This document shows, in pieces, positions 1 through 64,000 of a stretch of DNA of 64,000 nucleotides (positions are counted from its first letter, which is position 1; each line of letters starts with the position of its first letter). The stretch is taken from contig JAJYLR010000001.1 of the NCBI GenBank assembly GCA_021787535.1, forward strand, positions 211,648 to 275,647. The letters are read 5' to 3'. This stretch comes from a bacterium (lineage in GTDB: Bacteria > Patescibacteriota > CPR2 > UBA1875 > JAJYID01). The translations under genes were made by a program, and so were the position numbers. The notes beneath the pieces were generated by a model. It did not search any database and was not told the origin of the DNA. It saw only the letters and a list, made by a program, of their open reading frames with translations.

Positions 1-195
1 CGCTTAAAAGAGCTTGGCGAATCAAACTAGGGGTTGAGTGTGGATAATCCATTTCGCTTCTCATTATAATGTTTTTGTGCTATAATTTATCTCCCAAAAC
101 AAGGCAGCGGAGGGGTTTCGGCTGTTTTTGTTTTGGGTGTACGTTGTAACAATGCGACATAATCCAAAAATCCAAGATGGAAGTGAGGTGAAACG

Positions 196-1263
196 GTGGA
201 GTATACGGACAAAGAATTGCAGGCAAGAGAGATGCGCAAGTCGGATGAGAAGATCAAAGACATCATAACTGCAACGGACTTGTCTAAGGATCATATTAAG
301 GCTTGCACAAAAGACATCTGGGAGGCGAAACAAACAGAACGTTTAAGAAAGAAGCAAAAGGCCCAGGAACTTTTCAAACTCGGAGTTGCGAGAAAAGAAA
401 TTAGAGCTCAGCTTGAAATCGGCGAAAATGCTCTACGAAATTATCTTCGCGACTTCGTAGGACCTAAACTTGACTTTGATTCCTTGCGAGAAGAAGTCAG
501 AGAAGAGTTTGTAACGTTAGCGGAGAAGATTATGGCGGATCCGTCAGATCATCCTGGGACAAGTATTACTGCTGTAATTTCCAAGAAATTTCCAGAAGTA
601 TCCAAGGCCTTTATAAAAGATCATGTGAAAGATCTCTACAAAAGGCTTAAGTTTATAGACTGCAAAGAAGGAGATTGGACTGATCCCAAAACTGGCAAAA
701 GGTATGTCAACAAGCATTTTCTGGTAGAACACCTTGACTGGTGTGAAACGCAGGTATTCAAATGCTTGGCTAATGAGAGTGTAGGATATAAGGAATTCTA
801 CACTAACAGTAAAACAAGCCCTGTCAGCAGGTTTTATGGTTATGAGGAGCTGAAAGCTAAATCACCTCGGATCAGGGAGCGATTGGCAAAGATAGAGGAG
901 GTCACTGAAAAAATCTCTAGGGATGGTTCTCTAGAGAAGCTTCTCAAGACATACGAACCGCAACTGAAAGTTCTCTGCGTTATGCTGGATTGGCAAAACA
1001 GAGAGGGTTACTGGCCAAGTAACCGGCAGATTGCCGACTTTCTAGGTGAAACGGTAGGTGATGTAAAAAATCATGTAAATGGGCTTGTAAAAGCTGGTAT
1101 TATCACTGTGGAATGGGCATATAAGGGCGATGTGAAAAGTCAGAAGGTAGTAAAAGTTCATTCAGGACCTCCTTCGCTTATCACGGTACCAATAACTTGT
1201 CCTCATTGTGATCATGCTTTTCAAAGGGCCAGGGATTATGTTGAAAACGGGGCTGAGCCGTAG
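196..1263 (+). CDS. Hypothetical DNA-binding protein with HTH-like segments and a C-terminal CPHCDH zinc-finger-like motif
   Basis: 355 aa ORF with GTG start and GAGGTGA RBS at 185-191. HTH-like stretches GVARKEIRAQLEIGENALRNYL and NRQIADFLGETVGDVKNHVNGLVKAGII. CxxC...H near the C-terminus. Confidence 0.5.
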   Translation: MEYTDKELQAREMRKSDEKIKDIITATDLSKDHIKACTKDIWEAKQTERLRKKQKAQELFKLGVARKEIRAQLEIGENALRNYLRDFVGPKLDFDSLREEVREEFVTLAEKIMADPSDHPGTSITAVISKKFPEVSKAFIKDHVKDLYKRLKFIDCKEGDWTDPKTGKRYVNKHFLVEHLDWCETQVFKCLANESVGYKEFYTNSKTSPVSRFYGYEELKAKSPRIRERLAKIEEVTEKISRDGSLEKLLKTYEPQLKVLCVMLDWQNREGYWPSNRQIADFLGETVGDVKNHVNGLVKAGIITVEWAYKGDVKSQKVVKVHSGPPSLITVPITCPHCDHAFQRARDYVENGAEP

Positions 1264-1278
1264 AAATATTGGCGGTTC

Positions 1279-1312
1279 AGCCCCTAAGGGGCCAAAAAGA
1301 CCTCTTTTTTTT
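1279..1312 (+). terminator. Possible weak rho-independent terminator
   Basis: Hairpin gcccc-taa-ggggc followed by a distant T-run. Marginal. Confidence 0.3.
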
Positions 1313-1420
1313 GTTAAAAATGTTATTGACCGGGAGCTTGGCTTTTCTATAAAATTGAAAGGTATAATAAATTTTAAAACTTTCCAAAGTTTGTATACTT
1401 TGGGGGTGAAAGGAGGAGAG

Positions 1421-1600
1421 ATGATAGAAGACATGATCAACCAGATTGGTCCGGATGACGACGAAGAAGAAATGACTGAAGAAATGCCGGAAGAAGAAGC
1501 AACAGAAGAAACAAGTGAAGAAGGGGAAGAAAATACTGACGGCGGAGAAGAAGAAGGAGAAGGCGAAGAAGAAGCTGAGGAATCTGAAGAGGAAATGTAG
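1421..1600 (+). CDS. Small, extremely acidic (Glu/Asp-rich) protein of about 59 aa
   Basis: ATG at 1421 preceded by AGGAGGAGAG RBS at 1411-1420. Translation MIEDMINQIGPDDDEEE...EEAEESEEEM. Followed by a strong terminator. The longer ORF-track version (1208) has no RBS. Confidence 0.45.
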   Translation: MIEDMINQIGPDDDEEEMTEEMPEEEATEETSEEGEENTDGGEEEGEGEEEAEESEEEM

Positions 1601-1612
1601 TTTCTTAAAAAA

Positions 1613-1640
1613 AATGGTCCCTCTCGGGCCATTTTTTTTG
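1613..1640 (+). terminator. Rho-independent terminator
   Basis: atggtcc-ctctc-gggccat hairpin followed by T8. Confidence 0.7.
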
Positions 1641-1701
1641 TTATGTAAAACATATCCCTTTTTGCTATTTCATTTTAAGAATTTGTGATAAAATATGCCT
1701 T

Positions 1702-2139
1702 ATGCAAATTATACTGCGAAATTACAAGGACTCTGATTTTCAAGCTGTCAAACAAAATATTATAGACGGAGGCATTTTTGATCCTGTCCGAGATACCAGG
1801 GAAAATTTAAGAAAAAAAATTAAATATGATCCGGAATCCATTATCATCGCAGAAAAGGATGGTGAACTAGTCGGTAACGTTTTTTTCTTTGAAGACGGTT
1901 GGGCGGCCCACCTTTTCAGATTAGTGGTCAGAGAAGATTATCGCGGCAAGGGTGTGGCCCAAATGTTAATGAATGAAGCTGAAAGAAGATTAAGGGACAG
2001 GGGCATAAAACAGCAGATTATGTTTGTCAATGAAAAATCCCCTCGCTTAATCGAACACTACAAAAAACAAGGTTATAAGGCCATCGGAACATATAGATTT
2101 ATGAGAAAGGTATTTAATGGTGAAAATTATAACAGTTAA
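1702..2139 (+). CDS. GNAT family N-acetyltransferase
   Basis: 145 aa. Acetyl-CoA binding motif RGKGVAQMLMNEAERRLRDRG and C-terminal GYKAIGTYRF, typical of GNAT. Confidence 0.75.
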   Translation: MQIILRNYKDSDFQAVKQNIIDGGIFDPVRDTRENLRKKIKYDPESIIIAEKDGELVGNVFFFEDGWAAHLFRLVVREDYRGKGVAQMLMNEAERRLRDRGIKQQIMFVNEKSPRLIEHYKKQGYKAIGTYRFMRKVFNGENYNS

Positions 2140-2173
2140 GGAAAAATTAGATAATTATAATTAAAAGGATATT

Positions 2174-2608
2174 ATGGTAGAACCAAAATTATCAAAGTCT
2201 TCAAAAGGAGAACCAATGCATTTTTCTGTTGGTGCTCTTATCGAAAAAGATGGCAAATATCTACTGATAGATCGGATGAATCCTCCATTTGGATTTGCTG
2301 GTATAGGCGGACATGTGGACGAAGGTGAAGAGGACACTATTAAAGCTTTAAAAAGGGAGGTCAAAGAAGAGAGCGGACTTACAGCGACTAAGTGTACTCT
2401 GGTTTGTGAGGAAGAAATACCGGGCAACTTTTGTAAAAGAGGAATAAATACGCATTATTGGTATTTATATAAATGTGAAACGACTGGAGAGGTGGTTCAA
2501 AATACTAAGGAAACTAAGTCTATCGGTTGGTACTCACCGGCAGAAATGAAAAAACTAGAGCTTGAACCGGTTTGGGACTATTGGTTTAAAAAGTTAGAAA
2601 TTATATAA
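2174..2608 (+). CDS. NUDIX hydrolase
   Basis: Nudix box GGHVDEGEEDTIKALKREVKEESGL (GX5EX7REUXEEXGU). RBS AAGGA present. Confidence 0.8.
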   Translation: MVEPKLSKSSKGEPMHFSVGALIEKDGKYLLIDRMNPPFGFAGIGGHVDEGEEDTIKALKREVKEESGLTATKCTLVCEEEIPGNFCKRGINTHYWYLYKCETTGEVVQNTKETKSIGWYSPAEMKKLELEPVWDYWFKKLEII

Positions 2609-2765
2609 TGGCAAAATCGTTGTAACAAGTTACTGATATGGATATTTAGACTGAAAATTTTGATTTAATAGTTATAATATTGTAAAATATCTTATATTGA
2701 AGGGAGGAGAAATCCTCTTTTTTAAAAAGCACTTTCAAATCCTGCTACTTTAAAGGAGGCAGAAG

Positions 2766-3299
2766 ATGCCACACAAGATATCCGTTAGTTTATTAGAAAT
2801 CCTGAGCAAGGCACTCAATCCAAGCGGAAGAAAGGATGATATCGAAAAAACAGAGAAATTTTTGGAAGGTCGCCTGAAAGATCAAATGGTTTATGGTGAT
2901 GAACTCCATATCGCTGTCATATCAAATTTAATAAACTTTCGTTCTTTGGAAGGATTCAACAAGGACGAGATGACTTTCTCCTGGGGTTGGAACGAGCATT
3001 CGACGGATATCTGGCCTAGGAAAGGATGTATCATTCTCTGTAAAACGAGAGCTGTCGGAGATCCGAAGTGGATGCGCGGCATGCTGGAACCGTTTAAAAT
3101 TATCTCTCCGGAAGAATGGGAGACTGAGATTCAGAGACAGATTCCGAAAGCCAAAGCAAGGTGCCATGGAAAAGAGCTCTCAGACTGTGAGCTCAGGGAA
3201 GAGGCCAAGAAAATGGCGATAGCTGAGATCAACATGATGCACCACGGCTACGGCCAGATCATTCCGCTCTTTGTAGGTCCTTTTAAGGAAACGGATTAG
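2766..3299 (+). CDS. Hypothetical protein
   Basis: 177 aa ORF with AAAGGAGG RBS. No recognisable motif. Confidence 0.5.
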   Translation: MPHKISVSLLEILSKALNPSGRKDDIEKTEKFLEGRLKDQMVYGDELHIAVISNLINFRSLEGFNKDEMTFSWGWNEHSTDIWPRKGCIILCKTRAVGDPKWMRGMLEPFKIISPEEWETEIQRQIPKAKARCHGKELSDCELREEAKKMAIAEINMMHHGYGQIIPLFVGPFKETD

Positions 3300-3321
3300 T
3301 CATATCACCTCAAAATATCAA

Positions 3322-3349
3322 AAAGGGCGGCGCTTTCGCGCCGCCCTTT
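3322..3349. terminator. Bidirectional rho-independent terminator between convergent genes
   Basis: Perfect palindrome aaagggcggcgc-tttc-gcgccgcccttt. Confidence 0.8.
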
Positions 3350-3357
3350 AACATTAT

Positions 3358-3825
3358 CTACTTTCTTTCCTTTTCTCTCAAATCCCTTTGAATATCGCGT
3401 TTGATATCTTTTCTCTTGATTGTTTCGCGTTTGTCGTGGAGCTTTTTGCCTCGGCCGAGGCCGATCTCTACTTTTACGAAACCTCTTTTTAAATAAACTT
3501 TAGTTGGTACAAGGGTCAGACCTTGGGTTTTAGATTTGCCGATGAGCGACGAGATTTCCGACCTTTTCAGAAGCAGTTTACGCGATCTGGTTGGCTCTTG
3601 TTCTATATTTGCCGCCTGTTTATAGGGAGAAATATGGGCATTCGTTAAAAACACTTCCTCGCCTTTGACGGTGGCGAAGGATTCCTTGATCGAAATCTGG
3701 CCCGCTTTGACTGACTTGACTTCCGGACCGGTCAGGACGATGCCGGCTTCATAAGTTTCCAGGATTTCATAGTCAAATCGGGCTTTTTTGTTTGTCGCTA
3801 TCACTTTCATGTTGGACATATTCAT
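3358..3825 (-). CDS. smpB: SsrA-binding protein SmpB
   Basis: KVIATNKKARFDYEILETYEAGIVLTGPEVKS is a classic SmpB N-terminus. The start could also be one of the internal ATGs at 3819 or 3810. Confidence 0.85.
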   Translation of the reverse strand: MNMSNMKVIATNKKARFDYEILETYEAGIVLTGPEVKSVKAGQISIKESFATVKGEEVFLTNAHISPYKQAANIEQEPTRSRKLLLKRSEISSLIGKSKTQGLTLVPTKVYLKRGFVKVEIGLGRGKKLHDKRETIKRKDIKRDIQRDLREKERK

Positions 3826-3841
3826 ATTATACTATAATGTA

Positions 3842-3869
3842 TTGTCATCCTGAACTTGATTCAGGATCC
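3842..3869. repeat. Hairpin repeat, minus orientation (TGTCATCC-ctgaacttgattcagg-ATCC)
   Basis: Inverted-repeat motif of the GAATGACA family. Forms an inverted pair with the element at 3882-3912. Confidence 0.6.
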
Positions 3870-3881
3870 AGATTTATTTAT

Positions 3882-3912
3882 ATAGATTCCGGATCAAGTC
3901 CGGAATGACAAA
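3882..3912. repeat. Hairpin repeat, plus orientation (ATAGATTCC-ggatcaagtccgg-AATGACAAA)
   Basis: Matches copies at 31671, 32367, 43202 and 50788. Lies immediately upstream of the argS start. Confidence 0.65.
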
Positions 3913-3917
3913 AAATT

Positions 3918-5594
3918 ATGAACGATGAACTGAAAAAATCTATTTATGAAGCGGTAAAAGCTCAGCAAAAAAGTTGCGGGTGCAGTTTTGATATTCCTGA
4001 AATCGAAATCGAAAATCCGAAAGATCCGAAGTTTGGGGATTTATCGACTAATATTGCGATGAAGATAGGCAAGATGCAGGGAAAGAATCCGATGGCGATT
4101 GCCGAGAATTTGGTGAAAGGACTGGATTCCCGCCTTCGCGGGAATGACAAAAAAGGGGGCCAGAATGATAAATTGGGCGGAATGATCAAGAAAGTGGAAG
4201 CGGTGAAGCCGGGATTTATCAATTTTTATTTCAGCCTTGATTATTATCAGGGAAAAGTTAGGGAAATTTTATCAGCTGGTCGAAAATATGCCGATTTAAG
4301 TATTGGAAAAGGGCAGAAGGTGCAGGTTGAGTTTATTTCGGCAAATCCAACCGGACCGCTGACGCTGGCAAACGGGCGAGGAGGTTTTAGCGGTGATGTC
4401 CTTGCTAATGTTTTCAAAAAAGCCGGGTTTAAAACTGAACGGGAATATTATGTCAATGACGGCGGAAATCAGGTAAAGGTTCTCGGGGATTCTATTTTAG
4501 CCGCAGCAAAACTAGTTCCTAACAAAGAAGATAATTACCGTGGCGATTACATTGAGAAATGGGCAAAAGAACATTATGGTGAATGTGCAGAGCTAAAAGA
4601 TAATTCATTTGAACTTGGCAAGATTGCCGCAAAAGATATTTTAGAAACCTTAATTCAGCCGGTTATTGGGAAAATGGGAATCGAGTTTGACAGCTGGTTT
4701 AGTGAAAAAGAGATGACCGGACGGGGTGAGGTAGATGAGACAATTCAGTTTTTAAAAGATAATCATCTGACAAAGTCTGAAGACGATGCTCTTTGGATGA
4801 AGACCACTGAGTTTGGTGACGACAAAAATCGGGTTTTGGTAAAAAAAGACTGTGAAAAGACATATTTTGCAAATGATATTGCCTATCACTACGACAAATT
4901 CGCGAAAAGGAAATTCGACAAAGTGATTGACCTCTGGGGTGCCGACCATCACGGTTATGTCGGTCGGATGCAGGCGGCTGTTGAAGCGATGGGCTTTGCC
5001 GGAAAGCTGGATATAGTGATTTTCCAAATGGTTCGACTCATAAAGGATGGTAAGGAATACAAGATGTCCAAGCGAAAGGGTACTTATGTGACCATAGATG
5101 AATTATTTGATCTCATTGGCATCAAAGATGCCGCCGATGTCGTCCGTTTCTTCTTCATTTCTAAGGGATTTGACACGCATATGGACTTTGATCTTGATCT
5201 TGCCAAAGACACTTCCGAGAAAAACCCGGTTTATTATGTGAAATATGCATCAGCTAGAGTGAATGGTATTTTGCGCAATGCAAAAGAAGATTTCTCTGCA
5301 GTAAATCTGAAATTAATTAAAGAACCGGCGGAACTTGACCTAATTAAAAAACTGTCAGAGTTGCCGGAGCTGGTAGAGCAAGTCGCCACCGATAAAAAAT
5401 ATCCGGTGCACAAGTTTACCTATTACATTACGGAAGTTGCGGAGAAATTCCACAGGTTCTATCACGACTGCAGGGTGATTTCGGACGACGCGGAACTAAC
5501 CAAAGCCAGATTGGCGCTTGTTGCCGCCACAAAGAATGTCCTGGAAATAACGGGAGAAGACATTCTCGGTATTGACATGCCGGAGAGGATGTAA
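3918..5594 (+). CDS. argS: Arginine--tRNA ligase
   Basis: 558 aa. HHGYVGRMQAAVEAMG and KMSKRKGTYVTIDEL (KMSKS-type) motifs. GFINFYF N-terminal motif. Confidence 0.9.
   Translation: MNDELKKSIYEAVKAQQKSCGCSFDIPEIEIENPKDPKFGDLSTNIAMKIGKMQGKNPMAIAENLVKGLDSRLRGNDKKGGQNDKLGGMIKKVEAVKPGFINFYFSLDYYQGKVREILSAGRKYADLSIGKGQKVQVEFISANPTGPLTLANGRGGFSGDVLANVFKKAGFKTEREYYVNDGGNQVKVLGDSILAAAKLVPNKEDNYRGDYIEKWAKEHYGECAELKDNSFELGKIAAKDILETLIQPVIGKMGIEFDSWFSEKEMTGRGEVDETIQFLKDNHLTKSEDDALWMKTTEFGDDKNRVLVKKDCEKTYFANDIAYHYDKFAKRKFDKVIDLWGADHHGYVGRMQAAVEAMGFAGKLDIVIFQMVRLIKDGKEYKMSKRKGTYVTIDELFDLIGIKDAADVVRFFFISKGFDTHMDFDLDLAKDTSEKNPVYYVKYASARVNGILRNAKEDFSAVNLKLIKEPAELDLIKKLSELPELVEQVATDKKYPVHKFTYYITEVAEKFHRFYHDCRVISDDAELTKARLALVAATKNVLEITGEDILGIDMPERM
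4124..4155. repeat. Hairpin repeat inserted in frame within argS (GGATTCC-cgccttcgcgg-GAATGACAAA)
   Basis: Same motif as intergenic copies. Encodes DSRLRGNDKKG in the ArgS frame. Degenerate gccagaatgat and ggcggaatgat follow at about 4158-4190. Confidence 0.6.
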
Positions 5595-5630
5595 GATAAT
5601 TCAAAGTTCTTACATAATCATAAGGAGAAT

Positions 5631-6791
5631 ATGTCCTTCCAAAGAACAAAAAATATTAATCTATCTCCTATTAAACAAATTGAATTAAAGGCCTCTCAAA
5701 TACCAGATGTCATTTCTCTAGCACAAGGTATACCTTCTTTTGATACTCCTGAAGTCATTAAGAAAGCTGCTGTAAAAGCTTTGAGTCGAGGTGATGTGGC
5801 GAAGTACTCATTGACACTTGGTCTGCCTGACCTTAGAGAAACGGTTGAAGAGAAATTGGCAAAAGAGGGGATGCTGTATGATTTCCAAAGTGAAATATTA
5901 GTTACAGTTGGTTCAATTGAAGCAATCACCGCTTCGCTAATAAGTATGATTAGCAAGAATAAAGACGAAATACTGCTTTTTTCTCCTTGTTATACTTCTT
6001 ATCAGGAGGCAGTCAAGGTAGCTGGAGGAAAGCCGGTCTTTGTTAACTTGGATGAAGATCGAGATTGGCAGATCGATATTGATAACCTCAAGAAAAAAAT
6101 ATCTTCTAGGACAGCGGCTATTCTCTTTGCTAATCCAAATAACCCAACCGGCTCGGTTTTTCCAAAGAAAGATCTAATTGTTTTGGGAGATCTAGCGTTA
6201 AAACATGATTTCTTCATCATTCTCGATGAAGTATACAAGGATTTTATTTATGATAATCTTCACTTCTTCACTCTTGCCTCTATTTCAAAATTGAGAGAAA
6301 AGATTATAAGAACATTTAGCTTTTCAAAGGCCTACGCTATGACTGGTTGGCGTATAGGATTTTTACACTCCGATGAGGAAAACGTGAAAGAAATCGTCAA
6401 AGTTCATGATACAATGGTCACTTGCGCACCGGTAATTTCACAATATGCGGCAATTGGTGCCTTTGATTATGCAGAGAGAGAAATAGATGAATTTCGTAAA
6501 AAGTTCACATCCAGGCGAGAGCTTGCTTGCAGGCACTTAGATAAGTTATCTAATTTTTTCAGCTATCAAAAACCAAGCGGATCCTACTTTGTATTCCCTA
6601 AACTTTTAAATGAATCCGATTCTTGGAAGTTTACTCTGGACCTTTTGGAAAAAGCACATGTGGCGGTGGTTCCCGGTGTTGCCTTTAGTCCAAGCGGAGA
6701 AGGTTATATACGGATCAACTTTGGAAGAGAAGAAAAAGATATTACAGCAGCATTTAAAAGGATAGAAAAATATTTAAAAAACAAAAAATGA
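5631..6791 (+). CDS. Pyridoxal-phosphate-dependent class I/II aminotransferase (aspartate aminotransferase family)
   Basis: ANPNNPTGSVF and SFSKAYAMTGWRIGF (PLP-Lys region) motifs. RBS AAGGAGA. Confidence 0.8.
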   Translation: MSFQRTKNINLSPIKQIELKASQIPDVISLAQGIPSFDTPEVIKKAAVKALSRGDVAKYSLTLGLPDLRETVEEKLAKEGMLYDFQSEILVTVGSIEAITASLISMISKNKDEILLFSPCYTSYQEAVKVAGGKPVFVNLDEDRDWQIDIDNLKKKISSRTAAILFANPNNPTGSVFPKKDLIVLGDLALKHDFFIILDEVYKDFIYDNLHFFTLASISKLREKIIRTFSFSKAYAMTGWRIGFLHSDEENVKEIVKVHDTMVTCAPVISQYAAIGAFDYAEREIDEFRKKFTSRRELACRHLDKLSNFFSYQKPSGSYFVFPKLLNESDSWKFTLDLLEKAHVAVVPGVAFSPSGEGYIRINFGREEKDITAAFKRIEKYLKNKK

Positions 6792-7525
6792 AAAGGCAAT
6801 CATTGAAAACCATAGTGCAGCAAATACTGAAATGGCAGGCAAAAGCGTATATTCGAGTTAAAGGGCCGATTGTTATCATTGTCGCCGGAACAAATTCCAG
6901 ATATTGGATAAAAGAAAAGGTGTTAGAGGGATTGAAAGAAAAAGGGTGTGATGCAAGAGCTAATAGGAAAAATTTTAATGCTGAAATAGGGCTTCCGTTA
7001 TCAATCTTGGGCTTAGAATCAGGTGAGGGAGACTTTTATAAATGGAGGAAGACTCTTATACAAGGATTTAAGAGGATATTTCAAGGGGTGTCTCGCGAGT
7101 ATTTGGTTCTAGAAGCAGCTATCGACCGCCCTGATGACATGAAATATTTGCTTGGTATCACTAAACCTCAGGTAGTTATTTTGACAACCATTACTATGAT
7201 ATATCAAGAAAACTTTGATGATCTCGATAGCATAGCTCAAGAATATAGGACTTTGGTTGCAGCAATTCCTACGGGTGGAAAACTTATACTTAATCGTGAT
7301 GATGAAAGAATTGTAAAATTATCGAGATATTTTCAAGGCGTAGTGATCACATATGGCTTTCATCAAGAAGCTGATTTTAAAGCCACTGAGGTTAAAAAAG
7401 AAATCGATGGACAACTCTTTCTATTAAACTCAAAAAATAAAAGATTTACTAAAAAAATACCTCAATTTGGCAAACATCACGTTTATGCTGAACTAGTGAA
7501 AGAGATTGTGCAAGAGATTATTTAA
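6788..7525 (+). CDS. Truncated Mur ligase family protein (MurF-like N-terminal and central region) with a degenerate P-loop
   Basis: VIIVAGTNSRYW occupies the position of the Mur ligase GTNGKTT P-loop. NFNAEIGLPLSILGLE resembles the MurF NxNNxIGVPLTLL motif. Only 245 aa. ATGA overlap with the upstream aminotransferase stop. Confidence 0.45.
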   Translation: MKRQSLKTIVQQILKWQAKAYIRVKGPIVIIVAGTNSRYWIKEKVLEGLKEKGCDARANRKNFNAEIGLPLSILGLESGEGDFYKWRKTLIQGFKRIFQGVSREYLVLEAAIDRPDDMKYLLGITKPQVVILTTITMIYQENFDDLDSIAQEYRTLVAAIPTGGKLILNRDDERIVKLSRYFQGVVITYGFHQEADFKATEVKKEIDGQLFLLNSKNKRFTKKIPQFGKHHVYAELVKEIVQEII

Positions 7526-9842
7526 TCTCAAAACTTAATACTTTATCTTTTGTTGCGGCGTAGACGGTATTGCCTGCTATACAAGCGCCTCTTAGATCAG
7601 AGAAATCACCGGCTGTGTATCTGCCTTTGTAGGAGCCGTCTTTGCCGATCACGACAATAGATTTGTCCGACTTTGATCCGGCTAGAATATATTTGGTGTC
7701 ACTATCGGTGTAGATGAAGTCGGCCGATGATAAGCTGATTGGAATATCCTTGACTGAAAAATCTTGTTTCTTGCCGGAGGTAAACTTGAGAATATCTCCG
7801 GTATGCGTTAAAACATAGATATCAGAGTCAATCTTAAGCGAAGCCGGGTCAGCCATATCTCCTGAATTTGACAAATACTGCGACCCTTTGCTATAGCCGC
7901 TTGATGTCCTTGTGTGCTTGTAAATCTGGTCTTTAGCCAATAAATAAAGATTTGTGCCGTATGAGTCGATTGCCAGGGCTTTTTCCCAGCCGTCTGAAGT
8001 AGATTTTTGGGTGATCGAATCGTCCGTAGTATCGAACTCATACACAGCCGGTTTGTCCGTTAAAATTTCTAATGTCTTAATCTTATCCAGGGTTGCCGCT
8101 CCTATCACATTGCCTTCCATCTTGCCGCTTGACAGTACTTGTGAAGATCTTTTGGACTTTGTTTCCACTTTTGAAATGGCGCCGTTTTTGGACACGGCGT
8201 ATAAAACATTGCCGATTTCATATACTCCTGCGACATCGGCTTGACTGCCTGACAGGTCAGCCAAAACAGCCGCATTGGCCTGGGTAGTTTGAGTAAGGGT
8301 ATTAAGCTGGTTTTCAATTGCTGCAAGCTTATCTTTGGCATCTTTGGCGTAAAACTTGCTGTTTACCAAACCTTGGGCGATTTTTTCGGCATCGGTCAAG
8401 TCAGATGCGGCCTTGGCTTTTTCGTTTTGGCCGATCAGTGAATTTGCTTCAGCTATCTTTGCGTCGATTTCCTGAAGCTGAGCCTTCTGGGCTTTTCTAG
8501 CTTTAGCATCGCCCTGTCCTGCCTTTGTTATAAAAATATAACCGGCAAAAATCACAAGTATAATAATGCCGATGGCCAAATATTGGTTTTTCTTTAGTTT
8601 AACTTTCGGCAGTTTTTTCTTGGTTTTCTTAAAGTTAGCTAGCTGAGTGGCGGAACCGTAGAGTGAACCAAGGTTGTTTAAAATAGTGCTTTTAGTTTTT
8701 TCAAATCTTGCTTTGTTCGGTGACTCATCGCTTTCCTTAATGCGAATTTCTGATTTATAAGCCGGGACTTCGACCTTTTCTTTTGCTTTTAACAACGCTT
8801 CTTTTTCTGCTATGCCATGAGTGGCTTCAAATTCTTCAAGCTTAGGCACTTCCTCTGTTTCAAATCCATCAATTTTTTCATCGGTATCAGCTAAGATATT
8901 GGAAATATCTTTTTTCTTGCTTGCGCGCCTATCATAGATCTCACCTGATTTACCCTTTAGAAAGGAGAAAATTTCCTTTGTTTTTGGCAGTAAAGTATTG
9001 TTATAGAACTCGAGAATGGTTAGAGCGGCCAGCTTCAAATATTTCAAAATTTTTGCAAGCACCGTGCCTGATTTTTCAGCTAAAATCTCTTTCTTTGTTG
9101 TACCTTGCAGCCATATCTCTTCCGGCTCCTCATCCAAAGTTTCATTTGCCAAAGCTTCAGGCGTCATAAACTCTAGGATGATGGCGGCATTTTGCCCATA
9201 AGATCCGCCGACGCCTTCGATTAAGCTCGCTAAGTGGTTTATAGCTACTTTAGGATGATATTTTATAACATATCTTGAAACCTCATCTATTGAACATGAG
9301 GTTAATATTCCTGAAGAGAGAATGGAAATCCTGTCGCCTTCAGTCAGTTCTCCGCTTGTGATATTGACAAAGGTTCGAAGCGGATTGACACTGTCGCCGG
9401 CTAAGTCGTCGGTAATATGAATCTCCTTGCCGCTTCGATATAGATAAGCATTGGCTTTGCCGGCTTGGGTTATATGAATGGTATCATCGGCAAACACGGC
9501 CAAGATGGCATTCAGCTTGCCCATCCAGAAAGTATTGCCATTTCCCGTAAACTCGCCAAGTTCCTCATTAATCTTTGCCAGGGCATTTTCAAAGCTTTCA
9601 AGCGGGTCTTTATCCGGGTCTTGATAATATTCTCCGTGGAATGTATCGATAATGAGTTCAATTAAATCTTCGGAATGTTTGGGACTGCCGTTAACATCAA
9701 TCACAGCAAAAAGAATGCCATGCCTTCGTTCATCCGGGTCATCTGGATGATGTTCATAGGCAGTGCAAACATTGCTCGTTGATTTAAGTTTTTGCGACTC
9801 GCTAGCAAGCCGGGCCGTCCGAAGGGCTAGTTTTTTATTCAT
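7518..9842 (-). CDS. Membrane-anchored PP2C-family Ser/Thr phosphatase with a large C-terminal repeat (beta-propeller-like) domain
   Basis: The N-terminal approximately 250 aa shows PP2C/SpoIIE-like spacing (FAVIDVNGSP...DDTIHITQAGKANAYLYR...DRISILSSG). A single TM helix AIGIIILVIFAGYIFI follows. Then a coiled-coil KA-rich linker and repeated hydrophobic/Gly blades. Confidence 0.55.
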   Translation of the reverse strand: MNKKLALRTARLASESQKLKSTSNVCTAYEHHPDDPDERRHGILFAVIDVNGSPKHSEDLIELIIDTFHGEYYQDPDKDPLESFENALAKINEELGEFTGNGNTFWMGKLNAILAVFADDTIHITQAGKANAYLYRSGKEIHITDDLAGDSVNPLRTFVNITSGELTEGDRISILSSGILTSCSIDEVSRYVIKYHPKVAINHLASLIEGVGGSYGQNAAIILEFMTPEALANETLDEEPEEIWLQGTTKKEILAEKSGTVLAKILKYLKLAALTILEFYNNTLLPKTKEIFSFLKGKSGEIYDRRASKKKDISNILADTDEKIDGFETEEVPKLEEFEATHGIAEKEALLKAKEKVEVPAYKSEIRIKESDESPNKARFEKTKSTILNNLGSLYGSATQLANFKKTKKKLPKVKLKKNQYLAIGIIILVIFAGYIFITKAGQGDAKARKAQKAQLQEIDAKIAEANSLIGQNEKAKAASDLTDAEKIAQGLVNSKFYAKDAKDKLAAIENQLNTLTQTTQANAAVLADLSGSQADVAGVYEIGNVLYAVSKNGAISKVETKSKRSSQVLSSGKMEGNVIGAATLDKIKTLEILTDKPAVYEFDTTDDSITQKSTSDGWEKALAIDSYGTNLYLLAKDQIYKHTRTSSGYSKGSQYLSNSGDMADPASLKIDSDIYVLTHTGDILKFTSGKKQDFSVKDIPISLSSADFIYTDSDTKYILAGSKSDKSIVVIGKDGSYKGRYTAGDFSDLRGACIAGNTVYAATKDKVLSFEIK

Positions 9843-10008
9843 TCCAAAAGCTTTTTATATGGCAAAGTGTAGCATGGTTTTGGGAGTTGTGCAATAAAGA
9901 CATGGCAGGTATTTGTCTACTGGAATAGGTGGTTTTCCGTGATAAAATGATAGAGAAGTTAAAAAGTCGGGAAGTTTTTAAGTTGCTAAGGAAAGAGATT
10001 TTTAATTT

Positions 10009-13000
10009 ATGGAAGATTTGCTGAAGGGTTTGAATAAAGAGCAGAAGGAAGCCGTTACTCACGACAAGGGACCTCTCTTAATCGTGGCCGGAGCCGGGAC
10101 AGGGAAAACGACTGTTATCACTCGGCGGATCGCCTGGTTAATCGCGCAAAAGCTGGCGTTACCTTCTGAGATTCTAGCCCTCACTTTTACCGATAAAGCA
10201 GCCGGTGAGATGGAGGAGCGGGTCGACGAACTTGTGCCTTACGGATTCGTCGACACCTGGATATCCACTTTTCACGCTTTCGGCGATCGTATTTTGCGCG
10301 ATCATGCTCTTGATCTCGGACTGACGACCGATTTTCGGGTTTTGTCCAAGCCGGAGCAAGTGATTTTCATGCAAGACAATTTGGAAGCCTTTGATCTAAA
10401 ATATTTCTCGCCGCTTGGCAATCCGACCAAGCACATCGATGCGCTTCTCGGCCACTTCTCAAAGCTGAAAGATGAAATAATTTCACCGGCCGAGTATTTA
10501 GGGTTTGCCGATAAGAAATTAAAGTCGGCTCAGGATTCTGACGAAAAACTCGAAGCGGAGAAGACGTTAGAAATTGCCAGAGCTTACGAAAGGTATCAGG
10601 AGCTGATGGCGGAAGCCGGCAATCTCGACTTCGGCGACCAGATAAATATACTCATTCATTTATTGAAAACCCAGCCGGCGATCTTGAAAAAATACCAGAA
10701 GCAGTGCAAATACATCTTGGTCGATGAATTTCAGGACACAAACTACGCCCAGAACGAACTACTGAAGTTATTAGCCGGGGGAAAGGATTCTGGTCAAGCC
10801 AAAATGACCCACGCACCGCTTCAGGGTGCGGGGCAGGCACAGGGTGGCCACGGAAATATCACAGTGGTTGGTGATGATGACCAGTCGATTTACCGTTTCC
10901 GCGGCGCCGCCATTTCAAACATTTTGCAGTTCCCGAAAGATTACCCGAGATGCAAGCAAATAGTTCTAACGGAAAACTACCGTTCGACACAGGCGATTTT
11001 GGACAGCGCCTATAAATTAATAAAACACAACAATCCTGATCGTCTGGAAGTGAAGAATAATATTGTGAAGAAGCTGACTTCCAGGTTTGACGCCGACTCG
11101 GTTGAACCGATCCATTTGCATTCAGACACCCTGACTGCTGAGACGGACCGGGTGGCGAAAATGATCAAAGAATATTTCGACGAAGGCAGATATTCGTTCA
11201 AGGACTTCGCTATTCTCTCGCGGTCGCGCCGAAACGCGGAAGATTTCATTCACGCTCTAAACCATTACGGCATTCCTTATAAATTCTCAGGTTCTTCCGG
11301 CTTATATTCTAGAGCCGAAATCCGCTTGTTAATAAATTTCGCCAAGGTTTTAATTTCATCCGGTGACAATCTGGCCTTCTATCATTTAATTACATCAGAT
11401 GTTTATGGAATGAATGTGTCGGAGGCGGTGAAACTAAATGAAATCTCACAGAAAAACAAACGAAGTCTGAATGATGTGGCGAACGCAATTAACTTTTCAA
11501 AATCAAAATCTGACTGGATTCCCGCCTCCGCGGGAATGACAGACGAGGCAAGGGCAATTTTAGATAGGGCATTGAAGGATTTGAAAAATTTCCGCGAAGA
11601 ATCAAAGAAGCTGACCGCCGGACAGGTGATTTACATGTTTTTGAAAGAAACGGGGTATTTGTCAAAACTAGTGACGGAGTCCGAGAAGAGCGCGGAGGCG
11701 CAAGTGGCCATCCAGAATATCGCCAAGTTTTTTGAAAGAATCGGTGATTTTGAAAAAGTCTCGGAGGATAAAAGTATTGTGAACTTCGTCCGTCACTTGA
11801 AAGCTCTGATGGATGCCGGTGATGATCCGGCAATGGCCGAGGTCGATCCGGATCTTGAGGCGGTCAGTGTGCTTACGGTTCACTCGGCTAAAGGATTAGA
11901 GTTTCCGGTAGTGTTTGTGGTCTCGCTTGTCTCGGACAGCTTCCCGACTCGCAAACGCGCCGAACAGTTGCCGATTCCGGAGGAATTAATTAAAGAGTCT
12001 TTACCGGAGGGCGACTGGCACCTGCAAGAAGAGCGGCGGCTCTTCTACGTCGGCATGACCAGAGCCAAAGAAATTCTGTACCTAACGAGCGCCGAGGATT
12101 ATGGCGGAAAGAGGGCGCGCAAGGTTTCCCAGTTCGTTCTGGAGGCGATTGATAAGCCGGCTTCGGCGAAAGAAAAGGTGAAGCTTGATAAAGTTGAGGT
12201 GATCAAGAGGTTCAAAAAGCGCGATGAGATTGTAATTCCCAAGAAATTCTACGATGGCAAGGGACTCTTAACCCTAAATCCGCATCAGATAGATGACTAT
12301 CTGTCATGTCCGAAGAAGTTTGAATATATCCATATTCTGCGTGTGCCGATCATGACCCACCACTCGGTGGTCTATGGTTCGGCAATACATAAGGCGATTG
12401 AAGCGTATTTTGTAGCGAAAAAAGCCGGCAAAAAGGTCAGTTTGGATGATTTAATAGAAGTCTTTAGCGCAAATTGGCGAAGCGAGGGATTTATTACCCG
12501 CGAACACGAGGACAAAAGGTTTAATCAGGGGAAGAAATCGCTTGGTGAATTTTTCGCCAGAGAAGAAGGCAAGAAGCCGCCGGAGGAAGTGGAAGCGAAG
12601 TTTGAAATACCGCTAAAGGATCTCAATGTGAAAATTCGCGGCCGATTTGATGCAGTATATGTCAAATGTAAAACGGAAAATGTTAAATGTGAACAAACCG
12701 AAATCCGCGACTTTAAAACTTCAGAGGTTGAGAATCAAGAGCAAGCAGACAAAAAAGCCAAGACGAATAGGCAATTATCAGTTTACGCGCTGGCCAAGCA
12801 AACCGAAACAGGTATCATCCCGGAAGTGTCGCTTTATTTCGTCGATTCGGGGTTGGTTGGGAAGGTTCAAAAGAAAGAAAAAGATCTAGACAAGGTTCGC
12901 GGGGAAATTGAGAAAGTAGTCGAAGGGATTAAAAAGGAAAACTTCAAAGCTTCTCCCGGATTTGGTGAGTGTTCGCGCTGCGCCTACCGAGAGATTTGTC

Positions 13001-13020
13001 CGTTTACACTATCGAAATGA
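10009..13020 (+). CDS. UvrD/PcrA-family ATP-dependent DNA helicase fused to a C-terminal PD-(D/E)XK nuclease with a Cys cluster (AddA/AddB-Cas4-like)
   Basis: Walker A GAGTGKTTV, DEFQDTNYAQ, VVGDDDQSIYRFRGA. C-terminal RFDAVY...EIRDFKTS...QLSVYALA nuclease motifs plus CPKKF...CSRCAYREICP Fe-S-type cysteines. Confidence 0.85.
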   Translation: MEDLLKGLNKEQKEAVTHDKGPLLIVAGAGTGKTTVITRRIAWLIAQKLALPSEILALTFTDKAAGEMEERVDELVPYGFVDTWISTFHAFGDRILRDHALDLGLTTDFRVLSKPEQVIFMQDNLEAFDLKYFSPLGNPTKHIDALLGHFSKLKDEIISPAEYLGFADKKLKSAQDSDEKLEAEKTLEIARAYERYQELMAEAGNLDFGDQINILIHLLKTQPAILKKYQKQCKYILVDEFQDTNYAQNELLKLLAGGKDSGQAKMTHAPLQGAGQAQGGHGNITVVGDDDQSIYRFRGAAISNILQFPKDYPRCKQIVLTENYRSTQAILDSAYKLIKHNNPDRLEVKNNIVKKLTSRFDADSVEPIHLHSDTLTAETDRVAKMIKEYFDEGRYSFKDFAILSRSRRNAEDFIHALNHYGIPYKFSGSSGLYSRAEIRLLINFAKVLISSGDNLAFYHLITSDVYGMNVSEAVKLNEISQKNKRSLNDVANAINFSKSKSDWIPASAGMTDEARAILDRALKDLKNFREESKKLTAGQVIYMFLKETGYLSKLVTESEKSAEAQVAIQNIAKFFERIGDFEKVSEDKSIVNFVRHLKALMDAGDDPAMAEVDPDLEAVSVLTVHSAKGLEFPVVFVVSLVSDSFPTRKRAEQLPIPEELIKESLPEGDWHLQEERRLFYVGMTRAKEILYLTSAEDYGGKRARKVSQFVLEAIDKPASAKEKVKLDKVEVIKRFKKRDEIVIPKKFYDGKGLLTLNPHQIDDYLSCPKKFEYIHILRVPIMTHHSVVYGSAIHKAIEAYFVAKKAGKKVSLDDLIEVFSANWRSEGFITREHEDKRFNQGKKSLGEFFAREEGKKPPEEVEAKFEIPLKDLNVKIRGRFDAVYVKCKTENVKCEQTEIRDFKTSEVENQEQADKKAKTNRQLSVYALAKQTETGIIPEVSLYFVDSGLVGKVQKKEKDLDKVRGEIEKVVEGIKKENFKASPGFGECSRCAYREICPFTLSK
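10785..10833. repeat. Composite repeat in frame in the helicase gene (ggattctggtcaagccaaaatgac + ccacgcaccg..gtgcgggg hairpin)
   Basis: First half matches the 23271/30893/61144 family. Second half matches 32411-32437. Encodes DSGQAKMTHAPLQGAGQ just before the VVGDDDQ motif. Confidence 0.55.
11517..11546. repeat. Hairpin repeat in frame in the helicase gene (GGATTCC-cgcctccgcgg-GAATGACAGA)
   Basis: Near-identical to copies at 4124 and 61178. Encodes IPASAGMTD. Confidence 0.6.
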
Positions 13021-13043
13021 TTTTAGTATTTATGAAATAAGTA

Positions 13044-13792
13044 TGTCTAATCAAAGAATAATCCAAAACTGCAGAATTTTACTTTCTGCTTATGAAGATG
13101 GTAAGTTGGGGCAAACGGTAATGCCTGAAGATTCCAATCCTGGTTTTTCTAAAGCTCAAACCGAACAAAAATTAAGTTATTTTAGTTTGCCAATGAGTTT
13201 GAACTACCAAAGAAACAGTTATGAACTTTGGAAGTCGGCACTTAAAACTTATCAAGACAATTCAACAAAGGACGTCTTTGATGTAAAGACTGCTTCAAAA
13301 ATACCAAAGAACGATCTCAGAAAGAAGCTCACAAAGCATAAACTTGCTTTGCAGCCTAACAAGCACATAAACACTTGGCAGAAAATCTCAAAAACGGTTT
13401 ATGAGAATTGGGGTTCATTTGGTAGCCTACTGAATGATTGTGACAATGACTTTCTGAAACTCAGACAGGTTATTCAAAAAGATTATAAAAAAGGATTTCC
13501 TTATCTTTCAGGACCAAAGATTTTTAATTACTGGTCTTTTATACTTATGAGGTATTGTGATGTACCGCTTAGAAATGCGGAGTTTATAGAGATAGCTCCC
13601 GATACTCATATTACGAAGTGCTCGGTTATCCTAGATGTAATTACCGAGGAAGAGGCTGAGAGGCTGAACAAAGAAGAAATTTCTACAAGATGGAGAGAAA
13701 TGCTTACAGGTACAGGAATTAATCCAATAGATATGCATCCACCGCTTTGGTTTTGGAGTAGGAATGGGTTTATTCTTGAGTTAGATAATTGA
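13044..13792 (+). CDS. Hypothetical protein
   Basis: About 249 aa from the first ATG. The ORF-track TTG start at 12962 lies inside the helicase Cys cluster and is unlikely. No confident family assignment. Confidence 0.5.
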
Positions 13793-13871
13793 GACATAGA
13801 ATCTTTGTGACACCTTGATTTGTGGTATAATTTAAGTAGTACATTCCATTTCTAGTCCTTGGGAGGACGCT

Positions 13872-14915
13872 ATGTATTACTCAAGTCTGGCGCCCTCTGA
13901 TATTTTGAGGGCTATTTTTTCATCTGTCAGGAACCGGGCATTTTCAAGGAAGCAAACTGCCGGCCAGAAGATTATGCTGGCAGTAGCGACCTTGGCTGTG
14001 TTTTGCCTCGTTCTGGCATTATCCGGACCGGCGGAAGCTGCTATCTTAGCGCTTGCGGTGTTTCTGGTGATGCGCTGGATTCATCTCGGAGTCTTTGACC
14101 TTGCCGGCGGAGTCGTATTTGCATTCGCGATTTTATATAGCTTAGTGCTGGCACTGGCCGGCAAAAGCTATGATCTGGCGTACAAGACAGTGCTTGGCAG
14201 GGTCCGGTGTGTAGACTTTCCCCCAAGGTTTCCCTATAACGCTCAGACATTTACGAATAGTCTGACCGGCAGTGAGATCAACTCGCGGGATGGTTTATGC
14301 GGCCCGAAGATGCCGACAAAACAGATCTTGAGCCCGAACTTGCTGACGGTGGCAAGGGCTATGGGAGCTGTTTTGCTTGTGGTATTCCATGGCATTAGCG
14401 CCGTAATCTTCCTTCCGGTCGCACTTGTTCTGGCATTGACCGACCTTTTTGATGGGGTTATAGCCAGGACTCAGGGGCGGATAACGGACTTTGGCAAACA
14501 TGCTGATCCGATCGCGGACAGGATGCTGCTTTTTGCCATCGCTACCTGGCTTTACTCTAGGAATCCGGAGTTCTGGGGTTTGGCTGCGGCAAGAATTATA
14601 ATGCCGGAAATGCCGGTTCTTCTGATTTTCGGAATTGCCTATATGGTGACAAGGAAATCGGTAGTGCCGAGAGCAGTTTTCTGGGGGAGGTTGAAGTTCG
14701 TGCTGTATCTGGTATCAGCCGGCAGCCTTTTTCTTGGAAACGTAAATCTGGCCTGGGTTTGCCTGAATGCGGGATGCATCTTTGCCTGGGTAGCGACAGC
14801 CAGCTACATCACCCGGTTTTACCAAGAGAGCCGAGGCAAGAGCATCTTTAACGGGATTCTTGAATGGCTGGTCCAATACTCCCCGCGAATTCAAGAAGAA
14901 CTGTACCTATCATAG
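13872..14915 (+). CDS. CDP-alcohol phosphatidyltransferase family membrane protein with an N-terminal hydrophobic extension
   Basis: Signature DLFDGVIARTQGRITDFGKHADPIADR (D-G-x2-A-R-x8-G-x3-D-x3-D). Multiple TM helices. GGGAGGA RBS. Confidence 0.75.
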   Translation: MYYSSLAPSDILRAIFSSVRNRAFSRKQTAGQKIMLAVATLAVFCLVLALSGPAEAAILALAVFLVMRWIHLGVFDLAGGVVFAFAILYSLVLALAGKSYDLAYKTVLGRVRCVDFPPRFPYNAQTFTNSLTGSEINSRDGLCGPKMPTKQILSPNLLTVARAMGAVLLVVFHGISAVIFLPVALVLALTDLFDGVIARTQGRITDFGKHADPIADRMLLFAIATWLYSRNPEFWGLAAARIIMPEMPVLLIFGIAYMVTRKSVVPRAVFWGRLKFVLYLVSAGSLFLGNVNLAWVCLNAGCIFAWVATASYITRFYQESRGKSIFNGILEWLVQYSPRIQEELYLS

Positions 14916-15026
14916 GGCGCTCTAACGAGCGCTCTATTCTTTTGTAAATATAAAATATGATAAATCAGAGGTTTTTTTATGGTATAATTCAGTGAACTAT
15001 CAACTCTTTTCTAGGAGGGATGAGTT

Positions 15027-15416
15027 ATGGCGATCCTTTTACGGGAGTTCCTCCCAGAAATGAATGATCTGGTGAGCGTTGATCATGTGAGAAAACCGCA
15101 CTTTGCGGTCTGCCGCATAAACCATTTTGTACAGGGAAGTTCCAGGTTTTATGTTGGCAGAGACGGAGGAGAAAATCTGGAAGTCGAGATTGACTTTCAG
15201 GCGTGGGCCGACTATTTCATGGCCTCGGCGATCTTAGGGTCCAAGCCCATATCTTTCGCTTTTCCTAAGCCCGAACCGGTTTTCGAGATTGAGCTTTTCA
15301 CAGAGGAAAACAGGTTTAATGAAGCAGAAACCATGGCAATTCAATCCTTTCTACACAAAAAGCTCGAGAGTTTTGGCCGTCCGGTTTATCTGATACCTTT
15401 GACTAAATCTTCTTAA
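15027..15416 (+). CDS. Hypothetical protein
   Basis: 129 aa ORF with AGGAGGG RBS, followed by a terminator. Confidence 0.5.
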   Translation: MAILLREFLPEMNDLVSVDHVRKPHFAVCRINHFVQGSSRFYVGRDGGENLEVEIDFQAWADYFMASAILGSKPISFAFPKPEPVFEIELFTEENRFNEAETMAIQSFLHKKLESFGRPVYLIPLTKSS

Positions 15417-15425
15417 CCGGTCTCT

Positions 15426-15458
15426 ATAGGGGCAGTGAAAGCGCTGCCCCTATTTTTA
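15426..15458 (+). terminator. Rho-independent terminator
   Basis: taggggcag-tgaaagcg-ctgccccta followed by TTTTTAT. Confidence 0.7.
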
Positions 15459-15542
15459 TGGAACAAAAACTTTGACCGCAAGCTTGTTATATATTAAAAT
15501 GTTTTAGCACTGTCGGCCGCTACTATAACAGGAGGTGGATGA

Positions 15543-15875
15543 GTGAGTACACAAGTTTATCCTTTGAAAATTACCGGATTTATAAGAATTGCAGGCAAAT
15601 CTTTCACTTATTCAGCGAGAGCTGAGGGGTATGTCTGTGAAGGTATTCCATCACCTGCAGTGTTTGTTGTGGTAGAAGTAAATGACACGGCCTTTCTGAA
15701 AGTCTCAAATCATCGGAAAATCTTAGACAATCTGGTGGAGAAAGTCGAGTTTAAGGCAAAACAACTGTTTTACCAAGCAGTGAAGAAAGGTCATGACACT
15801 GATTTTATACCTATCATTCCTTATAGGACGCCGGTTATTCAGAATAGTTCTTTTGTTAGGAGGATTGATGAATGA
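15543..15875 (+). CDS. Hypothetical protein
   Basis: 110 aa. GTG start 7 nt after an AGGAGGTG RBS. Confidence 0.45.
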   Translation: MSTQVYPLKITGFIRIAGKSFTYSARAEGYVCEGIPSPAVFVVVEVNDTAFLKVSNHRKILDNLVEKVEFKAKQLFYQAVKKGHDTDFIPIIPYRTPVIQNSSFVRRIDE

Positions 15876-16248
15876 GAGAACATTGAGGCCAGTGATTGAA
15901 CGTCTCGCTGTTGGCGGAAAAAAAGACTTGGCTCCTTATAAGGAAGGGTCTGTTAGATCTTTCAGTGTGAAGGTCAGGGGTTCTGCTCGTTTAATAGGAA
16001 ATGATGGTGGGGTACCGGAAATCATTTCTTTTGCCGGATCATATCGCGGCAGCCAAAGCGACAGACAAGGCAGAACCGTGATTGACTCTCAGTTGAAACC
16101 TCCTATCCAAGGTATTTACTTGGGATTTCAAGGTTCCAGCTGCCTGACGAGCGACGATCTGGACACTGTTTGTAACGATTTGATGGCAGAAATTCAGGAA
16201 GTCGCTGAAGAAGAGTTAATGATGAGCCAGCAAGTTTCTGATGTTTGA
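15868..16248 (+). CDS. Hypothetical protein
   Basis: ATG at 15868 overlaps the upstream stop by 8 nt. Translation MNERTLRPVIERLAVGG... Confidence 0.45.
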   Translation: MNERTLRPVIERLAVGGKKDLAPYKEGSVRSFSVKVRGSARLIGNDGGVPEIISFAGSYRGSQSDRQGRTVIDSQLKPPIQGIYLGFQGSSCLTSDDLDTVCNDLMAEIQEVAEEELMMSQQVSDV

Positions 16249-16284
16249 CCTAACTTGTTAATCTAATGCCATTGATAGTGATAA

Positions 16285-16318
16285 GGCGGCGCGTAAGCGC
16301 CGCCATCTTCTTTTTATT
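16285..16318 (+). terminator. Rho-independent terminator
   Basis: ggcggcgc-gtaa-gcgccgcc followed by a T-rich run. Confidence 0.75.
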
Positions 16319-16341
16319 GCCTAAAGACGCAACCAGCTTGT

Positions 16342-19176
16342 ATGATTGGTAAGGAGGGTCTATTCTCCTTGGCTAAGTTGCGAAAGGACAAGGTGGAAGC
16401 TTATAAAATTCCTTTAAATAAAATCTATTCAGAACTTCACAGTTCTCCAAACGGTCTGACGCCATCTGAAGTTCATGACCGGCTTAAAAGCGACGGCAAA
16501 AATGAGATTAGAAAAGTCCGAAAAAGACCGATCATTTTTGATTTCATTGAACAATTTACAAATCTTTTTGCCTTAATCCTGATCTTTGCCGGTTTCCTGA
16601 GCCTATTGCTTCGAGATGCTCAGACCGCTATTGTTCTTTTCTTAATTGTTGTTGTGAATGCCATGATCGGCTTTTTCCAGGAGTATAAAGCTGAGCGTAC
16701 TATTGAAGCGCTCCAAAAAATTATTCCCCGAGAAACGGTTGTCAGGCGAAGTGGCAAAGACACGAAAATCGATGTTTCCGAAATTGTGCCCGGTGATTTG
16801 CTCATTATTCAGGCCGGAGATACTGTTCCGGCTGATTTGCGCCTGACCAAGGCCTACAATTTAAAGACAAATGACTTTGTTTTGACGGGGGAGAGCGCGT
16901 CCCAGGAAAAGTTTGCCGGAGATCTTCCGAGAGACAAGAACCGGAGATTAACAGACATTGATAATTGTCTCTACACAGGCATAGAGGTAACAGAGGGTTT
17001 TGCTGAGGGCATAGTTTTTGCAACGGGGATGAACACTGAGTTCGGCAAGATCGCTCATTTGACATCAAGCGTCAAAACTGAGAAAAGCCCGCTTCAAAAA
17101 GAGATTGATAATCTAGCAAAAAAAGTGACTAAGCTCATTAGTGTGATTTTGCCGGTAATGTTCGCCATATTCTATATTACAAACAAGGCCGGCTTTAATA
17201 TTGCAAACGCTTTTCAATTTTCTATAGGGGTGGCAAGCGCTCTCGTTCCCGAAGGACTGGTTGCCACCGTTTCTATAGCACTGGCGATTGGAGTTCAGCG
17301 AATTGCCAAAAAACAAGCTGTTATACGTAAATTGTCTTCGGTTGAAACGCTTGGAGCTTCTTCCGTCATTGTGACCGATAAAACCGGGACCCTAACCAAA
17401 AATGAAATGACTGTCAAAGAAATTTTTGTAAGTGGCCGCCAAATTCATGTGAGCGGAGTCGGTTACTCGGGAAAGGGGGATTATCTTTCTATAGAAAAGA
17501 AAGATAGCGTATTTAATATACAAAGAAATGAAGATTTCTTTTATGGGATGGTTCTTTGCAATGATGCAGAGATTGACTTTAATGAAAAGGGTGAAGCAAC
17601 GAAAAGTATTGGCGATCAGATGGAAGTAGCTCTCCTTGTTGCGGCCAGAAAGGCCGGATTCGATAAGGATGATGTTTTAAAAAAATTTCCCAAGATTTAT
17701 GAAGCGGCGTTTGATTCATCGAGAAGGATGATGAGCGTAGTCGTAGACTGCGGCCAAGGCGGAGCTGTCTACACAAAAGGTTCTCCGCTTGATGTTCTTG
17801 CAAGGTGTACTCGGATCTTTGATAGTGGAAAAGAAAGAACCCTTTCCCAGAAAGACATAGATTCTATAAAAACTAAAAATGATGAATTTGCCGGCCAAGC
17901 GATGAGAGTGTTGGCTATTGCTCGGAAAAATATTGAGGTGCGGGAAAAATATCAGGCAAGAGAGGTTGAAAACAATCTGGTTTTCCTCGGTTTAGCAGCA
18001 ATTATCGATCCGCCCAGAAAAAGCGTGCAAGGCGCTATCAAAGAATGCCGCCAGGCAGGTATCAAAGTATTTATGGTTACGGGCGACTATGGAGTTACCG
18101 CGGCCGCAATCGGCAAAAGGATCGGACTTGCTGCAGATCCGCGCGTTGTAACCGGTGATGATTTAAAACAAATGGATGACTTTGTGCTTGGGAAAATCCT
18201 GAATTTTGGCGAAGCCGGTTCTGACGGGATTATTTTTGCAAGAACTACGCCGGAAGACAAAATGAGGATTGTTCGAGTTCTTAAAAGCTACGGTTACATT
18301 GTGGCTGTGACCGGAGATGGGGTCAATGATGCGCCGGCTCTAAAAAGTGCCCATATCGGTGTAGCTATGGGTATAACGGGAACGGAAGTGTCAAAAGAAG
18401 CATCTGAAATGGTTCTTTTGGATGATGATTTTTCAGATATTGTTGCGGCAGTCAAAGAAGGCAGAGGCGTTTACGAAAATATCAAAAAAGTTATTTTCTA
18501 TAATTTTTCCGGAAATGCCGCCGAGTTTTTTACGGTTCTTTTTGGTTCGCTGCTCGGGGTAATCCCGATTTATGCCGTCCAGATACTTTTAATTGATCTT
18601 TGCGCCGATATTTTACCGTCATTTGCTTTAGCCCTCGACGGAATCGAAAAGGGAATCATGAAAAAACCGCCTAGAAATGCAAAGGGTAAGTTAATGGAGT
18701 TCAAGGATTTCCGAATGATTTCTCGAACGGGAATTATAATCGGTGCTTTATGTGTTTTAGTTTTCTTGGTTGTCATGTTGCGCGGAGGATGGCGCATAGG
18801 GCAGGCAATTTTTGAAAATAGGCTTTACTTTCAGGCAACCGGCGCAGCTTATGCTACCCTAGCGGTTTGCCAGATCTTTAATGCGATAGAGAGCCGATCT
18901 TTAGAGCTTGGTTTTTCAAAACTTGTTTTGGGCAATAAAAAACTGCTTGGCGCTATTGGTGTCTCAATATTCTTATTTTTAAACATTATTTATAATCCTT
19001 GGCTTGAGCCGTATGTCAAAACAGCACCGATTCAACTCTTCAACTGGATATTTATCATTTTAGCCGGCTTCATATTCCTTTTTTCAATAGAACTGAAAAA
19101 ATGGAAAATCAGAAGCGATAAAGAACATTCTGTAATAGAAGCGCTTCGTAAAGAGCTTTTTGATCAGCCGGTTTAA
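16342..19176 (+). CDS. Cation-transporting P-type ATPase (type II, Ca2+/Mg2+-ATPase-like)
   Basis: DKTGTLT phosphorylation motif, PEGL motif (VPEGLVATVSI), VTGDGVNDAPALK hinge, about 10 TM segments. Confidence 0.9.
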   Translation: MIGKEGLFSLAKLRKDKVEAYKIPLNKIYSELHSSPNGLTPSEVHDRLKSDGKNEIRKVRKRPIIFDFIEQFTNLFALILIFAGFLSLLLRDAQTAIVLFLIVVVNAMIGFFQEYKAERTIEALQKIIPRETVVRRSGKDTKIDVSEIVPGDLLIIQAGDTVPADLRLTKAYNLKTNDFVLTGESASQEKFAGDLPRDKNRRLTDIDNCLYTGIEVTEGFAEGIVFATGMNTEFGKIAHLTSSVKTEKSPLQKEIDNLAKKVTKLISVILPVMFAIFYITNKAGFNIANAFQFSIGVASALVPEGLVATVSIALAIGVQRIAKKQAVIRKLSSVETLGASSVIVTDKTGTLTKNEMTVKEIFVSGRQIHVSGVGYSGKGDYLSIEKKDSVFNIQRNEDFFYGMVLCNDAEIDFNEKGEATKSIGDQMEVALLVAARKAGFDKDDVLKKFPKIYEAAFDSSRRMMSVVVDCGQGGAVYTKGSPLDVLARCTRIFDSGKERTLSQKDIDSIKTKNDEFAGQAMRVLAIARKNIEVREKYQAREVENNLVFLGLAAIIDPPRKSVQGAIKECRQAGIKVFMVTGDYGVTAAAIGKRIGLAADPRVVTGDDLKQMDDFVLGKILNFGEAGSDGIIFARTTPEDKMRIVRVLKSYGYIVAVTGDGVNDAPALKSAHIGVAMGITGTEVSKEASEMVLLDDDFSDIVAAVKEGRGVYENIKKVIFYNFSGNAAEFFTVLFGSLLGVIPIYAVQILLIDLCADILPSFALALDGIEKGIMKKPPRNAKGKLMEFKDFRMISRTGIIIGALCVLVFLVVMLRGGWRIGQAIFENRLYFQATGAAYATLAVCQIFNAIESRSLELGFSKLVLGNKKLLGAIGVSIFLFLNIIYNPWLEPYVKTAPIQLFNWIFIILAGFIFLFSIELKKWKIRSDKEHSVIEALRKELFDQPV

Positions 19177-19220
19177 AACATTCTTGCACTCAGTTTAAAA
19201 ATCATGTAAAATATTTTCTT

Positions 19221-20624
19221 GTGAAAAAAACTAAAATTATAGCCACTCTTGGGCCATCCTCGGATGACCCAAAAATTATGGAAAAACTGATAGACGCGGG
19301 AGCCAATGTCTTCCGTATCAATTTTTCGCATGCCACAGAAGAGGAAAGGGTTGAAAGAGTTAAAGACTTAAGAGCAATCGAGAAGGCAAGCGGAAAACCG
19401 GTAACGATTTTACAGGATCTGCAGGGACCGAAAATACGCGTCGGTAAGATTGACGGTTCTATTGGATTAACCGAAGGAAAAGAAATTACTCTTACTATAG
19501 ATACACCGGCCTATGGCGAAGTTCCTGTTCAATATCAAGGTATAGTTAGCGACGTTGAACGCGGAAACCGTATTCTTCTGGTTGACGGAAAAATCGTTCT
19601 TGAAGTCATTTCAAAGGATAAGAAAAAGATTAGATGCAAAGTTAAAACCGGCGGCACGCTGATCTCAAACAAAGGAATTAATCTGCCGGACTCCAGCATT
19701 TCTCTGCCGGCTCTTTCCGAGAAAGATCTCTATGATTTAAAGTTTGGTCTGGCAAATGATTTCGACTACATTGCACTTTCATTCGTTAAGTCAGCAGATG
19801 ACATTTTGCATCTTAAAAACATAATCAAAAAAGCAGGAAAGAAGACCAAGGTGATCGCTAAAATTGAGCGTCACGAGGCCGTGAAAAACATCGATGAGAT
19901 TATTGAGGCCGCGGATGCGGTTATGGTAGCCAGAGGCGATCTGGGGATCGAAGTTTCTTTGGCTAGCGTTCCGCTTCTTCAAAAAACGATTATCGAAAAA
20001 TGCAATGCTGCCGGAAAGCCGGTGATAGTGGCAACCCAAATGTTAGATTCAATGGTGCGAAATCCGGTATCAACCAGAGCCGAGACGTCCGATATCGCAA
20101 ATGCTATTTTAGACGGAGCCGACGCGGTGATGCTTTCTGATGAGACATCTGTCGGCAAGTATCCGATAAATGCGGTAAAGGTCATGCGCAAAATCGCTTT
20201 GACAGTTGAAAAATGGTCCAATGACAGCCAGATTATCATCGGGGAAGACGCTATCAAAAAAATCGATTCTACCTCAGAAGCTATTGGAAAGAGTGCTTGT
20301 AAGCTGGCTTCGGAGATAAGAGCTAAGGTGATTATTAACGCAACTGCCAGAGGTAAAACGACTAAAAATGTTTCGAGATTCCGTCCGCACTGCCCGATAA
20401 TTTCTGTGACTCATACCTTGAAAACCGCCCGGGAGCTGAATCTGGTTTGGGGAGTTTATCCGTATGTTCTCAAATACAAAACTGTTCGGGAAATGAGCCG
20501 AAAATCTACGGAAATCGCTAAGTCACTAAAGCTTGTCAAGAAGGGTGATAAACTCGTGATAATCAGCGGTGAGGAAGTGGGCGTGGAAGGCGGTACGAAC
20601 ATGGTTAAAGTTAAAGAGCTCTAG
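19221..20624 (+). CDS. pyk: Pyruvate kinase
   Basis: KIIATLGPSS N-terminus, MVARGDLGIE motif, 467 aa, GTG start. Confidence 0.9.
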   Translation: MKKTKIIATLGPSSDDPKIMEKLIDAGANVFRINFSHATEEERVERVKDLRAIEKASGKPVTILQDLQGPKIRVGKIDGSIGLTEGKEITLTIDTPAYGEVPVQYQGIVSDVERGNRILLVDGKIVLEVISKDKKKIRCKVKTGGTLISNKGINLPDSSISLPALSEKDLYDLKFGLANDFDYIALSFVKSADDILHLKNIIKKAGKKTKVIAKIERHEAVKNIDEIIEAADAVMVARGDLGIEVSLASVPLLQKTIIEKCNAAGKPVIVATQMLDSMVRNPVSTRAETSDIANAILDGADAVMLSDETSVGKYPINAVKVMRKIALTVEKWSNDSQIIIGEDAIKKIDSTSEAIGKSACKLASEIRAKVIINATARGKTTKNVSRFRPHCPIISVTHTLKTARELNLVWGVYPYVLKYKTVREMSRKSTEIAKSLKLVKKGDKLVIISGEEVGVEGGTNMVKVKEL

Positions 20625-20644
20625 ATCTTAAAAATAGAAAAGAG

Positions 20645-20681
20645 AAAAGGGCCGCGTTGACTTCATGCTGCCCTTTTCGGA
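20645..20681. terminator. Possible bidirectional terminator between pyk and the convergent gene
   Basis: aaagggc...gcccttt arms around a long loop. Weak. Confidence 0.35.
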
Positions 20682-20698
20682 TTCTGGACGGAGTGAGA

Positions 20699-21061
20699 TT
20701 ATGAGATGGCTTTTCGAAACTCTGTTTCAAAGTTTTCCCGCAATAAAATGGGTAATTTGTTAAAATTTCTTGTCCACAGATTATACTTGTCGGCGAAAGC
20801 ATTTGCTTTTATAAGCACATCTGTAAGGATGCCATGAGTGGCTGCGTTCTCAAATTGCTCCAGAAAAAATTTCTTGACTTTGTTGCCCAGGTGATGAAGT
20901 AATAGGCAGAAGTCCCAGATTTTTTCGGTATATTCACCGAATATTGGTTCTTTGACTTGCTCAAAGATAGGCCAATCACACGGTCCAAACTCCGAAGGTT
21001 CTGTCTCCTGGCTGTTCTTTCGTATTCCCAATTCAGAACCCCTTTTTTTATCGTGGTGCAT
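20699..21061 (-). CDS. Hypothetical protein
   Basis: 120 aa. Strong GGGGAGGA RBS immediately upstream of the ATG at 21061. The overlapping alternative-frame ORF 20809-21150 was rejected. Confidence 0.55.
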   Translation of the reverse strand: MHHDKKRGSELGIRKNSQETEPSEFGPCDWPIFEQVKEPIFGEYTEKIWDFCLLLHHLGNKVKKFFLEQFENAATHGILTDVLIKANAFADKYNLWTRNFNKLPILLRENFETEFRKAIS

Positions 21062-21173
21062 CTATCCTCCCCTAGATAGATTTGCATTTCATAAGAAGTA
21101 TACAACAAAACCTTTAAACAGGCAAACGTTTCTGCTTCAAACTGAGCCAAAAAAGTGGTAAAATGTTCTGGCT

Positions 21174-21965
21174 ATGGATAAATATATTAAAGATTTAGAT
21201 AAAATCCTTTCCGAAGAGTTTCTTTCATTAAAAAAAGAGATTAAGAGCCAAAAGCTCGGGGTTCTTTTTTCCGGAGGAGTAGACAGTTCCCTTATTGCCA
21301 GGTTAGGCGAAGATACCGGACTAAACCCCATTCTTTACAGTTTCGGAACCGAAAAATCCAAAGACAGGCAGTTTGTTTTTGACTTTGCGAGCGATATGAA
21401 AATGCCGCTTGTTTTTGAAGAGGTTAAAACCGGTGAGATTGAAAAAAATATTCCATTGATTAGAGAAGAACTGGCTAAAATCGGCGAGGACCCGAATCCT
21501 ATGCAAGTCGCTCTTGCAGTCGGAGTTTATCTGGTTGGGAAAAAGGCAAAAGCAGACAATGTTAAATTTATGCTGTGCGGGCAGGGGTCTGATGAGCTTT
21601 TTGCCGGATACAAGAAATATGAGGGGTTAAAAGACGATGATTTGCAAAAATCTTTGGAGCGCGACATTGAATCTGTAATGAGATCGGATATCGCCCGCGA
21701 TGCCCATATGCTATCGCTTTCCGGCATTAAACTTTTCGCGCCGTATACCAGCCAAGAATTTATCGACTATGCCCTGAAAATCCCGCTTGAATATAAAGTT
21801 TCGGGCGATACAAAAAAATTTATAATTCGCAAAGTCGCGGAAAAACGCGGACTCCCCGACTATATTTGCGAACGTCCTAAAAATGCCATGCAGTATTCAT
21901 CCGGAATCCAGAAAGTTGTCTCAAAAGTTTGTAAAGCGGAAAGGCAAAATGGACAAACTGCTTGA
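21174..21965 (+). CDS. Stand-alone asparagine synthetase C-terminal-domain-like PP-loop ATP pyrophosphatase (no glutaminase domain)
   Basis: PP-loop LFSGGVDSS and MLCGQGSDELFAGYKKY resemble the AsnB synthetase domain (SGGLDSS / GEGADELFGGY). 263 aa. Confidence 0.65.
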   Translation: MDKYIKDLDKILSEEFLSLKKEIKSQKLGVLFSGGVDSSLIARLGEDTGLNPILYSFGTEKSKDRQFVFDFASDMKMPLVFEEVKTGEIEKNIPLIREELAKIGEDPNPMQVALAVGVYLVGKKAKADNVKFMLCGQGSDELFAGYKKYEGLKDDDLQKSLERDIESVMRSDIARDAHMLSLSGIKLFAPYTSQEFIDYALKIPLEYKVSGDTKKFIIRKVAEKRGLPDYICERPKNAMQYSSGIQKVVSKVCKAERQNGQTA

Positions 21966-23658
21966 AAAAGTAATTCAAGAATCCATTGGCCGAAAAATAG
22001 TTTCAGATGAGGATTTTCTAACTTTAATTAAAGAAAATTTCAAAGGCAAGTCTGAGGCGAAGTTCCCCTCAAATATTGAAATAAGGAAGAAGTACCGGTG
22101 CATGGTTAATAGAGGGATAATACCGCCAAGTCCGGCGCTGGAAAAAATATTGGTTACCAAAAAGATGCGTTCTCTCTCCGGTGTGGCTGTTATCACGGTC
22201 TTGACCAAACCTTGGCCGTGTCCGGGCAAATGCCTGTATTGCCCGGTTCAGGAAAACGTGCCAAAGAGCTATCTTGCAAGCGAACCGGCAGTGATGAGAG
22301 CGATTTTGTGCGAGTACGATCCCTACAAACAGGTGAAAGCTCGGCTAGATTCACTGGCACTAGAAGGCCATCCGACTGACAAGATTGAACTCATTGTTAT
22401 CGGCGGGACATTTTCAGTGTTACCAAGAGATTATCAGGAAGAATACATAAAGTTATGCCTCGATGCATTGAACGGTACAAAAAGCAAAGATCTAAACAAG
22501 GCAAAAAGGGCAAATGAAACAGCCGAGCATCGTCTAGTCGGGCTGACACTCGAAACTCGGCCTGACTATATTACGAAAAAAGAAGTTGAGCGGATGAGAT
22601 ATCTTGGTACGACAAGAGTCGAGCTGGGTGTGCAGTCTGTTTTTGATGAAGTTCTAAAATTTAACAAACGTGGTGCGACTAATGAAGATACAATTTGTGC
22701 GACGCAACTTTTGAAGGATGCGGGACTAAAAATCTGCTACCATATGATGCCCGGACTGCCGGATTCGGATTTAAAAAAAGACCTGGAAATGTTTAAAGTT
22801 ATTTTTACTGATCCGAGATTTCAGCCGGATTACGTAAAGATTTATCCCTGTATGGTAACGAAGGGTTCAGAACTTTATGAGTTTTGGAAATCCGGAAAGT
22901 ATAGGCCTTACACCGACAAGGAATTAGAAAGTTTAATCTGCGAAATTAAAAAGACCGTGCCATATCAAGTGCGGATCATGCGGCTTATTCGCGATATCCC
23001 TTCCACAGATATTGAGGCAGGTTCAAAAGTGACAAATTTACGGCAAAACGTGCAAAAGAAATTACAATCAGAAGGGGTGAGGTGTAAATGTATCCGCTGT
23101 CGGGAAGCGGGATTATTAAAGAAAGATGAAAAAGTAAAAAGTAAAAATTTCTCCTTTGTCATCCCGAGCGACTTCGCGGAGCGACGAGTCGAGGGATCCC
23201 TTCCAGAAAATGATCAATTCCTAATCTCTAATGGCCAATCAATCTCCAATGATCAAAAATCAAGAAGAATGGATTCTGGGCAAGCCAGAATGACATTGTT
23301 GCGTGATGAGTATGAGGCGAGTGGCGGAAAGGAATTTTTTTTGAGTTACGAGACGGGGGATAGAAGTGTCCTGTCCGCTCTTTTACGCTTAAGATTACCC
23401 GGCGAAACGTATTTGCCGGAGTTAAAAGATGCGGCTCTAATCCGCGAAGTCCATACCTATGGCCAGCAGATCGAAATCGGCAAAAGGGGCGATACTCAGC
23501 ACAAAGGGTTGGGCAAAAAATTAATTACGAAAGCTGAGCAGTTGGCGTGCAAAAACGGTTACAAAAAAGCTGCCGTCATCTCCGGGGTCGGTGTCCGTGA
23601 TTATTACCGAAAACTTGGTTATGAACTTGATGGTGAGTATATGATCAAATTGTTATAA
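21946..23658 (+). CDS. elp3: Elp3-like tRNA uridine(34) carboxymethyl-modifying radical SAM / GNAT acetyltransferase
   Basis: Radical-SAM Cys cluster KPWPCPGKCLYCP. C-terminal GNAT region IREVHTYGQQIEIGKRGDTQHKGLGKKLITKAEQLA is typical of Elp3. The likely ATG at 21946 overlaps the upstream gene by 20 nt. The ORF-track start is 21883. Confidence 0.8.
   Translation, partial: KMDKLLEKVIQESIGRKIVSDEDFLTLIKENFKGKSEAKFPSNIEIRKKYRCMVNRGIIPPSPALEKILVTKKMRSLSGVAVITVLTKPWPCPGKCLYCPVQENVPKSYLASEPAVMRAILCEYDPYKQVKARLDSLALEGHPTDKIELIVIGGTFSVLPRDYQEEYIKLCLDALNGTKSKDLNKAKRANETAEHRLVGLTLETRPDYITKKEVERMRYLGTTRVELGVQSVFDEVLKFNKRGATNEDTICATQLLKDAGLKICYHMMPGLPDSDLKKDLEMFKVIFTDPRFQPDYVKIYPCMVTKGSELYEFWKSGKYRPYTDKELESLICEIKKTVPYQVRIMRLIRDIPSTDIEAGSKVTNLRQNVQKKLQSEGVRCKCIRCREAGLLKKDEKVKSKNFSFVIPSDFAERRVEGSLPENDQFLISNGQSISNDQKSRRMDSGQARMTLLRDEYEASGGKEFFLSYETGDRSVLSALLRLRLPGETYLPELKDAALIREVHTYGQQIEIGKRGDTQHKGLGKKLITKAEQLACKNGYKKAAVISGVGVRDYYRKLGYELDGEYMIKLL
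23155..23200. repeat. Hairpin repeat in frame within elp3, minus orientation (TGTCATCC-cgagcgacttcgcggagcgacgagtcgag-GGATCC)
   Basis: Flanking TGTCATCC/GGATCC as in the family at 3842 and 27068. Encodes FVIPSDFAERRVEGS in the linker between the radical-SAM and GNAT domains. Confidence 0.5.
23271..23298. repeat. Hairpin repeat in frame within elp3 (GGATTCTGG-gcaag-CCAGAATGACA)
   Basis: Matches copies at 30893, 61144 (reverse) and 10785. Encodes MDSGQARMTL. Confidence 0.55.
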
Positions 23659-23784
23659 ATTTGATTTTCATGGTATAATAAAGACATCGTTCAAAGGCGA
23701 AAAGTTGTCGTTTTAAAAAACGAAGCACTTGGACATCAAATAGTGGGTGCTTTTTTGGTTTACAACCCGGGAAAGGAACACAAA

Positions 23785-24168
23785 ATGGCAGGAATAGATT
23801 ACAATGATGCAAACGAACAAGAATTGCATATTTGTAATGGATGCGGGGCAGACGCTGTACAGATTGTCAAGGAGTATTGGATGAGTCAAGGCATTGTCAG
23901 GCTTCATTTGGAATGTGAAGCTTGTACCAGAAAAGCTTTTCCGGTTGTTTCCGTCAAGGAGGCAGATAAGCTGCGCTTAGCGATCCATAGACGCCGAGAA
24001 AATGCAAGACGAATACGGCAAAGAGCGGAAGAAGAGAGGCAACTATTTCTAAGTCTAGCGGATGTGGAAGCTAAGGGTGAAGCTTTTCTTGCGCAAAGGC
24101 ATGCGGACTTTGAAGCGTTCTATGCGAATTGGAAGAAAGAGCATCCTATCGACCCAATTGAAAGGTGA
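23785..24168 (+). CDS. Hypothetical zinc-ribbon (CxxC...CxxC) protein
   Basis: ATG at 23785 after GGAAAGGAACA. CNGCGAD...CEAC cysteine pairs. The ORF-track start is 23743. Confidence 0.5.
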   Translation: MAGIDYNDANEQELHICNGCGADAVQIVKEYWMSQGIVRLHLECEACTRKAFPVVSVKEADKLRLAIHRRRENARRIRQRAEEERQLFLSLADVEAKGEAFLAQRHADFEAFYANWKKEHPIDPIER

Positions 24169-24200
24169 AAAATAAAAGGGTGGCGGCAAGACCCGCAGGA

Positions 24201-24229
24201 AAGCCCTCAGGGGCTTTCTTTTTTCTTGA
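24201..24229 (+). terminator. Rho-independent terminator
   Basis: aagccc-tcag-gggctt followed by a T-run. Confidence 0.7.
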
Positions 24230-24392
24230 CATAAGGTTTATAATATAAGCAGTCGCAAGGGGGTGCGTAGAGATAGATTGTTTTAACCCTTCGAAGAACC
24301 CGTAAAGTCTTCTATTTCTGCTAAATTCTAAATTCTAAAAACCCACAACCGCCTTAATAACGCAACAACGCAACTCTTTAAGGAGGTTTGCC

Positions 24393-24734
24393 ATGAGACG
24401 CGTGGCGGAACATTGTACAGACCTTAAGAATATTGATAGGTGTCCCATATGCGGATCGAGAGCTATCAGAATGACCGGCAGCTGCAGGGACGATCGAGAT
24501 CCGGTCTGGATGCTCCTCTTCTTTTGCCACGACTGCGAGGGCGCATACCCGCGCGGCCCGGTAACTTCAGAGCTGAAGGCGGAAATTGCAAGAAAGCATC
24601 TGAGTGAGGAGGGATGTGCCTCGGAGCAGGCGGACAAGGAAATGATGAGAGATGAGGAAGAACTTGCAAGATCTCGTGAGAAAGGGGAAGAATTGACGCT
24701 TGAAATGATGTTTCAAGAATTGGCCCGGAGGTGA
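24393..24734 (+). CDS. Hypothetical zinc-ribbon protein
   Basis: AAGGAGG RBS. CPICGS...CHDCEG motifs. 113 aa. Confidence 0.55.
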   Translation: MRRVAEHCTDLKNIDRCPICGSRAIRMTGSCRDDRDPVWMLLFFCHDCEGAYPRGPVTSELKAEIARKHLSEEGCASEQADKEMMRDEEELARSREKGEELTLEMMFQELARR

Positions 24735-24746
24735 TCCGATATCTAG

Positions 24747-24775
24747 AGGAGACCCTTCGGGTCTTCTCTTTTTAT
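24747..24775 (+). terminator. Rho-independent terminator
   Basis: gagaccc-ttcg-ggtctt followed by ctcttttt. Confidence 0.65.
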
Positions 24776-24871
24776 AAACAAAAAAACTCCTTGCCAAATG
24801 TTTTTTGGCGGGGTAAAATGTTTTCGAAAAAGAAGAGACGGATATTTGAAACATAATTTGAGGGGGTTATC

Positions 24872-26548
24872 TTGCTTGGTAAAAAGCAAACAAAGTTTAT
24901 TTTTGTAACAGGCGGAGTCTTGTCAGGAATCGGCAAGGGAATATTTGCGGCCTCGGTTGGCAACATTTTAAAGAACCGAGGTTTTTCTGTGAATATTCAA
25001 AAACTTGATCCCTATTTGAACATTGATGCCGGAACTTTAAACCCCGGCGAACACGGAGAGGTATATGTCACCGATGATGGAGCGGAAACTGACCTTGATC
25101 TCGGGCATTATGAAAGATTTATTAATACAAACCTTACCAAAAAAAGCTCGATTATGAGCGGGCAGATTTATCAGGCGGTTTTTGAAGATGAAAGGAAAGG
25201 GAAATACCTTGGTAAAACAGTACAGGTAATTCCTCATCTGACCCAGAAAATCCAAGAGATAGTTCTCGATGCCGCAAAAGGATTTGATATTCATATAGCC
25301 GAAATCGGCGGTACGATCGGCGATCTTGAAGCAGTGCACTTTATAGAAGCTATTCGCCAGTTCAAAAGAAGAGTCGGAGCAGAAAATGTGATGTATGCCC
25401 ACTTGGTTTATTTGCCCTATCTGGAAGCATCAAAAGAGATTAAAACCAAACCGGCTCAAGGTAGCGTCCGAGATTTACTCGGACTTGGCATTCATCCGGA
25501 TATTATCGGAGCCAGGCATGACAAGCCGATTGAAAAAAATCATCTTAGAAAAATTGCTCTGTCGGCTGACGTTGATCAGGAAGCCGTAGTGCCGCTGCCA
25601 TTTGTGAAAAAAGTTTATGATGTTCCGGCTAATCTGGAAAAAGTGGGTCTTGCCGATTATATCTGCAAGAAACTAGAGTTAAAAAGCGCAAAACCTAGAA
25701 AGAACGGTTGGGAGAAGTTTATGGAAAACGCCGCCGACGCAAAAGGTGTAATAAAAATTGGTCTTGTGGCGAAATATCTGGCTAATGAGGATACCTATAA
25801 AAGTGTCAATGAAGCTCTGAAAAGCGCTTTCTGGGCTCAAAAGAAAAATGTGAAAATTGTTTGGATAGACAGCGAAGAGTTAGAAAAGAAAGGGGCGCAA
25901 CTTCTGAAAAGTTTGGAAGGAATAGTGATCCCGGGCGGTTTCGGCAATCGGGGTACCGAAGGCAAAATTATGGCCGCGAAATATGCCCGCGAAAACAATA
26001 TTCCATATCTAGGGCTATGCCTTGGGATGCAGATTGCGGTAATAGAGTTTGCGCGCAATGTTTTGGCCTGGCCAAGCGCAACGAGCGGTGAGTTTGATCC
26101 TAAAAGTAAAAAGCAAGTTATTCATATAATGCCTGAGCAAAGGAAAAATATGGATGAGGAAAACTACGGGGCAACGATGCGGCTTGGCGCATATCCATGC
26201 GTTCTAGACAAAGCATCCAAGTCTTATAAACTTTACGGGAAAGATAAAATTTCCGAAAGACATAGGCACAGGTATGAGTTTAACAATGATCATCGGGAAG
26301 AATTTGCCGGTGCAGGCATGCTTCTCGCCGGACTTTCACCGGATCACCATCTAGTGGAAATAGTGGAAATACCATCTCATAAATTCTTTGTTGCCTCACA
26401 GTTCCATCCGGAGTTTAAATCCCGCCCTGATATTCCACACCCGTTATTTCTTGGCTTTGCTGAGGCCTGTCTTGGCAAAGATACAAAAAGTAGAAAAATA
26501 GATCTCACGAAAATTGTTACTAAAGGCAAAGAAAAAGTCAGGGTCTAA
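24872..26548 (+). CDS. pyrG: CTP synthase
   Basis: KFIFVTGGVLSGIGKGI N-terminus, glutamine amidotransferase GLCLGMQ, 558 aa, TTG start. Confidence 0.9.
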   Translation: MLGKKQTKFIFVTGGVLSGIGKGIFAASVGNILKNRGFSVNIQKLDPYLNIDAGTLNPGEHGEVYVTDDGAETDLDLGHYERFINTNLTKKSSIMSGQIYQAVFEDERKGKYLGKTVQVIPHLTQKIQEIVLDAAKGFDIHIAEIGGTIGDLEAVHFIEAIRQFKRRVGAENVMYAHLVYLPYLEASKEIKTKPAQGSVRDLLGLGIHPDIIGARHDKPIEKNHLRKIALSADVDQEAVVPLPFVKKVYDVPANLEKVGLADYICKKLELKSAKPRKNGWEKFMENAADAKGVIKIGLVAKYLANEDTYKSVNEALKSAFWAQKKNVKIVWIDSEELEKKGAQLLKSLEGIVIPGGFGNRGTEGKIMAAKYARENNIPYLGLCLGMQIAVIEFARNVLAWPSATSGEFDPKSKKQVIHIMPEQRKNMDEENYGATMRLGAYPCVLDKASKSYKLYGKDKISERHRHRYEFNNDHREEFAGAGMLLAGLSPDHHLVEIVEIPSHKFFVASQFHPEFKSRPDIPHPLFLGFAEACLGKDTKSRKIDLTKIVTKGKEKVRV

Positions 26549-26581
26549 GACTAACTCAAATAATTCTGCTATAATGAGCCA

Positions 26582-27061
26582 ATGCGAGATGACACTTGGC
26601 TTTTTCAAAAGTTAGACGAGATATGGGACGGGCATTTTTCGGATATCCCCCAGCATAATGATGTCATCATTAAGTTTGGTCGAAAAGCCAGGCAAAGACT
26701 TGGCTCGATTAAGCAAGAAACGAAAAGCATTCGAGATTTGGCCAACAAAAACCGCAAAACAATCATCACCATTAACGGCCTTTTTAAAGACCCGAACGTT
26801 CCGGAATACGTGATTACAGCCACGATTGCTCATGAAATGTGCCATTATGCTCATGGGTTTAGTTCACCGCTTGACCAGAGATTTGAAAATCCGCATCAGG
26901 GAGGAATTGTAACAAAAGAAATGAAAGTTCGAGGGTTTGCCAAGGCATTACAATTGCAGAAAAAATGGCTGAAAGAAGTCTGGCCGAGGTATTTGGAAGA
27001 AAACATGCCGGCGAGGCAGACCCGACAGAGGAGGAAGAGAATAGTGATTAGGTGGATCTAA
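26582..27061 (+). CDS. HExxH zinc metallohydrolase-like protein (SprT / DUF45-like)
   Basis: TIAHEMCHYAHGF motif. 159 aa with a basic C-terminus. Confidence 0.45.
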   Translation: MRDDTWLFQKLDEIWDGHFSDIPQHNDVIIKFGRKARQRLGSIKQETKSIRDLANKNRKTIITINGLFKDPNVPEYVITATIAHEMCHYAHGFSSPLDQRFENPHQGGIVTKEMKVRGFAKALQLQKKWLKEVWPRYLEENMPARQTRQRRKRIVIRWI

Positions 27062-27067
27062 AGTTTC

Positions 27068-27124
27068 TGTCATCCTGAACGTAGTGAAGGATCTAGAGAT
27101 TCTTCGTTTCACTCAGAATGACGG
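27068..27124. repeat. Inverted pair of hairpin repeats (TGTCATCCTGAAC...GGATC and GATTC...CAGAATGACG)
   Basis: Same architecture as the 3842/3882 and 50745/50788 pairs. Intergenic, just upstream of the MBL-fold gene. Confidence 0.55.
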
Positions 27125-27135
27125 GTTGTTGAGAA

Positions 27136-27735
27136 ATGAACAATATAAAAATCAAAAGAATTATTAACGGAGCTGAAGAAGCGAACTGCTACCTGGTTGT
27201 CGCAGGTAATGAGCTTGTTGTTATTGACCCCGGCGATGAATCTGAGGAAATTATCCAAAAAATTGATGAGTTGGGTAAAATGAACTATAAATATATTCTT
27301 TTAACCCATGGGCACTTTGACCATGTGATGGCGGTCAATGATCTCAAAAAGAAATTTGGTTTTCAAGTGGTTATCGGCAAATACGATAAAGATATCAAAG
27401 GATTAAATGCCAAGTTTAACGTAGACGTACCGCAAACTGAGGTAGATATCACGGTTAGTGAAGGTGATGCATTGGACTTTGGAAATGAAAAAATAAAAGT
27501 TTTATCAACTCCCGGTCATACTAAGGGCAGTGTCTGTTACCTGATAGGCGATAATCTCTTTTCCGGCGACACCCTTTTCCCGCATCGGCACGGCCGGACA
27601 GACTTCGCGACCGGCAATCCGGAAGAGATGGATAAAAGCCTCAAAAGATTATTTGATTTACCTGGAAAAACAAAGGTATTCCCGGGGCATTATGAGGAAA
27701 CGACCTTAGGCGAGGCAAGAAAATATTTTAATTGA
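27136..27735 (+). CDS. MBL-fold metallo-hydrolase
   Basis: LLTHGHFDHV (HxHxDH) motif. 199 aa. Confidence 0.8.
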   Translation: MNNIKIKRIINGAEEANCYLVVAGNELVVIDPGDESEEIIQKIDELGKMNYKYILLTHGHFDHVMAVNDLKKKFGFQVVIGKYDKDIKGLNAKFNVDVPQTEVDITVSEGDALDFGNEKIKVLSTPGHTKGSVCYLIGDNLFSGDTLFPHRHGRTDFATGNPEEMDKSLKRLFDLPGKTKVFPGHYEETTLGEARKYFN

Positions 27736-27743
27736 GGTGATAT

Positions 27744-28010
27744 ATGCCGGTCAAGGGCAAAAAGATTAAAATTTTCAAAATATCAATTCACTGCAAGGTT
27801 TGTGACCAGCTTTTATATGTTTATCAGAAAGAAGGCCCGGGCTCGCTTGTGAAGTGTTACGTGGATAGAATTATAGAAGACCATACGAATGGGGACTTGA
27901 AATGCCCGTCTTGCGGACAGCCTTTTGCCCGAGAGACAATCATGCATTGTCGGCCGGTTCACAAAATTATTCAAGGCAAAGTTTACATAAAAGGACATGT
28001 GAAAAAGTGA
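27744..28010 (+). CDS. Hypothetical zinc-ribbon protein
   Basis: CKVCDQ...CPSCGQ. GAGGTGA RBS. Confidence 0.5.
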   Translation: MPVKGKKIKIFKISIHCKVCDQLLYVYQKEGPGSLVKCYVDRIIEDHTNGDLKCPSCGQPFARETIMHCRPVHKIIQGKVYIKGHVKK

Positions 28011-28046
28011 TGAAAAAATGTTGATTTTGAGGTATAATGAATTATT

Positions 28047-28673
28047 ATGAAGGTACTGATAATTTCACCACATCCGGATGACCTTGAGCTTTGGGCAGGA
28101 GGAACTGCCGCAAAACTGGTTAGCGAAGGATATCAAGTTCGGTCTATCATTCTTACCGATGGTCGTAAGAGCCCGCGTTCTTTTCAGTGTAGTGACGATG
28201 AAATGGCCAAAATTAGGAAAAAAGAAGGCACGCAAGCTCATCAGGTGTTAGGAATCAAAGATTTTGAATACTTTGGATTGCCAAATATCAAAAACGAAAA
28301 ACTTGTGGAAGATATCTTAAGAAAAGAGCTCGAAAAAGAATATGATGAGATCTATATGCCAGATCCGGGAGATGCGCATAGTACTCATGTTAAGGTTGCA
28401 GAAATGACCCTGGCATTGGCAAGAGTAATGAACATTAAAAGTGCTTTATGGTCATATGACGGGTGGAACTTTCTGCATAACCCGGATAAGTTTGTAGAAA
28501 TTGAAGATTTTCTGCCGGTTAAAGTTAAGGCGATAAAATGCCATAAATCACAAAATACAGATAAAAAATACTGGGAAGCGATGGAGAAATTTGCTAGGGT
28601 TCGGGCAATACTTATGGACCCCCATGAAATTACTGATGTAAAATATGCTGAGGCTTTTAAGAAACTCAATTAA
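28047..28673 (+). CDS. PIG-L / LmbE family N-acetylglucosaminyl deacetylase
   Basis: VLIISPHPDDLELWAGGT N-terminal motif, characteristic of LmbE/PIG-L. Confidence 0.8.
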   Translation: MKVLIISPHPDDLELWAGGTAAKLVSEGYQVRSIILTDGRKSPRSFQCSDDEMAKIRKKEGTQAHQVLGIKDFEYFGLPNIKNEKLVEDILRKELEKEYDEIYMPDPGDAHSTHVKVAEMTLALARVMNIKSALWSYDGWNFLHNPDKFVEIEDFLPVKVKAIKCHKSQNTDKKYWEAMEKFARVRAILMDPHEITDVKYAEAFKKLN

Positions 28674-28677
28674 TTAT

Positions 28678-28754
28678 CGGGGTGTGGCGCAGTTGGCTAG
28701 CGCGCAGCGTTCGGGACGCTGAGGTCGGAAGTTCGAGTCTTCTCACCCCGACCA
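28678..28754 (+). tRNA. tRNA-Pro (anticodon CGG)
   Basis: Cloverleaf: acceptor cggggtg/caccccg, D arm gcgc-agttggcta-gcgc, anticodon stem cagcg/cgctg with loop ttCGGga, T arm ggaag-ttcgagt-cttct. Discriminator A and encoded CCA. Confidence 0.85.
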
Positions 28755-28766
28755 AACTAAACTTTT

Positions 28767-29540
28767 TCAGTCCCACATCTTGTAGTACGGGTGGAAAATC
28801 CTCCAGCCGTTTTGTTTTGCTAGTTCTTCTTGTATATATTTTGTTTCAATTTCCTTGGGATGGGCATTTAAAGGTTTAGGGACATTCTGAAACCAAAGTA
28901 CCCCGAAGTCTTTCTTAAAAAATTTTAGTCCGAAAATCTTAGCATAAGTTGGATCTTTATATTCTAGCATCCCGATTTCTCTATTCTGGACAGTAAGAAA
29001 TTTCTCTAAGAAAATTTTTGGTAGAACTTCTAGTATATATAAACAGCACATCAATTGTTCGCCGTAATTATATTGATCTTTAATATATTTTTTGAAATTC
29101 AAATAATTTTTTCTGTGATTATACTCTGGGCTGGTCCAAGACCATCTAGACTCAATCTCTTCATTCAGCCGTCTTAAACCCGAAAAATAAATTTGATCCT
29201 TCCCTAGGCCTTGAAAAAGTTTTAGCAGACTATCTAGAACAAGCATATCCCATTGAATAACCACAATAGAGTCCCACTCCAGAGACATTCCTCTCTTGTT
29301 AAACCATTCCAGTATTGAAAGGTCACCATGGATCCATTTTCGCTTCTCGTCCTTACTTTTTGTAGTAAAAAAATCATCTAAGTACTTACCTAGTTTCTCT
29401 CGATAAAAAACCTCTTCTTGGTATTTACCGCCATAAAGGCCGAAAATTTTGAGATTGGGGTTATGTTTTTTCAATAGCTGGAGTCGGTTTTCACAAATCT
29501 CCGGTTCTTTGTAGAACCAAAATAAAATTGCTAATTTCAT
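28767..29540 (-). CDS. Hypothetical protein, visibly AT-richer than its neighbours
   Basis: ATG at 29540 (MKLAILFWFYKEPE...). The ORF-track TTG start at 29573 is less likely. Converges on tRNA-Pro. Confidence 0.5.
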   Translation of the reverse strand: MKLAILFWFYKEPEICENRLQLLKKHNPNLKIFGLYGGKYQEEVFYREKLGKYLDDFFTTKSKDEKRKWIHGDLSILEWFNKRGMSLEWDSIVVIQWDMLVLDSLLKLFQGLGKDQIYFSGLRRLNEEIESRWSWTSPEYNHRKNYLNFKKYIKDQYNYGEQLMCCLYILEVLPKIFLEKFLTVQNREIGMLEYKDPTYAKIFGLKFFKKDFGVLWFQNVPKPLNAHPKEIETKYIQEELAKQNGWRIFHPYYKMWD

Positions 29541-29624
29541 GCTTGGAATGTTAACACAAAAAAGTGCTTTCAAAAACTGGTTTGTCTACTTGTTTACATT
29601 TTTTAATTACTTTATTATTAGGCC

Positions 29625-30662
29625 ATGGATCAGAATGTTGTTTTAATTTTGGCAGGGCTTATTATCGCCGGCTTTGTGGCGGTAGTTATTTTCATTAACA
29701 AGAAATTGGAAGCGATGAAGGGCAAAGAAGACAACTCGTCGCTCTTAATGCTCAACCAAAATCTGCAGGGCATGCAGGAGCGGCTGGACAAAACGACCGA
29801 AGCTATCCAAGATCAGTTTAAGTCCAGCGCCGGCATCATCCGTGATGTAACCGAAAAGCTGACCAAGCTTGAGGATACAAACAAGCAAATTGTCGGCATC
29901 ACCGATCAGCTTCAAGGGCTCGAAAATGTTCTGAAAAATCCCAAGCAGCGCGGCATCCTTGGCGAGTATTATCTGGAAACATTGCTCAAAAATTTGTTCC
30001 AACCGAACCAGTATCAGATGCAGTATTCCTTTAAAGACGGCGACATCGTAGATGCGGTTATAAAAATCAAGGACAAAATTATCCCGATCGATTCGAAATT
30101 TTCACTTGAAAACTACAACAAGATATTGAAAGAAAAGGACGAAACCAAAAGGGCTCAACTTGAAAAGCTATTTAAGCAAGATCTCAAAAACAGGATTGAT
30201 GAGACCTCAAAATATATCAAACCAAAGGAAGGGACTTTTGACTTTGCCTTTATGTTCATCCCGTCCGAAGGCATTTACTACGACCTTTTGGTTAATCAGG
30301 TAGGGGCGCTTAAAGTTAATACTCGTGACTTAATTGAATACGCATTCAAAGAGAAAAAGGTCATTATCGTTTCACCAACTTCATTTGCCGCTTACCTGCA
30401 AACTGTCCTTCAAGGACTTCGGGCGCTTACTATTGAGGAGTCAATCAAAGACATTGTGGCAAATATCCATAAACTCGGCAATCACCTGAGCTCTTATGAA
30501 ACCTACATGCAGAAAATGGGTTCAAATCTGGGGACGACCGTTGGGATGTACAACAAAGCTTACAAAGAGTTTGGCAAAATTGATAAGGATGTGACTAAAA
30601 TCACCGGCAAATCCATAGATGCGGAAGTGCTGGAGCTGGACAAGCCTCGAGAGAATGATTAA
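29625..30662 (+). CDS. rmuC: DNA recombination protein RmuC
   Basis: N-terminal TM plus coiled coil. DSKFSLENY and FAFMFIPSEGIYYDL match conserved RmuC regions. Confidence 0.8.
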   Translation: MDQNVVLILAGLIIAGFVAVVIFINKKLEAMKGKEDNSSLLMLNQNLQGMQERLDKTTEAIQDQFKSSAGIIRDVTEKLTKLEDTNKQIVGITDQLQGLENVLKNPKQRGILGEYYLETLLKNLFQPNQYQMQYSFKDGDIVDAVIKIKDKIIPIDSKFSLENYNKILKEKDETKRAQLEKLFKQDLKNRIDETSKYIKPKEGTFDFAFMFIPSEGIYYDLLVNQVGALKVNTRDLIEYAFKEKKVIIVSPTSFAAYLQTVLQGLRALTIEESIKDIVANIHKLGNHLSSYETYMQKMGSNLGTTVGMYNKAYKEFGKIDKDVTKITGKSIDAEVLELDKPREND

Positions 30663-30696
30663 TTAATAATAAAATTATAAAAATAAGGAGGAAGAA

Positions 30697-30834
30697 ATGC
30701 CACAATGCAGCGAGTGCTCTCATTATGAAGAGATTGACGAAACCAAGGGAGATTGCTTTGGCCACGAGGTAGCTGCCGACCGCGACAGTGAAGAGTGCCC
30801 AACTCAAGCCTTCGAACCGAGAGAAAACGAATAG
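30697..30834 (+). CDS. Small Cys-containing acidic protein (45 aa)
   Basis: AAGGAGGAAGAA RBS at 30684. MPQCSECSHYEEIDETKGDCFGHEV...EECP. Below the ORF-track size cutoff. Confidence 0.4.
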   Translation: MPQCSECSHYEEIDETKGDCFGHEVAADRDSEECPTQAFEPRENE

Positions 30835-30892
30835 CTGCTTAAGCAACCGAGCCATAAGGTGAAGTTGAATTTGAGGCCGTGCTTAATTATTG

Positions 30893-30920
30893 ATTCTGGC
30901 CAAGCCAGAATGACGAGGAT
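30893..30920. repeat. Hairpin repeat (GATTCTGG-ccaag-CCAGAATGACG)
   Basis: Matches 23271 and 61144. A second palindrome ttcggatatccga follows at about 30930-30945. Confidence 0.55.
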
Positions 30921-31179
30921 TAAGTCTGGTTTCGGATATCCGATTTCCGACTCCGAACTATTTGACAAATCCTTATCTTGTGCTAAAATATTGGCATAAA
31001 CACTTTGAAAGTTTTAGCAGAGTAGGTATTGGATCATAAGCAACCCCCTTGCTTGTGATCCTGTATTTACCCTGCTTTTTAAATTGCACAATCAATTGCT
31101 GTATGTTATGATTCTTTTGGAAATGTTAAGGAGGGGCACATGTTTGTGGTCCTTTTCAATTTTGCACCGGGAGGTAAGC

Positions 31180-31581
31180 ATGGACTTCATGGCAATAATA
31201 ACACTTAGGGTTCGTGACGCGGCAAAGGTTCTGCCAGATAATATATTGGATGAACTCGAATCTGCTGCGGACTATGCGCCCATATATTACGAGGGAACAA
31301 AAATTATCAAAGTCACTTATTCCGGAAGTTCAGGAGGTGATTTTGGGTATACGGTGTATCAGGTGGTCATAGAAGATAATAACGCCGATCTGCCTTCCTG
31401 GCTTGAGGGCATTGACTATACGGTGAACCTCAAGAGCGTAAGTGTTGGTTCCAATCTGGGCCTGAGTTTGTCTATGGATAGTCAGAATAATGAGATTTCA
31501 TTCGCGGCATGGGGTTCAGATCTGAAGATGACTCAAGTTGCTTTCCGGTTCTTTGAATCATTGGTAGCCAGTCAAACCTAA
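31180..31581 (+). CDS. Hypothetical protein
   Basis: ATG at 31180 after a GGGAGGT RBS. The ORF-track start 31084 lacks an RBS. Confidence 0.5.
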   Translation: MDFMAIITLRVRDAAKVLPDNILDELESAADYAPIYYEGTKIIKVTYSGSSGGDFGYTVYQVVIEDNNADLPSWLEGIDYTVNLKSVSVGSNLGLSLSMDSQNNEISFAAWGSDLKMTQVAFRFFESLVASQT

Positions 31582-31612
31582 CTCGCCAAGAGAAACCTGT
31601 TCCGCACATGCG

Positions 31613-31645
31613 AAACCCGGGTTTCCGGGGCGGGTTTTCTCTTTG
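31613..31645 (+). terminator. Probable rho-independent terminator
   Basis: aaacccgggtttccggggcgggtttt. Confidence 0.5.
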
Positions 31646-31670
31646 TTAGAAATTCAAATTATAGATTCCC

Positions 31671-31703
31671 GTCTTCGCGGGAATGACAAAAGGTAATTAT
31701 CAA
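31671..31703. repeat. Hairpin repeat (ATAGATTCC-cgtcttcgcgg-GAATGACAAA)
   Basis: Intergenic copy of the family. Confidence 0.65.
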
Positions 31704-31733
31704 GGGACGGACCCTTGGTAAAGGCCGTATCCT

Positions 31734-32273
31734 TTAGTAGATATATTCGCGCGCTCTTAATATCAATACGCAACTTGCCGCATGAGTTATTTCAGAATTT
31801 TCCATCATTTGGAGAACCTTTTTAAATGGCATTTTTATAATCCTTATTGACTCACTATCATCGGGATTTGACCCGGTTCTCTCCAAATTTCTTGCGAGAA
31901 ACAAGTAATTTTTAGAGTTTATAGCCGATGTGAAGGGGTCTATAAATCCCAAATCTACCCATTTGTCTGCTTGAATCCCAATCTCTTCCTTTAACTCGCG
32001 CCTCGCAGCTTCAAGAGGGGTTTCGTTTTCTTCTATCCCGCCGCTTACAACCTCGACGGAGAATCTTTCGATGGCGTGTTTGTATTCTTCGATTAGATAG
32101 ACTTCATTGTCATCGTCTATTGCCAGAACTGAGGAGCCTGGTTTCATTTCGACTTTCGTAAAATCTTTTTCAAGCCCGCTCTCAAAAACTATTTTGTCAC
32201 TTTGAAGAGATAGTAGGGAATTTTTATAAATTATCTCGTTAGCTTTTATTTTATAAGGCGGTTTTTTAGTCAT
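31734..32273 (-). CDS. NUDIX hydrolase (ADP-ribose pyrophosphatase-like)
   Basis: Nudix box GGIEENETPLEAARRELKEEIGI. ATG at 32273. Confidence 0.75.
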   Translation of the reverse strand: MTKKPPYKIKANEIIYKNSLLSLQSDKIVFESGLEKDFTKVEMKPGSSVLAIDDDNEVYLIEEYKHAIERFSVEVVSGGIEENETPLEAARRELKEEIGIQADKWVDLGFIDPFTSAINSKNYLFLARNLERTGSNPDDSESIRIIKMPFKKVLQMMENSEITHAASCVLILRAREYIY

Positions 32274-32366
32274 GAACAAACTTTATCATAGATGTTGCAA
32301 ATTCTACATAATTTCTTATTGTCGTGCTTTGCAAAAATGCTTATAATTGAATGTAGAAATTATTAT

Positions 32367-32437
32367 ATAGATTCCCGCCTGCGCGGGAATGACAAAGGAT
32401 GGCGGGAATGACCCACGCACCGTTAGATGTGCGGGGC
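32367..32437. repeat. Composite repeat: ATAGATTCC-cgcctgcgcgg-GAATGACAAAGG followed by ggcgggaatgac + ccacgcaccg-ttagat-gtgcgggg
   Basis: Two family members fused. The second half is shared with 10805-10833. Confidence 0.6.
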
Positions 32438-32456
32438 AAGCAAGGAGTAGGATTTT

Positions 32457-32825
32457 ATGGCCTGGAAAAAATACATAAACGGGATGTTTTTTGGGGTACT
32501 TGGTCTTTCGCTTGCGCTTGTTCTGCTTGTTAACTTTGCCAGTCCGAGTATGGGTGCGATCACTTATGGCTCTTTCTTTATCCTCTTATTCTTGCTTTTG
32601 GTTTGTCTGGCGACCATACTGGGATTTTACGCTAGGCGGCGGCTGTCAAATAATGAAGTGCTCTATAAAAATCTGAAAAATGCATTTAGACAAGGTACGC
32701 TTATCGCATTATACTTAACTGTACTTTCGATCCTGAGGGCAGCCGAATTACTGAACTGGTGGGACGCAGCGCTCTTAATCGTTAGCGTCATATCATTCGA
32801 TATGTTTTTCAAGGAAAAAATGTAA
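32457..32825 (+). CDS. Small integral membrane protein
   Basis: AAGGAG RBS. Four predicted hydrophobic helices. Confidence 0.5.
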   Translation: MAWKKYINGMFFGVLGLSLALVLLVNFASPSMGAITYGSFFILLFLLLVCLATILGFYARRRLSNNEVLYKNLKNAFRQGTLIALYLTVLSILRAAELLNWWDAALLIVSVISFDMFFKEKM

Positions 32826-33850
32826 TGGAAATCGAAGTTATAAAAAAACAATTTAAAAAAGATCTTGAAAAAGCGGAATCAAAGAAAGATCTAGAAAACC
32901 TCAGGGTTGGTTATTTGGGCAGAAAAGGCAAGCTGACCGATGTACTAAAAAATATTTCCAAACTTCCGGTTGAGAAGAGAAAAGCAACCGGGCAAAGCGC
33001 CAATGCCTTAAAACTCGAGATTGAAAAGGTATTGAACCAAGAGATTAATGAACTTGCATCTAAGTCAAGAAAAAAACCGATTGATATTTCTGAACCGGGG
33101 GTGAAGTATCCGGATGGGCATATGCATCCTTTGACTCAATTCATCAGAAAGTCTATCGATATTTTTCAGTCGGTCGGCTTCCAAGTGGCTGAAGCGCCGG
33201 AGGTTGATATTGCCTATTATAATTTTGATTCTTTAAACGTGCCGAAAGACCATCCGGCTCGCGACTCTTTCGATACTTTTTATATTGAAGACGGCAGAGA
33301 TATTTCTGATGACAAAAAACTTCTTCTCAGGACTCATACCACTAATGCCGATGTGAGGTTTATGGAAAAAAGAAAACCGCCTGTCAGGATTATTATTCCG
33401 GGAAAATGTTACAGGCATGATACTATTGATGCCTCTCACGAAGCGACATTCTATCAGATGGACGGCTTATGCATCGGCGAAGGGATAAGGGTGACTGATC
33501 TTTTGGGTACGCTTAGGTATTTTGCAAAAAGCATTTTCGGGAGCGACGTGGATACGCGCGCCAGACCCCACTTTTATCCTTTTACTGAACCGAGTATTGA
33601 TCTTGATATTAGCTGCGTGCTTTGCAAGGGAAAGGGTTGTCCGGTTTGCAAACATTCAGGATGGCTGGAAGTGATGCCTTGCGGCATGATACATCCGAAA
33701 GTGCTCAAAAATATGGGTGTTGATCCGACAAAATATAGCGGTTACGCATTCGGATTTGGTATTGAAAGGTTAATGATGCTTTACTACGGCATCAATGATA
33801 TTCGACTTGGTTATACGAGTGATTTAAGATTTTTGGAGCAATTTTCATGA
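32825..33850 (+). CDS. pheS: Phenylalanine--tRNA ligase alpha subunit
   Basis: Class II motifs FTEPSIDLDI and GFGIERLMML. Confidence 0.9.
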   Translation: MEIEVIKKQFKKDLEKAESKKDLENLRVGYLGRKGKLTDVLKNISKLPVEKRKATGQSANALKLEIEKVLNQEINELASKSRKKPIDISEPGVKYPDGHMHPLTQFIRKSIDIFQSVGFQVAEAPEVDIAYYNFDSLNVPKDHPARDSFDTFYIEDGRDISDDKKLLLRTHTTNADVRFMEKRKPPVRIIIPGKCYRHDTIDASHEATFYQMDGLCIGEGIRVTDLLGTLRYFAKSIFGSDVDTRARPHFYPFTEPSIDLDISCVLCKGKGCPVCKHSGWLEVMPCGMIHPKVLKNMGVDPTKYSGYAFGFGIERLMMLYYGINDIRLGYTSDLRFLEQFS

Positions 33851-34167
33851 ATGAGATAGGTATGACAGATGAATACGATGAGGAGATGATAGAAAGTTTT
33901 CAAGAGGAAATGGCTGAAAAAATTCATTTAGGTGGAAGTGAGGACTTGAAATATATAGATGCCAAGCAACTTGGGAAAAATGAGATGCAAGCTTTCGGGT
34001 TATTGGAAAGACTAGACGATGGGCAGATTACCCTAGAAATGTTTCGGGACGAGATTAGTAGATATGAGGAAATTATTCAGATGAAAGAAGAGCGATTAGA
34101 AAGTCTTATACATTATTTTGCTTGGCTTAGAAATCAAGCCATGAAAAGTTTGGAGAAAAAACAATGA
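33847..34167 (+). CDS. Small acidic hypothetical protein inserted between pheS and pheT
   Basis: ATGA overlap with the pheS stop and ATGA overlap with the pheT start. AT-rich codon usage. MNEIGMTDEYDEEM... Confidence 0.5.
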   Translation: MNEIGMTDEYDEEMIESFQEEMAEKIHLGGSEDLKYIDAKQLGKNEMQAFGLLERLDDGQITLEMFRDEISRYEEIIQMKEERLESLIHYFAWLRNQAMKSLEKKQ

Positions 34168-36512
34168 AAATACCGGTTAACTGGCTAAAAGAATATGTAG
34201 ATTTTGATCTTTCCGCAGAAAAACTGGCGGAAAAGCTGACTTTGTCCGGCTCGGAGGTTGATGAGATCCTTGGCGGTGCCAACTTTAAAAATGTTGCGGT
34301 CGGAGAGATTTTGGAGATCAAAAAACATCCGAATGCCGATAAACTTCACATCTGCCAGATAGATGTCGGCGAGAAAAAGCCCCGTCAGATAATTTGCGGC
34401 TCGCTTTTTACAGTTGATGTTGGTGATAAGGTGCCGGTTGCGCTTGCCTCCACAAAGGTTGGTCATTTAAAAATAGAAAAATCAAAACTTAGAGGTGTGG
34501 AATCATACGGTATGATCTGTTCGGACGAAGAGTTAGGCATTGAGGGTGGTGGTCTAACATTTTTTGACAAAAGAGTTAAAAACGGGACGGATATAAACAA
34601 GATTTTTGGTGCTAGTGCTGTTTTAGATATCGATCTTACGCCAAATCGTTCGGATTGCTACTCAATAATAGGAATGGCCAGGGAGACGGCGGCTACGCTT
34701 GGCATTAAATCAAAAATCGAGGAGCCAAAGGCGGTCAAAACGCAATCTGATAAAAAAATGAAGGTAGAGATTCAAGACAAAGATTTATGCCCAAGGTATA
34801 TTGCTAAAGTCATTGAGGGGGTCACGATTGCTCCTTCTCCGGATTGGATGCAAAAAAGATTAATTGCGTCTGGCATTCGGCCTATTAATAATGTTGTTGA
34901 TGTAACCAATTATGTTTTGCTCGAGTGGGGTCAGCCATTACACGCTTTTGATTTAGATAAGTTGGCCGGCAATAAAATTATCGTCCGAAAAGCAAAGAAT
35001 AAAGAAAGAATAGAAACTTTGGATGATACTTTTCGCGAGCTTGACCCAAAAGATTTAGTGATTGCAGATACAAGCGGTCCTATAGCTGTTGCCGGAGTGA
35101 TGGGAGGAGCAAGTACTGAGGTATCTTCCAGAACAAAAAACATAGTTTTAGAGTCAGCGAATTTTGACAGGGTTTCAATAAGGAAAACCGCGCAAAAGTT
35201 AAAACTCCGCAGTGAATCGTCCAGCCGTTTTGAGAAAGGTCTTCCTTTGCATTTGCAAGAGGTGGCGATAGAAAGAGCGGCACAGTTGATACTGGAATCG
35301 GCTGGCGGTGAAGCAGGTGAAAATGTTGAGGTCATTTCAGGACAAGTTGAGGTTGAGACGGTCAAGATGGACATCAAAAAATTTGAAAAATTTGCCGGCA
35401 TCAAAATCCCCGCAAAACAGATCTTGTCTATTTTAGCTTCTTTGGGTTTTGAATGTAAGCAAACAGGTGACACATTGAGCGCTAAAGTACCGTGGTGGAG
35501 GCTTGACGCGTCAATCCCCGAAGATTTGTATGAGGAAATAGCCAGAATTTACGGTTACAACAACATGCCGTCTACTTTGCCTGAAGGTGAGATACCGCTG
35601 CCGGATAAAAATCTAAAGCTTGAAATGCTCGCACAGATTAAAGAATTATTAGTCGGTGCAGGATTGAGCGAGGTGATCAACTACTCGTTTACCTCGAGAA
35701 AAAATATCGATCTTCTTTCAGGTGCTGAAAATACTCTGAAAATTACAAATCCGATTTCTCCTGAGTGGGCGTATATGCGTGCCGGACTTACGGGTTCGCT
35801 TCTTGAGAATATCGCGCTTAATCAAGACAATTATGGAAATATTCAAATATTTGAAGTCAGTAATGTTTATTTGAAGGATAAGGATCTATTCCAAGAAAAG
35901 AATTTGCTCGGCATCGGCATCAGTGGTTCAATAAAAAATGGAAGCTTGTTTTTTTCCATAAAAGGTATCTTGGAACTGATAGCAGAAAAGTTGAATGTAA
36001 AAGATATTAAACTGGAGGTTGCCAACATACAATTGCTCGAGGCGGGGCGCTCTGCTTCTATTATAGCTGATGGCCGGGTTATAGGTTATGCCGGAGAAGT
36101 CTCAGATCAAGCAAAGAAATTTTTTGGCATAAAACATGAGGCGGCAGTTCTAGAAATTGATATACAATTGCTTTTGAAGAGTTTTGGCAATGCGAAGCAA
36201 TATGAACCATTTTCCAAATTCCCAGTTTCAGAAAGAGATTTGACCATTGTTTTTGATGAGGAAGTTAAAATCTCGAAAATTTTAAAAGTCATCGACTCAT
36301 TAAATGTAAAAATCCTTGTAAAGCGGAAAGTTGCCGATATTTATCGCGGAAAAGAACTGGGCAGCGGCAAGAAAGCTGTCTCCGTCGGGTTGATTTATCA
36401 GTCGAAGGAGCGAACACTTGAAGAACAGGAAATAGAAAAAGCGCAAAAAGAAATCATAAAAAAAGTTAAGGAAAAGGTCGGAGGGAAAGTCAGAGGTGAA
36501 AAAGACAGCTAA
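34164..36512 (+). CDS. pheT: Phenylalanine--tRNA ligase beta subunit
   Basis: 782 aa. tRNA-binding N-terminal domain, B3/B4 and B5 regions, C-terminal FDX-ACB-like region. Confidence 0.85.
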   Translation: MKIPVNWLKEYVDFDLSAEKLAEKLTLSGSEVDEILGGANFKNVAVGEILEIKKHPNADKLHICQIDVGEKKPRQIICGSLFTVDVGDKVPVALASTKVGHLKIEKSKLRGVESYGMICSDEELGIEGGGLTFFDKRVKNGTDINKIFGASAVLDIDLTPNRSDCYSIIGMARETAATLGIKSKIEEPKAVKTQSDKKMKVEIQDKDLCPRYIAKVIEGVTIAPSPDWMQKRLIASGIRPINNVVDVTNYVLLEWGQPLHAFDLDKLAGNKIIVRKAKNKERIETLDDTFRELDPKDLVIADTSGPIAVAGVMGGASTEVSSRTKNIVLESANFDRVSIRKTAQKLKLRSESSSRFEKGLPLHLQEVAIERAAQLILESAGGEAGENVEVISGQVEVETVKMDIKKFEKFAGIKIPAKQILSILASLGFECKQTGDTLSAKVPWWRLDASIPEDLYEEIARIYGYNNMPSTLPEGEIPLPDKNLKLEMLAQIKELLVGAGLSEVINYSFTSRKNIDLLSGAENTLKITNPISPEWAYMRAGLTGSLLENIALNQDNYGNIQIFEVSNVYLKDKDLFQEKNLLGIGISGSIKNGSLFFSIKGILELIAEKLNVKDIKLEVANIQLLEAGRSASIIADGRVIGYAGEVSDQAKKFFGIKHEAAVLEIDIQLLLKSFGNAKQYEPFSKFPVSERDLTIVFDEEVKISKILKVIDSLNVKILVKRKVADIYRGKELGSGKKAVSVGLIYQSKERTLEEQEIEKAQKEIIKKVKEKVGGKVRGEKDS

Positions 36513-38130
36513 AGCAAACTCGGTCGACTCGATCGCAAAGAAAAAGCCATTTTTAGGAAGAATTAAGAGTTCTTCTGGGGTTGATGTGAGTCAAAATCAA
36601 GCTAAGGTTTCAAAAGATACGCCAAAAATTTTGACGGGCAAAAAAAAGTTCAAATTTCTGGAATTTAAAAAGCAAAAGCTCTTCTCGATACAGGGTGTCT
36701 TGCTGATTTTATTTTTACTGCCGATATTTTTCTTTGGCACGGTCTCATATGCCTATGAATATCATAATGAAGGCAGAATCTATGATGGTGTTAATGTCTT
36801 TGGCATTGATGCCGGTGGGAAAACTCCTCAGGAACTAGGCAAGCTGATCGATGCGAAAATTGCTCATTATAAAGTAACGATACAGGGGCCGAATCAGAAG
36901 TTTGAGGCTGCATATAACGACCTCGGGATTAACTATGATAAAGAGAAAATCGTTGACACTGCTTATGAATATGGGCGAGACGGCTCTGTGTTCACCAACT
37001 TTCTCAACAGGGCTAAAAGATTCTTTTCCCAGTACCCGATTACTCTTGGTTCGCACACCTATGCTTTGAAAAAATATAATGTCAATCTTGCTTATAAGCT
37101 AGATGAGAAAAAAATGGATGGATATTTAAGCGGTTTGGAGTCCAAGATTAATGTGGATCCTCAGGATTCGCAAGTAACAGCCCAAGGCAGTTCGATGCAA
37201 GTAGTGCCGGCTGTGTTCGGGAGAAAGCTTGAAACCGCTGACCTAAAAAATCAGATTTTAGCCGCTTCACTGCACTTTAGTACTCAGCCCATTACGATGA
37301 AAACCAATGTTACATCTCCTGCAATCATGGACGACAAAACTCGCGCTCTGGCAGAAGAAGCGGACAAAATTACTTCAAAAAGCGTTATCCTAACTTATCA
37401 AAATAAGGCCTACAATCCGCCAAAAAGCATTCTTGTATCTTGGATTACATTTACACGGTCTAGCGATCAGGCAAATTGGCAAATGGTTATAGACCAATCA
37501 AAAATGGCTTCATATTTTAGTACAATCGGCAAAGATATCAATGTCTATTCTACGACTCAAAAAATCAGGGTTGAAAATGAAACTAAAGAAATTGTGACCC
37601 AAGAAGGAAAAGACGGACTGATTATTGACCAATCAGCGCTTGGCAGCCAGCTTGCGGCAAAACTGCAGACGGATTCACAGGTGAACATGGCAATCCCCAT
37701 GAAAGTCGATCATTTTCAGACTACAAAAGATTATGTAGTTGTTGCCGACTGGGATAAATATATTGATATCAACCTTTCAACCCAGCATATGGACGCCTAC
37801 TTGAAGGGCGGACAAAGAGTCGGCAGCTGGGCTATAACCAGCGGCCGGGATAGCTTGCCAACCCCGACGGGACAGTTTCTGATTTTAAGAAAAGCTTATG
37901 ATGTTTGTATGCCCAACCCGCCGAGTACTCAGCCTCTTTGCGGAATTCATTATGTCAGTTACTTTACAGGTTCGGGTGATGCTATCCACGAAGCATGGTG
38001 GAGAAGTTACTTTGGTGGACAAGATTATCACTGGGATGGATCGCATGGCTGCATCAATGCAACTTACTCTATTGCCCAATATATTTATAATTGGGCTCCC
38101 ATCGGCACGCCGGTCACTATCCATTACTAA
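36496..38130 (+). CDS. Membrane-anchored VanW-like / L,D-transpeptidase (YkuD) domain protein
   Basis: N-terminal TM. C-terminal catalytic motif GSHGCINA (L,D-TPase His-Gly-Cys). GTG start overlaps the pheT end. Confidence 0.7.
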   Translation: MKKTAKANSVDSIAKKKPFLGRIKSSSGVDVSQNQAKVSKDTPKILTGKKKFKFLEFKKQKLFSIQGVLLILFLLPIFFFGTVSYAYEYHNEGRIYDGVNVFGIDAGGKTPQELGKLIDAKIAHYKVTIQGPNQKFEAAYNDLGINYDKEKIVDTAYEYGRDGSVFTNFLNRAKRFFSQYPITLGSHTYALKKYNVNLAYKLDEKKMDGYLSGLESKINVDPQDSQVTAQGSSMQVVPAVFGRKLETADLKNQILAASLHFSTQPITMKTNVTSPAIMDDKTRALAEEADKITSKSVILTYQNKAYNPPKSILVSWITFTRSSDQANWQMVIDQSKMASYFSTIGKDINVYSTTQKIRVENETKEIVTQEGKDGLIIDQSALGSQLAAKLQTDSQVNMAIPMKVDHFQTTKDYVVVADWDKYIDINLSTQHMDAYLKGGQRVGSWAITSGRDSLPTPTGQFLILRKAYDVCMPNPPSTQPLCGIHYVSYFTGSGDAIHEAWWRSYFGGQDYHWDGSHGCINATYSIAQYIYNWAPIGTPVTIHY

Positions 38131-38199
38131 GAGTTTGCGAAAGGTTTTGAAATTTGGTTAAGTTTGATAAAATAGAATGTGTTTTAAGGAGAAAACGAA

Positions 38200-38592
38200 A
38201 TGATTCCAAACAATAATCAACCGCTCGAGAATGCTGAATCTCAACCAACTTCGGCAGACGGGGTGCGCGAAAAACAAAGAGCGGAAGCCGCAGAACCTAT
38301 CAAACCGTCGCCGGCTCCCCGCAGCCAAACACAAAATAACCAGCCGGCTGATCTAAGCGCCTTGCAACAGACATCGCCTCCAACTCAGCCGCTTCAGCAA
38401 CCGGCAAATAATAATACCCCTGCCCAGTCCGTCGGCATAGCCGGCAAGGGCAGCGAGCCGTACATCAAAGCGGCGGAAAATGTTATGGAGAAAGACAAGG
38501 ATGATCCTTATCAGGAAGAAGAAGACCATGAAGATGTGCAGATTCAGTACCTGAAGGATAGGTTTGGGAAAGAAATAAAGAGAGGAGAATGA
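38200..38592 (+). CDS. Pro/Gln-rich low-complexity (probably disordered) protein
   Basis: 130 aa with PSPAPRSQTQNNQPADLSALQQTSPPTQPLQQP and an acidic C-terminus. Confidence 0.4.
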   Translation: MIPNNNQPLENAESQPTSADGVREKQRAEAAEPIKPSPAPRSQTQNNQPADLSALQQTSPPTQPLQQPANNNTPAQSVGIAGKGSEPYIKAAENVMEKDKDDPYQEEEDHEDVQIQYLKDRFGKEIKRGE

Positions 38593-38602
38593 GGTGTTAG
38601 TT

Positions 38603-38633
38603 TTTGTCATTCCCGCGCAGGCGGGAATCCAGC
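38603..38633. repeat. Hairpin repeat, minus orientation (TGTCATTCC-cgcgcaggcgg-GAATCCAG)
   Basis: Reverse complement of the GGATTCC...GAATGACA family. Confidence 0.65.
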
Positions 38634-38871
38634 CAGTTGATATAATATTTTTCTACTTTTTTAGAAAAAGTAGAGCAAAAAGCGCGATTAGACGGTCTCT
38701 CAAAGGTTCAAATAAGACTCGTTCATCTTTGAAAAACCACAACTCCTTATCAGTCGGGGATAAACCCAAGTGGTCTTTCCAAAGTATCACTCGTCTTATT
38801 CTCATCTTTTCGATCCGTGATAGTCGCAAGAGAGATACCATAATCTCGAAAATGATTTATAAATAACAGAT

Positions 38872-41382
38872 ATGTTTATCATTATAACAGGAGGGATTTT
38901 ACTCATTGTTGCAGCCGCGGCGGGCTTTATTTATTTCTATAAACGTACTAACGCATACAAGAAACAAATTGAAAGATCTCTGAAAATCGTTCCCTTAATG
39001 GTTCGGGTTCCGCGCGAAATGGGAAGTAAAGAAAAAGCCACCCAAAACCGAGATGATCGCGATGTCGGCCGGGAAATAATCTCATTTATGGAGACTTTCT
39101 ATGCTAATCTCTCTGTGATTTACAAAAGAGGTTTTAAAGATATCCATCATAATCTTCTTTATGGCCAGAGACACATTGCGCTTGAGATTATTGCTAAGGA
39201 CAAAGATATCTTTTTTTACATAGGCGTGCCTATTACCCTCCTGGATATGGTCGAAAAGATGCTCTCTTCGCAATATCCGGATTCAGTGATAGAGGAAGCG
39301 GAGGAGCATAATATTTTTTCAAAAGATTGGCGGAAAATGGGTGTCTGCGGCGGACAAATGAAGCTTTACAGATCTTTTATTTATCCCCTAAAAACTTATA
39401 AAACCATTGAAGCCGAGCCGCTGGAGTCTATTACTAACACCTTGGGCAAGCTTGAAATGGGAGAAGGGGCCGCTATTCAGATATTAATTCGTCCTGTACA
39501 TCCAAGAAAGATGTATAAAGGAAGAAACTTTGTTAAAAAATCTCAAAATCAAAAAAAAGGCGGCGGTTGGGCTGCGTCTTTTGCAAACACTTTGACTAAT
39601 AAAGATCAGAGTCCCCTAAATCAAGAGCCGGTCAGATTAACAGCCATGGAAGAAGAAGTAAATAAAGCGATTGAGGAAAAGGCGGGCAAACCGTCATTTG
39701 AGACAATTATTCGTTTTGTAGTTTCTTCGGGAACGCCGCATCGCAGTGAGATGATATTAAATGAGCTAAACGGTGCTTTTGCCCAGTTTAACGACCAAAA
39801 TCTAAACAGTTTTCGTTTTCGAAGAGAGCAAAACGTAAATCAATTGGTCACTGACTATATATTCAGATTTTTCGAGCATAAGATTTTTTCTGTCAAAAGG
39901 ATGTTTTTTGGCGGTTTCATTGGCCATAAAAACATTTTAAATACCGAAGAACTAGCCGGTATTTTTCATCTTCCGAACTATCTTATTTCTTCTCCCGGAA
40001 TCAAATGGCTGCCGGCAAGAAGAGTAGAAACTCCCTTAAATCTACCTAAAGAGGGCACCATTATTGCCAAAACTCATTATAGAGGCCAGGAAGAAACAGT
40101 GAGATTAGCTGAAAATGATAAGCGTCGCCACGTCTATATTCTAGGCCAGACCGGCACCGGCAAGACAACCACCATGTTAAACATGATTATCGATGACATT
40201 CATCACGGAAAAGGAGTGGCGTATATTGATCCCCATGGCGACGCTATCGATGATATTCTTGCTAAGATTCCCAAAGAAAGAGCTGAGGATGTAGTGATCT
40301 TTGACGCCGGTGATGTGGAGCGGCCGATGGGATTAAATATCTTCGAAGCGAAAACTATCGAACAGAAAGATCTGGTGATTCAGGAAGCGCTGCAAATCCT
40401 CTACCGGCTCTATGATCCGAACCATACCGGCCAGATCTTCGGGCCGCGTTTTGACCATTGGCTTAGGAATGCCGCCTTAACTTTGATGGCGGATCCGGAG
40501 GGCGGAACATTTATTGAAGTGCCGAAGGTATTTTCGGATGATAAATTCCTGGCGCATAAGCTGAAATATGTAGAAGATCCGGTAGTCAGAAGCTTCTGGG
40601 TTGATGAGATAGGCAAAACCAGCGACTACCATAAATCTGAGATGATGGGATACTTTATTGGCAAGTTTGGAGCATTCATGACCAACACCACCATGCGCAA
40701 CATTATCGGCCAGCCAAAATCTTCTCTAAATTTGCGCGAAATCATGGATACGAATAAGATTCTGCTTGTTAACTTATCTAAAGGGCGTATTGGCGAACTG
40801 AATATGCGTCTGCTTGGTATGGTTTTTGTTGTTAAACTGCAGATGGCTGCCATGTCGAGGGTGGAAATGCCGGAAGAAGAACGCAAAGACTTCTATCTTT
40901 ATGTCGATGAATTCCAGAATTTTCTCACGGAATCTTTTGCTCAAATTTTATCCGAGGCCAGAAAGTACAGATTATCCCTCATTGTGGCCAATCAGTTTAT
41001 CGGCCAGCTGACTGACGAGATCAAAAATGCAGTCTTTGGCAACGTAGGAACAATTATTAGTTTCCGCGTCGGTCCGGAAGATGCCGAGTTTATGTCCAAG
41101 CAGTTTGAACCGGTATTTACCCAGCAAGATTTAATTAATATCGAAAACTATAATGCGGCCATTCGCTTGATCATAAATGGCATACCATCCCGTCCGTTTA
41201 ATATCATCGGCTTCCCGCAAATTGGTGTGGCTGATCAGTCGGTGGGAAAAGCCATCCGAGAACTTGCTCGGCTTAAATACGGGCGTCCGCGGGAAATTGT
41301 AAACAGAGAAGTTCTGGCCCGCATGTCCATCGGATCCATGTCGACAGTTACAGAAACCATGCCGAGAGACACAGGGATCTAG
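38872..41382 (+). CDS. FtsK/HerA/VirD4-superfamily P-loop ATPase resembling a type IV coupling protein (TraD/TraG/VirD4-like) with an N-terminal TM anchor
   Basis: Walker A GQTGTGKTT followed by YIDPHGD. Walker B LYVDEFQNF. C-terminal ANQFIGQL...GNVGTIISFRV. 836 aa. Confidence 0.6.
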   Translation: MFIIITGGILLIVAAAAGFIYFYKRTNAYKKQIERSLKIVPLMVRVPREMGSKEKATQNRDDRDVGREIISFMETFYANLSVIYKRGFKDIHHNLLYGQRHIALEIIAKDKDIFFYIGVPITLLDMVEKMLSSQYPDSVIEEAEEHNIFSKDWRKMGVCGGQMKLYRSFIYPLKTYKTIEAEPLESITNTLGKLEMGEGAAIQILIRPVHPRKMYKGRNFVKKSQNQKKGGGWAASFANTLTNKDQSPLNQEPVRLTAMEEEVNKAIEEKAGKPSFETIIRFVVSSGTPHRSEMILNELNGAFAQFNDQNLNSFRFRREQNVNQLVTDYIFRFFEHKIFSVKRMFFGGFIGHKNILNTEELAGIFHLPNYLISSPGIKWLPARRVETPLNLPKEGTIIAKTHYRGQEETVRLAENDKRRHVYILGQTGTGKTTTMLNMIIDDIHHGKGVAYIDPHGDAIDDILAKIPKERAEDVVIFDAGDVERPMGLNIFEAKTIEQKDLVIQEALQILYRLYDPNHTGQIFGPRFDHWLRNAALTLMADPEGGTFIEVPKVFSDDKFLAHKLKYVEDPVVRSFWVDEIGKTSDYHKSEMMGYFIGKFGAFMTNTTMRNIIGQPKSSLNLREIMDTNKILLVNLSKGRIGELNMRLLGMVFVVKLQMAAMSRVEMPEEERKDFYLYVDEFQNFLTESFAQILSEARKYRLSLIVANQFIGQLTDEIKNAVFGNVGTIISFRVGPEDAEFMSKQFEPVFTQQDLINIENYNAAIRLIINGIPSRPFNIIGFPQIGVADQSVGKAIRELARLKYGRPREIVNREVLARMSIGSMSTVTETMPRDTGI

Positions 41383-41543
41383 TCTATAAATAACTTTGAT
41401 TTCCTTTTGTTTTTCTATGTTTTGTGCTAAAATAATTTTGCATTAGGGAGGAGGGATTAAATATTCGACTCCCTTTTTGAGTTCCTGTTTAATCCCATCT
41501 TAGTAAAAATATTTCTGTAGCAATTCAACCTAAAGGAGTTTCG

Positions 41544-42929
41544 ATGACGGATGCAAGCAAGTTCACCTGCGTTAGTCCGATAGATTATCGGTATGACTCT
41601 CCGGAGTTGGGCGAGTACTTAAGTGAAGAGGCCTTCACTGAGTATAAGCTTCGTGCCGAGATAGCTCTTGTTGAGGCACTGACGGCTCGGGAAATCTGTC
41701 CATTAGAGGCAAGGAACGAGATTGTTGACGCTAAATGGCAGGTTACAGTCAAAGAGGTATATGAGGAAGAGGATCGCAATCACCACGATATCCGAGCGCT
41801 TGTGAACTGTATTCAACGGCGAGTGAGTGATCGCGCTAAGCCATATGTTCACATGTCGGCTACGTCTTTCGATATCTCAGATACGGCCAATGCGGCGAGA
41901 TACAAGGATGTAATGTTTGATGTTTTTCTTCCTAAGCTGAATCAGCTTGAAAAGGCGTTGATCGAACTGAGTTTGCGTGAGGCAAACACTGCTCAGATTG
42001 GCAGAACTCATGGCCAGCACGCTGTCCCGATCACCTTCGGCTTTGCCATTGCTCTCTATGTTGAACGAATCGGCGGCTGTATCGTGGAAATCAGGAAGGC
42101 AGCCGAACAGATAGTCGGTAAGTTTTCGGGTGCTGTCGGCGCTTACAATGCGTCCTCGCTTTTCTTTGACGATCCGAAGGCATTCGAAGCAGAGGTTCTT
42201 CAAGGGATGGGCCTTTTCCCGGCGGGGCATTCGACCCAGATTGTTCCTCCAGAGTCCAGAACTCGTCTCTTTAATGAGATCTGCATATTGGCGTCAGTTT
42301 TGGCTAATTTGGCCGACGACATGCGCCATCTACAGAGGTCGGAGATCGGCGAAGTAGGTGAGCCGTTCGAGAAGGATCAGGTTGGGTCATCGACAATGCC
42401 CCAAAAACAAAATCCTATCAACTTCGAGAACGTGAAGTCAATGTGGAAGATCGTTTACGGACTCCAGCAAACAATGCTACTCGATCAGATCAGCGAGCAT
42501 CAGCGCGATCTCACCAACTCGGCATCCGGACGGACCTACGTCGAGATTATTGGTTATACCTATTCTATGGTAAAGAGGATGATTCGGGTGATGAGTAGGA
42601 TAACTGTCAACAAGCAAAACATGGAGTGCAACCTTGCCAGTCAAGGTGAAGCGATCCTTTCTGAGCCGCTCTATATCATCCTTGCATCACTCGGTCACCC
42701 TGATGCCCACGAGAAAGTCAGGATGTTGAACCAGCGCGCTTACGCCGGTGAGGATAATTTCGTCAAGCTGATTCATTCGGACAAGGAGCTTGCACCCTAT
42801 ATTGCTCGGATGAGCGATGAGCAGAGAGTGATCCTTTCCGATCCGCACAAGTACACGGGTATATCGGCTGAAGCCGCTAAATCGACAGCAACCAGATGGA
42901 AAAAGAAGCTGAGGAGAATTGAACGGTAA
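41544..42929 (+). CDS. purB: Adenylosuccinate lyase-like (fumarase/aspartase class II family) enzyme
   Basis: Family signature GSSTMPQKQNPI. SPIDYRY N-terminus resembles PurB SPLDGRY. AAAGGAG RBS. Confidence 0.65.
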   Translation: MTDASKFTCVSPIDYRYDSPELGEYLSEEAFTEYKLRAEIALVEALTAREICPLEARNEIVDAKWQVTVKEVYEEEDRNHHDIRALVNCIQRRVSDRAKPYVHMSATSFDISDTANAARYKDVMFDVFLPKLNQLEKALIELSLREANTAQIGRTHGQHAVPITFGFAIALYVERIGGCIVEIRKAAEQIVGKFSGAVGAYNASSLFFDDPKAFEAEVLQGMGLFPAGHSTQIVPPESRTRLFNEICILASVLANLADDMRHLQRSEIGEVGEPFEKDQVGSSTMPQKQNPINFENVKSMWKIVYGLQQTMLLDQISEHQRDLTNSASGRTYVEIIGYTYSMVKRMIRVMSRITVNKQNMECNLASQGEAILSEPLYIILASLGHPDAHEKVRMLNQRAYAGEDNFVKLIHSDKELAPYIARMSDEQRVILSDPHKYTGISAEAAKSTATRWKKKLRRIER

Positions 42930-42957
42930 TCCATACTCCTTAATAAGCTGTTTTACG

Positions 42958-42986
42958 GAAGCCGCTTCGTGAGAGGCGGCTTTTTC
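42958..42986 (+). terminator. Rho-independent terminator
   Basis: gccgcttc-gtga-gaggcggc followed by TTTTTC. Confidence 0.7.
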
Positions 42987-43201
42987 ATTCAATTTAATAA
43001 AGATTTTCCTTGATTTTTCTTTGTTTTTGGCTTTAGTTTGTGCTAAAATAAATATAGTTGCGGAAGCAGCAAATTTTCAAAAAATCTCTCATTGACTCGG
43101 GGTGGTTGTAACTCATAAAAATACCTTGCTATAAGCAAAAAGAGGGATGTCCAAGGTTAGGATATTAGTTTAAGTTATGTTAATTTGAAAATTTGATTTT
43201 A

Positions 43202-45292
<2,091 letters not shown>

Positions 45293-45293
45293 A

Positions 45294-45695
45294 ATGAATG
45301 AAACGGGTGATAAATTACATTCAAATGAAGTTGATAAAAAGGAAGCTTTAGCGATAGCAAAAACATTGCTTGTAACAACAGAAGGAAAAACAGTTCGGCT
45401 AATTGATGCGTGTGAGTACGTACTTCAATTGATAGAACAGAAAGATAAGCCCACTAAGAATGATCTTGAAGTTTTACATAAATTAGCAGAATTTATAGCA
45501 AATATTGTTGATAGAGGTAATAAAGTTGAATATCAAGATTTTAGGGAATATGCGAAGCTCGTAATGGATATAAAAAAAGGTGCAGGTATAGAAGTTGACC
45601 CAGACGAAGTTTATAAATTTACAGAAGTTAAAAAATTAGATGAATTATATGATAATTCTCCTAATACTGAACCAGTAATTAGGAATGAGGAATAA
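45294..45695 (+). CDS. Small acidic, AT-rich hypothetical protein inserted between gyrB and gyrA
   Basis: ATG 1 nt after the gyrB stop. Its 3' end supplies the RBS for gyrA. Strongly AT-biased codons relative to the flanking genes. Translation [17 protein letters not shown]... Confidence 0.5.
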
Positions 45696-45696
45696 A

Positions 45697-48492
45697 ATGG
45701 CGGACGAAGAAAGACAAGAAAATTTGAATAACATAGGCAAAATCGAACCTCGTGACATTAACGACGAGATGCAGGAGAGCTATCTTGACTATGCCATGAG
45801 CGTGATTGTGGCTCGGGCTCTGCCTGACGTGCGAGACGGGTTAAAGCCGGTACATCGCCGAATTTTGTATGCCATGGACAAGCTCGGGGTTCGCTCGACT
45901 GCCAGGTATAAGAAGTCGGCAAACATTGTCGGTGAAGTTTTGGGTAAATATCATCCTCATGGCGATACGGCTGTTTATGACAGTATGGTTAGAATGGCGC
46001 AGGAGTGGAGCACGAGATATTTGCTTGTTGACGGCCAGGGAAATTTCGGTTCCATGGATGGTGACTCTGCCGCCGCTTACCGATATACGGAAGCAAAGAT
46101 GACAAAGGTTTCAGAGGAGCTTTTGGCTGACATTGATAAAGATACGGTTGACTTTGTGCCCAACTACGACGGGTCGCAGAAAGAGCCGCAAGTGCTGCCG
46201 GCAAAGGTGCCAAATCTTCTTTTGAACGGTCAGATCGGCATTGCTGTCGGCATGGCTACCGCTATTCCGCCGCACAACTTGGCAGAGCTTGTCGGGGCAA
46301 CGGCCGAACTCATTGATAATCCGGAAGCTACGGTTGAGGATTTATTAAGGCATGTCAAAGGTCCTGACTTTCCGACAGGCGGCATTATTTATAACGCAGA
46401 AGAGATCAAAAATGCCTACGCTACCGGACGGGGCAAAATAGTCGTCAGAGCTGTGGCCGAAATTGAAGAAAAGAAAAAAGGCGGCTTTCGAATCGTGGTC
46501 ACGGAAGTTCCGTATATGGTAAATAAGGCCACATTAATTGAAAAAATCGCTTCACTTGTCAAAGAAAAGAAAATTATCGGTATCAGCGATCTTCGCGATG
46601 AGTCGGATCGTAAAGGTGTCCGGGTTGTTGTGGAACTCAAAAAAGACGCTCATCCAAATAAAATCTTGAACCAACTCTTCAAAATGACGCAGATGCAGTC
46701 GGCCTTTCATGTCAACATGATCGCGCTGATCGACGGTATCCAGCCGAGGGTTCTGACGCTCAAAAATGTATTGGAAGAGTTTATAAAACACAGATTTGAA
46801 GTTGTCACTCGCCGGACTGAGTTTGAGCTGGCCAAAGCAAAAGCACGCGCTCATATCCTTGAAGGACTTTTGATTGCCCTTAAAAATATCGATGCTGTTA
46901 TCGAAACGATTAAAAAATCCAAAGATAAAGAAGTCGCCAAAGTGAATTTGATGAAGAGGTTCAAGCTGACGGAAATTCAAGCCCAGGCAATTCTGGATAT
47001 GCGGCTGCAGACACTGGCCGGGCTCGAGCGCCAGAAAATCCAGGACGAGTACGACGAACTTCAAAAATTAATCGCAAAACTTGAAGACCTACTGGCCCAT
47101 CCGAAAAAGATTTACGCTGTCATTAAGGACGAGCTCGCTGAAATGAAGGAAAAATACGGTGATGAGAGAAGGACTAAAGTGATTGAAGCCGGTATCGGCG
47201 AGTTTTCAGACAAAGACCTGATACCAAACGATGAGATGATTGTGACTATGACCAAGGGCAACTATATCAAAAGAATTCCGGTCACTACTTATCGGGTGCA
47301 AAACCGAGGCGGTAAAGGCGTAGTTGGCATGAAAACCAAAGAGGAAGACATCGTAACCCACATGATTTATACGCAGAATCACGATAATATGCTTTTCTTT
47401 ACGAACAAAGGCCGAGTGCTTCAGACGCTTGTTTATGAACTTCCGGAAGCTTCAAGGATTGCCAAAGGCCAGCCGGTAGTTAATGTTCTCCAGCTTGCTC
47501 CCGAGGAAGTGGTGACGGCGATTATTAATGATCCGGAGAAGCAAACCGGCAAATACTTAATGATGGCGACGAAAAAGGGGACTATCAAAAAGACCCCTAT
47601 GGAAAACTTTGTCAATATCAGAAAGAGCGGAATCATAGCCATAAATCTCGATAAAAATGACGAACTTAAGTGGGTCGAAATGACTGACGGTGATAGCGAC
47701 ATTATTATGGCTACCAAAAACTCACTGGCTATCAGATTTAACGAGAAAGATGTGCGTCCGATGGGCCGGGCTGCCCGTGGTGTCCGCGGCATTAAGCTAA
47801 AAGGCGGTGATGAAGTGGTCGGTATGGATAAGATCGTACCGGGTGGAGAGCTTCTGGTTGTGATGGAAAATGGCTACGGAAAGCGGACCAAGCTTGAGCA
47901 ATTTACACCGCACAGGCGAGGCGGTATCGGTATCAAAGCCGGAGTGGTGACTAAGAAAACCGGCTCTACTGTTGATGTTCGAGTCATTTCAAATGACCAG
48001 GGCGATCTTGTCATTGTATCTTCTCATGGTGTGGTTATAAGGACTCCGCTTGCCAATATTTCAAAGATCGGCAGAGCTACCCAAGGGGTGAGAATTATGC
48101 GCATCGATGATGGAGACAAGGTAGCGTCTGTAGCATCTATTGTGTCCAAAGAAGACGAGGATAATAACGGACAGCAGCAGATCCCTCTGGATAATGCTCC
48201 ACAAGACAAACCAAAGAGAACTCTGACACAAAAGAAAATTGCCAAAAACAATTCTCAAAAATCTGCCAAAACTGTTGCTAAAAAATCGGCAACCAAAAAA
48301 TCAGCCACACAAAAAGCGATGTTCAAGAACTCTGCCAAACCAAAACCGGCAGTTAAAAAACCTGCAGCCAAGAAACAAAGTTCGGCGCCAAAAGGCCAGT
48401 CAGTTGCTTTCAAAAAGACTGCTGTGAAACCTGCAAAAAAGTCCAAAAAAGCACCGGCAGGTTTTAAGAGAATGCAGGTCAGAAAGAAATAG
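45697..48492 (+). CDS. gyrA: DNA gyrase subunit A with a C-terminal Lys/Ala-rich basic tail
   Basis: [28 protein letters not shown]-terminal beta-pinwheel repeats. Approximately 110 aa KK/KA tail at the C-terminus. An alternative in-frame ATG lies at 45685. Confidence 0.92.
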
Positions 48493-49053
48493 GAGAACGA
48501 TAGAATTATTGGAATTGTTGGTAGTATTAAAATGAGTAACAAACGATTCCAACAAGCGGAGCGATTCAACATTTTCCATATTCTTTAAAAATTTTTCTTG
48601 ACTTTTCTTCGGAGCTTTTTTATTATCGAAATACTTACACTTCTTTGGGCAAGCGTTCAAGGGAGATATAAAATATTAGCTCTCGAAAAAGAGCAGGTAA
48701 AAAAACAAAAATCAAAAAGCCGGTTCTAGCCGGAAAAAAATTAACATTTTAGATTTTGGAAGGTGAGGCTAAACTCTATGGGGGCGCCGTTTGCAGTAGT
48801 GGATAGGAATGGTCACCAGGCGTCTATGGGGTAGTCGATTTTGCTTTATTATAAGTAAAATTTGGCAAGCCAGTGGTGAAACCGATCACTTTTCCTCGAG
48901 TTGAATTTGTCTAAAGAATTTCTATTCTTTTTTGACATTTCATTCTGGAGGGAGGGTGATCGGTTTTAGTTTTGTAAAAAATCGAGCTTCCAAATCTTTT
49001 TCAAAACTTTATAAATAATCAAATCAAAACGGAGGGAACTAAGAGAGGAGAAA

Positions 49054-50703
49054 ATGAAGAAACTAAAAAATAAAATTAAAGATCTCAAAAAAGGACTGAC
49101 AATCTTTGCATTTCTCATGTTAGCCATTCAGACAGTTGCAGTGACAGGGGTTCCGGCAAAAACCATGGCAGCAACACCTTCTGTAAAAACAGTGGCTCCA
49201 TCAACCGTTGCCGATCATGTGGTTATCAGTGAAGTGCAAGTCGGTCAGACAGGCATGGCTGATAATGAATTTGTTGAACTTTATAATCCGACAGCAGCGG
49301 ATATTAATCTGCAGGCTAAAAGCTTGGCGCTGCATATTAAAAATAGTACCGGTTCTGATAGCAATAAACCTTTGACCTTCGCAAGCTCTATCATTAAATC
49401 AAATGGATTTTTTCTCATCGCTCCAAATAATTCTTACGCGACAACAATAGGGGCTGATGCGACTTATGCAGACTCCGGCAATATGCTAGTGGCTAACGGT
49501 TCGGTTTCAGTCAGCTATACGGATGGAAATGATATGGTTGGTTGGGGTACTCAGCCTGCAGGGGGATATGAAGGCACAGCTTACGCTCCTACTATTCCGG
49601 CAGACCAAAGCATTGAGAGAAAAGCAAATGCCAGTTCAACTTCTGCGACCATGGCTGTAGGCGGTGCAGATGAGAAGAAAGGCAATGCTTATGATACCGA
49701 TAATAACGCAAATGATTTTGTGGCAAGGGCTATCCCTGATCCGCAGAATTCTGCCAGTCCGATCGAAGACATTATTGCACCGACTGTTACAGTAAACTCA
49801 TTAATTACAAAAAACCAAATGCCTACACTGACAGGCACGGTTACAGATAACGGACAAGTTAAGACATTAGTTGTTGAAGTGAATGGCAAGACTTATAATG
49901 CAGCAATATTAGGTACGACTTGGACTGCTGATGTTACGGATAAATTAGCAGAAGGTACCTATGATGTAATAGCGACTGCGACTGATGCTGGTTATAATAT
50001 TGGATTGGATAATACTAAGGATGAGCTAACAGTTGACACAACTGCTCCGACATTTACAGCTACGACCAATCCGACAGTAGCCGGACCGGGAGTAAAGACA
50101 GTAGATATTACAGTCACCTCAAGCGAAGCGCTTGCCAAAGCACAACTTAATCCTAACGATGGAAAATTATACGAACTAATGCTGACTATTAACGGTGATG
50201 GCGCCCCTACTACGGTTTATCTCAACCATGATGCATCTGATCTGGCAGGCAAGACCTTCACTTATACTTACACAATTCAGTCCATTGCCCAAAATGAAAA
50301 AGTAACCATTGATACTATTGGTGATGACTTAGCCGGCAACGGCGGTGGCGGTCCTGCAATTGGTAATTTCGAGATTAATAATCTCTCACCGGTTACCACA
50401 GCTCCGACTGTCACACCTGCTGTTTCTACAGTAACAACTAACTCAGTGCCGGTTGTCCAGAATGATCAGGTAGGATCAAGTTCTGATCAAAGTGAAGTCA
50501 AAGCAGATAATACGTCAAAACCAAGCAATCAAAACAATTCAGATAACAACACAAACCAGAAAAAGACAGCAACAAAAGATCAGAAAAACGTTCCGCTGTG
50601 GGGAATCATATTCCTGCTGATTTTAGTCGGAATAGGCGGCTATCTCTTCTACTCGCAGAGTCCTGATAAGCCAAGCAAACCTAAGACTATTCGGAAGAAA
50701 TAA
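49054..50703 (+). CDS. Cell-surface protein with signal peptide, lamin-tail domain (LTD), Ig-like repeats and a C-terminal TM anchor
   Basis: Signal peptide. LTD motif VVISEVQVGQTGMADNEFVELYNPT. Thr-rich Ig-like segments. C-terminal LWGIIFLLILVGIGGYLFY followed by KPKTIRKK. Confidence 0.7.
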   Translation: MKKLKNKIKDLKKGLTIFAFLMLAIQTVAVTGVPAKTMAATPSVKTVAPSTVADHVVISEVQVGQTGMADNEFVELYNPTAADINLQAKSLALHIKNSTGSDSNKPLTFASSIIKSNGFFLIAPNNSYATTIGADATYADSGNMLVANGSVSVSYTDGNDMVGWGTQPAGGYEGTAYAPTIPADQSIERKANASSTSATMAVGGADEKKGNAYDTDNNANDFVARAIPDPQNSASPIEDIIAPTVTVNSLITKNQMPTLTGTVTDNGQVKTLVVEVNGKTYNAAILGTTWTADVTDKLAEGTYDVIATATDAGYNIGLDNTKDELTVDTTAPTFTATTNPTVAGPGVKTVDITVTSSEALAKAQLNPNDGKLYELMLTINGDGAPTTVYLNHDASDLAGKTFTYTYTIQSIAQNEKVTIDTIGDDLAGNGGGGPAIGNFEINNLSPVTTAPTVTPAVSTVTTNSVPVVQNDQVGSSSDQSEVKADNTSKPSNQNNSDNNTNQKKTATKDQKNVPLWGIIFLLILVGIGGYLFYSQSPDKPSKPKTIRKK

Positions 50704-50712
50704 CTCAAAAAT

Positions 50713-50738
50713 AAAAAGACCCGTTTACGGGTCTTTTT
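50713..50738 (+). terminator. Rho-independent terminator
   Basis: aaaaagacccg-ttta-cgggtcttttt. Confidence 0.85.
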
Positions 50739-50744
50739 AAACAT

Positions 50745-50770
50745 GGTCACTCTGAACCTGATTCAGAGTC
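50745..50770. repeat. Hairpin repeat variant, minus orientation (GGTCACTCTGAAC-ctgat-TCAGAGTC)
   Basis: Variant of the TGTCATCCTGAAC...TCAGGATC motif. Confidence 0.5.
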
Positions 50771-50787
50771 TATACAGATAGAATTTG

Positions 50788-50818
50788 GATGCCGGATCAA
50801 GTCCGGAATGACATAAAG
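50788..50818. repeat. Hairpin repeat (GATGCC-ggatcaagtccgg-AATGACATAA)
   Basis: Matches 3882 and 43202. Forms an inverted pair with 50745-50770. Confidence 0.6.
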
Positions 50819-50875
50819 GTAATCCTAATTTTTTCTCGCTTGATTTGATCTTCTCTATAATTTATAATTTTTCCA

Positions 50876-51052
50876 ATGAGCGATAAAGACAAAAAAACTG
50901 AAGAGCACGAGGAAGAGGAAGGCCAGGAGCTATGCCCGAGATGCGGTAATCTGATGATACGAGAAGGTGGAGAGCTTGTCTGTTCTAGTTGCAGCGAGGA
51001 TATAGATTTCTTTGGTGATGACGAGGATGATCCCAGTAAAGATAAAAAATGA
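50876..51052 (+). CDS. Small acidic zinc-ribbon protein (58 aa)
   Basis: CPRCGN...CSSC between acidic tails. Below the ORF-track size cutoff. Confidence 0.4.
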   Translation: MSDKDKKTEEHEEEEGQELCPRCGNLMIREGGELVCSSCSEDIDFFGDDEDDPSKDKK

Positions 51053-51450
51053 ATTTTTTAAGCAGAATATTTTCTACAAACTATCTTTTTTCGGTAAATG
51101 AAAAATTTAAATATTGGTATATTTATTTACCTTTCTTTGGGATCCTAGTAGTCTTAGCATTTGCTGTCAATTTATTTCTCAAAAAAAGTGATGATTATAT
51201 CGCTAAGAAATCTTTTGCCAGGCAGTTTTTCTGGGTATATCTTTCTTGGGGAGTGATAGGGTTAGCATTCCTTTTTGCCCGTGCTCAGTATCTGCCGACA
51301 TTCGGATCAAGGTTCTTTCTATTTTTAGTGATCTTCTTCTTCATCCTTTCAAATATCTGGCTGGTGATTTATTACCAAAAATATACAAAAAAAGCACAGT
51401 TGAAACTTGCTGACAAAAAAAGAAAAGAAAAGTGGCTGAAGAAGAGATGA
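51049..51450 (+). CDS. Small integral membrane protein
   Basis: 133 aa with 3-4 hydrophobic helices and a basic KKRKEKWLKKR C-terminus. Confidence 0.45.
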   Translation: MNFLSRIFSTNYLFSVNEKFKYWYIYLPFFGILVVLAFAVNLFLKKSDDYIAKKSFARQFFWVYLSWGVIGLAFLFARAQYLPTFGSRFFLFLVIFFFILSNIWLVIYYQKYTKKAQLKLADKKRKEKWLKKR

Positions 51451-51540
51451 AGGAGATGTTGAAAATGTGGGAAATGTTAGAGATAAAAACCAACAATTCC
51501 GACAAGTTTAGCGATTCAACAATTCCAACGCTTTAATCCT

Positions 51541-51569
51541 TGACTTATTGATTGTTTTGAACTAACATA
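51541..51569 (+). promoter_or_regulatory. Candidate sigma70-type promoter upstream of the 16S rRNA
   Basis: TTGACT-17 nt-TAACAT, about 180 nt upstream of the 16S 5' end. No other support. Confidence 0.3.
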
Positions 51570-51750
51570 TTACAAGCATTTGAATACAAAAAAGGAGGGG
51601 TAACAAATCTGGCAACAGATAAGTGTTGTTTTATGCGTTGAATTCAAAGCAAAAGAACTTTGAAAACTGAAAAGTAGAGAAAACAAAGTCACGTCAATTT
51701 GAACGAGTATCACAACTCAAATTATCAGGAAAGCTTGTCTTTCCACTTTT

Positions 51751-53282
<1,532 letters not shown>

Positions 53283-53535
53283 TAGGGAGATTACCGATTT
53301 ATCGGATTACTTCCAGGTCGAGTCCGTATTTATTACGGGCATGGACTGTGGCATTTTTCTCTACTTTCCAGATTTTCAAGGGTATAAAGAATTGATTTTC
53401 ATGCTAAAAACGGTTAAAATATTGTAGTGAAAAACCGTTTTTTGTTTTGTAAAATTTGAACATTGCCATTGATAATTTGTCTAGCATTCCTCTGCTACCA
53501 AACCAACAAGGATATTCGGATTTTGAATTTCATTT

Positions 53536-53613
53536 TGCGCGTGTAGCTCAGCTGGTTAGAGCGCCACACTGATAATGTGGAGGTCCCTGGTTCAAGTCCA
53601 GGCACGCGCACCA
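53536..53613 (+). tRNA. tRNA-Ile (anticodon GAT)
   Basis: Acceptor gcgcgtg/cacgcgc, anticodon stem ccaca/tgtgg with loop ctGATaa, T arm cctgg-ttcaagt-ccagg, CCA encoded. Confidence 0.85.
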
Positions 53614-53642
53614 TATCTAACATTTAAGATATAGGAGATGAG

Positions 53643-53882
53643 ATGGCATTATTACTAAGAATTGTCGTAAGTTTAGTGGTAATATTTATTGGAGTTGTTT
53701 TGCTTGCGAGGTCATATAAAGTTGTACATATGATCGGGACTAACAACTGGGCTGAACAGCATCTGGGATCGGGTGGAAGCTATACACTAGTAAAGCTCAT
53801 TGGTCTAGTATTTATCATTTTGGCTTTGCTGACAATGTTTGGTATCATTAAACCTTTTGACATAATATTTCCAAGCAAATAG
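53643..53882 (+). CDS. Small two-helix membrane protein encoded between tRNA-Ile and tRNA-Ala
   Basis: TAGGAGA RBS 6 nt upstream of the ATG. 79 aa with two hydrophobic helices. Confidence 0.5.
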   Translation: MALLLRIVVSLVVIFIGVVLLARSYKVVHMIGTNNWAEQHLGSGGSYTLVKLIGLVFIILALLTMFGIIKPFDIIFPSK

Positions 53883-53912
53883 AGACTAAAGTAATTTCAT
53901 TATTGAATTTAT

Positions 53913-53989
53913 GGGCCCGTAGCTCAGTTGGCTAGAGCGCCTCGTTTGCACCGAGGAGGTCGCAGGTTCGATTCCTGTCGGGTCCACCA
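53913..53989 (+). tRNA. tRNA-Ala (anticodon TGC)
   Basis: Acceptor gggcccg/cgggtcc with the G3:U70 alanine identity pair. Anticodon stem cctcg/cgagg with loop ttTGCac. CCA encoded. Confidence 0.85.
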
Positions 53990-54044
53990 AGTAATTATTT
54001 TATAAAAATGGCTTGATAGCCTTTTTTATATTAACTAAATTGAT

Positions 54045-55859
54045 ATGAATTTACGAAACGTAGCAATTATAGCTCACGTTGACCATGGCAAGACTACGCT
54101 TGTCGATGGTCTTTTAAAGCAGTCGAAAACCTTTCGCGAAAACGAGGCGGCTTTTTCTCAGGAGTTGATAATGGATTCAAACGATCAGGAGCGCGAACGC
54201 GGGATTACAATCCTCGCCAAAAACACAGCAGTCAAGTACGGCGACACAAAGATTAACATTATCGACACGCCGGGACACGCTGACTTTGGCGGAGAAGTTG
54301 AGAGAACTTTAAACATGGCAGACGGCGCTATCCTTGTCATTGACGCGCACGAAGGGCCGATGCCGCAAACCAAATTTGTTTTGAAAAAAGCGCTTGAGAT
54401 TGGTTTAAAGCCAATCGTGGTTATCAATAAAATAGACAAACAGAATGCTCAAATCGACAAGGTTATCAGTAAAACCCATGATCTTTTCCTGGATCTTGCC
54501 ACTGATGTCGATCAGCTTGAGTTTCCCATATATTATGCCATCGCCAGAGAAGGAAAAGCTTGGGAAAAGGCGCCTGGAAACATGGGCGAGAAAGCCGATC
54601 TGACTTGCATATTTGAGGCGATAGTAAATCACGTGCCGGCGCCGAAAGTTGAGGAAGGAACATTCCAAATACTCGTCACATCGCTTGAAAGCGACAGCTT
54701 CCAAGGTAAAAATGCTATCGGCAGGATAAAAAGAGGAAGCATTTCGCCCGGTAAAACCATTACATTAATCAAGAAAGACGGTACTACCGAGCAGGCCAGA
54801 GTCGATAAAGTTTATGTGGCCCAGGGCCTCAAAAAAATTGAAGTGTCCGAGGCGCCGGCCGGAGAAATCGTGGCTCTAACCGGGATCAAGAATGCCGGCA
54901 TCGGCGACACGCTGGCAGATAGTGACAATCCGGAAGCATTGCCAACTATTGAAATAGAAGAGCCGACGCTCAAAATGTCAGTTGCCGCCAACACTTCTCC
55001 TTTTGCCGGCAAGGAAGGCCAGTTTGTAACCGGGCGTCAAATTTTGGAGAGGATCAAAAAGGAACTAGAAACAAACGTTTCCTTAAAAATGGAAATGGGA
55101 AATGCCGGCGACTACATATTATCCGGACGCGGCGAACTGCATTTGTCGGTATTTATCGAGACGCTTAGGCGCGAAGGATATGAGCTTGAAGTAGGCAAAC
55201 CCCAGGTGATTACAAAAGAAATAGACGGTGTGAAATGCGAGCCAATGGAAGAACTGACTATTGACGTGGTAACCGAGCACGTCGGTGCGGTGACGGCAGA
55301 GATTGGCAGGCGAAAAGGCGTTCTTCTAAGCCAAGAGGAAAACTCGGACGGCACAACAAGATTGGTATTTGGAATATCTACTCGGGGAATTTTAGGTTTA
55401 AGGAATCAATTACTTACACTTTCCCGTGGAACAGCCATAATGAACTCAATTTTCACCAAGTTTCAGCCGGCCGGAGCCGCTATACCCAAGTTGCGAAACG
55501 GGGTACTTATTGCCAGCGAGTCGGGCAAAGCTGTGGCATATGGGCTAAACAATGCCCAAGGGAGAGGCATAGTTTTTATCAAACCTCAAACTCAGGTGTA
55601 TGAAGGTATGATAGTCGGGCTAAATTCCCGCGAGGGCGACTTGGAAATTAATGTGACCAAAGAAAAGAAGCTGACAAATGTGCGAGCATCAAGTTCTGAT
55701 GAAGCGCTGATCTTGACTCCGCCGACGATATTTACCCTTGAACAATCACTGGATTTCCTGGAGGATGATGAACTCCTTGAAGTAACTCCAAAGAACTTGA
55801 GGCTCCGTAAGAAAATCCTCAACAAAACCGCCAGAAAAAGATCGGGTATGAAAGTTTAG
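54045..55859 (+). CDS. typA: Translational GTPase TypA/BipA
   Basis: [33 protein letters not shown]-domain motifs. 604 aa with EF-G-like domain architecture. Confidence 0.9.
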
Positions 55860-55917
55860 TAGCTGGGCGCTGGTTAGTAAACTATAGTTTTTGGACAGAG
55901 ATAGGAGGATAATTTCT

Positions 55918-56400
55918 CTACAAAGCCTTTTTTAATTCATCAACCGATTTTCTAACTATATCTAATTGGTTTTGAGTTTTCATTTCTCTTCTCGCATAAT
56001 CCATAATCTCTTTTACTTCTTGCACCTTTCCTTTCCATCGTTTTAGCATCCAGGGGTGCCAAGGGAAAAGCCAGATATGGAAGTGAGAGGTCGAGGTATT
56101 CTCCTCCTGAATAACAGTGACATAAGATATTTTCAGGGCAGAGCGCATCACTTTTCTTAAATCGTGCAAAAATTTTGTTAGCTCTGTCAGTTCAGTGTCG
56201 TTCATTTCATCAATTGAAAGGACGTGCCTCTTTGATGCAATAATTACGAATCCTTCGATCGGATATTCAAGGTCTTGTTCGGCGACAAAGTTGTCTGTTT
56301 CTGCAATCCTTTCGATGGGCAGCTGAATGGTTCCGTTTTGGATCGAGCATGCGATGCAATCAATATTATGTGTTTTTCCTTTTATATCTACGATTTCCAT
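55918..56400 (-). CDS. HIT (histidine triad) family hydrolase
   Basis: Histidine triad HFHIWLFP near the C-terminus. 160 aa. Confidence 0.65.
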   Translation of the reverse strand: MEIVDIKGKTHNIDCIACSIQNGTIQLPIERIAETDNFVAEQDLEYPIEGFVIIASKRHVLSIDEMNDTELTELTKFLHDLRKVMRSALKISYVTVIQEENTSTSHFHIWLFPWHPWMLKRWKGKVQEVKEIMDYARREMKTQNQLDIVRKSVDELKKAL

Positions 56401-56527
56401 ATATATTTACTTTATCATATTGTTCTCGATTTACACTAGAAGGATTCCTGATTTGGGTTGAGGAAATAAAACATAGACAAGAAGCTGGTTTTCGGAAATA
56501 ATTATAGGGTTGAAGGGAGGAAATAAA

Positions 56528-56992
56528 ATGCCATACAAAGTTGATTTTAAAAATGTATCTACGGTTGGCCTAGAGTCTTCACCGGTTGCGGAAGCGCTTG
56601 CCGGACTTAGGGCCAACGAAGCGCGTTATTTCAAGAATAAGTATAACCACGACTTTACTGTTGTGCCGGCCAGCGAAAGCCAGGACGTTATAGATTACGT
56701 GAACAGAATCTTGAAGGAAGAACGTGATATTGTATTTGCCGCCAAACCTCTGGAAACGTCACAGCTTCAAGTGGATAATATCAAGTGGACTCATGTATTT
56801 TATGAAGACGGCCTTGGGGTCAATGTCCTGTATACAATTGACAATCCGAAAAAGCGGGCAGTCGGCTTCAAGCTTTCCGAAGGTATGGAAGTACCGAAGG
56901 AGCTGGAAGGGAAATTCAAATTTGCCAGACAGAAGTCCAAACTGGCCGGAACCATCCGGGGTTCCTTCTTTGTTGTCAAAGGAGAATATTAA
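56528..56992 (+). CDS. Hypothetical protein
   Basis: ATG after a GGGAGG RBS, followed by a terminator. Confidence 0.5.
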   Translation: MPYKVDFKNVSTVGLESSPVAEALAGLRANEARYFKNKYNHDFTVVPASESQDVIDYVNRILKEERDIVFAAKPLETSQLQVDNIKWTHVFYEDGLGVNVLYTIDNPKKRAVGFKLSEGMEVPKELEGKFKFARQKSKLAGTIRGSFFVVKGEY

Positions 56993-57060
56993 GGCCATAG
57001 TCAACTAGCTACTGTGAAAAGCTCGTTCTCGATGGCACTATAAATGGAGATTAACGCAAT

Positions 57061-57088
57061 AAAAGCGGCTCTTTCAAGAGCCGCTTTT
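57061..57088 (+). terminator. Rho-independent terminator
   Basis: aaaagcggctc-tttcaa-gagccgctttt. Confidence 0.85.
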
Positions 57089-57170
57089 CCTTTTGTATTT
57101 TTAAACTTTAGAATTGAAAATCGTTAAAATATACGATGTTTTTTATTCAGTAAAGAATAAGATTAAATGC

Positions 57171-57482
57171 ATGGCAAAGATAGATTTCAGCCGGGATAAC
57201 TATAATATGTGCCTTTGCGGAGGCTGTCCGGTGAACTTAAGTTCTAAATGTGTGAAGATTCAGGAAGAAACTTTAGCTCAAGATTTTGAACGAATTGAAA
57301 AGGAGGGCACAATGCCATCCTCAGACAATTTTCCTGGTGTTTACTGTTCCATAGGCAGATCGGCTTGCGGAGATTTAAATAATGAAAGGCGCTGTCTCTG
57401 TCCGGGTTGCGCCGTCTACCTTGAAAACGATCTTAAAAGTTTTAAGTATTGTTTGGAGGGTAGCTCTGAAGAGGTTGGATGA
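57171..57482 (+). CDS. Cys-rich protein (DUF2769-like CxCxxCP motifs), paralog 1
   Basis: YNMCLCGGCPV...RCLCPGCAVY. Start uncertain: ATG 57171, or TTG 57114 per the ORF track. Confidence 0.45.
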   Translation: MAKIDFSRDNYNMCLCGGCPVNLSSKCVKIQEETLAQDFERIEKEGTMPSSDNFPGVYCSIGRSACGDLNNERRCLCPGCAVYLENDLKSFKYCLEGSSEEVG

Positions 57483-57871
57483 TGAAAGAAGTTGAACTTA
57501 ATCTAAATAATTATTCAAAATGCATTTGCCCGGAATGTCCTGTGCAGGGAGAAAGCAAATGTGTTTTTGCCAAGAGGGAGAACTGGGCTCGCGAAAGAAA
57601 AGCAGCCGGCAGAATATTAAAAGGATTTCCCGACCATCCGGAGGAATACGATATGGACATGGCCGAGGTCGAAAAAAGTGATTTTGGGAAAAAACAGGGT
57701 TTTCGAAAGCCGCAACCTCAAGAGATGATCGAGTTATATTGTTCTAAGCAAGTTGGTCGATCAAATTGCGCTGACCTTCAAAAAGGTGAAAGCTGCCAGT
57801 GCCCGACTTGCTCTGTTTGGGGATCACACGACTTGAATGACTACTACTTTTGTCTAAAGGATTATCAATGA
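57479..57871 (+). CDS. Cys-rich protein (DUF2769-like), paralog 2
   Basis: [11 protein letters not shown]...[10 protein letters not shown]. Same motif layout as the upstream gene. ATGA overlap with it. Confidence 0.5.
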
Positions 57872-58206
57872 TAAAAATGCAGAGAGTTTATGATAAGAAT
57901 CAGGTTGAAGGTCACCGTATTTTAATTGATCGCATATGGCCGAGAGGTATTTCAAAGCAAGAAGCTAATCTCGATTTATGGCTGAAAGACATCGCCCCCT
58001 CTTCTGATTTGCGCAAGTGGTTCGGGCATGATCCTGCTCGATGGGAAGAATTCAAGAAACGGTATTTTTCAGAATTAGACGGGAAGCAAAAGGATATTCA
58101 AGTAATCTTGGATCTAGCGAAAAAAGGAAATGTTGTCTTGCTTTACGCCGCAAAAGATACCGAGTACAACAATGCGGTAGCTCTCAAGGAATACTTAGAC
58201 AAATAA
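57868..58206 (+). CDS. DUF488 family protein
   Basis: QRVYD...[13 protein letters not shown]...[26 protein letters not shown] closely follows the DUF488 consensus. Confidence 0.7.
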
Positions 58207-58244
58207 TAATCCAAACTTGAGCTAAACGTGCTATAATTGCCTTT

Positions 58245-58898
58245 ATGAAACTTCTACTGACATCTGATGGGTTGACTAATCAATCAATTTCGGAAACTTT
58301 TTTGAAATTGATTGGTAAAAACCCTTCAAAATCAAAGGTGGTTTTTATCCCGACCGCATCAAATATTATTGCTAAAGATAGACAGTGGATGGTCGATGAA
58401 TTTTTGAAGCTCAAGAAGCTTGGATTTTCATATGTTGATATGGTTGACATTGCTGCTATTGCAAAAGAAGATTGGGAACCTAGATTTAGCAGTGCTGATG
58501 TTTTGCTCTTTGCTGGAGGCAATCCGTTCTATCTGAAATATTGGTTTCAAAAGTCGGGTTTGGCAGACATTCTGCTTAAACTTATAGAAAATAAAGTGTA
58601 TCTTGGTGTAAGCGCAAGCAGTATGATAATAGGTCCGGATTTTCTTATTCAACCAAAACAACAATCTAAAAAATACTTGGAAAAGGGCAAGGAAACGATT
58701 GGTTTGGGAATCATTGACTACGCTATAATGCCGCACTATGAAGAGGGAAGCCAAGACGAGTCAACCGAAAAACATTTAAGAGGTTTTGCAAAAAAGGTTA
58801 AGTTTCCGATTTACGGGATTGATGACAATAGTGCGATAGTAGTTAATGGTGGTAAAAGGGAAATAGTTTCCGAAGGAAAATGGAAGAAATTCGAGTGA
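58245..58898 (+). CDS. Peptidase S51 (dipeptidase E-like) family protein
   Basis: KLLLTSDG...VVFIPTAS...LLFAGGNPFYL...GVSASSMI spacing matches the S51 family. Confidence 0.65.
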   Translation: MKLLLTSDGLTNQSISETFLKLIGKNPSKSKVVFIPTASNIIAKDRQWMVDEFLKLKKLGFSYVDMVDIAAIAKEDWEPRFSSADVLLFAGGNPFYLKYWFQKSGLADILLKLIENKVYLGVSASSMIIGPDFLIQPKQQSKKYLEKGKETIGLGIIDYAIMPHYEEGSQDESTEKHLRGFAKKVKFPIYGIDDNSAIVVNGGKREIVSEGKWKKFE

Positions 58899-58968
58899 AG
58901 CTTTTACTGGCATCAATTAGTAGGCAGGGGTTTCATTCATACTCTGAATCCCATATACTATAACCATT

Positions 58969-59850
58969 ATGCCGTGGTATGCGATAGCGCTAGGTTCGGC
59001 ACTGACTGCCGGACTGTTTCAGATAGTTGAGAAAAAAGTTCTTTTGAAAGAGCATAGTTTATTTTTTCTGGTCACTTCCTCTTTTCTGATGCTTTTGTTT
59101 TCTCTGCCCATGATACCGGCAGGTTTTGTGGGCGCTCTCAGTTCGATAATGTTGGTTTATATTTTGATTAAATGTACTTTTGCTGTAGCTCTTTTTGTCC
59201 TCTGCGCCAAAACCATAAAACATATGGATATTTCTGAGTTTGGGCCGCTTATGAACTTGAGTCCGTTGGTGCTTCTGGTGCCGGCTACCCTCTTTCTTGG
59301 TGAAAAGCTAACCGTAATGAATTTCATGGGCATACTTCTGATAGTGGGCGGCGCCTATGTAGTGGAGCTAAAAGACGGCTGGAAAACGCCGCTCAGAAGA
59401 GCAGCTAAGGATAAATATGTTCATTATATATTTTGGTCTGCTATCTTTGTTGCTCTAGCAGCGTCAATGGACAAATTTATCCTGGCCAAGTCAGTTGAGA
59501 TAGATGTGAATACCTTTTTCTTTTATAACCGCCTGTTTATCGCTTTATTGCTTTTGGGCGCGTATTTTATTTTCAGGGATAAGAAACTTAAAGATAGTTT
59601 GCCGGTAACTTTTAAACGATCTTTTTGGTGGATTTTGATTGCTTCAATCCTGTTTATGGCCACAGATTATGTTTATTTTTCGGCTGTCGCTGTGCCGATA
59701 GCGATGGTTGCGCTTGTCATTCCCTTAAAAAGGATGTCGACACTGATTATGACGGTTTTTGGCGGTGAAATGTTTAAGGAAGATAATTTAGTTCGCAAAA
59801 CTGTAGCTTGTCTTATCATGATTGCCGGTGCTGCATTGATCGTGATATAG
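58969..59850 (+). CDS. EamA/DMT-superfamily transporter
   Basis: 10 predicted TM helices in two repeated halves. 293 aa. Confidence 0.6.
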   Translation: MPWYAIALGSALTAGLFQIVEKKVLLKEHSLFFLVTSSFLMLLFSLPMIPAGFVGALSSIMLVYILIKCTFAVALFVLCAKTIKHMDISEFGPLMNLSPLVLLVPATLFLGEKLTVMNFMGILLIVGGAYVVELKDGWKTPLRRAAKDKYVHYIFWSAIFVALAASMDKFILAKSVEIDVNTFFFYNRLFIALLLLGAYFIFRDKKLKDSLPVTFKRSFWWILIASILFMATDYVYFSAVAVPIAMVALVIPLKRMSTLIMTVFGGEMFKEDNLVRKTVACLIMIAGAALIVI

Positions 59851-60059
59851 CTTTTCTTAATCTTTATGCTTTAAAGTGTTGACGGGACGGAGGAATTTCC
59901 TTTATAATAGAATATTCCGGTATGGGCAAACCGGAAGGGTACCTTATTATAAGCGATTTGAAGGAGGATAATTTCTGCCTAGCAGGCAATCGTTGCCAAA
60001 CTGAAATTGTCTGCTTGCTATGGAAACTACCTGAAGCCCCCAGCAGGGCGGAAAGGAAG

Positions 60060-60591
60060 TATGCGGAATGTTATTAAACTGGTTATCCTATTTGGATTGC
60101 TGGTCGTAGTAACGGTTGGATTTTCAACGGCAAGCGCTCAAAAACCTGAAACCATCAATGGTAAGGATCAACTGATCAAGATGGAACAACAGATCTCTGA
60201 GCGTTTGGCAAGGCTGCAGTCTCAACTCGCTGCAGCTGCCCAAAAAGCCGAGCAAGAGAGGCAAGAAGCTGCCGTCAAAGCGGCGGCGGAACAAAAGCGC
60301 CAGGATGAAATTAACCGATATGGTGCTTGGGGTCCGGATATAGTCGATGCTGCTGCCATGTATGGACAAAGTCCTAGCGACCTGTATCTGGCCATGAACT
60401 GCGAAAGCGGCGGAGATCAACATGCAGATAATGGCGTAGATGAAGGGCTTATGCAGTTCGATCCCGGTACCTTTGCCGGTACTCCGTATGGCAAAAGCAG
60501 TATCTGGGACGGCCACGCTCAAATCTATGCTGCGGCATGGATGTGGTCAGTTGGACGCAGAGGAGAATGGCCCGTCTGCGGGCGTTTATAA
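60060..60591 (+). CDS. Lytic transglycosylase (SLT domain) protein with an N-terminal membrane anchor
   Basis: AMNCESGGD...EGLMQFDPGTFAG matches the SLT catalytic ES...GLMQ motifs. ATG 60060 after GGAAAGGAAG. The ORF-track start is 60007. Confidence 0.65.
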
Positions 60592-60611
60592 TTCCTCGGA
60601 TGTCTGCTTAT

Positions 60612-60645
60612 GGGCGCTCCAAAGACGATCGGAGCGCCCTTTTCC
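60612..60645. terminator. Bidirectional rho-independent terminator
   Basis: gggcgctcc-aaagacgatc-ggagcgccc followed by TTTTCC. Lies between convergent genes. Confidence 0.7.
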
Positions 60646-60658
60646 TATTCAGTTAGAT

Positions 60659-61006
60659 TTAGAAATAACCTTGGCAGCAATTTGCCGATTTTTCGAGGCA
60701 AGGGCAACCCATCTGATTAAGCGCATAAATGCCGCTTTCAAGGTTTAAGACATTTTTGCCGACGTCGGACAGAAGCTTGGCGATGTGAGAGCTGCGGGCG
60801 CCACTTTTGCAAAGGAGAACAACTTTTTTGTTCCAAGCTATGTCATTCATTTTCAATGGAATGACCGACATAGGAATATTTTTCGAATCCTTAATTCTGA
60901 TTAAGGCATATTCGTCCGGCTCGCGGACATCAACAATTTCCAGTTCTTCTGGATTTGAATCGAATAATTCCTTAAATTCATTTGAGTTAATATTTGTAAC
61001 AGCCAT
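60659..61006 (-). CDS. Rhodanese-domain sulfurtransferase with a Cys-rich tail
   Basis: Active-site loop LLCKSGARSSHIA. Single-domain rhodanese. C-terminal CPCLEKSANCCQGYF. Confidence 0.7.
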   Translation of the reverse strand: MAVTNINSNEFKELFDSNPEELEIVDVREPDEYALIRIKDSKNIPMSVIPLKMNDIAWNKKVVLLCKSGARSSHIAKLLSDVGKNVLNLESGIYALNQMGCPCLEKSANCCQGYF

Positions 61007-61093
61007 AGAGAGTATTTAACCAAAGATTCATGTTCAAGTCCAGCATAAAGATCTAAATTACGCGCATTTTTAGAGAATGGCGTTTTCCATCCT

Positions 61094-61120
61094 TTGTCAT
61101 TCTGAATTTAATTCCCCTGA
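61094..61120. repeat. Degenerate hairpin repeat, minus orientation (TGTCATTCTGAAT...)
   Basis: Variant of the TGTCATCCTGAAC motif. Confidence 0.4.
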
Positions 61121-61143
61121 ATTACGAAATACATTCTTTCTGC

Positions 61144-61167
61144 GTCATTCTGGCTTGGCCAGAATCA
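61144..61167. repeat. Hairpin repeat, minus orientation (CGTCATTCTGG-cttgg-CCAGAATC)
   Basis: Reverse complement of the 30893 copy. Confidence 0.55.
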
Positions 61168-61177
61168 AAGATTGGCT

Positions 61178-61203
61178 GGATTCCCGCCTTCGCGGGAATG
61201 ACA
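61178..61203. repeat. Hairpin repeat (GGATTCC-cgccttcgcgg-GAATGACAAA)
   Basis: Identical core to the in-frame copy at 4124. Confidence 0.65.
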
Positions 61204-61316
61204 AATAAAGAAAGGGCTTTTGAATTCACAGATAAAGGCGTTGACACAGTATCTGATTACTGACTAAAATATCAATAGAGAAATAAAAATGCGGGGGTAA
61301 GATAAAAACTCAATCA

Positions 61317-62279
61317 TTGATAAATAAATTATTTGCGGCTGCTACCATTTTAGTCCTAGCGACTGTCTTTGTTCCTTATGTCCATGCTTCAGGCACGCTT
61401 ACTTCCATCTCTGACACGCTGAGCAGGTTAAAGATCTCAACCACAGCTAACCACACGATTACATTTACGACCCCGACGGGCATTGCAAACGGCAATACGG
61501 TGACGCTGACATTCCCTTCGTCGTCATTTACTATGGGCGCGTCGTTGACCGGCGTGACCATCGCAGATAATGGAGGAGCCGACAATGCCGTGACATCGGC
61601 CAGCTACGCTACAAACGTATTAACCATTACAGCTTCAGCTTCAAGCGTTGTTACAGCAGGACATACGGCAACGATCAAAATTCCTTCAGCTCAGATAACA
61701 AATCCGGGTATTGCGGCTACCTATATTATAACGATAGGCGGGACATTCGGAGATACCGGCAGTTTTGCGGCAGTGATTCTCTCGGATGATCAGATACCGG
61801 TGACGGCTAGCGTGGATCCTACTATTACCATGACCGTTGATAATACAACCTTGGCTCTAGGTACGCTTTCGAGTTCTGCCATTGCTACTACAAGTGAAAA
61901 TAATATTGTAGTTGGTACAAACGGCGCTCATGGCTACACCATTGCCGTAAAAGATGCAGGCAATGGCGCTAGTCCAGGGCTTTACAGTTCCGGCGCGTCC
62001 AAACTAGTTGCCTCTGCGACGGCGACGTTGGCAGCTGGTACGGAAGGATACGGCGCAAACTGCAACAAAACTAGCGGCAGCGGCAGCTGTTCCTTTGCCG
62101 ATGGATCGACTAATAATGTGACCGGACTCACTTTGGCTGGCGGGACATTTGCCAGCTATGCATCAACGCCGAGCGGAAATGATACCTTTAGGATCAGAGT
62201 CAAGGCAGCTATCGCTTCCAATACGCCGGCAGGATCTTATGCCGATACCTTGACTGTGATAGGGACGGCGAATTTTTAG
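61317..62279 (+). CDS. Secreted Thr/Ala/Gly-rich protein, possibly a pilin or spore-coat-U-like fibre subunit
   Basis: Signal peptide. Low-complexity T/A/G-rich beta-strand repeats. C-terminus ...YADTLTVIGTANF resembles SCPU/Csu-type subunit termini. TTG start, uncertain. Confidence 0.45.
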   Translation: MINKLFAAATILVLATVFVPYVHASGTLTSISDTLSRLKISTTANHTITFTTPTGIANGNTVTLTFPSSSFTMGASLTGVTIADNGGADNAVTSASYATNVLTITASASSVVTAGHTATIKIPSAQITNPGIAATYIITIGGTFGDTGSFAAVILSDDQIPVTASVDPTITMTVDNTTLALGTLSSSAIATTSENNIVVGTNGAHGYTIAVKDAGNGASPGLYSSGASKLVASATATLAAGTEGYGANCNKTSGSGSCSFADGSTNNVTGLTLAGGTFASYASTPSGNDTFRIRVKAAIASNTPAGSYADTLTVIGTANF

Positions 62280-62365
62280 GTTAGTTGATAAGTTTGTTAG
62301 TTTGTAAGTTACTAAGGTTTTAATTGATAAGTTTACTAAGTTGCTAAGGTCGGCAGGATTATTAA

Positions 62366-63370
62366 ATGGGTTTCGATTCGCATAGAAAAATATTGCTTTC
62401 ATTTGCTTGTTTTATAGCGGGAGTTTTTTTGATTTCCGGCACCTTTCTTACAAAGGCGGCAAGCGGCGGACAAGGACTGACTATCTCTCCGCCTATTAGT
62501 GAGTTCACCATCAAACCGGGCGAGAGCGTAACCAAAGATATTAAACTGACTAACCCGACGGATAAAGTTATCACCGTTACTCCCAAAGTGATGGATTTTA
62601 AAGCCAAGGGCGAAAGCGGGGAGCCGGCATTCTATGACGCCAGCGTTGAGGATTCGAGGTATTCTCTTTCAAAATGGGTAACCTTTACTCAGACGGAAAT
62701 AGCTCTGACGCCCCAGCAGGTGGTTGATTTTAAATATAGCATCAATGCGCCAAGTTCCGCCGAGCCGGGCGGGCACTACGGAGTGGTCTTTTTTGCTACC
62801 GACCAAAGCGTGCTTCAGGAGAACTCTTCCAATGTCACTCTAAACAGCATGGTTGGTTCGCTGCTCTTGGTAAAAGTTCCCGGTGACATTACCGAGAACG
62901 CCGCGCTTGACAGTTTTTCCGCTGATCAATTTATTTATTTAAGCGGCAGCCCGAAAATCGATACCTTAGTCAGAAATCTCGGCAATATCCACTTCAAGCC
63001 AGAAGGAGAAATTACCATTAAAAATATGCTTGGCAGCGAATCCGGTAAGTTGACCGTGAATGGGGAAGGTGGCAATGTTCTTCCTGATAGCGCCAGGAAG
63101 TTTGAAAATATTTGGAAAGATGGCAAGTTTCATTTAGGTCTTTATACCGCCAAAGTGCACCTAACTTACGGTGGTTCTGGCAAAACGCTCGACGGGTCTT
63201 TGACTTTCATAATCATTCCTTGGTGGATTTTGATTATTAAACTTGTTGTTCTGGCAGCAATTATAGCTCTCATTATCTGGCTGCTAATCCGAAGGCGCAG
63301 AAAGAAAAAAGCAGCTAAAAACATGCCGCAGCCGCCCCAAAACCCTCCGGGAAAAATCATTTTGCGCTAA
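62366..63370 (+). CDS. Cell-surface protein with signal peptide, beta-rich ectodomain, C-terminal TM anchor and basic tail
   Basis: Signal peptide. C-terminal IIIPWWILIIKLVVLAAIIALIIWLLI followed by RRRRKKKAAK. Layout like DUF916-type anchored surface proteins. Confidence 0.55.
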   Translation: MGFDSHRKILLSFACFIAGVFLISGTFLTKAASGGQGLTISPPISEFTIKPGESVTKDIKLTNPTDKVITVTPKVMDFKAKGESGEPAFYDASVEDSRYSLSKWVTFTQTEIALTPQQVVDFKYSINAPSSAEPGGHYGVVFFATDQSVLQENSSNVTLNSMVGSLLLVKVPGDITENAALDSFSADQFIYLSGSPKIDTLVRNLGNIHFKPEGEITIKNMLGSESGKLTVNGEGGNVLPDSARKFENIWKDGKFHLGLYTAKVHLTYGGSGKTLDGSLTFIIIPWWILIIKLVVLAAIIALIIWLLIRRRRKKKAAKNMPQPPQNPPGKIILR

Positions 63371-63591
63371 AACTTAGATACAACGATATGGTTATTTATA
63401 ATCCAGTAGCCATTTCGGGAATTTGTAGAAGCACTGATGTTTTTGCCTTTCTGGTAGACTGTGATTTGCTCGAGAACAACGGCGGAAACGTTAATTTGGT
63501 TTTCATCTTGAGCATAAGAAAAACTAGGCACAGCCAAGACCGAGCCGGCGGCAAAAATAAGCCCAAGGAATAAAAAAGAAGCGAGCTTCAA
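63367..63591 (-). CDS. Small secreted protein (74 aa) with signal peptide
   Basis: MKLASFLFLGLIFAAGSVLAVPSFSYAQDE... Overlaps the upstream gene stop by 4 nt. Confidence 0.4.
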   Translation of the reverse strand: MKLASFLFLGLIFAAGSVLAVPSFSYAQDENQINVSAVVLEQITVYQKGKNISASTNSRNGYWIINNHIVVSKF

Positions 63592-63775
63592 GAAATCCTC
63601 CGCTACTCACTCACCCCATATTAAATTTTATACATCCATCCTGACTCTCAACAGGAATTGTATTGTACCAGAAAAGCATAAGTCTAGGAATAAGAATATC
63701 TGTTGAAAAAATGGGGAAAAGATTTGTTTTCTTTTTATGTTTGAACTAAAATTGTAAGCATAATGAGGGTGTTTG

Positions 63776-64000
63776 GGTGGTGAAGAAAGTAGATACAATC
63801 TTCAAAAGAGCGCCTCGTTTTGTCGTCCGTGAAGCGAGGATGGTTGTTTATAATGTAAATTTCCAAAAACATGCGGGAATAGGACTTGGCACGATTGTGC
63901 TGCTTGCTTTCTTTTGTTTGTCAATCTTTGGTTCTTCTTTTTTTGATACTAAAACTGCTGAAGCGGCGAATACCTGCACTTGGACCGGGGCGGTAAACTC
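63776..64000 (+). CDS. 5' part of a secreted protein (truncated by the window end)
   Basis: GTG start. Hydrophobic signal-like segment LGTIVLLAFFCLSIFG followed by AANTCTWTGAVN. ORF runs off the window. Confidence 0.35.

Follow-up and report, generated by a model that had tools for sequence, protein, structure and literature searches.

The gene considered here lies in a 64-kb stretch of DNA (the whole of the stretch that was analysed, hereafter the window) and encodes a complete Elp3 (the enzyme of the tRNA U34 cm5 modification), composed of a radical-SAM domain, a central linker with Zn-binding cysteines and a C-terminal GNAT/KAT domain (table 1). An alternative in-frame ATG is located upstream, at 21883, and overlaps the preceding Asn-synthase-like gene. 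Pfam detects Radical_SAM (7e-18) and Radical_SAM_C (9e-21) in this open reading frame, together with GNAT matches that are weak and fall under the curated cut-offs; a PDB search returns MinElp3, over the whole protein (6iad, E = 8e-137), and DmcElp3 (5l7j, E = 1e-127), and residues 449-568 of the query align to the KAT domain of MinElp3. Every invariant column of an alignment of 111 sequences is retained: the Fe-S triad C92/C96/C99 (CxxxxCxxC-type) is invariant across the 111 homologues, and Q518, H519 and G523 of the conserved QHxGxG motif are kept. The features expected of an Elp3, namely the Fe-S cysteine triad, the C-terminal GNAT/KAT domain and the three Zn-binding cysteines of the central linker, are all present, and the AlphaFold2 model (mean pLDDT 88.2, pTM 0.87) displays a confident Elp3 fold.

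Table 1. Features of the Elp3 locus, with positions in the window.
Feature	Position	Strand	Remarks
Elp3 gene	21946..23658	+	570 aa counted from ATG 21946
CKCIRC, central-linker cysteines C380, C382, C385	23083..23100	+	invariant in alignments
Sole segment with pLDDT <50, residues 395-445	23128..23280	+	AlphaFold2
Tandem repeat (AAAAAGT)x2.7, native linker part (KVKSK)	23129..23147	+	TRF
Composite palindromic element, residues 405-450 (VIPSDF...DSGQARMT)	23158..23295	+	absent in sister orthologue
Unit 1, GTCATCCCGAGCGAC..GTCGAGGGATC	23158..23199	+	long and imperfect; assigned by its termini to the GTCATYC...GRATC hairpins
Internal spacer of the composite	23200..23271	+	AT-rich, degenerate CCAAT/CAATTTC-type repeats
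Unit 2, GTCATTCTGGCTTGCCCAGAATC	23272..23294	-	hairpin with 7-bp stem

The central linker of Elp3 is described as partially disordered and as carrying three strictly conserved Zn-binding cysteines (PMC6367351). Here, these cysteines stand approximately 20 codons upstream of an insertion, and a short A-rich tandem repeat lies in native linker sequence; similar A-rich tandem repeats are detected by TRF at the matching place in the Elp3 gene of assembly L004. Compared with the solved structures (DmcElp3, 5L7J; MinElp3, 6IA6/6IAD), the linker is unusually long: between the two aligned blocks that frame it, 13 residues are counted in the archaeal protein MinElp3 versus 58 in the query, i.e. approximately 45 extra residues. 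The linkers of archaeal and Dehalococcoides Elp3 are likewise approximately 45 residues shorter, and element-free orthologues have linkers of 16-21 residues. This comparison, which an earlier note on the sequence had proposed as a check, yields the extra length that it predicted, and the homologous linker that it named as counter-evidence is absent in Methanocaldococcus, Dehalococcoides and most Patescibacteria-like Elp3 orthologues. Among related Elp3 proteins, 22 of 111 (approx. 20%) have at least seven extra residues in the central linker, and unit-type peptides (VIP.., ..DSRLRGND, DSGQARMT) are seen in about 15 of the 111, as judged by eye from the listed peptides.

Of the approximately 58 linker residues, 46, all without counterpart in solved Elp3 structures, derive from repeat-family DNA read in frame, and the description of this linker as largely repeat-built is thus borne out. 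The segment responsible is 138 nt (46 codons) long, is in frame in Elp3 with one open frame of six, and is bounded by the outer ends (T)GTCAT...ATGAC(A). Two members of a hairpin family are found in it, within 3 nt of the positions first proposed for them (23155-23200 and 23271-23298): copy 1, TGTCATCCCGAGCGACTTCGCGGAGCGACGAGTCGAGGGATCC at 23157-23199, is translated (F)VIPSDFAERRVEGS, and copy 2, GGATTCTGGGCAAGCCAGAATGACA at 23271-23295, is translated (M)DSGQARMT(L), both translations matching the peptides given in the earlier note. Copy 1 has no second copy within the 64-kb window and a 92% identical intergenic copy in the sister genome (L001:11304-11341). Copy 2 has near-identical copies in the window at 10786-10808, 30892-30914 and 61144-61166. 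As DNA, unit 1 folds at -8.3 kcal/mol (z = -0.68), which is not significant alone, and unit 2 folds with z = -2.8; the whole composite as RNA folds no better than shuffles (z = +0.4). The two units have different stems, and the composite is therefore not a simple inverted duplicate. Between them, the AATGATCAA fragments that had been noticed earlier are indeed found twice (23209-23217 and 23248-23256); they resemble degenerate unit ends (GAATGACAA), this 9-mer not being significantly enriched in the window (four occurrences versus 1.4 expected; 8 of 100 shuffles reach four). The spacer of the L004 composite holds (CCAATTT)x3.7, according to TRF.

The family to which both copies were assigned consists of hairpins of approximately 25 nt, of the form GTCATYC-stem-loop-stem-GRATC, and it is clearly over-represented in the window. 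Indeed, TGTCATYCYGR occurs seven times versus 0.16 expected, and strict GTCAYYY...GRRTY hairpins, for which at least six paired bases were required, occur 15 times versus 1.1 in shuffles (shuffle maximum 3). The head is (T)GTCAT, with G5, T6, C7 and A8 invariant, and the stems, of 7-8 bp, are interchangeable between units. These stems co-vary (245 of 245 cells paired, double changes in five of the seven pairs, none of 500 shuffles as good), indicating that the hairpin is under selection. Units are strongly concentrated outside genes, as 14 of the 19 curated units fall in the non-genic approximately 14% of the window (binomial P ~4e-9). Eight of the 19 are single units, and such units are also found in ArgRS and in an AddA-like gene. 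Members are often arranged as inverted pairs, which are located in the window at 3843-3910, 27068-27122, 50745-50813 and 61095-61205, as well as in L002, L004, L007 and L009; true inverted duplicates exist among the pairs, as in GTCATTCCCGCGCAGGCGGGAATC...GATTCCCGCCTGCGCGGGAATGAC of L004 and L009. No target-site duplication flanks the element in the window, in L002 or in L004, or any of the other composites, and no consistent insertion target is visible except a T-rich 5' flank. A role of the hairpins as transcription terminators was rejected, the T-run preceding the hairpin in either reading direction. A DDE-type MITE, considered on account of the TG...CA ends, was likewise rejected: TGTCAT...ATGACA is present, but there is no target-site duplication.

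Comparison with relatives shows how this segment behaves. The closest orthologue (P0002 of L001; 83% amino acid identity, 100% bootstrap) has an empty site: it is 45 aa shorter and lacks exactly the insert segment, spacer included. The composite recurs at this very site in the Elp3 genes of L002, L004 and L007, with approximately 80-83% nucleotide identity. It (138-139 nt) matches that of L002 without gaps at 80% identity and that of L004 at 83%; its alignments to L004 and L007 are interrupted only by a nested 21-nt palindrome. In another genome, L006, an in-frame copy that is colinear through the spacer resides in the YchF gene. Only two distinct genomic contexts, Elp3 and one YchF, are found for the composite. 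The ungapped L002 match, the colinear YchF copy and the loss of the spacer at the empty L001 site together indicate that the copies plus the spacer act as one composite unit. Accordingly, the proposal of two repeat insertions holds as regards the repeats themselves and gives way, as regards the number of insertions, to a single element.

Two independent insertions of single hairpins into a long native linker, the intervening sequence being original Elp3, would be the closest competitor. Single units are common in the window, as noted, the two units here have different stems, and the Elp3 of L010 (P0012) has unit 2 alone at the site. However, the L010 gene retains the 3' end of the spacer adjoining unit 2, which fits a deletion derivative; the sister orthologue lacks the spacer along with both units, and the YchF copy of L006 is colinear with it. 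Moreover, spacers of the Elp3 copies (window, L002, L004) share 73-76% identity even though silent sites of Elp3 are only approximately 47% identical. We therefore regard independent insertions as unlikely.

Outside these relatives, searches returned little. Protein word-index searches with the insert peptide and with the VIPAQAGIQ...DSRLRGNDK peptide gave nothing useful; HMMER with the 46-aa insert against 1.84 billion representatives retrieved one irrelevant repeat protein (P0122); and the one match of a metagenome DNA scan for the composite consisted of a different unit pair and a chance match of the left anchor. No description was found in the literature of the repeat sequences or their peptides, nor of MITEs or palindromic repeats in Patescibacteria/CPR.

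The pattern of substitution differs sharply between the insert and its host gene. Identity at the three codon positions is 0.83/0.80/0.74 in the insert versus 0.78/0.87/0.47 outside it, i.e. the second position shows no excess in the insert and the third no deficit. This flat profile, far above the third-position identity of the gene, points to constraint on the DNA and not on the peptide. Hairpin units are 0.80-0.96 identical, with unit 2 at 92-96% among Elp3 copies, versus 0.73-0.76 for the spacer. The rise in third-position identity is limited to the insert and ends at its boundaries, and a recombination tract was thus rejected as the source of its similarity to L002 and L004. In the AlphaFold2 model, the only very-low-confidence segment spans the remnant of the native linker and most of the insert (table 1), suggesting that the element probably adds approximately 46 floppy residues to the Elp3 hinge. 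Hence the claim that the repeats generate novel protein-coding sequence stands in so far as the open reading frame stays open; the flat codon identity and the pLDDT below 50 suggest that the peptide is a disordered passenger free of constraint, and not a functional module newly gained.

The same data bear on the possibility that the segment is an adaptive, lineage-specific functional extension of the linker (e.g. an arm that binds tRNA or a partner) and resembles the repeats only secondarily. The open frame, the length in multiples of three and the retention of the segment at the same site in several lineages would agree with such a role, and flexible loops are known to regulate the activity of eukaryotic and archaeal Elp3 (PMC6367351). 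The profile by codon position is flat, however, and confidence in the model is very low over the insert; moreover, the DNA ends are exact family hairpins, and the segment is lacking in the 83%-identical sister and in most orthologues. The genes of L004 and L009 are also telling: their first 990 nt are 100% identical, and the tract of approximately 550 nt in which they differ carries a different insert at the same Elp3 site, so that a near-identical gene has another sequence there. An adaptive extension appears, on balance, quite improbable.

Less probable again, to the point of being very doubtful, is an intervening sequence (intron-, intein- or bypass-like) that would be removed from the mRNA or protein and be missing from mature Elp3. 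Hairpins do flank the segment, which sits exactly between two domains. Nevertheless, no Rfam family, introns included, matches the insert region, and the insert has neither a Pfam match nor an intein motif. Open frames and multiples of three, which a removed segment would not need, are preserved in every copy, the nested 21-nt addition of L004 included, and, according to a review of MITEs, the Rickettsia palindromic elements (RPEs) are translated as in-frame fusions to the ORFs of their host (PMC10969869). Lastly, an assembly artefact (a repeat-induced misjoin or strain chimera placing repeat DNA in the gene) is hardly credible: although the source is a metagenome-assembled genome and the mosaic of L004 and L009 might also stem from a chimera of strains in assembly, at least four other independent assemblies (L002, L003, L004 and L007) have the composite at this codon position, and it is perfectly in frame with conserved flanks intact.

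We thus consider it likely that the insert is a non-autonomous, RPE-like or REPIN-like selfish palindromic element of 138 nt that is tolerated in the disordered linker of Elp3. It comprises an AT-rich spacer and two hairpins of the family, which are inverted relative to each other and have TGTCA on the outside. Its host site, directly behind the Zn-binding cysteines, is a segment of the protein surface that is partially disordered even in crystals. The family may spread by REP/REPIN-like or MITE-like copying acting on DNA hairpins. Among the 54 ORFs of the window scanned with Pfam, which take in all non-overlapping ORFs of 110 aa or more, no transposase, RAYT or other Y1/HUH gene was found, and mobility is therefore an inference. 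One old insertion kept under nucleotide constraint, rather than recent mobility, could explain the shared Elp3 position. The Elp3 copy presumably survives because it spans whole codons, can be read in one frame without stops and sits where extra disordered residues are tolerated; the 46 encoded residues would then be translated as a floppy loop devoid of a function of its own. Among related lineages, the insert would persist or spread through inheritance and through homologous recombination that exchanges parts of Elp3, and it can be lost or replaced.

A bolder reading, which we hold to be improbable, is that undescribed REPIN-like replicators, present throughout the Patescibacteria and using a putative single-strand DNA enzyme, insert again and again into the same small set of surface loops in conserved enzymes, which for Elp3 could be the loops after residue ~180, in the central linker, at KAT ~487 and at the acetyl-CoA blocking position. 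In this reading, hairpins located where domains meet may even have gained a use, e.g. as sites of mRNA pausing that aid co-translational folding, or as recombination hot spots shuffling alleles as in the L004/L009 mosaic.

Rickettsia is the classical case of palindromic selfish DNA that colonizes housekeeping genes in frame. The selfish element favoured here would extend it to unrelated bacteria with very small genomes, and would account for the odd 'VIP...AGIQ / DSRLRGND / DSGQARMT' peptides and for the protein length variation of these bacteria. Annotators and structure predictors should accordingly be cautious with such segments, which appear repeat-derived and probably disordered. Four loops of Elp3, the central linker among them, would be naturally insertion-tolerant sites useful for engineering. 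In uncultured populations, presence/absence and mosaic alleles could help to tell strains apart and to document homologous recombination.

Among known systems, RPEs (Ogata et al. 2000 Science 290:347; 2002 Genome Res 12:808, in the summary given by PMC10969869) are close in several respects. Like them, the present element is a palindromic repeat of ~100-150 nt, read in frame in unrelated conserved housekeeping genes (Elp3, YchF), with units of its family also lying between genes, in a small-genome host and with no associated transposase found; its peptide occupies a place on the surface where the structure permits additions (low pLDDT here; linker disorder in PMC6367351) and the enzyme is not destroyed. 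Unlike RPEs as they are described, it is modular, with two hairpins of ~25-40 nt bearing GTCATYC/GRATC ends and interchangeable stems around a spacer, and the same Elp3 loops are struck repeatedly in many lineages. Its host belongs to a Patescibacteria-like phylum unrelated to Rickettsia, and we have therefore not filed it as an RPE.

Bacterial MITEs offer a second comparison, as intragenic ERIC, pneumococcal BOX, Coxiella QMITE1 and Anabaena MITEs create in-frame fusions (PMC10969869). Small size, non-autonomy, inverted ends (TGTCAT...ATGACA) and the capacity to sit in and extend ORFs are shared, but the copies here have no target-site duplication and no related autonomous IS was found. With the REP/REPIN/BIME group (PMC3116915, PMC3337134), the family shares short imperfect palindromes of 20-40 nt, a conserved 5' head, co-varying stems held by compensatory change, a strong extragenic bias and, for some pairs, true inverted duplication. 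The head is nonetheless (T)GTCAT rather than GTAG/GT[AG]G, in an analogous position with a different sequence. The Elp3 composite joins two distinct types of unit as its arms, which form no significant long hairpin, and, whereas REPINs are linked to RAYT genes that the repeats typically flank, no RAYT or other Y1/HUH gene was found among the 54 ORFs scanned in the 64-kb window of the approximately 636-kb contig. Replication of the composite as a unit, as in REPINs, is at most hinted at by its one extra context, in L006. Finally, REPs are classically extragenic and untranslated, whereas the Elp3 element is located inside an ORF.

The window encodes a complete Elp3, matching Radical_SAM and Radical_SAM_C in Pfam and, weakly, GNAT, and its matches among solved structures are Elp3 of Methanocaldococcus infernus (6iad, E = 8e-137) and Dehalococcoides mccartyi (5l7j, E = 1e-127). 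It aligns to 6iad in two blocks (residues 67-390 with chain positions 14-343, and 449-568 with 357-481), so that 13 residues of the archaeal protein stand against 58 here between the blocks. The two repeat copies that the earlier note described in this linker are indeed present, at most 3 nt from where they had been placed, and the peptides given for both match the translation; the further fragments reported between them are two occurrences of AATGATCAA. That the linker was built from repeats is likewise supported, with one revision: what was read as two insertions is best taken as one composite element carrying an apparent passenger peptide.

Presence and absence of this element were observed directly between sister genomes. 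Among 120 Elp3 homologues, the nearest (P0002, encoded by locus L001) is 83% identical outside the insert, sister to the window protein with 100% bootstrap, and 45 residues shorter, its linker reading GLNMSNVKGKMSNVKLFKEEY; the segment extra in the window is exactly GTCAT...ATGACA (138 nt, 46 codons). At the same site, this composite is found in P0003 (L002 and L003; 139 ungapped nt at 80% identity) and in P0004 (L004; 83% identity), the latter with a 21-nt GC-rich palindrome nested inside. Scanning 185,579 species genomes independently for the DNA pattern retrieved one more copy of it at this place (L007), as well as a second genomic context, a copy colinear through the spacer and in frame in another gene, YchF (L006; Pfam YchF-GTPase_C, 6.9e-39). 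The homologue P0012 (L010) has at the Elp3 site the spacer 3' end and unit 2, nothing else, and looks like a deletion derivative of the composite. Finally, the sister genome contains an intergenic sequence 92% identical to unit 1, which there too forms the left-hand half of an inverted pair.

At the empty site (L001 7168-7205), the 11-nt sequence ATGTCAAATGT, which includes the end motif TGTCA, occurs twice as a direct repeat (peptide MSNVKGKMSNV); this may be either a footprint or plain simple-sequence repetition. The palindrome nested in unit 1 of the L004 composite (2628-2644) represents a second family, small and GC-rich (CCTGCC...GGCAGG, 21 nt or seven codons), which is also in frame in the KAT (C-terminal GNAT) loop of L004 and L009 (PACRPGW / PACRPGR), a position that appears to be the acetyl-CoA blocking loop; palindromes of this type are further found at L007 1317 and 4704.

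Coordinates, in the window, of the hairpin units and neighbouring features
Feature	Position	Strand	Remarks
Inverted unit pairs, TGTCA outermost	3843-3910; 27068-27122; 50745-50813; 61095-61205
ArgRS ORF	3918-5594		conserved gene
Unit in ArgRS	4125-4148		in frame, DSRLRGND
AATGATCAA	4181; 11160		in unit-bearing genes
AddA-like UvrD/PD-(D/E)XK ORF (helicase-nuclease)	10009-13020		conserved gene
Units in AddA-like ORF	10786-10808; 11517-11540		in frame, DSGQAKMT; IPASAGMT
Elp3 ORF	21883/21946-23658	+
Composite element	23158-23295		in Elp3
Unit 1 (copy 1), TGTCATCCCGAGCGACTTCGCGGAGCGACGAGTCGAGGGATCC	23157-23199		within Elp3 linker
AATGATCAA	23209; 23248		between copies 1 and 2
Unit 2 (copy 2), GGATTCTGGGCAAGCCAGAATGACA	23271-23295		within Elp3 linker
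Unit	38606-38629		just upstream of the next ORF
ORF, 836 aa	38872-41382		weak TraG/TrwB/HerA-like NTPase matches
16S rRNA gene	51747-53281		complete
tRNAs	53537-53610; 53913-53986
BipA/TypA GTPase gene	54045-55859
ORF, 160 aa	55918-56400	-	sub-threshold REP_ORF2-G2P match (replication-protein family), E = 3e-4

Both units belong to a dispersed family of structured hairpins, each some 25 nt long and following the pattern (T)GTCAT[TC]C-stem-loop-stem-G[GA]ATC. In the window, TGTCATYCYGR occurs seven times against 0.16 expected, and 15 strict hairpins (family ends and at least six paired bases) were counted against 1.1 in shuffles; the curated set comprises 19 units. The subtype stems CCCGCG, CCGGAC, CTGAAC and CTGGC differ in sequence while complementarity is kept. 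To assess pairing, the window and the fetched loci supplied 35 distinct 23-nt units, picked by their ends alone, three candidates without the common CTTG loop being left out: all cells were paired (245/245), compensatory double changes affected five of the seven stem pairs, and none of 500 shuffles equalled the observed pairing, which fell to 18-57% in shifted registers. Together, full pairing, compensatory changes and the lack of any equal shuffle show that selection acts on the hairpin itself.

By the gene map drawn here, approximately 86% of the window is genic, and intergenic DNA holds 14 of the 19 units (P about 4e-9 on the assumption of independent units, which does not hold for paired ones); the other five lie in ArgRS (one), the AddA-like gene (two) and Elp3 (two). 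The types of inverted pair seen in the window also occur in other genomes. All four window copies of AATGATCAA sit within these three unit-bearing genes.

Conservation of the insert is at the DNA level. Outside it, identity between the window and L002 at codon positions 1, 2 and 3 is 0.78, 0.87 and 0.47 (L004 being similar), the usual mark of protein-level selection, versus 0.83, 0.80 and 0.74 inside (0.83, 0.89 and 0.76 with L004). A sliding-window profile places the third-position peak (0.65-0.83) within the insert alone, the flanks dropping immediately to 0.3-0.55, indicating no wider recombination tract around it. By segment, identity is 92-96% for unit 2, 80-84% for unit 1 and 73-76% for the spacer. 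From these values, the insert either postdates the divergence of the host genes or is kept by nucleotide-level constraint or homogenisation; the encoded peptide is not the thing conserved. Separately, the first approximately 45 Elp3 codons (21946-22080, versus L001 6001-6135) share 91% identity with the sister genome, third positions scoring 0.90 there versus approximately 0.5 in the remainder of the gene, which suggests another recombination boundary in the vicinity of the Elp3 5' end and of the Asn-synthase-like gene that precedes it.

The host site is tolerant and disordered. The AlphaFold2 model built with the 111-sequence alignment (mean pLDDT 88.2, pTM 0.87) contains a single segment with pLDDT below 50, residues 395-445, over the insert at 405-450, and the insertion site comes after the invariant CKCIRC cysteines. 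Lin et al. (PMC6367351) describe the central linker, with its three strictly conserved Zn-binding cysteines, as partially disordered. Since all invariant columns of the alignment are kept, the insert-bearing enzyme is probably active.

This linker is also a site of recurrent variation: from a baseline of 16-21 residues, measured motif to motif, 22/111 proteins have at least seven extra residues, and about 15 of the 111, as we read the linkers listed, display unit-type peptides, typically VIPAKAGIQ...LDSRLRGND, VIPSEVEESRSLRSSRDD, VTLSGTKG...LDSS..GQND or DSGQARMT. Three other insertion loops exist in the alignment, after residues ~180 (radical-SAM domain), ~487-489 (KAT) and 514, the last appearing by position to be the acetyl-CoA blocking loop. 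Among Patescibacteria-like proteins, insertions are grouped in these loops and after residues ~391-401, many with unit-type peptides, and the radical-SAM loop of P0003 holds a 96-residue insertion with several units.

Two Elp3 genes from one ENA study (L004 1269-3167 and L009 1331-3208) are 100% identical over their first 990 nt, 42-72% identical from the linker into the first part of the KAT domain (lowered over approximately 550 nt in all), and again 97-100% identical at the gene end; L009 carries, at the position of the L004 insert, a different inverted pair (VIPAQAGIY...LDSRLRGNDK...). This mosaic has two possible sources, recombination between homologous alleles and a strain-chimeric assembly; whichever holds, closely related populations harbour two insert alleles. 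A SprT-like ORF and, downstream, a metallo-beta-lactamase-fold gene enclose a syntenic intergenic site at which unit pairs also differ between sister genomes (27068-27122 versus L001 11304-11415), with ends alike and interiors unlike.

Repeated insertion at the Elp3 site would imply a preferred target, whereas a single insertion would need losses in P0002 and others together with spread by recombination. We lean modestly towards a single origin within the clade, because the native flank (KVKSKNFSF versus KVKSFSS) is shared with L004 and because L010 looks like a decay product. A REP/REPIN-like mechanism acting on single-strand DNA, or some other MITE-like one, may spread the units, with purifying selection presumably sparing just those copies that keep the frame, contain no stop and sit in permissive loops. 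The present Elp3 copy is open in one of six frames, and direct reading gives a TGA stop in one of three frames of the minus-oriented unit. No transposase was found among the 54 window ORFs scanned with Pfam, and no target-site duplication around the element; a T-rich 5' flank is the only flanking feature common to the copies.

Units are also present in IMG/VR contigs of 46-58% G+C classed as viral (L012-L017), the family thus being broader than the lineage of the window. Stems there differ by compensatory changes (CCGAC, CCCGC, CCGGC, CTGGC), and one contig (L016 492-1413) bears a BIME-like array of 10 units of alternating orientation within 1 kb. Elsewhere in the window, no 23S rRNA gene follows the 16S rRNA gene and tRNAs, so the rRNA genes appear unlinked, and the ORFs of 836 and 160 aa may be left over from mobile or integrated DNA.

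Our literature search, with most subscription journals outside its scope, returned no description of this hairpin family in Patescibacteria/CPR. In-gene repeats as a phenomenon have precedent; the present case is clean and well controlled, as the sister genome has an empty site, a second gene hosts the composite and a mosaic is seen at population level. In behaviour, its nearest counterparts are the Rickettsia palindromic elements (RPEs), summarized in PMC10969869 (citing Ogata 2000 and 2002) as approximately 150 nt long and as inserted, with the frame kept and the protein fold tolerating them, in many metabolic genes; the host here is unrelated and no resemblance in sequence was seen. In anatomy, the nearest are REP/REPIN/BIME elements, with conserved-head hairpins, inverted doublets and unit-type mosaics (PMC3116915, PMC3337134), but the head is GTCAT here and GTAG there, and no RAYT was seen in the window. 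By the tests run, we assign the Elp3 element to neither the RPE nor the REP/REPIN families.

Follow-up and report, generated by a model that had tools for sequence, protein, structure and literature searches.

The 133-codon open reading frame (ORF) between gyrB and gyrA in the 64-kb window, i.e., the whole stretch of DNA analysed here, from a Patescibacteria (CPR) bacterium, is probably a passenger: an accessory gene that occupies a replaceable slot in the gyrBA operon and is unrelated to gyrase function. On sequence comparison, the slot is a property of a genus-to-family-level clade of Patescibacteria, at whose gyrB/gyrA junction unrelated small genes, a remnant or no gene at all are found. 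The features of the locus in the window are the following.

43238-45292, + strand: gyrB, 684 aa, the first gene of the operon, with the Pfam domains HATPase_c, DNA_gyraseB, Toprim and DNA_gyraseB_C
45290-45292, + strand: TAG stop codon of gyrB, the left border of the slot
45294-45695, + strand: the window ORF, 133 codons, with its ATG at 45294 and its TAA at 45693-45695
45628-45656, + strand: weak sigma-70-like promoter match, TTAAAA-17-GATAAT, 9/12, from a consensus scan only
45687-45691, + strand: GAGGA, Shine-Dalgarno-like for gyrA, read from the sequence, 5 nt 5' of the gyrA ATG
45697-48492, + strand: gyrA, 931 aa, bordering the slot on the right, with Pfam DNA_topoisoIV and six DNA_gyraseA_C blades

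The exact fit of the ORF between the two gyrase genes, described in the earlier note, is confirmed by the coordinates: a single base (45293) separates it from gyrB in the arrangement TAGaATG, and a single base (45696) separates it from gyrA in the arrangement TAAaATG. The accompanying claim that its last codons form the ribosome-binding site of gyrA agrees with the Shine-Dalgarno-like GAGGA motif, which is part of AGGAATGAGGA within the final codons. An alternative in-frame ATG at 45270 would give an ORF overlapping gyrB; the start at 45294 follows the same start pattern as the slot genes of relatives. Read-through from gyrB into the ORF is ruled out, since the gyrB frame meets a TGA two codons past its TAG.

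As had also been noted before, the ORF is more AT-rich than either gyrase gene. Its GC content is 0.308 (GC1 0.51, GC2 0.24, GC3 0.17) versus 0.48 for gyrB (GC3 0.52), 0.46 for gyrA (GC3 0.49) and 0.425 for the whole window, so that a GC3 of 17% stands against one of about 50% in the flanking genes. Of the 402-nt segments of the window, 0.016% are equally AT-rich, and the GC3 of the ORF is the lowest among the 62 gene-like ORFs of the window, the runner-up having 0.30. The proposed dominance of tta, aat, gat and ata codons stands in part: the most frequent codons are GAA, AAA, GAT, AAT and GTT, so GAT and AAT are indeed among the commonest, but TTA and ATA rank below. The GC3 of the gyrase genes themselves is 0.49-0.52 in the window versus 0.36-0.44 in all clade relatives (L003, L100 and L202-L212), and a GC rise in this genome therefore explains part of the contrast.

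In DNA so AT-rich a stop codon is expected approximately every 11 codons, and the probability of finding 132 open codons at the composition of the ORF is accordingly about 2e-6; among 200,000 shuffles none remained open. The five other frames of the region contain 3-29 stops, and G accounts for 40% of the bases at codon position 1. A search for structured RNA gave no Rfam match in the region, and its folding relative to shuffled sequences is unremarkable (z = -0.62). On the basis of the open-frame probability, the order GC1 > GC2 > GC3 and the G-rich first position, we take the ORF to be a real protein-coding sequence.

The predicted product contains 29 D+E versus 20 K+R residues, which corresponds to a net charge of -9 and a pI of 4.83. 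About 8% of the ORFs in the window have a pI equal to or below this value, with much greater acidity in two of them, at -0.12 and -0.17 charge per residue. The description of the product as strongly acidic was thus overstated; at a pI of 4.8, around the 8th percentile of the window, it is mildly acidic. There is no transmembrane segment, cofactor motif or catalytic motif, and the sequence has a single cysteine (C40). The AlphaFold2 single-sequence model is all helical and of low confidence (mean pLDDT 61), with helices at residues 15-28, 34-48, 55-73 and 80-96 and a poorly defined acidic C-terminal tail; a Foldseek comparison of this low-confidence model with PDB and BFVD returned no match with E < 0.9. 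The product is accordingly predicted to be a small soluble helical bundle with an acidic tail, and, for a small helical protein lacking enzyme signatures, the most likely mode of action is the binding of another macromolecule rather than catalysis.

Homologs of the ORF were sought widely. When 5.8 billion clustered proteins were searched by word index, the sole match was the ORF itself, from its own 636-kb contig, and an exhaustive phmmer (HMMER) search of 1.84 billion representatives gave nothing beyond two marginal matches, both of which were rejected. The first, P0002, is a 2217-aa beta-rich surface repeat protein, a chance match whose score is inflated by a recurring CEY..KPT.NDLEV motif; the second, P0003, a prosaposin from a eukaryote, contains 12 saposin repeats and is likewise repeat-inflated, and a saposin domain has six cysteines where the ORF has one. 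Sequence searches against Pfam, PHROGs, PADLOC, NCBIfam and PDB gave sub-threshold noise at most, including a PADLOC match to Cas8b (E = 0.0012, 15.8 bits) that is regarded as such. No match was found in the phage, plasmid and IMG/VR collections, and none of the 212 fetched loci contains a homolog. The possibility that the ORF is a diverged copy of another slot cargo was also rejected, protein and DNA similarity both being absent. As far as these searches reach, the window ORF is an orphan gene confined to this genome.

Comparison with relatives shows gyrB directly abutting gyrA (e.g., TAAaaATG or TAATG) to be the ancestral and most widespread state. A broad set of 80 genomes was recovered with GyrA, and in about 70 of them gyrB lies immediately 5' of gyrA, with no gene between them. 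In genomes whose GyrA is at most 66% identical to that of the window, the two genes adjoin directly, e.g., at TAATG, TAGatATG or TAAttATG. For the clade of the window itself, all members that could be obtained were gathered, 15 other loci in total, by scanning genomes, by a pattern scan of metagenomes, by searching with the GyrB protein and by looking up contigs; where gyrB is present, its product is 81-92% identical to GyrB of the window (14 clade members). The content of their slots is as follows.

L202 (nearest relative, GyrB 92% identical): SDR (short-chain dehydrogenase), starting 1 nt past the gyrB stop; the contig ends inside the SDR
L203, L100 and L211: isochorismatase-family (isochorismatase-like) hydrolase, 204-205 aa
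L204: multi-transmembrane protein, 172 aa
L205: GNAT acetyltransferase followed by AdoMet (S-adenosylmethionine) decarboxylase
L003: GNAT, with no second gene
L002: AdoMet decarboxylase; the contig is cut upstream
L210 and L212: AlaX-like protein, 207 aa
L207 and L209: 156-nt remnant, with a 5' leader common to the isochorismatase slots
L206 and L208: empty, TAAaaATG

At least six unrelated cargo types (SDR, isochorismatase-like, GNAT, AdoMet decarboxylase, AlaX-like and membrane protein) therefore occur at this junction in congeners. Counted as arrangements, the 15 other clade loci display six, in addition to the remnant and the empty state, besides the orphan of the window. The DNA homology of the window to L003 and L100 stops at the gyrB stop codon, and that to L003, L002 and L100 restarts at 45688-45694, only a few bases away from the gyrA ATG. 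The earlier view of the ORF as a foreign insertion is supported by these breaks at both borders, by its place at the compositional extreme of the window and by the lack of a counterpart in every relative examined; in none of these relatives is the ORF conserved in place with native-like composition. The slot is distinct in composition in every genome, with a GC content of 0.26-0.38 versus 0.42-0.48 in the flanks, and the window ORF represents the largest contrast.

In a neighbour-joining GyrB tree (without support values) the states of the slot are interleaved across the branches, and sisters carry unlike slots, as seen for the window and its SDR-bearing neighbour, for L003 (GNAT) and L100 (isochorismatase), and for L212 (AlaX) and L208 (empty). 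The gyrB DNA identity among clade members is 72-85%, except for the pair L207/L209 (98.5%), which has the same slot state; with members this diverged, the turnover of the slot takes place between species, not strains. Because the isochorismatase-like gene is present on three separate branches and its leader is kept in the remnants, it may have occupied the slot first and have been replaced or lost on several occasions.

In genomes with an empty slot, gyrA starts 2 nt past the gyrB stop and lacks a good Shine-Dalgarno sequence. Of the six arrangements, four (the window ORF, the SDR, the membrane protein and the AlaX-like gene) have the start codon of the cargo 1-2 nt past the gyrB stop, at the position held by the gyrA ATG where the slot is empty; for the GNAT and isochorismatase cargos this distance is 8-105 nt. 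Between the end of the cargo and the gyrA ATG there are 0-3 nt in all cases. No terminator-like site was found on the + strand from the start of gyrB to the end of gyrA, and the sole promoter-like match in the ORF is the weak one listed above, located about 40 nt 5' of gyrA and of uncertain function.

A course of events compatible with the passenger reading can be proposed. The ORF would have been imported from a much more AT-rich source, or would be a young gene, and would have displaced an earlier occupant of the slot, possibly an isochorismatase-like gene. Having neither promoter nor terminator of its own, it would be carried on one gyrB-ORF-gyrA transcript and translated by termination-reinitiation coupling after gyrB at TAGaATG, the coupling being passed on to gyrA through the stop of the ORF (TAAaATG) and the embedded GAGGA. 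Insertions would be tolerated only when the coupling of gyrA is kept, and the survival of such insertions alone would account for the exact fit of the ORF in the slot. Against a pure passenger, the operon position might still mean a functional link for this particular cargo.

Traces of the route of insertion are preserved at two loci. In L003 (5981-6006), the end of the GNAT gene is an 18-nt in-register copy of the gyrB 3' end, identical at 16/18 positions (AAGAATTTGGAcgTATAA; P ~0.007). In L205 (7076-7103), a copy of the whole junction of approximately 27 nt (aagaatttggatgt-taaaaatggca), with a 1-nt deletion, lies between the GNAT gene and the AdoMet decarboxylase gene, whose apparent start is the copied gyrA-type ATGGCA. 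Consequently, these insertions, at least, occurred around the junction and duplicated it. The window ORF shows neither an att-like nor a target-site duplication at its flanks (P = 0.66), and repeats of note are absent; the two borders have just AATG in common, which may as well result from selection for coupling. Neither an integrase nor a transposase is present among the neighbouring genes in the window and the clade loci. Recent exchange by recombination in the flanks is likewise not apparent: the nearest neighbours of the last 300 nt of gyrB are those of the rest of the gene, irrespective of cargo type, so the gyrB 3' ends give no sign of recent cassette exchange.

A second variable slot is located upstream of gyrB, between this gene and that of a DUF8128 ATPase, with the following content.

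41383-43237, window: the second slot, containing the gene on the next line
41544-42929, + strand, window: adenylosuccinate-lyase-like gene, with Pfam Lyase_1 and ASL_C
L202 and L204: methyltransferase
L205: RVT_1 reverse transcriptase
L100, L206, L208 and L212: two coiled-coil ORFs
L003, L203, L207, L209, L210 and L211: nothing

Because this site is variable too, the observations point to a general plasticity of gene boundaries in the clade and not to a system aimed at gyrase. The possibility that a dedicated cassette mechanism targets the gyrB/gyrA junction, duplicates junction sequence and installs promoterless coupled genes, with the window ORF as one cassette, has to be considered in this light and appears quite unlikely. 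The junction copies at the end of the GNAT gene and at the GNAT/decarboxylase border are what such a mechanism would leave, and identical cargo types do occur on separate branches of the GyrB tree; however, no junction duplication surrounds the window ORF or most other cargos, the neighbouring genes provide no integrase or transposase, the AATG repeats at the borders are also accounted for by selection for coupling, and the adjacent intergenic site is just as variable. This alternative and those that follow are not all mutually exclusive, either among themselves or with the passenger reading. A role in gyrase regulation, for instance as a species-specific gyrase binder encoded by such a cassette, is similarly improbable. 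A small acidic protein binding GyrA or GyrB, as a DNA mimic or in the manner of Gip, Igy or YacG, and tuning or protecting gyrase, would profit from stoichiometric co-expression, and the position and translational coupling of the ORF would indeed yield roughly equimolar synthesis. Its product would be a small soluble protein of mild acidity that ends in an acidic tail, and the known gyrase binders are diverse, often small and lineage-specific, and in some cases devoid of detectable homologs (PMC10886550). On the other hand, the profile and structure searches revealed no family or fold similarity to any known gyrase modulator, the acidity is unremarkable for this window, and the ORF is not conserved. 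The argument from position is undercut by the same site in congeners, where at least six unrelated cargo types are held: a slot containing enzymes, a membrane protein or nothing says little about function. The suggestion in the earlier note of a gyrase-interacting regulator, inhibitor or antitoxin thus remains unsupported; it is weakened by these results, not refuted.

Two further explanations concern the product itself. Many immunity and antitoxin proteins resemble small, mildly acidic orphan four-helix cores, and the ORF could encode an orphan binder of this type, or a factor directed against phages or competitors, in either case with no relation to gyrase, for which an essential operon would offer constitutive expression and a position that is hard to lose. 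The predicted four-helix core of about 85 residues, the mild acidity, the orphan status and the AT-rich foreign composition are consistent with such a role, which is nevertheless unlikely: no cognate toxin gene is adjacent, PADLOC yields no more than the sub-threshold Cas8b noise, and fold matches are absent for a model that is itself of low confidence. Finally, the ORF might have no function at all, as the decaying remnant of an acquired gene or as an open spacer that merely keeps gyrA coupled. The lack of homologs, and hence of any sign of selection, and the low-confidence fold would agree with this, and remnant spacers do occur in the slots of L207 and L209. The intact 133-codon frame at 31% GC (P ~2e-6), the strong codon-position asymmetry, the clean start and stop at the borders and the helices predicted along most of the length nonetheless make a non-functional sequence very improbable.

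Several other features of the gyrase region deserve a description of their own. Other CPR lineages, Berkelbacteria among them, whose GyrB is ~60-65% identical to that of the window, have a small basic ORF of 58-87 aa conserved in the gyrB-gyrA interval (L115, L188, L125, L198, L112, L131, L103, L094 and L095). It has the motif YLETxKEHKxWYxIxEMGKQRGKPR...KHSLRKEK (alignment A1), and a profile search yielded at least 159 protein clusters, all annotated as hypothetical and without a Pfam domain. It was looked for in the window and was not found there. Being conserved in position, unlike the window ORF, it is the better candidate for an accessory protein of the gyrase operon. On the metagenome contig L130 (58-600), the gyrB part consists of the last 20 codons, 95% identical to those of the window; next to it come a short tandem repeat of agttataa units and then, in place of gyrA, an RNase H-like ORF. 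In the gyrase subunits of the window, the C-terminus of GyrA (about 48190-48489) is a lysine-, alanine- and proline-rich, histone-H1-like tail of ~100 residues, the whole GyrA having a pI of 9.6; L003 has such a tail as well. GyrB contains a glutamate-rich insertion before its C-terminal domain (about 44900-45060, residues about 555-610), so that the tail and the insertion place opposite charges on the two subunits. A 23-nt palindromic element, GATTCCCGC-NNN-CGCGGGAATGA, is present in six copies in the window versus 0.01 expected.

4125-4147, 11517-11539, 31664-31686, 32370-32392 and 61179-61201, + strand: palindromic element
38607-38629, - strand: palindromic element

In L100 (4901-4933) the element is found directly 5' of the gyrB start, and at the same place in the window (about 43205-43227) there is a hairpin with compensatory changes (gattccggatctagtccggaatga). 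A REP-like repeat and a regulatory hairpin are both conceivable identities of the element.

With the ORF regarded as a passenger in a replaceable slot, it merely adds to the taxonomically restricted genes, and its position is no basis for assigning a role in gyrase function. The slot is of modestly broader significance: at a single, exact junction of an essential, tightly coupled operon, small unrelated genes have been inserted and replaced repeatedly, in most arrangements with a fit that preserves the coupling to gyrA. The site thus constitutes a natural experiment on how, in reduced CPR genomes, accessory genes hitch-hike on the expression of housekeeping genes. In such genomes, caution is warranted with guilt-by-association annotation from operon position. 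If it were true that the product of the ORF binds gyrase, an uncultured lineage would have yielded a modulator of a new type.

The protein inhibitors of gyrase that have been reviewed comprise ParE, CcdB, TsbT, microcin B17, Gip, Igy, FicT, Qnr/MfpA, YacG, MurI and GyrI (PMC10886550). The product of the window ORF resembles them in being small, mildly negative, as proposed for Igy, and lineage-restricted, like Gip and Igy (PMC10886550); it is ~2.5 times longer than the Gip and Igy phage peptides. The pentapeptide-repeat mimics Qnr and MfpA (PF00805) form a right-handed beta-helix, whereas the ORF has no Pfam match at E <= 1 and an all-helical prediction. In contrast to YacG (PF03884), a zinc finger of ~60-65 aa with four cysteines, it has one cysteine in 133 residues and no Pfam or NCBIfam match. 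It differs from the alpha/beta protein GyrI/SbmC (PF06445) in lacking a family match and in its low-confidence, all-helical model, and from CcdB (PF01845) and ParE-RelE (PF05016), which are accompanied by an antitoxin gene, in lacking a family match and in having gyrB and gyrA as its only neighbours. A text search of the review gave no mention of a modulator encoded beside, or in an operon with, the gyrase genes (PMC10886550). In the literature, the phrase 'between gyrB and gyrA' had a sole match, to an unrelated 4.7-kb gap in Caldalkalibacillus. As for DNA mimicry, the proteins of this kind have a very high surface density of negative charge and typically a pI of about 3.5-4.5; the product of the ORF has a pI of 4.83 and a charge of -9 over 133 residues, and its model is too weak for an assessment of surface charge.

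Among mobile arrangements, integron cassettes are similar in that small, promoterless, tightly packed ORFs of miscellaneous function are expressed from an upstream promoter, with differing cassettes per site. The 1-nt spacers of the window ORF, in contrast, leave no room for attC, there is no significant inverted repeat at its 3' end, and no integrase occurs within ~10 kb upstream and 4 kb downstream; its identity as an integron cassette was rejected on these three grounds. The ORFans of CPR/Patescibacteria share with it the absence of homologs, the short length, the AT-richness and the lack of a predicted function, but the address of the window ORF is unusually well defined, and the relatives show a gain in a single lineage.

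The closest parallel is provided by replacement-type flexible genomic islets and by horizontal-transfer hot spots between core genes, a concept of comparative genomics. As in these, conserved core flanks enclose unrelated, AT-rich cargo of distinct composition at an identical site, and some relatives are empty. Exchange by homologous recombination in the flanks, which also characterizes such islets, was not observed here, in an analysis that tests recent exchange only. The gyrBA slot differs from them in lying inside an essential, translationally coupled two-gene operon, in holding just one or two small genes, in that its cargo mostly fits within 0-3 nt at both borders, and in the lack of mobility genes, a tRNA or an att site. 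Taken together, the window ORF is an ORFan in a gene-replacement hot spot; slots of this kind are already known, and it is the setting in an essential, coupled operon that is unusual.
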